Positions 1 to 64,000 of a DNA stretch of 64,000 nucleotides are shown here, piece after piece; the first letter of the stretch is position 1, and every line of letters starts with the position of its first letter. The translations under genes were made by a program, and so were the position numbers. The notes below the pieces were generated by a model that saw only the letters and a program-made list of their open reading frames with translations, ran no database searches and was not told the DNA's origin. Origin of the DNA: Haliotis cracherodii (taxonomy: Eukaryota); NCBI RefSeq assembly GCF_022045235.1, contig NW_027266343.1:54436001-54500000 (forward strand). The letters run 5' to 3'.

Positions 1-13783: not shown

Positions 13784-14533
13784 TGATTCTAGAAGTAAAG
13801 ACAGAGTGAGAGGATGTTGTTTTACGTCAAAATTAATAATATCACATCCATATCTCAGGGCCTGTAAATAATCAATGACACGACAGACAACAGGTCTGAC
13901 CAAATGGATGCAGGTGGGAGAGACCCACAAACAGAGGTACAGCCATCAAACCCAGAATCATAATCAGATCCTGGCAGGGCAAAGGGAGACAACTCTAAAC
14001 AGCAAATGACATGATTGGGCTACCCAAATTTGTTATCCATTCCCATAATGTACAGTTAATATGAAAACATTCTTGGTATTGCCTGTGAAACACTTTTCCA
14101 AATACACTGCCTTAAATGCAAAATGTTTCCAGAACGTTACAAAATGATAAAAATATTATCACAGAAAATGTTTTATTTATGACTCTGCTTTTCATTAGGA
14201 AAGTACAGAACTGTGTGGTTCTGTAATTTGCAATTCCGTCTGTGTTTGAAGTCAACTAACCATGCATCATCACAACGGTCATTCTATCCTGTATTGAAAT
14301 CTCCCTTGCAAATAGGGCTGTGTGAGTGACGGCCATGTCTCGAGTAGACACAAGGAATACTACTGAGGAGATCTCTGCAAACCAATATCAGGAGAAGTGA
14401 AGTTGGGGTTGTGACTGTGAGCAATGTAATATAGCCCTTAACACTGGGACATACACCCTCTCTCACCCTAGCATTCCGCAAGGTAGATTTCCAGCTGACT
14501 TCTTAAGTAAGGCATCAGGTGGATGATTCCAGA

Positions 14534-14840
14534 AGAGTGAGTGAGTGAGTGAGTGAGTGAGTGAGGAGTAAAGCTACTTTAACAGTATTTCAGTTATATG
14601 ACATCAAGTCATCCTAACAATCAATCACAGGTGCAAACCAAGAGTAACTGTTCCAGATATGGGAGTAAACTATTTTGTTGACACAGATTTATCACTTATC
14701 AACTGCCATTTTCATCAAATATATGACTGAAATGTGAGCATTTAAGGAGTATTCCTGATATCTATCAACCAAGTGGGAATCGTACCAGGAATTTCGCGTG
14801 ACAAGCCAACGCTTTACCCACTAGGCCACCCCACCGCCCC
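14534..14840 (-). mobile_element. Chimeric SINE: family 1 tRNA head, ~230 bp shared with 21037-21262, and an (ACTC)n tail
   Basis: GATTCCAGA 9-bp TSD at 14525-14533 and 14841-14849; middle part nearly identical to 21037-21262. Confidence 0.8.
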
Positions 14841-16029
14841 GATTCCAGACGAACCAGCTTCAGTAATCAAAGACAAATTAAAGTTATCTTTTTCATAGTT
14901 TATACTAATATAAAGGAAAACATTATATTTTTTAAATTATACTCTTTCAACACCGCAGGACAGCATACCGGACATGATGTCATGTATTACGTCCCAAGAC
15001 AATGTCATATCATCCATGTTTTATTGATAGAACAAAATTTATTTACTATTCCTGCAATGTTATTGAAAAAGATTCCTGGCACACATGCTTCGACAATGGG
15101 TCTCTATTTAAAAAATCAATGAGCAAAATAAAGATGTTTCAAGCAAATCTCTTCAAAAAAGAATAAACTAATAAATATTATCAACAAAAATATGTCTAAA
15201 AGTTATTTACATCTAAATTACGATCTTTTTGTATGATCGTTTAATGTAAGTCAAACGACATCTCGGCTTTTGTCGCCCCAGTTTTCACGCTCAGACACAA
15301 TGTTTAATGCCAAAGTATATATGCATGAGAAATCTTTGTCACAGATTGCAATCTAGCCTGTTCAAGAAGTTCCATTTTTAACATAGGCTGTGATTTCGTG
15401 CTTAAAAAGTTCATGCGTTCATGCCATGACAGATTAACAAAAACAACATGAAAGAATCGGGTGTTCTTCAACATCTTTGAGTGGTGTCTATAACAGCGCC
15501 TTTCTGAATATATAATTAGCATTGTTGAAATTCAGGTTGATTTCACATGAACTATTCACTTTGACATTCCCTTACCACCTACAGAAGGCGACAGTCCGAA
15601 ACCTATTTCCATCACAGGAAATAGCATGGGAAATAGTATAGGCCCCATCTGTGTCCAGACAGTGTCATTAGTGCCTGTGTGCATCTGTGTAATTAGCTTA
15701 ATCATCTACTGATAGGCTGATGTACATAATTTGAGGGAGTAGACATTGTAGGAGTTGAACAATTGGAACCAAACTTGTCAGGACTTCCAGGTGACCTTGA
15801 TGGCCTCTTTCACTGACTGGAACATTATTTACTGGGTCATCTTCCCAAGGCAAGGGAGTCAACTGACTGTAAAAGTCCAGTTTCCACCCTTACTGATCTA
15901 GGCTGGACTGTCTGGGCTTGATCGTAGCGCCACCAGTGGCTCTTACAAGTAATGTCCAATCTTTGTCCCTCCTACTGACCAATCAGATGCCAACTTTTAT
16001 ATCACTTGCATTTGCTTCAAACAAAATCT

Positions 16030-16260
16030 CAGCACACGTCGTTTTCGATGTCAATTTTGTTTTGATTTTTCATTTTCTGGTAGGGAAGTGATGATGGAAA
16101 ACTGTTTTAATTGAATTGTTTGAGAGGCATCACTCAGAAGTTGACGGATGACAAAGTAGAGTCCAGCCTGGCTGGACAACGGTATAAGGATCAGTACCGA
16201 AACCTCGCCTTTACAGTCAATAAAAAAGTTGATATCCATAAATTATTTCTACTTTGTCAA
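16030..16260. mobile_element. Possible degraded Penelope-like terminal fragment
   Basis: CGGTA...TACCGAAAC hairpin followed by AATAAAAAAGTTGATATCCAT (compare the minus-strand 17770-17800 element). The adjacent minus-strand peptide TIQLKQFSIITS weakly resembles GIY-YIG C-termini. Confidence 0.3.
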
Positions 16261-17156
16261 CTGTTTTAATTATTCCAAATTCAATGAATATATTGAAATC
16301 ATAGAACACTGCATTAGAAACGACCTACTGTTCAGTGAGTTGGTTATAATTCACTAACCTGATATTTACAACACATCCATTGTTTCAACTCCTGTGCAAC
16401 AAATGACAATTATGTATAACTCTATCAATAGATTCAATAATCCATGTAAAACAAGTTTAAACAAATCATACATGATTTTTCCATATTCAACTGATTAAGA
16501 TATAATCTATATATTTACTACACTCAGGAAAATATATGGCTTGCTTGCTTGCTGTTACACAATGTTGGTGAATATCTCAAACAGCTGAATCCCAGTGGCT
16601 GCAGACTATTTGATGGCCTTGACCTATCCAAGCATGCAATTTTGTAAAGATGGTTCCTAATTTTATACAGTCAATAGCAAAATACGCTGTAATCTTAGCA
16701 CTAAGCTGCCAGCCATCTTTACAGAATAATTGAGTCTTTTGACCAACCCTGAAATTAGACATAGATCCATGTCTCCATCGTCACACCATGTCAGAGTACA
16801 CGTGTACACTTAAGTGATACTCCATCTCGACAATGTAAAATGAAACCTATCTTGCAGTCAAAATTAGTTTTACATTGATTTACCTTGCAAGGAATTGACC
16901 CAGGAAAACATGGACTATATAATGACCAGGACCTAGAAGAGATTGTCTGCCATCTTGTATCCAGCTATTGTATTATAGGTATTATAGGATGGTTTCTGAT
17001 CCAACATTTTCATACCAGTTAGTGAGTTCAGATCTAATGTTGATGGTTTCCCTGCTTCATAGCTACTAATACAAATGAAATTATAGAGACATAATGACCA
17101 TTTCAATACATAAATTAATTTTATTATCAATATTTCTTGACAATCACACTATTTAC

Positions 17157-17462
17157 CAAATGTTATATTTGAGAAAACACTTTCTTAGTAAAGTACAGAT
17201 TCTTGTACTTTTTGGTTGAGTCCCATGCGGGATTCAAACCCTCACTGCTAGAGTGAGGCACCTAATCGCCAGCACACAAATCCAGTGATCTAACCCACTC
17301 AGCCAACGAGGCTTCCACAAAAACGAAAATCTGACAACTAATAGTCTAGATCACACACTTTGTGTACCCCTCTGACAAGTGTAAACTGACATGGTCAAAA
17401 ACTATGAACACACATTTCAGAAAGTGGTCAAACGTAACAAATGTTATATTAGAGATAACACT
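17157..17462 (-). mobile_element. tRNA-like-containing element bounded by 25-bp direct repeats and TGTTA...TAACA ends
   Basis: Minus strand has TGGCTGAGTGG and GGTTTGAATCC boxes. caaatgttatatt(t/a)gaga(a/t)aacact occurs at 17157 and 17438. Confidence 0.5.
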
Positions 17463-17797
17463 CATGTTTGGAATGTTCACTGATTCTATTGATAGCAAAT
17501 AAATACTACTAATAATAACATTAATCATCATACAATAACAAAAATTCTAATAACATTAATATCACACATCATTGGGTAAGTAAACTTGCTGCTTTAAAGA
17601 AGGGAATAATATTCAGCCCTTCCAATGAAAACCAGCAGAGAGCAACCAAACCACACAACATGCACAAATTCAAAATAGAAACAGTCCCACATATTCCCCA
17701 AAAGATACAATCCTCATAAAGTCTTTGAAAGGCATTTAGAAGTGATATTCATAAGGAAGAGAATATATATGGATGTCAACTTCTTTATAATGAGGAA

Positions 17798-17837
17798 CAC
17801 AACGTTTCGGAGTATGTACTTACTCCTTCATCAGGTG
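17798..17837 (-). ncRNA. Minimal type I hammerhead ribozyme motif of Penelope pseudo-LTR type
   Basis: CAC-CTGATGA-A-GGAGTA(AGTACA)TACTCC-GAAAC-GTT-GTG: both core boxes, a 6-bp stem II, palindromic AACGTT and a short CAC/GTG stem I. Confidence 0.65.
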
Positions 17838-18420
17838 AATGAATGCTATGAGACAGAGAGCATACATTGAACATGTAAGAACAACAAAAGCAACAAGATA
17901 ACAAAAGGTGGCAACTTAACAAGGGAAGACAACAGATAATTGGTGCAGAAAGGTGATATCTTTAAATCATCATACAGAGTAATGATGATAATCATTAAAT
18001 ATTGTCGCTTGAAGAGGCTGGTCTTGTTTCTATTGTAACAATACAATGTTGCACATAATCGCAAAGGTAATACTAACTAATGTCAGGTGAAATACGTCAA
18101 CTATAACTATGTGATGTGTTGATATACCAGTCCCCAGGTTGACAACCCCAGGAAATACCTTCTAGTTTCTGACCTCTGTGTCCACATTCAGTTATGAAGA
18201 AAGTAACACAAAAGTCAAGTCCTTTGTGAAAATAGGCCTCATACAAATTTCATGGCTTCTTCACAGAGCCACAACAGATGGAGGATCAGCACTTGGCAAC
18301 CAGATGCCATGTCCTTAGCAACAATATGACTGGCACTGACAATGGACAGATTCCGAAGATCATAGGGAGAGGCAGAATGAATCATAGTGTAGGGTGGCGG
18401 GTTAATAGCTGTAGATGCAA

Positions 18421-19650
18421 CTGAGTGAGTGAGTGAGTGAGGGAGTTTGGTTTTAAGTTGCATTGAACAGTATTTCAGTTACATCATCCCATTTGAGCTT
18501 GATATGGAAGCTTGATGTGGGAGTATTACAGTTATATCACAGTGTCAGCTTGATGTGGGAGTATTCAGTTATATCACAGTGTCAGCTTGATGTGGGAGTA
18601 TTCAGTTATATCACAGTGTCAGCTTGATGTGGGAGTATTCAGTTATATCACAGTGTCAGCTTGATGTGGGAGTATTAAGTTATATCACAGTGTCAGCTTG
18701 ATGTGGGAGTATTTCAGTTATATCACAATGTCAGCTTGATGTGGGAGTATTTAAGTTATATCACAGTGTCAGCTTGATGTGGGAGTATTTCAGTTATATC
18801 ACAGTGTCAGCTTGATGTGGGAGTATTTCAGTTATATCACAGTGTCAGCTTGATGTGAGAGAATTTCAGTTATATCACAGTGTCAGCTTGATGTGGGAGT
18901 ATTTCAGTTATATCACAATGTCAGCTTGATGTGGGTGTATTTCAGTTATATCATAGTGTCAGCTTGACGTGGAGTATTTCAGTTATATAACAGTGTCAGC
19001 TTGGTGTGGGAGTATTTCAGTTATATCATAGTTTCAGCTTGATGTGGGAGTATTTCAGTTATATCACAGTGTCAGCTTGATGTGGGAGTATTTCAGTTAT
19101 ATCACAGAGTCAGCTTGATGTGGGAGTATTTCAGTTATATCACAGAGTCAGCTTGATGCAGGAGTATTTCAGTTATATCACAGTGTCAGCTTGATGTGGG
19201 AGTATTTCAGTTATATCACAGTGTCAGCTTGATGTTGGAGTATTTCAGTTATATCACAGAGTCAGCTTGATGTGGGAGTATTTCAGTTATATCACAGTGT
19301 CAGCTTGATGTGGGAGTATTTCAGTTATATCACAGAGTCAGCTTGATGTGGGAGTATTTCAGTTATATCACAGTGTCAGCTTGATGTGGGAGTATTTCAG
19401 TTATATAACAGTGTCAGCTTGATGTGGGAATATTTCAGTTATATCACAGCGTGTCAGCTTTATGTGGGAGTATTTATTTCAGGACAGCCTGAAGTGACGA
19501 AGGTCCAAGATGTTTACCACCCAGGTGGAAACCAAGAACCATAATCAGGGAAAATCTAGGATTCAAACCCAGATAAATGTTTCTGGCACACCTCAACGAC
19601 ACAACTCTGTACAGCATATTGTGGCACCACCAACAACTGGGCCACCCCTT
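18421..19650 (-). mobile_element. Family 3 SINE containing an internally expanded satellite
   Basis: SINE tail at 18421-18480 and SINE body/head at 19480-19650 match 59746-60026. Confidence 0.75.
18470..19475. repeat. 37-38-bp minisatellite (tatttcagttatatcacagtgtcagcttgatgtgggag)
   Basis: About 25 tandem units. Confidence 0.97.
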
Positions 19651-20697
19651 GCCACAGACCCATAGGAATGAAAGAAGGAAGGAGTCACTTTCTTGAAATT
19701 CTATCATTATTCCTGGATTAGGGAATAAAACCTATGTCTTTTACATCAGGTAAACACAACCATTTTGCTACCCCATGGCATAACAATAGAAAGAAGAAGA
19801 TGGAAAGAAAAAAGATAAAAACATTCTGATATTAACCATGCACACATAATCTTTAAGAAAAATTGTTTTTGTGTTTGAAACTATTTTATTGTTTCATCTG
19901 TATGACTGACATGATGAAGAATATTGATACATAACGCACCAGGGTATTATGACAGAAAGGCTGGAGAATATCTATCTGAGATCTTGGAAATCATGTGATA
20001 ATATCATACTGCCTTTGCCCAAATCCATTAAAACATTTCAGCTCTGTGCACTGAAACAAGTAGAATAAACCTGGGACTGAGAGCACAAGAATTGTTGAAT
20101 GTTGTTGTAGGAATGGTCGCAGGTCTTTATACAACAGCAGCACAGACATGAATCTATTTTGTTGCTGGAACTGAAACAGTGTTCAAGTAGTTACACTATG
20201 TTCAGTGTTTGCCTGACTGTGGCATAATCTGCCATAACAACATGACCATGAATGGCGTCAAGGGTACCTGGTGCATTACTGGCAATATACAATAATGGTT
20301 AAATGGAGCCGTCAGTAGAAGCACAATCCTGACTCCATGGAGAAGTAAACAGTCAATTTGCTATTCAAACATTATCTCTTTATCCAGCGTAAATCCACCT
20401 TGAAATTGGATCTGCTGGGAGAGAAGGATGATTCAGTTATTCTCTCCTCAGAATGGACACCCAATGAGTTCACCATAGTGGAGGAACGATTCTAAATGTC
20501 AAATGCACAGTGAATCATACAAATGTGAGACATTTAATACATGATGAAAATGGGTATGTACATCTGACTACAAAATAAACAAAAGACATGAAATTCACAG
20601 GTTTGCAATTGGAATAACGGTTAAAAACAAAACTGATAGTGTCACCAGTCATGCAGGTCGTTGTCTTATACACAAGGCTGATGTGGGAGTGATGAAC

Positions 20698-20778
20698 TGA
20701 GTGGGTGGGTGAGTGAGTGAGTGAGTGAGTGAGTGAGTGAGTGAGTGAGTGAGTGAGTGAGTGAGTGAGTGAGTGAGT
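20698..20778 (+). repeat. (GAGT)n microsatellite
   Basis: Direct inspection. Confidence 0.95.
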
Positions 20779-21035
20779 GGTTTGTTGTTGAACGCCACAA
20801 TCAGCAATATTCCAGCCATATGACGGCGGTCTGTAAATAATCAAGTCTGGACCAGACAATCCAGTGATTGACATCACGAGCATCAATCCATGCAATTAGG
20901 ATTGATGACATGCATCAACCAAGTCAGCGAGCCTGACCACCCAATCCCATTAGTCCCCTTTTACAACAAGCATAGTCGCTTTTTATGGCAAGCATGGGTT
21001 ACTGAAGACCTATTCTAACCTGGATCTTCACGGGT
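20779..21035 (-). mobile_element. Retroposon family 2, full length, inserted in a GAGT tract
   Basis: Colinear with 40227-40503. Confidence 0.9.
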
Positions 21036-21844
21036 TGAGTGAGTGAGTGAGGAGTAAAGCTACTTTAACAGTATTTCAGTTATATGACATCCAGTCAGCC
21101 TCACAATCAATCACAGGTGCAAACCAAGAGTAACTGTTCCAGATATGGGAGTAAACTATTTTGTTGACACAGATTTATCACTTATCAACTGCCATTTTCA
21201 TCAAATATATGACAATCTGAAATGTAAACATTTAAGGAGTATTCCTGATATCTATCAACCATGTACTTGTAAAGTAATGACACCAAATGTGTGTGGCATT
21301 TCTGAGTGAATAAGTGAATAAGTGAGTGAGTTTTGTTTTTTTGGTGCTGTTATAACTATTCCAGCAATAACACGACAGAGTCACACAATATGTCCATGTG
21401 AAGAATCGAAGTGATGAACGGATACTCTAGCCACGAGGCCCCTGCTCCAGCCTTCTGCTAGAACCACCAACAGGAAGATCAAGGTGACAACAGACGTGAT
21501 TTAAGAAACACATTCAAAACCATTCTAAATCAATAGAATAGTTCTCGATTCTGATTTCAATTTTGGATATACCCATAACATAAATCATTCATAGATCTCG
21601 TATCTTGGAACATAAACAGGAAAATAATGATAAAGTTTAAGAATGTGGCGCTGCCATGGTTCTCCATATTGATCCCGATGCTCCCCTGTCTCCTGACCCT
21701 GTGGAACGGCACTGGACAGGATATGGATGAACCGACATTCCCATAGGACTATCAGAAGGAAATGGTCTACATTGACCTGGCATATTACCAACAATGAATA
21801 ACACTCTACTTCGATTCACTCTTCCTTCTGGTGGATCTGTTTAA

Positions 21845-22290
21845 CAAGATGCTGCTGCACAAGATGAACACATTGCTGCACAAGATGAACACAGTGTTGC
21901 CCAACATGCGTTAGCTCAAAATGTTGTTGCACAAGATGCAGTTTTTCAAGACGATGCACAAGATGCAGTTTTTCAAGAAGTTATTGCACAAGATGCTGTT
22001 TTTCAAGACATTGTTGCACAAGATGCAGTTTTTCAAGAAGTTATTGCACAAGATGTAGTTTTCAAGAAGTTGTTGCTCAACATGCATTCGCACAAAATGT
22101 TGTTGCACAAGATGCAGTTTTTCAAGAAGTTATCGCACAACATGCATTCGCTCAAGATGTTGCACAACATGCATTCGCTCAAGATGTTGCACAACATGCG
22201 TTCGCTCAAAATGTTGTTGCACAAAATGCTGTTTTTCAAGATGTTGCTGCACAACGATGTTGCTGTTGAAGACAAGACACTGCTCTGCAA
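21845..22290. repeat. Degenerate short-period repeat (tgcacaagatg/ttcaaga motifs, ~33-bp superunit)
   Basis: Direct inspection. Confidence 0.8.
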
Positions 22291-22494
22291 GGTGGCGCTG
22301 CACAATATATGACAGAGGCCTGTAAATAATTGAGTCTGGACCTGACAGTCCAGTGATTTGACATCATGAGAATTGATCTACGCAATTGGGATACGTTGAC
22401 ATGCATCAACCGAGTCAGCGAGTCTGACCACCTGAACCCATTAGTCGCTTCTTACAACAAGCATGGGTTGCTGAAGACCTATTCTACCCCGGAT
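22290..22494 (-). mobile_element. Retroposon family 2, slightly 5'-truncated, single-motif variant
   Basis: Colinear with other copies; lacks the duplicated GCTTG...GCGACTA unit. Confidence 0.8.
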
Positions 22495-23189
22495 TAACTG
22501 ACTGAAGTACATACTCCATACAGTCAGGGAGATTGATATAACATGAATAATTTTTGCATTCCATTTTCTCAACAACAACAAAAGTGAGATTATGTGATTC
22601 TATGACAAAAGAAAGTGTTATTATTATTTTCATTTTAACTATTTGTAAGTAATTTGTCTGGGTGAAAAAGATTTTTTACATTTTTTCCACCTATTAAAAT
22701 TCATATTAATGAAAATAATCATGTTGAAAGTGAGACTGTGAGGGCTTTGGCAAATAATGTTTTATTAAAGCTACAACCATCACAATTTGGCAGTGCACAA
22801 CAGTAAACCAATTTCCCTCTAAGAAAGAGGTTGTACTTCCAAGGATTGTGAGTGTTATATACACCAGCCAGGAGATAACAGTTGTAATCTGCAGCCACTG
22901 GCACCATCTGTTGGGATGCTATCTCTAACTCATGCCTGCCTACCAGCCCACACAATGTGTCAGGAACCACTGAACAGTACCCTGGGACCTTTCTCATCAT
23001 GGGGTCCTCTTTCTAACATTATACAGCTCAAAAATTTATACATCGTGAGCAAATGGACAAAAAATCCATTTATGGTCATTTTGTAATATTATTATTGTTA
23101 ATGTTTATATTAATCATAAACAATGACTGAATGATTTAATTGATATGAATTTAAAAAACATATTGCCTTATGACATACAGAAATGATAC

Positions 23190-23360
23190 TGTAAGTGAGT
23201 AAGTGAGTGAGTTTGGTTTTATGCCGCTTTTAGCAATATTCCAGCAATATCACAGCAGGTAACACCAGAAATGGGTTTCACACATTGTACCATGTGGGGA
23301 TCTGAACCCGGGTCTTCAGCATGACAAGCGAACGCTTTAACCACTAGGCTCCCATCGCCA
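23190..23360 (-). mobile_element. tRNA-derived SINE family 1
   Basis: Matches 47222-47391. Confidence 0.9.
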
Positions 23361-23643
23361 GGGAGGGAGTAAGTGTTACAGCAGTTTTTCATGAAAACTT
23401 TAGAAATATATTACAGCAGCACATAGCAAGAATGGACGTCACCTAATACCAGTTTGGTATTGAGTGACAAGGGAACAATCTATGTTCCTGACCCCAAAAA
23501 CCAATTGTCTTGGTTATGTCAGAGCAATACTGTAGGAAACTTGAACTGAAGGAGTATGCTGTGTACTGAAAGAAACCACAGCTTCCTTAGCAATGTAGTG
23601 AGTCTACTTAAAGCTCTTCTAATCCCAACTCTGCTAATATGAA

Positions 23644-23811
23644 TGAGTGAGTGAGTGAGTGGGGATGGCTTTATGCTGCTTTTAGCAATATTCCAGGAAT
23701 ATCACTGCGGGGGACACCAGAAATGGACTTCACACACTGTACCCATGTCGGGAATCGAACCCGGGTCTTCGGCGTGATGAACACTTTAACCACTGGGCTA
23801 CCCCACCACCC
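23644..23811 (-). mobile_element. tRNA-derived SINE family 1
   Basis: 13-bp TSD CTGCTAATATGAA; A/B boxes; (ACTC)n tail. Confidence 0.92.
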
Positions 23812-24874
23812 CTGCTAATATGAAGAATTTTTACAAAAGAAGTTTCAAATGTGGATGCACGCTATTGTTTCATACATGAGTACATATGCAACACAGTGAC
23901 TCAGTCTTCAAAGCCAGACTCCCAGATGGTGCTGTCAATCTTCATAAAGTGATATGACTGGCATATTGTCGGTCTCACATGTGCAGAGTGAACTGGCTTA
24001 TGAATAAGTCACCACTGCAAGACACTTCATCATCACATCCAGAAGTAACTTCGTATTCATTATCGACCACAATGTAGAAATTAATACCGAAAGCTGGATG
24101 AAGCTGCAAAATGGCCATCAATCAGTCAAAACACTAATGTTGTGATTTTTAAATTTTCTAACTGACCGACAGATCCCAACAACATTGTTTCCGCTGTTTG
24201 CATGTTCAAAGCTATTGGTGGCCTAAATAATCTGCACTATTTGTCAAACTAAATGGAATCTGTCTCTTCATAATTATCAAATCGCCATTTATTCCTGCGT
24301 CAAATCGTGATGTACTGTCATTTGCTGCTGGCAGCAAGTTATCTACGGATTCACCATCAAACTAAGCCTAACAATTTGCTCCAAGATTCCAGATAACTCA
24401 ACCAGCTTGTCCTTACAGTGATTGGCCTGATTTAACACAAGCATCAAACACAAAGCCAGAATGTCTCAAAGAGATTATAGCTGATGTTTGAAGATGACTT
24501 AAGAACTGCCATGAAATCCCAAGACTGTCCTGTCTTCAAATACCATGTGTTCAAGAGCAAGAATGAAATAAAATATCATCATGACTATACTGAAGTTCTG
24601 TCCCCATTGTATTTGCTTACCGATATGAATGAAATTGGTACTAATTTGAAAATACACTGCTGGATATTGAGCCAGGCAACTTTAATAATTCTGCTGTGTC
24701 TGCCTGACATTAACGTCATACAGTGAGGTAGACAGATGTAATTCAATTATGGGAGAGCTTTGATCATAAAGGACTGATCTCTGTCTTTGTGTTACAGTCC
24801 GAAAATGCCCGGGAACTGGGGATGACTGGAAAGGCTGTGCAGGTAACTCAGGATACTGAGGTTAACTGACCTAT

Positions 24875-25232
24875 CCGAGGTTGATGATGTCGCTGAGGTA
24901 GCAAAAGTTGTTGATGTCGCTGAAGTAGCCAAGGTTGATGTTCTTGCTAAGGTAGCCAAGGTTGATGTTTTTGCTAAGGTAGCCAAGGTTAATGTTCTTG
25001 ATAAGGTAGCCAAGATTGATGTTCTTGCTAAGGTAGCCAAGGTTGATGTTCTTGCTAAGGTAGCCATGGTTGATGTTCATGCTAAGGGAGCCAAGGCTGA
25101 TGTTCTTGCTAAGGTCGCCAAGGTTGATGTTCTTGCTAAGGTAGCCAAGGTTGATGTTCTTGCTAAGGTCGCCAAGGTTGATGTTCTTGCTAAGGTACCA
25201 AGGTTGATGTTCTTGCTAAGGTAGCCAAGGTT
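24875..25232. repeat. 27-bp minisatellite (gccaaggttgatgttcttgctaaggta)
   Basis: About 13 units. Confidence 0.95.
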
Positions 25233-25359
25233 CTAAATGTGGATCTCCAAAACATCATTCATCCACTTGTACCCCAAAACTGGCTCAGTCTGACATATCA
25301 CAATCATTTCATGTCTTCCTGCATGTACACAATACAGGTCCAGACAATAACAATTGTCA

Positions 25360-25635
25360 AGTGAGTCAGTCAGTTGGGTTTAATACCGCTTTTAACAGTA
25401 TTCCAGTTGGATGACAATGTCTCAGCTTGATGTGGGAGGAAAGGCCTTAGTGAAGCAGGTCTCAGAACTACCACTTTGGTGAAACCCACAACACAGGTAT
25501 GGTGCTGACAAAGCTTGAAACACTATCAGGGCAAACCAGGATCTGAACCAATAACCACAAGTTTCTGGTGCACCCAAGGGACACAACTCTGTACATTGAA
25601 TTTCTGAGCCTTAGACGACTTGTCTCCCTGTGCCT
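25360..25635 (-). mobile_element. Family 3 (tRNA-Leu-like) SINE
   Basis: Colinear with 59746-60026. Confidence 0.8.
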
Positions 25636-25777
25636 CCAACAATTGTTTATAGCATGAGCAATGATACATGCCTTTTGGGACTGACACAATCAGCCAGGTC
25701 TCACACTGTCACAACTCCATCACACATAAGCTACATGGCGGCCTGGTAGATATTGATACAAGACAAAGGTATTCTTG

Positions 25778-26380
25778 GTTCAGAAAAGGAATAATTCTGA
25801 TTTATGAATTAAATCCTTCCTTTTCTATTACCTACTAAAGTGTTTAGTAATGTAAACCTCAAAGTGAGGAATCACAGATTTGCGAAATAAAGAGTCCTGA
25901 TTTTTCTTTGTTCAGAAAGGAATAATTCTGATTTATGAATTAAATCCTTCCTTTTCTATTACCTACTAAAGTGTTTAGTAATGTAAACCTCAAAGTGAGG
26001 AATCACAGATTTGCGAAATAAAGAGTCCTGATTTTTCTTTGTTCAGAAAGGAATAATTCTGATTTATGAATTAAATCCTTCCTTTTCTATTACCTACTAA
26101 AGTGTTTAGTAATGTAAACCTCAAAGTGAGGAATCACAGATTTGCGAAATAAAGAGTCCTGATTTTTCTTTGTTCAGAAAGGAATAATTCTGATTTATGA
26201 ATTAAATCCTTCCTTTTCTATTACCTACTAAAGTGTTTAGTAATGTAAACCTCAAAGTGAGGAATCACAGATTTGCGAAATAAAGAGTCCTGATTTTTCT
26301 TTGTTCAGAAAGGAATAATTCTGATTTATGAAATTATATCCTGTTCTATTACCTATTTAAGTGTTTATAAAGGTAAACCT
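25778..26380. repeat. 131-bp tandem repeat, four near-identical units plus a diverged partial
   Basis: gttcagaaagg recurs at 25910, 26041 and 26172 (period 131). Confidence 0.97.
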
Positions 26381-27734
26381 CAGAAGGAGGCTCAAAGGCC
26401 TGATCAAAGAGCCCTGATACTGCTCCATTAATGGTACAGCAGTGTATACATACAAAGAACAATATTACACAGAGAATAACTCCTCAGCAATGAGGAATCA
26501 CAGATGATTCATACATGACATTTATCCAGATGTATTGGCAACTTGGCATTCAAACTTCCTTGTCTATTAAAGAAAAATATATGATTCAAACTGAACAGTG
26601 ATCCTGAGACAAGATGCATATCACAAGTAATATATATCATGAAGTATCCCTATCAAATGTTCAATAGTATATATGCATCAATATTTGCCAAGAAAAATAC
26701 TTTCTTTTTCACAATTATCATTATTTTACAGAAACTTGTTTGTGTTTCATTTTCCAAACAATACAGTGGCTTATAAAACTACACATTACTCTCTTACAAA
26801 ACAAAAGCCAAACATTAAACAGAAAATTCCACTACTTTTCAATCCGGAAAGATGTAATTCAATACCCTTATTATTTCATCCCTGGAAGTCCCTGTTAGTC
26901 TATGGAAAGCCATCAATCAAGTAAACACACAACCACTATATCTGTCTTGCCATAATATTATTGACCACATAACCTCACGCCCTTCAATGTTTTACCCTAA
27001 ACACTCGGAAACAGATCATCCAACAACTGCTTCTTATCAGACATCCTGTCCAATGCAAACTAAAGTAAAGGTCTTCCAAACAGTCCCCATATCCTTTACA
27101 TTGAGGCATGACGCAACAACAACATTGTGCAACACTGTTCCCTGCGTTTGTCTTGGAGACAGCGTTCTATCTGGGGAAGATCAGCTACGATCAATATCTT
27201 CATAATAGACAGTGTGGAATCACATCTGCAGATATTGACTGGCAGAATGTAGCAACATGGCGGTCATTATTGCCAGTTTCTGTCTGATCAATGGCCACAG
27301 ACACTACTGTTTCTGACAGGAAAACCTGCAAACATGTCACATCCAGTGAGATCTCGACTAATAAAGTGTGTCCTTTCTGACGTCATCAGGGCACAGGAAT
27401 TGCTGGTCATGACGTACTTGTTCTTGTGAACTGCCGTACAGAGCGTCACTCACTTTGTGAACTACCTGCAATAATGCTTGGCTGATTAATGGTATTGTTT
27501 GATGCCATCTGACATATTGTCTTTAATATTATATGAGCTGAGGCATCTCCTCTGATGTTACCAACTTTTAAACTTGTACAATCTGGTAGCCAAGACTGCA
27601 ATGACCAATCTGTGTTATGGTGATATTAATTGTCAATTGGATACCTCCTTAATTGTTCAATAGCGAGATGAATGGTTTTTCAAGCAGTAGTCAACAATAT
27701 TGCAGCTCTCAGGGTGACCTGACAGTGACCTTAG

Positions 27735-28300
27735 TGTCAGCAACACTCCATGCCATCAGGGCAAGATGACACACAGGTAGGTCAGGACAGAGTCAGACAA
27801 CAGTGTCACCATCAATCCATGCCATCAGGGCAAGACGACATACAGGTAGGTCAGGACAGAGTCAGACAACAGTGTCACCATCAATCCATGCCATCAGGGC
27901 AAGACGACATACAGGTAGGTCAGGACAGAGTCAGACAACAGTGTCGACATCAATCCATGCCATCAGGGCAAGACGACACACAGTTATGTCAGGACAGAGT
28001 CGGACAACAGTGTCACCATCAATCCATGCCATCAGGGCAAGACGACACACAGGTAGGTCTCACTGAGTCGGACAACAGTGTCACCATCAATCCATGCCAT
28101 CATGGCGAGACAAGACGCAGGTAGGTCAGGAAAGCCTCAGGCAAACACCATCAATCCATCCCATCAGGGAAGGATGACACACAGGTAGGTCAGGACAGAG
28201 TCAGGCAACAGTGTCACCATTAATCCATGCCATCAGGGCAAGACAACACACAGGTAGGTCAGGACAGACTCAGACAACAGTGTCACCATCAATCCATCCC
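27735..28300. repeat. 69-bp minisatellite
   Basis: ccatgccatcagggcaagacgaca...caccatcaat, about 8 units. Confidence 0.95.
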
Positions 28301-28549
28301 TGTCCATGACAGGATTCCGTGTGGGTCACAAGTTGGAGACATTCTTCCCTGGGGATCTCCCATCCAATTGCTACAGATCTGGTCAGAGAATGACCTTACC
28401 ATAACAAGATTCAGGGCTCATGTTCAGAAAACATAGACTTCCTTCTTGAAGTTGACAGAAACCATTATATGAGTGATTGATTATGGCGCCAAAGTTCTTC
28501 AGAGTTTCCAGCCATTTCAAGACAGAAACAATACACATCACACAATGTA

Positions 28550-29990
28550 GGAAATATGACCCAAGTGTAGTTCATCACTAATCAGGGGATGTCATCCGGG
28601 AGTAGTTCATGGCGAGGCAAGGTATATGATCTGGGTGTAGTTCATGGCTAGGCATGGAAAATGATCTGGGTGTAGTTCATGGTGAGGCATGGTATATGAT
28701 CTGGGTGTAGTTCATGGCTAGGCATGGAAAATGATCTGGGTGTAGTTCATGGTGAGGCATGGTATATGATCTGGGAGTAGTTCATGGTGAGGCATGGTAT
28801 AAGATCTGGGTTGTAGTTCATGGCGAGGCATGGTATATGATCTGGGTGTAATTCATGGCTAGGCATGGTATATGATCTGGGTGTGGTTCATGGCTAGGCA
28901 TGGTATATGATCTGGGAGTAGTTCATGGTGAGGCATGGTATAAGATCTGGGTTGTAGTTCATGGCGAGGCATGGTATATGATCTGGGTGTAATTCATGGC
29001 TAGGCATGGTATATGATGTGGGGGTAGTTCATGGCTAGGCATGGTATATGATCTGGGTGTAGTTCATGGCTAGGCATGGTATATGATCTGGGTGTAGTTC
29101 ATGGCGAGGCATGGAAAATGATCTGGGTGTAGTTCATGGCGAGGCATGGTATAAGATCTGGGTGTAATTCATGGTGAGGCATGGTATATGATCTGGGTGT
29201 AGTTCATGGCGAGGCATGGTATAAGATCTGGGTGTAGTTCATGGTGAGGCATGGTATATGATCTGGGTGTAGTTCATGGTGAGGCATGGTATATGATCTG
29301 GGTGTAGTTCATGGCTAGGCATGGAAAATGATCTGGGTGTAGTTCATGGCTAGGCATGGTATAAGATCTGGGTGTAGTTCATGGCGAGGCATGGAAAATG
29401 ATCTGGGTGTAGTTCATGGCGAGGCATGGTATATGATCTGGGTGTAGTTCATGGTGAGGCATGGTATATGATCTGGATGTAATTCATGGCTAGGCATGGT
29501 ATATGATGTGGGGGTAGTTCATGGCTAGGCATGGTATATGATCTGGGTGTAGTTCATGGCGAGGCATGGAAAATGATCTGGGTGTAGTTCATGGCGAGGC
29601 ATGGTATATGATCTGGGTATAGTTCATCGCGAGGCATGGTATATGATCTGGGTGTAGTTCATGGTGAGGCATGGTATATGATCTGGATGTAATTCATGGC
29701 TAGGCATGGTATATGATCTGGGTGTAGTTCATGGTGAGGCATGGTATATGATCTGGGTGTAGTTCATGGCTAGGCATGGTATATGATCTGGGTATAGTTC
29801 ATGGCTAGGCATGGTATATGATCTGGGTGTAGTTCATGGCTAGGCATGGTATATGATCTGGGTGTAGTTCATGGCTAGGCATGGCATATGATCTGGGTGT
29901 AGTTCATGGCTAGGCATGGTATATGATCTGGGTGTACTTCAAGGCTATGCAGAGGATGCGATTCAGGTGTAGTTCATTAATAAACATGGA
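28550..29990. repeat. 35-bp minisatellite, variant A (gtagttcatggcgaggcatggtatatgatctgggt)
   Basis: About 39 units. Confidence 0.97.
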
Positions 29991-30868
29991 ATATAACCTA
30001 GCTGTTCAGGGCTAAGTAAGGAATATGACCCAGCTGTAGTTCAGGGCTAAGTAAGGAATAGGACCCATCTGTAGTTCAGGGCTTAGTAAGGAATATGACC
30101 CAGCTGTAGTTCAGGGCTAAGTAAGGAATCGGACCCAACTGTAGTTCAGGGTTAAGTAAGGAAGAGGACCCAGTTGTAGTTCAGGGCTAAGTAAGGAATA
30201 TAACCCAGCTGTAGTTCAGGGCTAAGTAAGGAATATAACCCAGCTGTAGTTCAGGGCTAAGTAAGGAATATAACCCAGCTGTAGTTCAGGGCTAAGTAAG
30301 GAATATGACCCAGCTGTAGTTCAGGGCTAAGTAAGGAATATGACCAAGCTGTAGTTCAGGGAAAACATGGAATAGGACCTAGCTGTAGTTCAGGGCTAAG
30401 TAAGGAATAGGACCCAGCTGTAGTTCAGGGCTAAGTAAGGAATATGACCAAGCTGTAGTTCAGGGCTAAGTAAGGAATAGGTCCCAGCTGTAGTTCAGGG
30501 CTAAGTAAGGAATATGACCAAGCTGTAGTTCAGGGAAAACATGGAATAGGACCTAGCTGTAGTTCAGGGCTAAGTAAGGAATATGACCAAGCTGTAGTTA
30601 ACGGCTAAACATGGAATATGACCCAGCTGTAGTTCAGGGCTTAGTAAGGAATATGACCCAGCTGTAGTTCAGGGCTAAGTAAGGAATATGACCCAGCTGT
30701 AGTTCACGGCTAAACATGGAATATGACCCAGCTGTAGTTCAGGGCTAAGTAAGGAATATGACCCAGCTGTAGTTCACGGCTAAACATGGAATATGACCCA
30801 GCTGTAGTTCAGGGCTAAGTAAGGAATAGGTTACAGCTGTAGTTCATGGCTAAACAAGGAATATGACA
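29991..30868. repeat. 35-bp minisatellite, variant B (gtagttcagggctaagtaaggaatatgacccagct)
   Basis: About 25 units, same period and register as variant A. Confidence 0.97.
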
Positions 30869-31479
30869 AATTCAACATTCTTTGTTCGAAGTTGGTCAAG
30901 CACTGGAATAGACAAATAATCTTGGCTGGGTAACATTGACATATATTCATCTTGTCAGTCTGTTCGAGGATTGTCTTTGGCACCACACCACAACACATGT
31001 TGCATTGTGCAACAGCTTATGCCAATATCGCATGAAAGGGTGTTTTTTGAGTGTTTCAAGCCAAGAGGCAATAGAAATTCATCCCAGGATACTGCAACAT
31101 GAAACTAATGCTGGCATTTACCAACCTGAGAGTCCTGATACTGCTCCATCAATGGTGCAACAGTGCATACAATTAACAATGTCACATAGAAGAGATCTCA
31201 TCATCTAGGAGGCATTACACATTATATGTTCTAGCTTTTGGAATGGAACTCACTAATGCAAAAGTCCTAGAGACAGTAATTCGGAGACGTGAGTGAACTA
31301 TTGTATATATTCTGCATTTGACATTGGGGTGCTGCAGCAACAGCTGTTTTTATTGTCACATCAAAACGTCTGCAATGTCTTCAACAATGGAGACATCATG
31401 CTAGATTATTGGACACATTTTTCTGTCAAAAGTCACTTCCTCAACAAACAAAAACAAAAGACATGAATCAGATTAAATG

Positions 31480-31658
31480 ACAGTAAAAACTACTGTTATA
31501 ATGAACATGCTTATCACGAAATGACCAATACAACAAACTTAGTTTTAGTCCCGGCCATTGGTTGTATATATGCTGTATATATGCTTATTATGAACTACGG
31601 TTATAACAAACTAAAATTAGTGGTCCTTTTGAGTTTGTTATAACCACAGTTAAATGTA
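31480..31658. mobile_element. Degenerate pogo/Tigger-type MITE
   Basis: CAGTAAAAACTACTGTTATAATGAAC ... GTTTGTTATAACCACAGTTAAATG|TA, with internal GTTATAAC repeats. Confidence 0.5.
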
Positions 31659-31792
31659 TTTATTTCAGTGAGAATTATCGATATTGACATATGTACATGT
31701 TAATATAGCGGCATATGTAAGGAGTGTATGTATACATTATTGATAGTTTCACGATATACTGTAATTAACTGTCAATTTACAGATCAACGTAG

Positions 31793-32083
31793 TGACTGCG
31801 TGAGTGAGTTTGGCTTCACACCATACTGAACAGTATTACAGGCATGCATGTCCCAGCATCACAGGGAAGCACTGATGTGGGAGGAAATCCCGAACTCAAG
31901 CAGGTCTTTGACGATTTCCATGCTGGTGAAACACCTGAACACAGATATGCTGACACACCTAGAAACATATTCAGGGTGAATTTGGGATGCTAACCCATGA
32001 TCATAGGATTCTGATGTGTCCAAGGGATGCAACTCTGCACAGCGACCTCTGCCTCCTTGGACAACTTAGCCAGTCATGCCCCC
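31793..32083 (-). mobile_element. Family 3 SINE, diverged
   Basis: aacagtatt...gatgtgggaggaaa...ccaagggatgcaactctgcac shared with the other copies. Confidence 0.7.
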
Positions 32084-32544
32084 TGTAGATGTTAGATATT
32101 CATCGATCGTCACCCCAAGAACAAGCACTTTTTCATTATAGGATCTGTGCAGTGACAAGAAGTTATAAAGCTGAAGCAATTTGTTAACAAACCTTTGATA
32201 ACTCGGCTTTCATTTTCAAAATCAATCATGATCTTGTCTGATTAATGGTGACCAGAGCAGTTTCTACATAATGGATGGTGTGTTCTCCAGCATGATGTAA
32301 AAAAAGGACAAGAAGCATGGAACACTATTACCAAGCTGCAACCTTCAAAGGTTGGACTGATCAGTGGGGACATGTGAGAGCCGATACAACATTTACCATC
32401 AACATGCTTCTACATGAACATGACAGGAGGCTGTGACCACCTGGTCTGTCTACAAGATGACCTACACTATTAGTACGTTAACCAAGAATATCTCAAACTT
32501 AAATTACTTACAATCACTTTGCTACATAATCGAATGAAAACTGA

Positions 32545-33410
32545 TGTGACCACCTGGTCTATCTACAAAATGACCTACAAAATGACTACAAGATGACCTA
32601 CATGTTGACCTACGTGTTGACCTACAAGATGATCTACAAGATAATCTACAAGATAATCTGCAAGATTACTACAAGATGACCCATAAGATGATCTACAAGA
32701 CGATCTACAAGATGACTACAGGATGACCTACAAGATGACTACAAGATGACAAGATGATCTTCAAGATGACCACAACATGACCTACAAGAGGATCTACAAG
32801 AGGATCTACAAGATGACCACAACATGACCTACAAGATGACTACAAGATGTTCTACAAGATGACTACAAGATGATCTACAAGATGACCACAACATGACCTA
32901 CAAGATGACTACCAGATGTTCTACAAGATGACTACCAGATGTTCTACAAGATGACTACAAGATGATCTAGAAGATGACAAGATGATCTACAAGATGATCT
33001 ACAAGATGACTACAAGATGACATACAAGATGACTGCAAGATGATCTACAAGATGACCACAACATGACCTACAAGATGACTACAAGATGATCTACGAGATG
33101 ACCACAACATGACCTACAAGATGACTACAACATGACCTACAAGATGACTGCAAGATGATCTACATGATGACTACAAGATGATCTACAAGATGACTACAAG
33201 ATGATCAACAAGATGACCACAACATGACCTACAAGATGACAAGATGATCTACAAGATGACTACAAGATGACCTACAAGACGACTACAAGATGACTGCAAG
33301 ATAATCTACAAAAATTATCTACAAGATGACATGGCCTTCAAGATGACCTACACAATGACTACAAGATGACTGCAAGATGATCTACAAGATGGCCTTTAAG
33401 ATGACCTACA
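32545..33410. repeat. 11-12-bp repeat (ctacaagatga[c/t])
   Basis: Direct inspection. Confidence 0.95.
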
Positions 33411-33884
33411 ATTAGAAAGATCTGAACCAACAATATTTCAAACCCAAATGACAGTCCCATTCAACTTTCAAATGTGGTGCTTTCATGCAAAAGTATGAGT
33501 GAGCAAGTTGGCTTCAATGCTGCTTTTCAGTGTTTCGGCTATATCCTGATGTGACAGCTTAACATTGGGAGCACCACTCTTGTCACACCGAATGTCTTTT
33601 TCATGCTGTTGACAGGAGCACATACAAGAAACAAGTGAGGTTTTCCCACCTCACGCATTCGCATAAGGCTTGGGAAGTAAGTTGCTACTTCTTGCACAAC
33701 TTGTTATAGAAAGTTGACAGTAAAGACGACTTCTGTTGAAAAACTAAAGATTTTATATTGTGATGACAGCACTTATGTGAAAAAGGTTTGCAATTGCAAG
33801 AATTGTGTTCCCAGAAAAACTAAAAGCTGGTTTACAGTGACAGACAGATTAGAGGTATGATGGCTGAGAGTTCTTTATAAAATG

Positions 33885-34090
33885 TGTGGTTGTTGGTTGT
33901 TGGTTTGTTGTTTAACGCCGCACTCAACAGTATTCCAGCTACATGACGATGGTCTGTAAATAATCAAGTCTGGATCAGACAATCAAGTGATTGACATCAT
34001 GAGCATCAATCCAAGCAATTGTGATACGATGACATGCATCAACCATGTCATTGAGCCTGATCCGCCAATACCGTTAGTCGCCTCTTATGA
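33885..34090 (-). mobile_element. Retroposon family 2, 5'-truncated
   Basis: Colinear with the 3' ~200 bp of the family. Confidence 0.85.
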
Positions 34091-34527
34091 GAAAGAATTG
34101 TGACATGCATTATGATAATGATCATGGTATACCTTACAGGAACTCATGGCTAGTGTATATGGTAGGGTTGATGATGAAACCCTTGCCTTTCAGTTGAAGC
34201 ATCTAATCACCATCTGTTCCCGTTATCATCAAGAATAATGGATGAATTTACAAAAAGTAGATATGAAGCCATGAGTGAGTAAGTGAATGTTGTTTGATCC
34301 AGACATTCTTCAAATAGTCAAGCCTGTGCCAAGCAGACCAGAGAAAGTTATGTCACTAAGATATCATGAAACATAATCTGCTTAATAACCCATTGCAACA
34401 ACCCAAATCATTAATCAGCTCTGAGGTGAAAGAGTGAGTATTGTTTTATGCCTCTGCTAGTAATATTCCAGCCATATCAAAACAGGGGATATAATATGAG
34501 GCTTAGTATTCATTTTTTATAAGGGGA

Positions 34528-34668
34528 GCGAGTGAGGATTTACGCTGCTTTTAGCAATATTCCAACAATGTCAAAGCAGGGGACACCAGATATGGGTTTC
34601 ACGCATTGTAATAGAACCCAAGTCTACGGCATGACAAGCAGATTCTTTAAACACGAAGCTACCCCACT
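34528..34668 (-). mobile_element. Degenerate SINE family 1, about 65 bp downstream of the KChIP exon donor
   Basis: tttacgctgcttttagcaatattcc...ggggacaccaga. Confidence 0.7.
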
Positions 34669-34731
34669 GTCCCTTTTTCATAAGGAAATCCAACTGTTGT
34701 ACATATGCCCCAAGGAGAGGGGTTTTCCTAC

Positions 34732-34856
34732 CTGCTTGAATCCCCTGTACATTATCTGCAGTTCCTTGCGTGTGAACTTGGTGTTGCGGCAGAGGACGTC
34801 AATCCCCTCCGGCTTGTATCGCACCACCTGCATTTCCAGGTCATCAATGTCATGAT
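34732..34856 (-). CDS. KCNIP: Internal coding exon of a Kv channel-interacting protein (KChIP4-like/calsenilin, neuronal calcium sensor family), covering the H1-H2 helices before EF-hand 1
   Basis: Translation (D)HDIDDLEMQVVRYKPEGIDVLCRNTKFTRKELQIMYRGFKQ matches vertebrate KChIP (EDELEMATVRHRPE...KFTKKELQILYRGFKN). Canonical TTTGCAG acceptor (phase 1) and CAG|GTAGGA donor (phase 0); 125 bp. Confidence 0.95.
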
Positions 34857-35258
34857 CTGCAAACAAAGTAGACCACATTACAACCTGGAGGACGACTGCA
34901 CATCAAACAGACAGAAGCAATATTCCAGCAAATATCACAGCGGGGGACATCAGAAATGGGTTTCACCCATGTCCCCAGAATCTATAAAGAAAATGAAAAC
35001 ATGCATGTCAGGATACAACAATAACAATACTGGTATGTTGAATGGTCTGAAATACAAAATAACTGCAATCTAAATGTAGTTTAGTGATCCATTCATATAA
35101 CTGTCATCATTAGTTTGCCATTCATGCCCAACTGAAACTGTTTCAGTGGACAATCGAGAGACCGGTTATTCTCTGGTAATGATGTTTTATATTTTCCTGC
35201 ATTCTCACCTTCATTACTACATCTAATGAAAGTAAAAATGTCAGTTCAGGTCAGCTTA

Positions 35259-35322
35259 TGAGTGAGTGAGTGAGTGAGTGAGTGAGTGAGTGAGTGAGTG
35301 AGTGAGTGAGTGAGTGAGTGAG
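35259..35322 (+). repeat. (GAGT)n microsatellite
   Basis: About 16 perfect units. Confidence 0.97.
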
Positions 35323-35669
35323 CTGGGTTTGATCCTGCATGTACTTTATCTTAGTAATATCACTGAGTGTCAGTCTCAATGGAGGAGGTAGCCCACACAC
35401 ATAGCACTGTTTACCCCCTCATGTCTATGGTGCAGACATGACAAAATAAAGGATCACAATTTAACCTGAATGGCCTCCTCAAATGGCCCAAAACATTTAC
35501 CACAGACTCTGATTATAAGCCTAAATATCACACTGTCCATATACTTATCATTCACATGAGAATAGGTGATATATCTCATTTACAATTGTATTACATAAAA
35601 TATGTGAGGTGAAATGAGGTTCTAATGAAGCATTCAAGATTATTGCACTTATATAGTGACCTAATGTAT

Positions 35670-36860
35670 AAAATATACATGACCTCCTACCTCTATTAAT
35701 CCCTGTGATGGACTGTGGGATATACATGACCTCCCACCCCTATTAATCCGTGACATGTGCTATGGGATATACATGACCTGACATCTATTAATCCGTGAAA
35801 TAGGCTGTAGGATATACATGACCTCTGACATCTATTAATCCCTGACATGGGCTGTGGGATATACATGACCTCCAACCTCTATTAATCCGTGACATGGGCT
35901 GTGGGATATACATGACCTCTGACATCTATTAATCCGTGACATGGGCTGTGGGATATACATGACCTCCGACATCTATTAATCTGTGACATAGGCTGTGGGA
36001 TATACATGACCTCTGACATCTATTAATCCGTACCATAGGCTGTGGGATATACATGACCTCCGACATCTATTAATCCCTGACATGGGCTGTGGGATATACA
36101 TGACCTCCAAACTCTATTAATCCGTGACATAGGCTGTGGGATATACATGACCTCCGACATCTATTAATCCGTGACATCGGCTGTGGGATATACATGACCT
36201 CTGACATCTATTAATCCCTGACATGGGCTGTGGGATATACATGACCTTCGACCTCTATTAATCCGTGACATGGGCTGTGGGATATACATGACCTCTGACA
36301 TCTTTTAATCCCTGACATGGGCTGTGGGATATACATGACCTCCGGCATCTATTAATCACTGACTGTGCCACATACATTGGTATTGTTAACAACATATACG
36401 ACCTCTGACTTCTATTAATCCCTGACTGTGAGATGCACATAGGGATTGCATATGTAGCAGGGCGTGGAGTCATCCCTGAGATGACTTCTTGACCTGATCA
36501 GAAGGTCGGTGGTTCGAATCCGATCACAGGACTCGGAAATCTAATGGCCGCTACACATACAACATATACAACCTCCCAACTCTATTAATCCCTGACTGTG
36601 GGATACACATCTGTATTGTATACAACATATACGACCTCCTACCTCTATTAATCCCTGACTGTGGGATACATCTCGGTATTGTATACAACATATATGACCT
36701 CCTACCTCTATTAATCCCTGACTGTGGGATACATCTCGGTATTGTATACAACATATATGACCTCCTACCTCTATTAATCCCTGACTGTGGGATATACATC
36801 TGTATTGTATACAACAACGATGACCTTCCACTTTTATTTATCCCAGACCGTAGGACATGC
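35670..36860. repeat. 47-bp minisatellite grading into a related 63-bp unit after ~36340
   Basis: Shared core atgacctc...ctattaatcc; period 47, then 63. Confidence 0.93.
36453..36555 (+). mobile_element. Solo LTR (internally deleted) of the tRNA-containing TRIM
   Basis: TGTAGC...GCTACA ends, CATA 4-bp TSD, B box GGTTCGAATCC. Matches the reverse complement of 57336-57495. Confidence 0.85.
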
Positions 36861-37719
36861 CACATCTATCAGTGCCTCAGGCCAGGGGTACAGGACACAT
36901 AATTTTTTTTATCATTTTGTAGCAGGAATATAGGATAGATTCCTTATTGAAAATTTGACATAATCACTTGGTACAGAGTCTGACTGGCATGGAATAGGTG
37001 ACGAATCCTTTGCTGACTTACATAATACAATCTTTCTAATGATGGGAAAACAACTATTCCCATGTGAGTATGTGAGTGAATGAGAGAGACATTTTAGGAA
37101 AACATTACTGCGCCCTTTGCCAAGCATTCACGTTAAAGTCACAACACCTCGACATATCTCATCAACATGTTTGTTTTTCTTCAACAACACTTTCTTTCGT
37201 GCATTATCTGTAAATTGCATTTACAAACGTAAAGAAACTAAATTAACTTGAAGTCAGTTACAGAAAGCTGTTAAACAAATACCAAGCTACTGACGAACAA
37301 CCTGAGTGTGAGTCGAAAGAAAAAAACGCAAAGCCACCTGGATTCCTAACAGGGATAGTGTCCCCGGAGGTATCGTTAATCAGGTTCACCACAAAACTAG
37401 ATCCACCAGCCCCGGTTCTTGTCCAAATGGACAAACACTTCATGAAATGTTGAATAAATAAACATGGTGGAGAGCAGAACATGGAAATGAGTTCATTTAA
37501 TCTGCGATGTCTTGGGTGGCCACCTCCACTTGGTGTACAACTGGCAACACGGTGGAGGGGTCCCCAGACAGCTGACAGGTGCTGCATGAGGAATCAAAGA
37601 GAGGAACTTGCTGTCAGCACCACAATTTGCATCTTCTTTTTTTAGAAAATATCGACAAAGCATCAATGAAGAAAAGTTGACTAAATACCAGGAACCACTC
37701 CTGGATGTCTTTAATTTGA

Positions 37720-38462
37720 GGGTATTTCAGTGCTACAATGATCAGTTTGGGTGTATTTCGGCGCTACAATGATCAGTTTGGGTGTATTTCAGCGCTACAT
37801 TGATCAGTTTGGGTGTATTTCGGCGCTACAATGATCAGTTTGGGTGTATTTCGGTGCTACAATGATCAGTTTGGGCGTATTTCAGCGCTACATTGATCAG
37901 TTTGGGTGTATTTCGGCGCTACAATGATCAGTTTGGGTGTATTTCGGTGCTACAATGATCAGTTTGGGCGTATTTCAGCGCTACAATGATCAGTTTGGGC
38001 GTATTTCAGCACTACAATGATCGTTCTAAGCATATTTCAGCACTACAATGATTGGTTTGAGTGTATTTCAGCACTACAATTATCAGTTTGGTATATTTCA
38101 GTGCTACAACGATCGTTCTGAGCATATTTCAGCACCACAATGATTGGTTTGAGCGTATTTCAGCACTACAATTATCAGTTTGGGCATATTTCAGCACTAC
38201 AATGATCGTTCTGAGCATATTTCAGTGCTAAAAATGATCGTTCTGAGCATATTTCAGCGCTACAATGATCGTTCTGAGCGTATTTCAGCACTACAATGAT
38301 CGTTCTGAGCATATTTCAGCACTACAATGATCGGTTTGAGCATATTTTAGCAGTACAATGATAAGTTTGAGCGTATTTCAGCAATACAATGATCAGTTTG
38401 AGCATATTTCAGCGCTACAATGATCGGTTTGAGTGTATTTCAGCACTACAATGATCGGTTTG
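37720..38462. repeat. 31-bp minisatellite (tacaatgatcagtttgggtgtatttcggcgc)
   Basis: About 24 units with a left-to-right variant gradient. Confidence 0.96.
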
Positions 38463-38616
38463 GTAACAAATGACCGACATTGCTGCAGCAGTCAGTGAGT
38501 GGGATGTGTGTTTACATCATTATCAGCAATATTCTATCACAACAAGGCGACACGAGAAATGCCAGGGCAAAATCGACCCAACCTTATGAAGGCTTTAACG
38601 TACATGTACTTACTGG

Positions 38617-38874
38617 TATGTTATGTTTGTTGTTTAACACTGCACTCAGCAATATTCCAGCTATGTGATGGCAGTCATCAAGTCTGGACCAGACAATCCA
38701 GTGATTGACATTATGGGCATCGATCTACACAATTGGGATACAATAACATGCATCAACCAAGTCAGCAAGCCAGACTACCTGATCCAGTTAGTCGCCTCTT
38801 ATGACAAGCATAGTTGCCTCTTAAGGCAAAAATGGGTTGCTGAAGACCTATTCTAACCCAGATCTTCACGGGTC
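38617..38874 (-). mobile_element. Retroposon family 2, full 5' end
   Basis: Colinear with 40227-40503. Confidence 0.88.
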
Positions 38875-40226
38875 TACGTTATATATCAAGTCTAGCAACA
38901 ATTGAGAACATAACAGAGAAATCCTGCAAAATATAGTCAAAGGTTCAATACATATTTGATAAAGATATTCATCATATTATTTAAACAATATTGTTATCAA
39001 AACAAGTACGTAAGAATGTTATATAGTACTCCATGTCAACCCAGTGACCTTGGTGTCAATGTTTTATACATCAACAATGTGATCAACAGACTATCTGTTG
39101 CTACAATTATCTACACAGTTTATGTCTTGCCTGGATTAGCATGGCCAGGATCAATACTCAGGTAACAGTATACCTGACAGATGTTCAACCAACCAAAACG
39201 AGATAATTACATGGCCACAACACATGATCATCAAGGGGGATATTCCGATCCTGCCACCCCACCTTATGTACCTGTCCAGCAAATCACAGGTACTAATAGT
39301 AGATCAGAATTCCAGTAAAACCTCCATTGCGGTAGTTATCACATAATACAGACACACAGAAGCACAAATAATTCATAATGTATTGAACAGTCTCCATATT
39401 CCTCATCGTGAAATGTAGTTTACCTTTTTGTTTCATGATGGTATCTCATTAACTATATCACCGTGTTATTCAAAGGTGCTCTTTTTATACTCAGCAGTTC
39501 TTCAAAGAAATAACCACAATGGACCCAATGTCCCAACCAGGTAAGCTCCAGCGGTCAAACGGCGCCACTTGATGATGACAGTGGTACAACCTCCATGGTA
39601 TGCCAAGGAACAGCTAGTTTGGCCATTATGAGTGACAAGGAAACAATTCTTGTGACGATACAACTGCTTAGAACTGTCGATATGTCCTCCACCTGGCCAA
39701 GTTGGCACGGAAATGGCTCCAAGTCACCAGAAACAATGAAACGTCAGACCTTCTCCCGTGAAGCATACAACACAATGATAAATGTTTAATCAGATGTGGA
39801 AGTTTGCGTGTTGACTTTTGACTCATGCCCCTAATCAATGTGTTAACAAGCAAGACAACACCATATAAGACATCTGCAATCATCCCTATCGTGCCGTGAA
39901 CATCCACAGAACATGGTGTTTTATTGTCGGAGCAGACCCGTCATTTTCCAGATAAACTTTCCTTATTTATAAACCTATGTTTTAAATACAATTACATCCC
40001 CTGTATGAACTACTATACATAACATGTCATTGATAGGCAGGATGAAGCAAAGACCACAGACCAACATCTGCAGTCATCCCTATCAAGCCAGGAACATCCA
40101 TAGAACATGGTGTTTTTCATGTTAGCAGACTCATCACTTTCCAAGTCCTAGTTTCCGCTTATAGAGCTGAGGCAACCTAAATAATTTACAACATGCTATA
40201 AACATCTTATTAACCATACATGTTTT

Positions 40227-40503
40227 CGTTTGTTTGTTTGTTTGTTTGTTTGTTGTTTAACGCCGCATAGAGCAATATTTCAGCTATATGACGGTTGTCT
40301 GTAAATAATGGAGTCTGGACCAAACAATCCAGTGATTGACATCATGAACATCAATCCATGTAATTGGGATCGATGACATGCATCAACCAAGTCAGCCAGC
40401 CTGACCACCCGATCCCGTTTATCGCCTCTTAAAACAAGCATCGTTGCCTTCAAGGCAAGCATGGGTTGCTGAAGACCTATTCTAACCCGGATCTTCACGG
40501 GTC
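40227..40503 (-). mobile_element. Retroposon family 2, full length
   Basis: Starts GACCCGTGAAGATCCGGGTTAGAATAGGTCTTCAG and ends GCGGCGTTAAACAAC(AAAC)n. Confidence 0.9.
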
Positions 40504-40508
40504 ACCAT

Positions 40509-40921
40509 TAGGGATGCAGCAAATACACTATGAGCCGAATACAATTTATATCACGAATATAGGGTAATGAATACGAATATTAATGCACTAATACAGTAAT
40601 AAGTCAGCAGTCGATGTATTTTATGTTATATATTTATATACTGCACTTGTCCAGGTTCTTAGTCTTAGTATCTGCTCAAATGCTACAATGACCAGTGACC
40701 AATTGCAAATTTCATGTCAAATTGAATTTTATAAGAGTGTTGTCTTCAAAGAAATCTATGCATATCATATGTTCTTATGTATGTTTTAGGTACAGGGAAT
40801 GTAAATGCACATGATTGCATATTCATAAATATTCGATTCTAGTGGCCACAAATAACGAATTCAATTCATGAATGGATATGGTTCGATTCACTAAATATGC
40901 AAGTGAATCGTAACTGCCCTA
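40509..40921. mobile_element. hAT-type MITE
   Basis: TAGGG...CCCTA termini, subterminal CGAAT repeats, 8-bp TSD GTCAC(C/A)AT. Confidence 0.75.
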
Positions 40922-41495
40922 GTCACAATACATGTCATTGATAGGCATAATGAAGTTAATTCAAAGAGACTCATGGTATATGGATATTAATTTCTTATCA
41001 TTAAAGGCATTGAGGAAGAGACAAGAGTACCTTGTAGTTTGGAAACATTGTGCATACAGAATACAGAAGCTGAGATTCATATATCCTGTGTCTCTAGATA
41101 CTCATATATAACCTTTACAAGCGTTACAAAAGACCTACTGACACGATTTTGACCCACAATCACCAAAATAAACATGACCATGTCAGATTCACCTCATGGC
41201 CATACACCCAATGAATGCTGTCTGGTCCTGAAAACACGAAAACAGGAAAACAAGAATCAAGGTTGGATCCAAAGCGACGGTCCATTCTTCCCCTCATTGA
41301 CACTTCCTAGTTCAAAGGCGTGCATAACGGTGAGCGAAATCACGATAATCAATGGGACAACAGATCCAATGGAGGAGAAGGCGGGATTGAAACACACAAC
41401 ATCCTGAAGAATGTCCGAGGTGACATTGAGGTAACTGCCGTGAACAGAGCTATCCTTGTGGAGATGTCCACGTGCAATCATACAAATATCCATAC

Positions 41496-41610
41496 CTGAG
41501 TTCTCTTCATTCCTAGTCGGGCTCTTCCCAGTACATGTCACCAGTTTCCGTAGCGACGATGCCAGAAACTTGCAGCAGAGTTTCTGAGACTTGGTTTTCC
41601 AGCATCCCAT
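41496..41610 (-). CDS. KCNIP: Probable first coding exon of the same KChIP gene (MGCWKTKSQKLCCKFLASSLRKLVTCTGKSPTRNEENS)
   Basis: ACAATGG Kozak context. 38 codons plus 1 nt end at CAG|GTATGG (phase 1), which joins the 34856 acceptor in frame to make GAT (Asp). The CC/basic segment resembles palmitoylated KChIP N-termini. Non-repetitive sequence. Confidence 0.65.
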
Positions 41611-42364
41611 TGTTCGACTGTTTTTGTAAAACTCACTTTTCTTGAAATATAGTTATGCAGGTTTGTGCTTAATTCAATCTACTGGATGAAAAATGTAGTA
41701 GTTAAGCTTCTCCAATCAATAATGGGAATCTTGCGGATTTGAATGTATTTCTCGCCAGTGGAGGCGCAACAAGGGAATTGGACGTAAATAGCGGCACAAT
41801 TATGCCTAGCAGGAACTGCTACTCCACTGGTCCGCTGACATAATACACCACTGGCTTTACCATGCTGGGAGAACACATCACATAGGTTCCGCCAGATAGT
41901 CATGCAAAATATTTATGAACTTGATGAAAAATTTGCATACGTTAGACATTAATGTATTATCCCTAATCACTGGTGGAAATACGATAAAGGCTCGGGGCTC
42001 AACCAGCTTCACTTTTTCCATCACAGCCGAATGAAGCCAATTTTTCTAACTCATAGTCAATATATGTTCCTGGTCCTGCAGGATTGACAACTACAAAGTG
42101 ACTGCAGATGGACGTCTGCTGGGTTCCAGTGTGACATTCACATGGCTGTCTGCCACACTCAAGACCATCTGCCCACAGGGATTCGGTGTGGAGTACGGCA
42201 TCTCCTCAAGATGTTGTTTTCCTCCTACCATTGTAATTGCACATCAGAACAGGTTACCTGGTCAACAGGCGACAAGCACCAACGGACCACCGTGTTGCAA
42301 CTTGCTTACGTAACAGGATGGTCATCTGAATAATATAATGTATCTGCATGCCTTTTGTTGACAG

Positions 42365-42666
42365 GCCACATAAACTGGTGTTTATGCTTATCTTACCTTA
42401 TTATATTCCACATAAGCTGGTGTTTATGACAGTATGACCTTAGTATATTCCACATAAGCTGGTGTTTATTATGGTATGACCATAGGGTATTCCACATAAG
42501 CTGGTGTTTATGACAGTATGATCTTAGGGTATTCCACATAAGCTGGTGTTTATTATGGTATGACCCTATATATTCCACATAAGCTGGGGTTTATGCTGAT
42601 ATGAACTTGGTATATTTCACATAAGCTGGTGTTTATGACAGTATGACCTTAGTATATTCCACATTA
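42365..42666. repeat. 42-bp minisatellite with alternating variants
   Basis: cacataagctggtgtttat..., about 7 units. Confidence 0.92.
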
Positions 42667-43370
42667 GCTCTCCTCATTTTGCCACCACTTATTTAGAATT
42701 GGTGAAGCAGTCTTGCGGGGTGATAGGGAGAACAATAGCAGATAGCAAGGTCGTCTCAATTTCTTGCTTAAAAGGTTTACACTTCCACAGAACAGTATTT
42801 CACAGAACTAACCTATCCTAAGATACTTGTGATCTCTGATAGTAAATACTCGGAAAAAGAAGCAAACAGCAGATTGGGATGGATTACTGCCTAAAGCTTC
42901 ACCAGCGATTCATTAACATGTTCAACACATAACTGTAACACACACAAGCTAGATATTTGCCTCCACTTAGTCAAAACTAACCACACAGTGCAAAACAGCA
43001 CACACCAAGTCCAAAAGATGTAACTATTCTAGGCCAGTAATAATTAACATAGTAGGACGTAGTCAACTATGGCGCCACACCCAATGCACATGTTATCTAT
43101 CCCCTGTAGATAACAGGATGACGTGTGCAAATTCCAATGTCACACTCCATCAACCATGCCTGCAGCTATTGTAAATTTGTATTATTCCATGCAACATAGG
43201 ACTAGTAAGGATGAGGCCGCGGCACATTTTGTATACCAAAGAAGGATTCTTGGACGGAATAGGTCCCAGCACCTCTTGCTCATGGCACTTCTTACACAAT
43301 CTACTCCGAAAAAGTAAATAGTTGTTCAAGCTATCATCCATTGGCTATTGTTTCAGTCTCTATTATTTAC

Positions 43371-43712
43371 TAGGGGTGAAACGATACAGCCAGGTCATGA
43401 TACGATATGTATCACGATACATGGGTCATGATATTATAGGTATTGCGATACCCATACATGTATTTCCTTAATATTAATATTTGAAACTTCTTGACTATAA
43501 CAACTCCAAAGCAGGTTCAAAAGGAAAAGCTAGCTGTAGTCACATGTTAGTAACGGCTATTTCTAGTAGTGAACTTGTAATATTTGACTGAAAACAATGC
43601 CGGGCGTCATTAAACGAGAAGTAAGTTATATATTTTAGCAAGTGTATCAACAAAACGTATCATATATTGATCATGGCATGAAAACTCACGATTCACCGGT
43701 GTTTCACCTCTA
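43371..43712. mobile_element. hAT-type MITE inserted in a plus-strand family 2 tail
   Basis: TAGGGGTGAAAC...GTTTCACCTCTA TIR, perfect 8-bp TSD TTATTTAC, CGATA subterminal repeats. Confidence 0.88.
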
Positions 43713-43880
43713 TTATTTACAGACAACCGTTACAGGGCTGTAATATTGCTGACACAGCATGAAGCCACATCCACTCACTCCCATTGTCAAGTGTAGCACC
43801 ATAGCAGGGGAGGACAATGTACATCTCACAAACATGTTCCTGTTCTGAGATGAGCAACATTTTAGTTCCGTCTGATCATA

Positions 43881-44091
43881 GGTTTTCGGACGTCATACGT
43901 TTTTGGATGGTCGTGTTTTTCGCGATTACTCGCGCTATGACGGGGATTGTAGCATCACACAGACATATTAAATACTCAGGTGATGGCTTGTTTTAAAGAG
44001 GAAGTTGTCTTTGATAAGTTAATGAGATGTTTTACAGTCGTCCGTGTGATTAGAGAGAAAACTATTAATGTTTCGTAAGCGCCTGAAAACC
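43881..44091. mobile_element. MITE with ~18-bp imperfect TIRs and TA flanks
   Basis: TA|GGTTTTCGGACGTCATACG ... CGTAAGCGCCTGAAAACC|TA. Confidence 0.6.
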
Positions 44092-46699
44092 TATAACATG
44101 GGGATACTGTATCGAAACAACTGTCATCCGGTCATACCAGTGTCAGAGTTGTAGGACTGTTTACAGCATGCAGTCTTCTAGCATGGAATGAAGGGGATCC
44201 CTGCCTTCACTACACAATCAGGAATGTCTATTATCCTAGCATAGGACTAAACTCCCATCCTAGAGGCAATTCAGTCTAAGTCTGGATATTGTAATTAGCG
44301 ATTTGTGTCAAACTGAAACATTGTCTGTGGGTAATCATTAACTGCAAGACAGATAAACATAATAAAATTGAGTTCATATTAGTGGGTTTTGATTAACTTT
44401 GATAAAACTGGAAATGTCAAATGGTCAGAAGCTGGTCCTCTTTTTTAACTCAGCTAATGACGTACAAGAGACGATACCATATTTCCTCTAATAAGCACAG
44501 ACCTCATACGGCAAGGGGAAATACGGTATATGGCAACTATCATTGTACTAAGCGTAATTTCCATTGGGATTTCTTTTACCATCGAACAGACAGGGCATGA
44601 ATGGGTTTGACACCTTGCATTGTACTCATTTTGGGAATGAAGTTTCAAGTGAACTACTTGCCTACTCTGCCTCCCCAGGCCTCCCGAAGTCTGATATGTG
44701 ATAAACAAGCCACCTTCAGTTTGTTTGGGACATACTTTTCTGAGTGGGAGAATAAATCCCTTATACCCCACCATGAAGAAAATAGGCTGCATGTGGATTT
44801 CTGAATGAGACAATACATCTCTTGCACCTCGCAACAAAACAAAAGGGACATTGTTTACAAGTCAATGAAAGTGACATAGCACAGACATTAATCTCAGCTC
44901 AATTGAACAGATGTTTTCTTTCAAGTTTAAATTTGTTTTCAATTTACCATGACGGATTGACCCATGTTGGCAAGATGATCACATGTTACCCGAGTGATAC
45001 TGCTACAACTTGTATCGGTATTTCTCCAACAGACATCTGTAGCTGACAAATGATATGGGCATACTAGACAATATGTCAGGCTTAACTCAGAGTTCTGAAA
45101 TAGAAGGAGATATTATATCACACCAATATATATGACCACTCGCAACAAATTGTTTCCATAAACAGGCCTGGTTGGTCACTGCTCTCTCATTCTCCCATAC
45201 AATCCAATGTGTTACACCGACACCTACTAACATCAGGGTGAAGAAAGTACCAGAACTAAACCTCAGAACTAAAATTAGGGCATGCAACACTTAGCCTGAA
45301 GACAGCAAAACCCGAAACTTTTCTAGTCAATCTGACAAGAGCACTATTGCTGCAGCTAGAGAGCAATCTCGGGGCATTTACAATATGGATTAAGAACAGA
45401 ATCCCATCATGTCTGTCAAAATGGAGGAAAGGTGATGGAATCACAGAAACACATCTTACCTACACCACTGTCATGGCTGGAGGGCGGACATTGTAATACG
45501 CTCCCTGCTTGTCTAAATGAATTAAAGTGTCTTCACACACCATAAGAGGGTCCCAAGAGATCAGAAAGCCTGACGTTGGTGAATTTGAATGTTGTTGTTT
45601 ATCAATAATTAACACCAGGACAGGAACCAGATGGACTGGACTGGGTATCTGTTCGTTCCCTGTGGTACAGCTCCACCATGGAGGTGGCATCCCCACTCCT
45701 CTTGGACAGACTCCAAATACGAACATCTATCAATTGTCTTTTTCAGACTAGACTGTTTGTTCAAGCAAAAAAGAAACTTCTAACTTAACACGGTCCTGCA
45801 CTGTTGTCCAAATCATGGACAACCCTCGAAAGTCACTGTATTCTCGTTCAGGGAACATGTTAGAAATAAGTCAGATATAAATCAGGAAATATCCCAACAT
45901 TGCTGCTTGATGAGTTGAACATGGCAAGTCTTGTCTCAAACAAGGAGCAGTTCAGCATATAGACTTTTCTACAAAGTAGTCTATCGGACAAATTTGCGAT
46001 AAATTTTGTAATTGATAACAAGAATCCCTAAAGTCAGTCAGTCGTACTGTGGAAGTTCTTCGTTGATAATATACATGTTGCATTATCATAACCCAAGTGC
46101 TTTCTAGTTGATGTTTTGATCAATTTCTGAAGCAAGTGTTGAGCTATCCTCTAAGAAATCAATAAGGCCCATCTCTATAGACTTATTCCTACAAATAGAC
46201 CCTGATTTCTGATAAAATGTCAGATAGCTAGAAGTTGGAGAAGATCGAAGTGCTAAGCATAAAGACTTAAGTAATATTAATGCGGCGCCTTGTAGATATA
46301 CCATTTCGTATTGGTATACATCCTTAGCCAAAATGGCTTCTGAGCAACCGGATAGTTTATAGTATATCTCAATGTATATCTCTAAATCCAAAAAATTATT
46401 AATGATATGATTGTCAATAACATTGTTGAATAACAAAATGAAATTAAAAATGTCCTCATCAGATGAAAAATTGAATATTTATTGATTTTTTTGGTTTTCA
46501 TAGCCACAGTTGTAAAAAACACCAACAGAATAATGCCAAGCAAAGCTAATTGAAATTCCGCTACACACGGGCTGGGGAAATCAATACCTCACTGCGAGAT
46601 GTGTGTTCAAGGTGAGCTGGAGGCCTGTGGTGGAGGCCATCATATTAATAAGCCGCACAACACTAGAGGCTGGCCTCTGTACAATAGCCTTGCAGACAT

Positions 46700-47185
46700 C
46701 AGTGAGTGAGCTGGGTTTGAACCTCTTTTGTACATTGTTTCAGTTATATCCCAGCATGTTCGCTTGATGCAGGAGGACAAGCATAAGTATTGGGGGAGGG
46801 TTTGTTTGTTTGTGTCAGTGATTTACATTATGAGCGTTGCACTCAGTGATATTCCATGTATATGATGGAGGCCTGTAAATAATTGTGTCGGGACCAGACA
46901 ATCCAGTGATTGACATTACGAGTGTTGCACACAGCAATATTCCATCTATACGAGGGAGGCCAGTAAATAATTGTCTGGACCATGCAATCCAGTGATTGAC
47001 ATTATGATCATCGATCGACGCAATTGTGATACACTGACAAGCCATCAACAAACCACAAGAACAGGTTGCTTGGGACCCATTATTTAACAATATTCCAACA
47101 ATATCATAATGGGGAACACCAAATATTGTTATCAAACCTGGGTTTTGAGATGTGATGAGCTAACAAATTAACAACTAGCCTACCA
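46700..47185 (-). mobile_element. Cluster of rearranged fragments of SINE families 3, 2 (3' end duplicated) and 1
   Basis: Repeated aatattcc...gtaaataattg...caatccagtgattgacatta blocks. Confidence 0.6.
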
Positions 47186-47221
47186 ACACTTATTTGGAGG
47201 ATTGAAAACTATTTGTTCAGA

Positions 47222-47391
47222 GTGAGTGAGTGAGTGAGTATGGTTTTACGCCGCTTTTAGCAATATTCCAGCAATATCACGGCGGGGGACACCATAAATG
47301 AGCTTCACACATTGTACCCATGTCGGGAATCGAACTCGGGTCTTCAGCGTGACGAGCGAACGCTTTAACCACTAGGCTACCCGACCGCCCC
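47222..47391 (-). mobile_element. tRNA-derived SINE family 1, best-preserved copy
   Basis: GGTAGCCTAGTGGTTAAAGCG A box, GAGTTCGATTCC B box, GCTGGAATATTGCTAAAAGCGGCGTAAAAC(ACTC)n tail, 12-13-bp TSD (C)TATTTGTTCAGA. Confidence 0.95.
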
Positions 47392-48359
47392 TATTTGTTC
47401 AGAAAGAAAATGACATTTGGTTCATACTTCGAAAACTGGAATATAAATAGTTTCAGCTACACGTCGCACTAATTGTAATAAAGAAGTTGTTCATCCATAG
47501 AACTTGTCTTACTTGATCACACCAACTTCTAAATGCCACTGAAAGAAGTTAGTTTCAGTAAGAATATCATGTTATCAGCTGAATGAAAATGGTAAAAACA
47601 AACAAAACGGTCCAAATAATTTGGTCAAGTCATTTTAAAAAACAGAATACTCACAACATTTCAATGTAAACGCTGCATCTGAATCTTACCATCAGATGAT
47701 TGAAGGCATGATAGGGACAGTTCATTGCTTTCAAATATAAAAAAAAGACTAATTCTCATCTGCGATAAATGAAATACCACTTTGCCACAATGGAAATGAT
47801 TCCATATTGATATACAAGGATGCTGCCTCTGGGGAGGCCATATCAATAAAATCGTAATGCTATCATCAATTTCATTTCCTGTACTCCGAACACAACCAGT
47901 CATCCATGAAAGTGCCCTCCTCACAGGAAACAGCGCAGCCAGCCATCAAGGCCCACTGCCAAGGGTTTAGAATCAAACACCACTGTATTTCACTCTAGAG
48001 CTGCTGATAATCTTTTTGCTACTTTTGTTGACATGTGTTGTGACTAGAAGCTAAAAGCTGGATTTTTCTAATAATATTATAATTATTGAAAAACTGCTTA
48101 TTTTTCAGTCTAAAAGGTTTTCCATGAAATTATGGCAATATTAATCCCATTTGGTCTTCTTCCATTGATCACTGCCTGAATTTCTTCAATAACTCTCAAA
48201 GTCCCCATTGGCAGAATGAGGTAAGCCCAATGTCTCCACTGGTTCTTCAACACACATACCCCATCATGCAAACTGAACAAGTCGTTGAAAGGGGGACTGC
48301 AAAATGAAGTAAGACACATCTAAATACAGAATGTTGATTTTAGAAACACTCGGAAAATG

Positions 48360-49160
48360 AGCATGAGTTGGTGAGTTGGTCTAGTTTGATGCATCCACAC
48401 ATCTACAAAGACATGGTGCTGAAAAACCAAACATAATCAGGACTAATCTATGAACATAGGATCATGGGACACCTAAGGGACACAACTCTGCACAGAGATG
48501 ATGAGGCTTCAAGACAACTGAATTCTCCAGTCTTTTAGCCAAGGCAGCTACATGTTAACAAAGACATGGTGCTGAGAAAACAAACATAATCAAGACTAAT
48601 CTATGAACATAGGATCATGAGACACCTAAGGGACGTAACTCTCCACCAAAAATTGCTGAACTATAGATGACGACTCTCTGTGCTCCTCCATATCATGGAC
48701 CACAAGTGAGCACGTCTGACCACTGCCTTTAGCAAAAGTAAATCATATCAGTGAAGAAGACATCAACAATGGGCTTCACACATGGGAATCTAACCAAGGT
48801 GTTTTGGTGTGACGAGCCAACACTGTAACCACTAGGCAACACGCCCACCCCTCTGGCGACGTAGTGACCACCCCTCTGACAACTGATGTGTCAAACAACT
48901 TACTCAAATACATTCTCACAGTCCCATTTCCTCACCCTTATTTATCCATTAAGTTCAGTTTCTTTTGTTTTTTATTTGTTTTTTTGTTTAATGCCACATT
49001 CACAAAATTCCAGCTATATGTCCGTGGGCTGTAAATGACCAGCTCTGGATGGGACAGTGTAGTGATTAACATCATGAGCATCAATCCACACAATTGGGTC
49101 ACGATTTCGTGCACAAACCAAAGTCCCTGAGCTGACCTTGTGATTCTGTTTGTTGCTTTA
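48360..49160 (-). mobile_element. Degenerate SINE fragments (family 3 with an ~85-bp segment duplicated, family 1, family 2)
   Basis: acaaagacatggtgctg...taagggac at ~48406 and ~48558; family 1 head at ~48840; family 2 tail at ~48985. Confidence 0.6.
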
Positions 49161-49676
49161 AGTTCATGAATATACTGAAGTCTAGTTGACCTTAATACTC
49201 AGAATCACTATCCTGTGTGAGTATATATTTTTTTGCGTTTTATATTTTTCGCATTACGGACCCACCAGCTCTAATTTTTTACCCCACCGATAGCCACCGA
49301 TAGCCACGTACTCAGTTATTTTATTTGTTATCATCACCTTTTGATAAAAAACATAGGAATTTACCGTTGTAAACTAGTAAAGAGATACATAATTGATCTT
49401 TGTTGATCTCGAAGCCGAACATGAATAGCCCTCCCTTGACAATGGTCAGTGTTGTAAGTGGTAGAATTTTTATTGTTACAAGGGGCTTTATCGTCACAAA
49501 TGGCGGTCTTTTGAGCACAGAATATGTTCATAAAATATGCCAGAGACATTCTGCATTAAAAAATAATGCATCTGGCATCTTCTTTTTTTCCCCTCCTCCA
49601 ACCCTGGACTTTGGGCTGAAAAATTCGTAATCCTAAAAATAAACAAACCTGGCCTTACATGTCTCCCCAGTTGACG

Positions 49677-52185
49677 CAACTGCTACATGTCTATTATGTC
49701 GATCCAACTGCTGCATGTCTATTATGTCGGTCCAACTGCTACATGTCTATTATGTCGGTCCAACTGTTTACATGTCTATTATGTCGGTCCAACTGCTGCA
49801 TGTCTATTATGTCGGTCCAACTGCTGCATGTCTATTATGTCAGTCCAACTGCTGCATGTCTATTATGTCAGTCCAACTGCTGCATGTTTATTATGTTGAT
49901 CCAACTGCTGCATGGCTATTATGTCGATCCAACTGCTACATGGCTATTATGTCGGTCCAACTGCTACATGTCTATTATGTCGATCCAACTGCTACATGGC
50001 TATTATGTCGATCCAACTGCTGCATGTCTATTATGTCAGTCCAACTGCTACATGTCTATTATGTCGGTCCAACTGCTGCATGTCTATTATGTCGGTCCAA
50101 CTGCTGCATGTCTATTATGTCGATCCAACTGCTACATGGCTATTATGTCAGTCCAACTGCTGCATGTCTATTATGTCAGTCCAACTGCTACATGTCTATT
50201 ATGTCGATCCAACTGCTACATGTCTATTATGTCGGTCCAACTGCTACATGTCTATTATGTCGATCCAACTGCTGCATGTCTATTATGTCAGTCCAACTGC
50301 TACATGTCTATTATGTCAGTCCAACTGCTGCATGTCTATTATGTCGGTCCAACTGCTACATGTCTATTATGTCGATCCAACTGCTACATGTCTATTATGT
50401 CAGTCCAACTGCTGCATGTCTATTATGTCAGTCCAACTGCTACATGTCTATTATGTCGATCCAACTGCTGCATGTCTATTATGTCAGTCCAACTGTTTAC
50501 ATGTCTATTATGTCGATCCAACTGCTACATGGCTATTATGTCAGTCCAACTGCTGCATGTCTATTATGTCGGTCCAACTGCTACATGTCTATTATGTCGA
50601 TCCAACTGCTACATGGCTATTATGTCAGTCCAACTGCTGCATGTCTATTATGTCAGTCCAACTGCTACATGTCTATTATGTCGATCCAACTGCTACATGT
50701 CTATTATGTCGGTCCAACTGCTACATGTCTATTATGTCGATCCAACTGCTGCATGTCTATTATGTCAGTCCAACTGCTGCATGTCTATTATGTCGATCCA
50801 ACTGCTACATGTCTATTATGTCGGTCCAACTGCTACATGTCTATTATGTCGATCCAACTGCTGCATGTCTATTATGTCAGTCCAACTGCTGCATGTCTAT
50901 TATGTCGATCCAACTGCTGCATGTCTATTATGTCAGTCCAACTGCTACATGTCTATTATGTCAGTCCAACTGCTACATGGCTATTATGTCGATCCAACTG
51001 CTACATGTCTATTATGTCGATCCAACTGCTACATGTCTATTATGTTGATCCAACTGCTACATGTCTATTATGTCGGTCCAACTGCTACATGTCTATTATG
51101 TCGGTCCAACTGCTGCATGTCTATTATGTCGATCCAACTGTTGCTTGTTTATTATGTTGATCCAACTGCTACATGGCTATCATGTCGATCCAACTGCTAC
51201 ATGGCTATCATGTCGATCCAACTGCTGCATGTCTATTATGTCGGTCCAACTGCTGCATGTCTATTATGTCGGTCCAACTGTTGCATGTCTATTATGTCGA
51301 TCCAACTGTTGCATGTTTATCATGTTGATCCAACTGCTACATGGCTATTATGTCGATCCAACTGCTGCATGTCTATTTTGTCGATCCAACTGCTACATGT
51401 CTATTATGTCGGTCCAACTGCTACATGTCTATTATGTCGGTCCAACTGCTACATGTCTGTTATGTCGATCCAACTGTTGCATGTTTATTATGTTGATCCA
51501 ACTGCTACATGGCTATTATGTCGATCCAACTGCTACATGGCTATTATGTCGGTCCAACTGCTACATGTCTATTATGTCGATCCAACTGCTACATGGCTAT
51601 TATGTCGGTCCAACTGCTACATGTCTATTATGTCGATCCAACTGCTACATGGCTATTATGTCGGTCCAACTGCTACATGGCTATTATGTCGATCCAACTG
51701 CTACATGGCTATTATGTCGGTCCAACTGCTACATGTCTATTATGTCGATCCAACTGCTACATGGCTATTATGTCGGTCCAACTGCTACATGTCTATTATG
51801 TCGATCCAACTGCTACATGGCTATTATGTCGGTCCAACTGCTACATGGCTATTATGTCGATCCAACTGCTACGTGTCTATTATGTCGATCCAACTGCTAC
51901 ATGGCTATTATGTCGATCCAACTGTTTACATGTCTATTATGTCGGTCCAACTGCTACATGTCTATTATGTCGGTCCAACTGCTACATGGCTATTATGTCG
52001 GTCCAACTGCTACATGTCTATTATGTCAGTCCAACTGCTGCATGTCTATTATGTCGATCCAACTGTTTACATGTCTATTATGTCGGTCCAACTGCTACAT
52101 GTCTATTATGTCGGTCCAACTGCTGCATGTCTATTATGTCGGTCCAACTGCTACATGTCTATTATGTCGATCCAACTGCTACATG
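49677..52185. repeat. 28-bp minisatellite (tccaactgctacatgtctattatgtcgg), about 90 units
   Basis: Direct inspection; explains the overlapping plus-strand ORFs. Confidence 0.98.
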
Positions 52186-52437
52186 TTTCTGACATTTCCA
52201 ATACGACAATTCCAGATGCTATCACAAGTATGACATATGGCGTATGGACCATATGGAAGAACAAGTCATGCTCAAACTCAGAATATCTTACATGAGGAAA
52301 CTCAGAAGTTTCCATTAACGTTTGTAAGCAGGAACCAAACAATTCCCTTTGGTCCAACAACACATTTTCACAGCCCCCAACTCTAACATACTCTTGGATT
52401 ACTCAATCACAAAAGGTATCATTTTATATATTGGTAT

Positions 52438-52847
52438 TAGGCTGGGACGAGTCCAAATTAACTACCTGGGTATCCACCCCCCTATTACCCGACCCTACCC
52501 GGGTATCCACTGTAGGTCTCAGGAGATGTCTCAATTGGGAACATTTGTAGCATAGCCCTGGCAACACATATTTAGATACATATAGTAAACAATCTGGTCA
52601 TTCAGACACTGAAGCTGAATTAAAATATATCTTTATTCAACCATATGAAAATTCAGAAGGAATGGGTGCATTGTCAGAAAGAAATGCAAACATTAGTCTC
52701 CAAAGAGAACCATAGAGTTCAAGATAATTTTTGTCATTAAACAATATATCACGTGACTAACCATGGGTTCCGGGTAGTCCTGTGGGTACCTGGGTCCTAC
52801 TCAGTACCCACCCAACCCGGGTACCCGAGTTACCCATCCCAGCCCTA
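52438..52847. mobile_element. hAT-like MITE
   Basis: TAGGCTGGGAC ... ATCCCAGCCCTA termini with ACCCG/CGGGT subterminal repeats; no clean TSD. Confidence 0.6.
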
Positions 52848-53999
52848 CATTATATATATTGACACAAAACTTACAACATGGATGAAACAAAGCAATGACA
52901 TTTGTGTTACTAAGCCCATCCTCATGTACAGGCATGCAAGGATCTCAACCTCTATTATTCCACTGGACTCCTATATATGCAAATGCCACTACAGTAAAAT
53001 ATTATCCCATTGATATGAATATAATGTTATCCCTCTTCAGAGTAATGAAATATTCAAACACTGAGTGTGTTTGTGTACACTAAACTAAATGGTATTGATC
53101 TGAGCCACTGAGTAGGTTACATCCACTGCTAGTCTGGGAGATTTTTGGGGATCTACAAGTTAGGCTTGGGACAGTGTGGAGTAGGTATAATGACGACCGG
53201 GGGATAACTGCCGTATATCACCTCCATGCAGCATGTGATGCAGATTCACAACGCTTTTATGCAAGAAATGTACCACAAACTGAGGATTGACCTGAATGGA
53301 AATTTGCCACAAATTATGCAAAGTAGAGTTTGTCATGGATATGGAATAAAGTGACGTAGCCGACATTTTGTGCTGAGAATTATGGGAAGTCAGCTCTACT
53401 TATGGAAAGAAGCTATCTGGTTGTATATGAGCCACCATTCCGATAATGGCCTCCTTAGGTCAGTCTTCAGACTGGTGAACACACATAGAGTAACAGTGTG
53501 TTGTGAAAATTCTGGATACGGAAGAGCTGATAAGATATTGAGCTGTGGGATATTATTTTGAGGTGAAAGAACTCATTATATCTGTCCTTGTAGATAACAA
53601 TACACAGTGAGTGAGTGAGTGAGTGAGTGAGTGAGTGAGTGCTAGACTACTGACAGCTATCCTGGCTGATAACAATACACTGTTGTCATAGATAACTTGT
53701 GCATAGTCTTGTATCAGTGAGTGAGTGAGTATAGTTTGGTTAAATGGCACTTCAGGTACATCACAGTTCCTGATCAGATGGGATAAATGTATGTGATTTC
53801 ACAAGCCTATTGTCAAAATGTTAGAGCAATGTGTGCCGTAAGTATGATATCATGCCACTTTTATCACTGTGGGGACACAAGAATTGGGCTTCCCACATTG
53901 TACACATGTTGGCAATCAAACCTAAAGCTTAACCAACCACAAGGCTTCACAAATATACAACTGAACCTACTATGACACGCTAATGCTTTACCCACTGAC

Positions 54000-54350
54000 T
54001 ACAGATATGCAGCAGTGACGACAATGTCTTTGTACCACGGATCTGCATCTGTGACAAAAATGTCTCGGTACCAAGGATCTGTACCTGTGACAACGTCTCG
54101 GTACCACAGATCTGCACCTGTGACATCAATGTCTCGGTACCGCGGATCTGTACCTGTGACAACGTCTCGGTACCAAGGATCTGCACCTGTGACAACAATG
54201 TCTCGGTACCAAGGATCTGCACCTGTGACAACAATGTCTCGGTACCACGGATCTGCACCAGTGACAACAATGTCTTGGTACCACGGATCTGCATCTGTGA
54301 CAACAATGTCTTGGTACCACGGATCTGCATCTGTGACAACAAAGTCTCAG
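54000..54350. repeat. 33-36-bp minisatellite (gtgacaacaatgtctcggtaccacggatctgcacct)
   Basis: About 9-10 units. Confidence 0.95.
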
Positions 54351-57335
54351 TGCTGTTACAACCATGACCATGCTCTAGGCAAATATTCAAGCACATAATG
54401 GAATGATAATTGAAATCAAATTCAAACATAAAAACTACCAGATTGCTCGATGCCTGAATAATGGTTTCAAATAGAATTACCAAGACTTGTACTTTCCAGG
54501 CAGCATCTGGTACCAGGTAATGTAATCAATAAAAAAAAGAGCCTATTAATAGATCTCTGAGATAACATACTTAGCTGAGGTAATTAGATAATAGCATCAC
54601 GTAGTCAGACGTATATCACACTCATCAGAAACATCCGTGTCAAAACACTTCACAATGATCATATTAGACAATTCAACATTTGTGTGCACGATAATCACAA
54701 GTGAAATTGAAAGTGCTCAAAACTCATACTTGTACTATTGGATGGAAGTTTCCACTGATTATGTATATCCTCATTGGCATGCATGTGACACCTCCCAATC
54801 TGTCCAGGCGGGTCCTGGATTATCATGTTTGACCCCGACGGGCCTTTGTCTTACAATCAACTGGTAATTAAATCCATATGGTGAATAATTTCTAACAATG
54901 TAAACTGTAAGGAAAACTGGGATAGTCGTAACAGCTAGGTGTCTGAAGGGTAGAACTTGAAATAAATAACCAGCGTGTTTATTCCTGTATAATCCAATAC
55001 AGACTTTGATACATGTGACTGTTATAGATGACGTTATTGGTTATCAGATTTATCAGAAACTATTCTAAAATGTCACTTTACCTCAACGCCATTAAACTCT
55101 CAGAAATGAAAACAAAATATGACCAGCAAGCGCTGTCTCCTGAAACAAGACTATGCGTGATTGGTTGAATCGGTAGTTGAAATAACACAAGCAGGGTTCC
55201 TCATAGGGTTTCAAAGTCAAAGTATAAGTCAAACTCATGTTAATCTGCCTTTTACCTGACATCGTGACTCGTTTGCACAAAAATATCAACACATCAAACT
55301 TTGAGAGAATGTATCATGTGATTTGAATTAATATCCTCAAATTGTTTGTTTGTTTCATAAATGAAGGCTCAGAAAGCATGTTCAATGAGTATGGAAAAGG
55401 AGAACTGACTTTTGTGGTATCAAGCCACTGTAAATTGACGGATCGTGATGACTGTTTAACATATAAATTTCATGGTTGCTTTATTACAGTTCTCCCTGAT
55501 AGATGCAAGTATCTCCCTATTCCTAAAGGCCTAATGTCCCTGACACCCTCTGACAATTTATCACATGTATGCAATGGTAAATATGCAGATATACATCCTG
55601 ATAAGCTAGAAACACTGGGCACAGCTACAATGTATAACAAGTGTATCACAAGATGTGTGTTGTGTGTTGAACATACCTTGTGATTTGCCTACAAACAAAC
55701 TGGACAAATCACACATGTAGTAATATCCTTATCAAACATCAACAAGTGAATTACAGATATTCCATACCACCCTGACTACAGTCTATGTTGCCATGGGAAC
55801 CTGCCCTGTCCAGACATACTTCAATACGTGTATTAGATCCTTGGACGAACAGTAACCACATACACACAAACTTATCAATTCAGTGATTTCTATTTGCTAG
55901 TTGAAAAAAGCTCTGGAAAAAGTCAATCCTTTCAACTAATACATGAATCAAACAATCTTGAATATATTCTAGTTCCACAATAACATTACTTTTTGAGAAA
56001 TAAACAGATTATTTGAGAAGAGAAAGTGAAGATAACAGATTTGAGAAAATAACATTTACACCATGCATGGTTGTCCAGAAACCAGACTGGTGCTGCCATT
56101 ACACAACGAATGAAACATGCTACCAAAACATAGGTGGTTTGATCACAGCGTGATTACACACTATGCCGCCATGTTAGGACAAGTGAAAAAACGTGAGTGA
56201 AGTAACCGAAAAAATCCTAGGGATCAATCAAGAAACGTGCGATGGATACCAGGCAGTGTTGTCATGCATAGCTCATGTGCAGAGGGCAGTGTGAGAAAAC
56301 TGCTGGCAAAATCAAATATAAATTTGATTTTTCCAAGCTAGTTTTGAGGCAATAAATACCCATGAAATCTGTCAAATCCATTGCTAAAGCTGGTGGGAAG
56401 TAGCCCGTAGTCCGATCTTATACATTCGTACACTGCCAAACTCCAATGCTGCCATTACCGTCCGGACCTACAATCAATTACTGAATGGCCGTGCAATGCC
56501 ATTACTGTGCCAAGACAATACCTACTACCTCTCTCCCTCCTTCACACTCGCCTTGGACTTCAACATCAAATACTAAATACCTAGATTTGCATCAGCCTAA
56601 AGCACAACGCTTAGCTCCAATGCAATTATGCTTTATTTCTGGGACGATTTATTGTACAGCTCTGAAGGCATGCAATTGTCCTTCTGTCATCTGTGAGAGA
56701 GAAGGGCACTCGATCAAAAACTCGGCCACATAGTTGATTTGGGACATATTATCCCCACCAATCATTTTCCCAGTTCGGCCATATTAGCATTCCCATACTG
56801 TTTTCCTAATCACCTTCCCCAGCTGCTACCTGTAGATACATGTGTCTACACCACTACTTATTGTTCAAACTGTAGAGTGTATTGATAGGCTGTTATTCAA
56901 TACATTGTTGGCCATAATTGTTTATGATAAATAAATAAGCAATTTTCATTTTGGTTCTGGCAAAGTTAGCAATTATTCTAATTTGTGGCTCATATAATGA
57001 CCTGTAAAGTACTGAGAATTAGGGAAATCTCATTATTTATGGTATGGAACATGAGTACAATTAAAAAAAAAAATTTTAAATATCACATCAAATGAATTAA
57101 GGATAAGATGGTGAACTTGAGACATTTAAAGATGTACTAGTAATAAAGAAACAAATTAATATATCAGGCTATTATTGAAATAAAAAAGAAAAGTAGGAAA
57201 ATAATATATTCAAACGACATTCTCTTTGAAAATGAGAAGAATAAAAGAACTGTAAATATGTAAAAAGGTCAGTGATCTATCAAAACATTTTCATTAAACC
57301 CCGGTCCTTACTGTGAATGTCTTTATCCATATGTA

Positions 57336-57735
57336 TGTAGCGGCCATAAAATTTCTGAGTCCTGTGATGGGATTCGAACCATGGACCTTCTGATCCGAGG
57401 TCGGACGCCTTGTCCACATGACCAAAGAGGTTAACCTGTCAGCAAGCCGACAAGGTAAGGATGTCATCTGTGGGATGACTCTACGCCCTGCTACATACTC
57501 CTACGTCAGGAGGCTTATAAGCTTACTGAGGCTTACTTTGCTCAAATTTAATTTGAACATACACAGCCCCACGTTGGACGCCAATGCAGCGGCCATAAGA
57601 TTCCCATGATGGGATTCGAACCACAGACCTTCATATATGAGGTCGGATGCCTTGTCCACATGACCAAAGAGGTTAACCCTGTCAGCAAGCTGACAAGGTA
57701 AGGATGTCATCTGTGAGATGACTCCATACCCTGCA
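57336..57735 (-). mobile_element. Complete TRIM (non-autonomous LTR retrotransposon) with a tRNA-like sequence inside each LTR (Helenus/TRIMp3-like)
   Basis: LTRs at 57585-57735 and 57336-57495 (TG...CA); PBS TGGCGTCCAACGTGGGGC at 57566-57583; (A)TGTA in both flanks; 89-bp internal region. Confidence 0.9.
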
Positions 57736-58535
57736 ATGTAAAAGGGGGGTTCCACCTGTCACACAACAATGGTGTGAGACTGAATGTTACATGATATGAA
57801 CATAATCTTCCAGTATCTGTAAGTGATGACACCTGGACCAGACAAACCAGTGACTGGAAATGACACAAGTTACCAGGAATAGAGTTTCTTGAGATCATTC
57901 CTTCCTCTACACAATCAGTTGTGTACTCACCACCAAAAGAAGCGCGAACTATAGAAACATAGAGAGAAGTATGAACGTTATGAAGAGATGTTTCCAATGT
58001 GTGCCAATTAATGACAAAACTAACAGTCAGTCATGTGTTACAACAACGTGTCCTTATTCTTATCATGATATGCTGCACATGATTTCCAAACTTTACACAC
58101 TAATCCTGCATGAGACAATGGTGCATCTCGAGTCATGGATCTATGACGTCACATGTGATGCGTTCATGAGCATCGATTCACACAACAGACCAGCATGTTC
58201 TTTTGTGCATCAAACCAATATAACACCTCTTGAATATGAGTCATTCGGCATATATAAACCAACATGTATGGTATTCATGTTTCTTTTGTGAGTGAGTATA
58301 TAACCTGTTTTCACAACAGGGCTGTTTGTTTGTTTGATTTTCAATTCCTCACTCAGCACTACTCCAGACATATACCAGCTGCCTGTAATAATCGAATCTT
58401 GACCAAATACAACAGGGAGTACAACAGCTGTTGTATGGATTACATTGATGTTGACGGATGTTGACGGATGTCATGGCATGACAGATTAACTTTAGTAACA
58501 TGAAGGAATCAGTGATCTTTAACTTCTTTTGAGTA

Positions 58536-58536
<1 letters not shown>

Positions 58537-58582
<46 letters not shown>

Positions 58583-58718
58583 AAAATGAGGTAAATGTTC
58601 ACTCGGTGTACATGTAATATATAATAAAATAATAACGTCCATGTTAGTCTATCATCTTCTTTATATCAGTTTATAAAGATATAAAGAAGATGATGGACTA
58701 ACGTGGACTTTATTATTT

Positions 58719-58769
<51 letters not shown>
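58537..58769. repeat. Two (TA)n tracts enclosing a 47-bp-arm inverted repeat (58621-58724)
   Basis: Arms differ at 3 positions; 10-nt loop. Confidence 0.9.
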
Positions 58770-58771
<2 letters not shown>

Positions 58772-59187
58772 CATTGGGCTCTATATTGAGTTACGGACAA
58801 GTCAAACTTATTAGAATGTATTATCCTATAATTATTACATGACATATTCAGTATGAGTAAAACATCAGACAGTATGCATGGATTTCTCATCATAGAGATT
58901 CTATCTACAACAAGTGCAGGGACTGGATGTTCGGAACGGCAGCCTACCTGGCGTTCCATCGACATCCAACATTAATGACCCCCTGGCACTGTCTACTCAA
59001 ACACAGTGCCAACTGACAATGTTAATCCCAGATCTCAGTCTTTCCTCAACAGGAAGTGCAGCTTCCTTGACAGGGTGGTACTATATGGTGTTTAATGCCC
59101 TAGTAGGCTATATCTCTGTTATACCATGGTGCTCAGTTCTAATCGGTTTTATGCAGGCAAAATGTTTGCCATCATATAAGAGCATTG

Positions 59188-59459
59188 TTTGTTTGTTTGT
59201 TTGTTTGTTGTTTAACGGCACACTCAGCAATATTCCAGCTATATGACAGCTGTCTGTAAATAATTGAATCTGGACTTGACAAAGCAGTGGTTGATATCAT
59301 GAGCATCGATCCACACAATTGGGATACAATCAATGCATCAACCAAGTCAGCAAACCTGACCATCTGATTTCTTATGTCATCTCTTATGACAAGCATAGCC
59401 ATCCCTTAGGGCAGGCATTGGTTGCTGAAGACCTATTCTAACCAGGATCTTCATGGGTC
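59188..59459 (-). mobile_element. Retroposon family 2, full length
   Basis: TSD-like ATAT(AA/TG)GAGCATTG flanks; same 5' terminus as other copies. Confidence 0.88.
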
Positions 59460-59745
59460 TATATTGGAGCATTGGTCCTTGTTATATGGGTATGATGACA
59501 CGATGCTGGCCAGGTTACAGCTGAGAACCAGACACATACTAGTGCTGCTATACTCGTCAGCCATATTGGCCATCTAATCACCAATTTAATTACCCGATCC
59601 ATCAAGCATAGAAACATGGAACCTGTTCTCCTGAGGAACTGAAAAGTCAGCCATTTTGAAGTAGAAAGCCAAGGGTTGATACTCTGCATTTGAATCTTTC
59701 TCCTATTTTATTAATCATAAATGCTTCACAACCATAGGTAAATTC

Positions 59746-60026
59746 AGTGAGTGAGTGAGTTGGGTTTAACACCGCTTTTAACAGTATTCCAGTTATATCG
59801 CGGCATGTAAGCTTAATGTGGGAGGAAAGCCTGAATTGATGCAGATCTCAGACATTTACCACTTCGGTTAAATCCACGGGTATGGTGCTAATAATAACAT
59901 AATAATAAACATAATCAGGGTGAACCGGCTAACGAACCAACAATCATAGGTTTCTGGCGTTCCCAAGGGAAGCAACTCTGCATTGTGAAATGCAGCGCCT
60001 TAGAAGACTGGGCCATCCTTGACCCC
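59746..60026 (-). mobile_element. Family 3 (tRNA-Leu-like) SINE
   Basis: Minus strand starts GGGGTCAAGGATGGCCCAGTCTTCTAAGGCGC (compare tRNA-Leu GTCAGGATGGCCGAGTGGTCTAAGGCGC); (ACTC)n tail. Confidence 0.85.
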
Positions 60027-61704
60027 ATAGGTAATTTGAAGAAATCCTGGCTAGATTACATCCTGACTCTTATACCAGGAACATAAATATAATATAAGAC
60101 TCAAAAGAAGTAGACAGCCAAAGGACATATTAACTATAGTCACATAAAAAAAGCGTGTCTTCTATAACTTTTCTTGAGTAGTATATTACCCAAAGTGGGG
60201 AAAAACAAGAGGAATCTACTTTTTAACAATGTTAGAAGTTTTACATATATATTTGTTTATCTATTTATTTATTTACTTATTTACACATAACATGGGGCAT
60301 ATAAGCTGTATTCCCAGTAGTTTGAGTTTATTCTCTACACATTACTCTGCTTGCATTTACAGAATTGTAGATATGTTTTCCATATTTATAGTCCAGTCAA
60401 TGGGGATACATTATAAGATAATACCCGATTATACAACAATGTATTACAGATGACACAATAGCTCCATCAAACTGGAAACATACATACAGGGTACTAACAT
60501 TTAACTGCAAGGATACCACCTGACGAAAGAATGTTTCAGAAGAGGGTCAATTTAAAGCTTATGGTAATGCCAAACAGACTCATTAGGAGTGCTTCTCTAA
60601 GCCTAATGTACTTTCGGTAAGCCCGATGGCGCCATTGGACTGGTCACCTCACCACAGGGTAGGGTAGACAGATGAAGGTTCATGCAGGTTGGAGCATAGG
60701 CTTCCTGAGTCTCTCTATCACTAAAGACTCACGGGAGCCGAGTAATCTTATTACTTTACAGAAGGACGACAGAGTCATCAATTATAATGACACTCATCCA
60801 CTCGGGTCGCCCGGTCGCCCGGTCGCCGTTGTGAGGGACAGAGGCAGGTCCGAAATGGCAAATCAATCCCTTCATCATAAAACATGTCAGGGAATCTTCA
60901 CGGACTAATGTTTCGAGGCATGCAAACATAAGATACCCCATCAGTTTTATGCAGATTCCACGATAACCATGAATCATGCTGATTAAGTTTAGTCTTTAAC
61001 TTAAAAAATTTAAAAACTTGAAATCCATAATTTTGTAGCTGGAGAATGAATGTGTAATATTTCAGTGTGATAATGTTCCTTGATGTATGGCAGAGGGTCT
61101 GGAACATCAGAGGGAGGGGAAATTGTTTAGCCTCACAGTCGAATATTGAAAAAATACGATTAATCATTCTTAAGGCTGTCGTTCTTGCTGCCTTGAGGAT
61201 TGCCAAATTTGTAAGAGGGCTTTGAGATTTGAGTCAACAGATGAGAGGCTGATAGAGGCTGAGATACTTTCATGTACGAAGAAAAACATACAAGAGCAAA
61301 TGAATGCATGCTGGGATATCTGAAATTCCACAATCATCAAAATAGGCTAGTGCTGTGTAAACGTTCACAATTTCTCCTCTGAGGAATCGGTCTACTTTTC
61401 GTAATAATTCTTCAGCATATTCACTAAGGCAGCACCCAACACAGTACCAAATATTGGAAGGCAGAGTAGAAATCGAAAATCATATAATCTTTGAACTGTT
61501 TGCATACACGCTTCAATTTGCGTTGTTTAAACACTCTTGCAAGGGCTTGGGCTGACAATTGATTCTCCTCTGTGTAAACGGAATCATCCATCTCCTCAAT
61601 GTCTTATTCCACAAGGAAACACGGACCATGACACTACCCAAAAGATGTACGCTGATGTGTTACTGCTGGGAATCAATAATGATGGACATGTTGCACCTTC
61701 ATCA

Positions 61705-62002
61705 CCAGGCAGCAAGGAACACATACAGTGGTCCACTATTCAAAGATGCCTTCATCACCAGACATGTGGGGTATCAAACCCGGACCTTCAGGTTGATGGG
61801 TAAACACTCTAACCACTGGACCACCCCTCCACTCCCAGGCACCAAGGAATGCATACAGCGGTCCACCATTTAAAGATGCCTTCATCACCAGACATGTGGG
61901 GATCAAACCCGGACCTTCAGGTTGAAGGGTAAAAACTTTAACCACTGGGCCACCCCACTCTTCCCAGGCACCAAGAAATGCATACAATGGTCCACTATTC
62001 AC
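61705..62002 (-). repeat. 130-bp tandem duplication (about 2.3 units), each containing a tRNA-like SINE head
   Basis: agatgccttcatcaccagacatgtgggg at 61744 and 61874. Confidence 0.85.
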
Positions 62003-62479
62003 AGGTGGCTCTGCTGGAATCCTAATTTTCTGTTAGAACAGGAGTGAGTGAATATTGTTTTAAGACAGTCAGCAATATTACTGCTATGTCATGATAGCCT
62101 GTATATAATAATGTCTTGACCACGCGACTGACAGCATGAACAATGACACATACTGTTTAGGTATGACGACACACTATACACCCATCCTTGTAGAAAGTAA
62201 ACTGATGTCTTTCTCATATGTCAAACACTACAAACAAGCATCAGCCATGGAATATTTATTCTTGCTTATAATCACAACCCAATCAAATAGTATTTTTTAA
62301 ATTAAGAACAAAAATAGGTCCAGCAGTGACTGTCAGGAGCTGTTGATATGTCAACATTAAAGTTTTATTGCTGATTATTAGGATGGTTTCAGTCCTGGCT
62401 GATTAATGTCAACACAGTTGATTAATTCACCCAACAACATAAACATTGGAAGGGCACGCATCACTCTGGGCACTACAGA

Positions 62480-64000
62480 GGTGCTTGTGAGGAAAGGACT
62501 TGTTGCTCGGCCATGATCAGCTGACCTACAAATGGCAGCAGGTGCTTGCACTGCTCTGATAACCATGGAGAGTGCTGGAGAGTTTGGGAGAGTGCGGGAG
62601 AGTGTGGGAGAGTGCTGGAGAGTGCTGGAGAGTGTGGGAGAGTGTGGGAGAGTGTGGGAGAGTGCTGGAGAGTGCGGGAGAGTGCGAGAGAGTGCGGGAG
62701 AGAGCGGGAGAGCGTTGGAGAGTGTGGGAGAGTGTGCAGGAGAGTGCTGGAGAGTATGGGAGAGTGCGGGAGGGAGCAGGAGAGTGCAGGAGAGAGTGGG
62801 TGAGTGCCCCGAGAGCGTGGGAGAGTGCGGGAGAGTGCAGGAGAGTGGGGGAGAGAGTGGGAGACTGCACCTGAAGCACCTGTGAGGAAAGCACCTGTTG
62901 CTCGGCCATGATCAGCTGGTGCTTGCACTGCTCTGATAACCATGAAGAGTGCTGGAGAGTGTGGGAGAGAGTGGGAGAGTGCTGGAGAGAGCGGGAGAAT
63001 GCTGGAGAGAGCGGGAGAATGCTGGAGAGAGCGGGAGAATGCTGGAGAGAGCGGGAGAGTGTGGGACGGTGCAGGAGAGTGCGGGAGAGTGCTGGAGAGT
63101 GCTGGAAAGTGCTGGAGAGTGTGGGAGAGTGCTGGAGAGTGTGGGACAGAGCGGGAGAGTGCTGGAGAGTGTGGGAGAGTGTGGGAGAGTGTGGGAGAGA
63201 GCGGGAGAGTGCTGGAGAGTGCTGGAGAGTGTGGGAGAGTGTGGGAGAGTGTGGGAGAGTGCTGGAGAGTGCGGGAGAGTGCGAGAGAGTGCGGGAGAGA
63301 GCGGGAGAGCGTTGGAGAGTGTGGGAGAGTGTGCAGGAGAGTGCTGGAGAGTATGGGAGAGTGCGGGAGGGAGCAGGAGAGTGCAGGAGAGAGTGGGTGA
63401 GTGCCCCGAGAGCGTGGGAGAGTGCGGGAGAGTGCAGGAGAGTGGGGGAGAGAGTGGGAGACTGCACCTGAAGCACCTGTGAGGAAAGCACCTGTTGCTC
63501 GGCCATGATCAGCTGGTGCTTGCACTGCTCTGATAACCATGAAGAGTGCTGGAGAGTGTGGGAGAGAGTGGGAGAGTGCTGGAGAGAGCGGGAGAATGCT
63601 GGAGAGAGCGGGAGAATGCTGGAGAGAGCGGGAGAATGCTGGAGAGAGCGGGAGAGTGTGGGACGGTGCAGGAGAGTGCGGGAGAGTGCTGGAGAGTGCT
63701 GGAAAGTGCTGGAGAGTGTGGGAGAGTGCTGGAGAGTGTGGGACAGAGCGGGAGAGTGCTGGAGAGTGTGGGAGAGTGTGGGAGAGTGTGGGAGAGAGCG
63801 GGAGAGTGCTGGAGAGTGCTGGAGAGTGTGGGACAGAGCGGGAGAGTGCTGGAGAGTGCTGAAGAGTGTGGGAGAGTGCAGGAGAGTGCAGGAGAGTGGG
63901 GAGAGAGTGGGAGAGTGCACCTGAAGCACCTGTGAGGAAAGGACTTGTTCCTCGGCCATAGTCAGCTGACCTACCAATAGCAGCTGGTGCTTGCACTGCT
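62480..64000. repeat. Compound repeat: GA-rich decamers (ggagagtgtg/ggagagtgct) punctuated by an ~80-bp module; one near-exact 597-bp duplication
   Basis: Module at ~62485, 62865, 63462 and 63915; period 597 between the 2nd and 3rd. Confidence 0.95.

What the first reader, a model, noticed from the sequence alone, without database searches (positions are those of the whole stretch)
57331..57740. Intact ~400-bp TRIM with a tRNA-Arg-like Pol III promoter in its LTRs
Seen: two ~150-160-bp LTRs ending TG...CA. An 18-nt PBS (TGGCGTCCAACGTGGGGC, 17/18 to the tRNA-Lys(CTT) 3' end) lies one base after the 5' LTR. TGTA (or ATGTA) is duplicated in the flanks. The 89-bp non-coding interior has two palindromes (GCTTATAAGC and TCAAATT-T-AATTTGA) and only a weak PPT. 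Each LTR contains GTGGACAAGGCGTCCGACCTCGGATCAGAAGG...GGTTCGAATCC, close to tRNA-Arg(TCG). Known: small-RNA-derived LTR promoters define Cassandra (5S) and the recently described Helenus group (tRNA). Inference: this is a Pol III-driven LTR parasite mobilised by a tRNA-Lys-primed autonomous element, possibly a family not yet catalogued in this lineage.
Basis: partly seen in the sequence, partly recalled or inferred. Interest (0 to 1): 0.8.

Follow-up and report, generated by a model that had tools for sequence, protein, structure and literature searches.

The report
Old abalone mini-retrotransposon with tRNA-like repeats
This is a real but old and decayed copy of a roughly 420-bp non-coding LTR retrotransposon whose repeats contain a degenerate tRNA-Arg gene; it is a new family, in what is very probably an abalone, of a class named Helenus in 2024, and a Gypsy element likely to copy it was found in the same genome.

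Summary
On the minus strand, 57336-57736 is LTR (152 bp) - T - 18-nt tRNA-Lys(CTT) PBS - short interior - LTR (160 bp), flanked by a 4-bp duplication (TGTA on the + strand). The own genome gives about 1,850-2,000 candidate hits. Across 19 full-length copies, 16 have perfect 4-bp TSDs. Ends are TG..CA, and there is a G-rich PPT, solo LTRs with TSDs and LTR-int-LTR-int-LTR arrays. It is therefore a TRIM, not a tandem SINE.

Each LTR carries a tRNA-Arg(TCG)-derived segment (D loop to T arm; z about 12 against the genome's own gene). It has an A-box-like motif, a perfect B box at tRNA spacing, and a T4 run. It is not a functional tRNA.

This matches Helenus (Kojima 2024), which lists no gastropods, so it is a new member of a known kind. 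The scan had already found this family twice elsewhere in this genome.

"Intact" is overstated: the LTRs are 89% alike, the 5' LTR start and T-run are lost, and the PPT is eroded.

New here is a low-copy Ty3/Gypsy family with the same 10-nt LTR start, the same GCTACA end and the identical PBS. Two loci join TRIM and Gypsy parts at the PBS. Pol III transcription remains inferred.

The parts
57332..57335 (.). Target-site duplication, left copy (TGTA on the + strand, TACA in element orientation).
   Evidence: It is identical to 57737-57740. The family TSD is 4 bp, perfect in 16 of 19 full copies.
57336..57495 (-). 3' LTR, 160 bp, TGTAGCAGGG...GGCCGCTACA. This is the better-preserved LTR: 93% identical to the LTR of copy L003.
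57361..57424 (-). tRNA-Arg(TCG)-derived module of the 3' LTR. The A-box-like TGGTCATGTGG lies at 57413-57423 and the B box GGTTCGAATCC at 57370-57380. The anticodon-loop remnant is CCTCGGA, with C where U33 should be.
   Evidence: One search aligns a typical family LTR (copy L003, 93% identical to this 3' LTR) to the genome's own tRNA-Arg(TCG) gene from L050. ARAGORN and Rfam are negative. Coordinates in this copy are read.
57348..57351 (-). T4 run just after the tRNA-like module, 12 nt before the end of the 3' LTR. It is a candidate Pol III terminator and R/U5 border.
   Evidence: in the 19 held copies, T4+ runs lie 12-16 nt before each LTR end, with one exception (L016). The genome's own tRNA-Lys and tRNA-Arg genes are followed by T4 or T5.
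57496..57507 (-). Eroded polypurine tract (GACGTAGGAGTA). The family form is GACGGGGGAGTA.
57496..57584 (-). Interior, 89 bp, non-coding. It includes the spacer T (57584) and the PBS. It is shorter than the 100-110 bp of other copies, and its middle part is rearranged.
57566..57583 (-). Primer-binding site TGGCGTCCAACGTGGGGC, 17/18 complementary to tRNA-Lys(CTT) 3' end plus CCA.
57585..57736 (-). 5' LTR, 152 bp. Its start is degenerate (TTGCAGGG), it has a 7-bp deletion that removes the T-run, and its anticodon region is mutated.
57604..57667 (-). Decayed tRNA-like module of the 5' LTR. The A-box-like motif is at 57656-57666 and the B box at 57612-57622.
57737..57740 (.). Target-site duplication, right copy (TGTA on the + strand).
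36453..36555 (+). Second family member in the window: a solo LTR with an internal deletion of about 58 bp. It is flanked by a perfect 4-bp TSD, CATA, at 36449-36452 and 36556-36559.

Best explanation
Window 57336-57736 (minus strand) is an old, no longer mobile copy of a non-autonomous miniature LTR retrotransposon (TRIM) of the Helenus type. The host is very probably the black abalone.

Shown:
- The family integrates like an LTR retrotransposon. It has TG..CA ends, a fixed 4-bp TSD, a preferred TG-N4-CA target, solo LTRs and LTR-int-LTR arrays.
- It carries an 18-nt site complementary to the host tRNA-Lys(CTT) 3' end, followed downstream by a G-rich PPT.
- Each LTR contains a decayed tRNA-Arg(TCG) gene fragment with A-box-like and B-box motifs at tRNA spacing, followed by a T4 run.

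Inferred:
- Reverse transcriptase and integrase are supplied in trans by a low-copy Ty3/Gypsy family of the same genome. That family has the same first 10 and last 6 LTR bases and the identical PBS, so its integrase and primer fit the TRIM.
- Two loci where TRIM and Gypsy parts are joined exactly at the PBS suggest that the two RNAs meet in one particle.

Inferred and less certain (about even odds):
- Genomic RNA is made by RNA polymerase III from the tRNA-like module. It would start about 10 nt upstream of the A box in the 5' LTR, read through the weak T4 there, and end at the T4 of the 3' LTR.
- The tRNA-like segment would then be R, the first 65-70 nt of the LTR would be U3, and the last 12-16 nt would be U5.
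For: Family and layout:
- 54 matches scored out of 1,850 candidates, most covering positions 7-405 of the 410-nt query.
- the LTR-PBS-interior-LTR layout is conserved in 17 aligned copies.
- perfect 4-bp TSDs in 16 of 19 full copies.
- solo LTRs with TSDs (L033, L036, window 36453-36555).
- tandem arrays (L008, L012, L013, L014, L020).
- 109 exact copies of the 32-nt junction LTR-end/T/PBS/interior, none in the reversed control.

Primer:
- the host tRNA-Lys(CTT) 3' end is the exact complement of the family PBS.

tRNA-like module:
- the LTR aligns to positions 15-68 of the host tRNA-Arg(TCG) gene, score 39 against shuffles of 14.1 +/- 2.1.
- T4 runs lie only near each LTR's 3' end.

Partner:
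- the Gypsy family encodes RT, RNase H and integrase, with a 1370-aa open pol frame in one copy.
- Its LTR starts TGTAGCAGGG and ends GGCTACA, and it has the identical 18-nt PBS.
- TRIM-Gypsy joins at L076 and L077.

Known class:
- Kojima 2024 describes the same architecture, 4-bp TSDs in animals, Lys PBSs and Gypsy partners.
Against: - No transcript evidence. The runs guessed to be RNA hold LTR-bearing contigs, but contigs show no starts, ends or strand.
- The T4 run lies between the putative Pol III start and the PBS in the 5' LTR of most copies. The host's own tRNA genes are followed by T4-T5 runs, so many Pol III transcripts would stop before the PBS.
- The A-box-like motif departs from the consensus at two fixed positions.
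- The acceptor stem, U33 and the T stem are damaged, and ARAGORN and Rfam see no tRNA.
- Partnership with the Gypsy family rests on shared termini, the shared PBS and two composite loci. One of those loci is structurally complex and could have arisen by DNA recombination.
- Host identity rests on assembly size and contig number only.
Confidence: 0.85

Rival explanations
1. The element is a TRIM transcribed by RNA polymerase II, from the conserved upstream part of the LTR or by read-through from host genes. The tRNA-Arg-like segment would be a passenger, for example an old SINE or tRNA insertion, with no promoter role.
For: - The T4 run in the 5' LTR should stop Pol III before the PBS. Host tRNA genes are followed by T4-T5 runs.
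- The first 65 nt of the LTR hold two family-conserved palindromes, GTCATC-N5-GATGAC and GTCAGC-TT-GCTGAC, that could bind factors.
- LTR copies occur inside longer contigs of runs guessed to be RNA.
- The tRNA module is too decayed for ARAGORN or Rfam.
Against: - The LTR has no TATA box and no AATAAA or ATTAAA signal (read).
- The B box is a perfect GGTTCGANNCC, and the A-to-B distance is 43 nt against 44 in tRNAs.
- The same layout of tRNA-like module, T-run and short tail recurs in many published Helenus LTRs. This argues that the module is kept for a reason.
Confidence: 0.3
2. The structure is not a retrotransposon but a tandem duplication of a tRNA-derived SINE, or a unit of a 250-bp satellite.
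For: - Tandem arrays with a period of about 255-267 bp exist at several loci.
- One locus has a 49-bp minisatellite made from the start of the LTR (L009).
Against: - Most copies are dispersed single LTR-int-LTR units with TG..CA ends and a fixed 4-bp TSD (16 of 19 perfect).
- A PBS matching host tRNA-Lys sits one base after the 5' LTR, and a PPT sits directly before the 3' LTR.
- Solo LTRs carry their own TSDs.
- There is no A-rich or microsatellite tail.
- The tRNA-like part lies in the 3' half of the repeat, not at its 5' end.
Confidence: 0.02
3. The LTRs are working tRNA-Arg genes spread by retrotransposition, so the family expands the host tRNA pool.
For: - Kojima 2024 raises this possibility for a few bivalve and fungal Helenus families.
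- The anticodon TCG is kept in many copies.
Against: - No LTR in 25 loci is called a tRNA by ARAGORN, and Rfam finds none.
- The acceptor stem is absent, position 33 is C, the anticodon stem has a C-A mismatch, and the T stem is shortened.
Confidence: 0.01

Closest known systems
Helenus (TRIMp3), Kojima 2024, Biology 13:119 (PMC10886601). The closest relatives are the tRNA-Lys-primed bivalve families such as Helenus-1_PiIm of Pinctada.
   Same: - Size class: about 420 bp, with LTRs of about 160 bp and an interior of about 100 bp.
- A tRNA-like module with A and B boxes in the 3' part of each LTR, followed by a T-run and a short tail.
- A tRNA-Lys(CTT) PBS one to three bases after the LTR, and a G-rich PPT ending GAGTA directly before TGTAG.
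- 4-bp TSD, tandem arrays, a non-functional tRNA and a Gypsy-type partner.
- By eye, the tRNA-like module is about two-thirds identical to that of Helenus-1_PiIm, including the CTCTTTGG just upstream.
   Different: - The host is very probably a vetigastropod, whereas the paper lists molluscan Helenus only from five orders of pteriomorph bivalves.
- Of about a dozen 6- to 16-nt strings from this LTR, only the generic B-box string, the 6-nt strings and four short strings in Helenus-1_PiIm occur in the published consensus file.
- The module is tRNA-Arg-like, while the paper's functional-looking bivalve cases are tRNA-Thr.
- PBS complementarity is the full 18 nt.
- A partner sharing LTR termini as well as the PBS is identified here. 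For animal Helenus the paper reports similarity to autonomous elements only at the PBS region.
Cassandra (plant TRIM with 5S rRNA in its LTRs) and Ajax (nemertean TRIM with a 5S promoter).
   Same: A miniature LTR retrotransposon whose LTRs carry a small-RNA gene fragment with an internal Pol III promoter. Tandem LTR-int-LTR arrays are also shared.
   Different: The module here is tRNA-derived, not 5S. Rfam finds no 5S in the region. TSDs are 5 bp in Cassandra and Ajax and 4 bp here.
tRNA-derived SINEs (SINE2), including the molluscan MESC SINEs with a tRNA-Arg-derived head (Matetovici et al. 2016, PMC4758252).
   Same: Short, non-coding and high-copy, with a tRNA-Arg-like Pol III module. Such a SINE is a possible source of the LTR module, as Kojima proposes for Helenus in general.
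   Different: SINEs have the tRNA head at the 5' end, a LINE-type tail and variable TSDs, and no PBS, PPT or terminal repeats. None of that fits here.
biv-TRIM (TRIMs in bivalves, Sci Rep 2019, PMC6934838).
   Same: A molluscan TRIM of similar size with tandem arrangements.
   Different: biv-TRIM has no recognisable PBS, and the passages read mention tRNA similarity only within its inner domain. The abalone family has a canonical 18-nt PBS.

Membership tests
[quoted passage not shown] | Short non-coding element bounded by two LTRs (published range 311-1263 bp). | tested here: met
   This copy is 401 bp; other copies are 378-428 bp. LTRs are 152 and 160 bp here and 161 bp in typical copies. No ORF is present.
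[quoted passage not shown] | PBS just downstream of the 5' LTR and PPT just upstream of the 3' LTR. | tested here: met
   The 18-nt complement of host tRNA-Lys(CTT)+CCA lies one T after the LTR. GACGGGGGAGTA abuts the 3' LTR in the family and is eroded in this copy.
[quoted passage not shown] | tRNA-like sequence in the LTR with box A (TRGCY..YGG) and box B (GGTTC) conserved. | tested here: met
   The LTR aligns with the host tRNA-Arg(TCG) gene at z of about 12. Box B, GGTTCGAATCC, is exact. Box A, TGGTCATGTGG, has T where the motif has C. The A-to-B distance is 43 nt.
[quoted passage not shown] | 4-bp target-site duplication in animal families. | tested here: met
   16 of 19 full copies and 3 solo LTRs have perfect 4-bp TSDs.
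TRIMp3 (TRIMs transcribed by RNA polymerase III) | Genomic RNA actually made by Pol III from the internal promoter. | not testable with these tools
   Only assembled contigs of runs guessed to be RNA were available. They show LTR-bearing contigs but no starts or ends. Kojima 2024 states that this is unvalidated for Helenus too.
Cassandra / Ajax | 5S rRNA-derived sequence in the LTRs. | tested here: not met
   Rfam scan of 56500-58500 at E up to 10 gives no 5S rRNA match. The module aligns to tRNA-Arg instead.
tRNA-derived SINE (SINE2) | tRNA head at the 5' end, a LINE-derived or A-rich/microsatellite tail, variable TSD length, and no PBS or terminal direct repeats. | tested here: not met
   The tRNA-like part lies at LTR positions of about 72-135 of 161. 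The ends are TG..CA, the TSD is fixed at 4 bp, and PBS and PPT are present.
Retrozyme | Hammerhead ribozyme motifs in the terminal repeats. | tested here: not met
   No hammerhead family among the Rfam matches at E up to 10.
Ty3/Gypsy (Metaviridae), for the proposed autonomous partner | pol domain order RT - RNase H - integrase, LTRs with TG..CA ends, and a tRNA PBS. | tested here: met
   Pfam finds RVT_1, RT_RNaseH, Integrase_H2C2 and rve in that order on a 1370-aa frame of L078, and a PNMA-like gag hit on L075. The LTRs are about 865 bp and 98% alike. They start TGTAGCAGGG and end GGCTACA, followed by AATT and the Lys PBS.

The most novel reading that the evidence does not exclude
The abalone family may be the first animal Helenus for which a specific autonomous partner can be named from more than the PBS. 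The partner is a low-copy Ty3/Gypsy family sharing the first 10 and last 6 LTR bases and the full 18-nt tRNA-Lys PBS, with natural TRIM-Gypsy joins at the PBS. That would make trans-mobilisation of a putative Pol III-driven LTR parasite directly testable. Together with the resemblance to a Pinctada family, it would also extend the molluscan Helenus lineage from pteriomorph bivalves to gastropods. This implies either an origin before the bivalve-gastropod split or repeated birth from tRNA-Arg-headed SINEs.
Probability: 0.45. Interest if true: 0.45.

Novelty: new member of a known kind. Interest (0 to 1): 0.3.

Why it matters
- Helenus-type elements are the LTR-retrotransposon counterpart of SINEs. 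They were described only in 2024 and none has been shown experimentally to use Pol III.
- A large family with many well-preserved copies in abalone, paired with an identifiable Gypsy partner, offers a concrete system for two open questions. How can a Pol III transcript with a terminator inside its own 5' LTR serve as a retroviral-type genome? What does a TRIM need to share with its helper?
- For annotation, these LTRs are a source of false tRNA-like or SINE-like calls in gastropod genomes.
- As a discovery it is incremental. The class is known and this scan had already met the family at other loci.

Tried and rejected
- ARAGORN on the window and 24 loci, and Rfam on 56500-58500 at E up to 10, found no tRNA in any LTR. 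A functional tRNA is rejected.
- An exact pattern for a U33-bearing Arg anticodon arm plus B box found only nine TRIM copies. A looser pattern then found the real tRNA-Arg(TCG) array.
- The tandem SINE or satellite reading is rejected on TSDs, PBS, PPT and solo LTRs.
Recent activity could therefore not be confirmed from sequence. The only indications are the many equal-scoring LTR hits and the 109 exact junction 32-mers.
- The first fetch of two minus-strand Gypsy loci took the wrong side (L073, L074) and was repeated.
- The RNA question: no run on record as RNA holds the stretch. The two runs guessed to be RNA are contigs and give no ends.
- The published Helenus consensus file could be compared only by short-motif look-ups and by eye. 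Sequences from a paper are not stored loci, so I did not type them into the alignment tools.
- Organism names of the runs are coded. Host identity rests on assembly statistics alone.
The two-row consensus printed by the alignment tool was not used.
Full report
**What is at the coordinates**

Read on the minus strand, window 57336-57736 has this order:
- a 152-bp repeat (57585-57736);
- one T;
- the 18-nt string TGGCGTCCAACGTGGGGC (57566-57583);
- a short non-coding stretch;
- a 160-bp repeat (57336-57495).

The two repeats are 89% identical (Jukes-Cantor distance 0.115). The downstream repeat runs TGTAGCAGGG...GGCCGCTACA. The upstream one ends GCTGCA, has lost part of its start (TTGCAGGG), and has lost seven bases that include the only T-run. 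TGTA (+ strand) flanks the element at 57332-57335 and 57737-57740. The ATGTA alternative is not needed. The quoted tRNA-like string is exact only in the 3' repeat.

**It is a family, and the family behaves as an LTR retrotransposon**

- A search of the window's own genome with the 410-nt stretch gave 1,850 first-look candidates. Dozens of matches covered positions 7-405. An LTR alone gave 2,014 candidates.
- In 30 fetched loci the order LTR-interior-LTR recurs. Several loci hold LTR-int-LTR-int-LTR arrays.
- An alignment of 17 single copies with flanks shows sharp ends TGTAGCAGGG...GGCCGCTACA.
- The same alignment shows a T followed by TGGCGCCCAACGTGGGGC, an interior of about 100-110 bp, and GACGGGGGAGTA directly before the 3' LTR.
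- Of 19 full-length copies, 16 have a perfect 4-bp duplication of the flank. Two have 3 of 4 and one is ambiguous.
- Solo LTRs with their own 4-bp TSDs exist at L033 and L036.
- A further solo LTR lies in this very window at 36453-36555, with TSD CATA.
- The exact 32-nt junction LTR-end/T/PBS/interior-start occurs 109 times in the genome and never in the reversed control.
- About half of the insertion sites read TG-NNNN-CA, a palindromic preference typical of integrases.

**Primer**

- A pattern search found a large tandem array of genes whose 3' end is GCCCCACGTTGGGCG.
- ARAGORN calls these genes tRNA-Lys(CTT).
- With CCA added, this is the exact complement of the family PBS.

**The tRNA-like module**

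- The genome's own tRNA-Arg(TCG) genes were located in another tandem array.
- A typical LTR aligns with positions 15-68 of that gene, from the D loop through the T arm. The local score is 39, against 14.1 +/- 2.1 for 2,000 shuffles, none of which reach it.
- The same test with tRNA-Lys is not significant.
- The module keeps an exact B box (GGTTCGAATCC). The A-box-like TGGTCATGTGG lies 43 nt upstream of it, the spacing found in tRNAs.
- It is not a tRNA. The acceptor stem is gone, position 33 is C, the anticodon and T stems are damaged, and ARAGORN and Rfam find nothing in 25 loci.
- A T4 run follows the module, 12-16 nt before the LTR end. In the 19 held copies, all but one of the T4+ runs lie at this position in an LTR.
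- The host's own tRNA-Lys and tRNA-Arg genes are followed by T4 and T5.

**Host**

- The genome has 1,182,234,246 bases in 80 contigs.
- The published primary assembly of the black abalone, Haliotis cracherodii, has 1,182,252,637 bp in 81 scaffolds.
- The match is close enough to make that identification very probable, but it is indirect. Earlier notes of this scan say the same.

**Comparison with what is known**

- Kojima (2024, PMC10886601) named TRIMs with a tRNA-derived sequence in their LTRs Helenus.
- Animal families there have 4-bp TSDs, canonical PBS and PPT, tandem arrays and mostly non-functional tRNA-like parts. Their similarity to autonomous Gypsy elements lies at the PBS.
- tRNA-Lys(CTT) is the commonest primer among the bivalve families.
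- In molluscs the paper lists only five orders of pteriomorph bivalves, and no gastropod.
- Every defining feature was tested here and met, so the abalone element is a Helenus.
- Most characteristic LTR strings tested are absent from the published consensus file. The exceptions are 6-nt strings, the generic B-box string (in two fungal LTRs), and four short strings in Helenus-1_PiIm of Pinctada.
- By eye, the tRNA-like module of Helenus-1_PiIm is roughly two-thirds identical to the abalone one. The two share the CTCTTTGG just upstream and the ATCAGAAGGT of the anticodon arm.
- Published bivalve LTRs also show a T-run followed by a short tail ending in ACA. The architecture is therefore shared.
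- I could not align these sequences with tools, because text from a paper is not a stored locus.
- No paper in the library describes Helenus or TRIMp3 in gastropods.
- Matetovici et al. 2016 report molluscan SINEs with a tRNA-Arg-derived head, and MESC SINEs in Haliotis. This is a possible source of the module under Kojima's SINE-into-LTR model, and it was not tested.

**A candidate autonomous partner**

- Searching for the exact PBS followed by anything but T returned 11 places. Three of them belong to a different element.
- Extended loci show an element of about 9 kb with LTRs of about 865 bp that are 98% alike.
- One copy has a 1370-aa open frame with RVT_1, RNase H, Integrase_H2C2 and rve in Gypsy order. 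Another has a PNMA-like gag match.
- Its LTR begins TGTAGCAGGG, identical to the TRIM over the first ten bases, and ends GGCTACA.
- After the spacer AATT comes the identical 18-nt PBS. AAAAGGGGGG precedes the 3' LTR.
- Beyond these terminal motifs and the PBS, BLAST finds only chance-level 10-15-nt matches (E 0.7 or higher).
- The family is rare: 13 candidate places, four of them 87-100% alike over the leader. The TRIM outnumbers it by two orders of magnitude.

**Composite loci**

- At L077 (contig 7) a TRIM LTR is joined through AATT and the PBS to the Gypsy interior.
- Further on, the Gypsy 3' LTR is joined through AATT and the PBS to a TRIM interior and TRIM LTR.
- A pattern search found this second type of join only once in the genome.
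- At L076 (contig 2) a TRIM LTR, T and the PBS run into a diverged Gypsy-like leader.
- These joins at the shared PBS fit template switching between co-packaged RNAs. The L077 locus also carries a duplicated flank and a microsatellite, so DNA-level recombination is not excluded.

**Age of this copy**

- LTR identity is 89%. The PBS is mismatched, the PPT is eroded and the interior is rearranged, so this copy is old and inert rather than intact.
- Contigs of two related organisms (names coded) match the flanks at about 97%. They stop within a base or two of the element's edges.
- One contig continues about 45 nt into the 5' LTR (records 1, 3, 10, 13). The insertion is therefore probably older than the split of these species, consistent with LTR divergence about 3.5 times the flank divergence.
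- Held copies have LTR pairs 88-97.5% alike.
- Many LTRs score identically against one query and lie 267 bp apart, which implies 424-bp elements. This hints at a young burst, as earlier notes claim.

**Mechanism**

- Shown: integration with 4-bp TSDs at TG..CA ends, a tRNA-Lys-complementary PBS, a PPT, and recombination to solo LTRs and arrays.
- Inferred: proteins come from the Gypsy family, whose integrase would recognise the shared termini and whose particles use the same primer.
- Inferred with about even odds: Pol III makes the genomic RNA from the tRNA-like module. The module would then be R, bounded by the start about 10 nt upstream of the A box and by the T4 run.
- The difficulty is that the same T4 lies in the 5' LTR before the PBS and must be read through. 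This resembles the problem retroviruses have with their poly(A) signal.
- In favour of Pol III: the LTR has no TATA box and no poly(A) signal.
- In favour of Pol II: conserved palindromes in the first 65 nt could be upstream promoter elements.
- The contigs from runs guessed to be RNA contain LTR copies but cannot decide.

**Verdict**

The element is a new member, in a new host class, of a class described in 2024. This scan had already found the same family at two other places in this genome. The added value here is the named Gypsy partner with shared termini, the TRIM-Gypsy joins, the target-site preference and the terminator problem.

Noticed in passing
window 36449-36559: A second member of the same family: a solo LTR with an internal deletion of about 58 bp and a perfect 4-bp TSD (CATA). 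It is inserted between two copies of a roughly 30-bp repeat (tctattaatccctgactgtg...).
   Followed up: partly
L077 (G000 contig 7, 22784000-22793999), positions 893-7420: A composite locus, in this order: TRIM LTR; GT microsatellite; truncated TRIM LTR; AATT-PBS; Gypsy interior with deletions; Gypsy 3' LTR; AATT-PBS; TRIM interior; TRIM LTR. The flank after the first LTR repeats the flank after the last one, so a segmental duplication is also involved.
   Followed up: partly
Insertion sites of about 20 family copies (L002-L069, window 36449 and 57332): About half of the targets read TG-NNNN-CA around the 4-bp duplication (10 of 19 with TG upstream, 11 of 19 with CA downstream). This is a palindromic target preference that mirrors the TG..CA ends of the LTR.
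   Followed up: partly
L040-L049 (contig 2, about 45.99-46.02 Mb) and L050-L061 (contig 1, about 30.24-30.28 Mb): Very large tandem arrays of tRNA genes. There are at least 221 matches to the tRNA-Lys(CTT) 3' end, with periods of 297 and 212 bp. There are at least 170 matches to the tRNA-Arg(TCG) anticodon arm, with a period of 307 bp. The Arg array includes a unit whose anticodon is mutated to TCA, which ARAGORN labels SeC.
   Followed up: partly
L009 (contig 78, 1316360-1319769), positions 2020-2775: A 49-bp minisatellite of about 15 units built from the first 45 nt of the TRIM LTR (the GTCATC..GATGAC palindrome region), directly downstream of a TRIM copy.
   Followed up: no
Family LTR positions of about 17-60 (window 3' LTR 57437-57480, minus strand): Two family-conserved palindromes upstream of the tRNA-like module: GTCATC-CCACA-GATGAC and GTCAGC-TT-GCTGAC. 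They are possible factor-binding or RNA hairpin elements of unknown role.
   Followed up: no
window 57953-58300 and 58475-58735: The DNA just right of the element consists of other high-copy repeats. Contig depth runs to thousands in all four runs laid, including those guessed to be RNA.
   Followed up: no
window 2900-4350, 49650-52300 and 62470-64000: Long tandem-repeat tracts give spurious long ORFs (SLTHSLTH-type, a 27-aa period, and PALS/HSL-type). Runs of N (gaps or masking) lie in 2900-4200.
   Followed up: no
G000 contig 14, 8550541-8551611 (not fetched): An exact TRIM LTR-PBS junction lies about 800 bp upstream of a match to the Gypsy leader (83% identity). This may be a third TRIM-Gypsy composite.
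   Followed up: no
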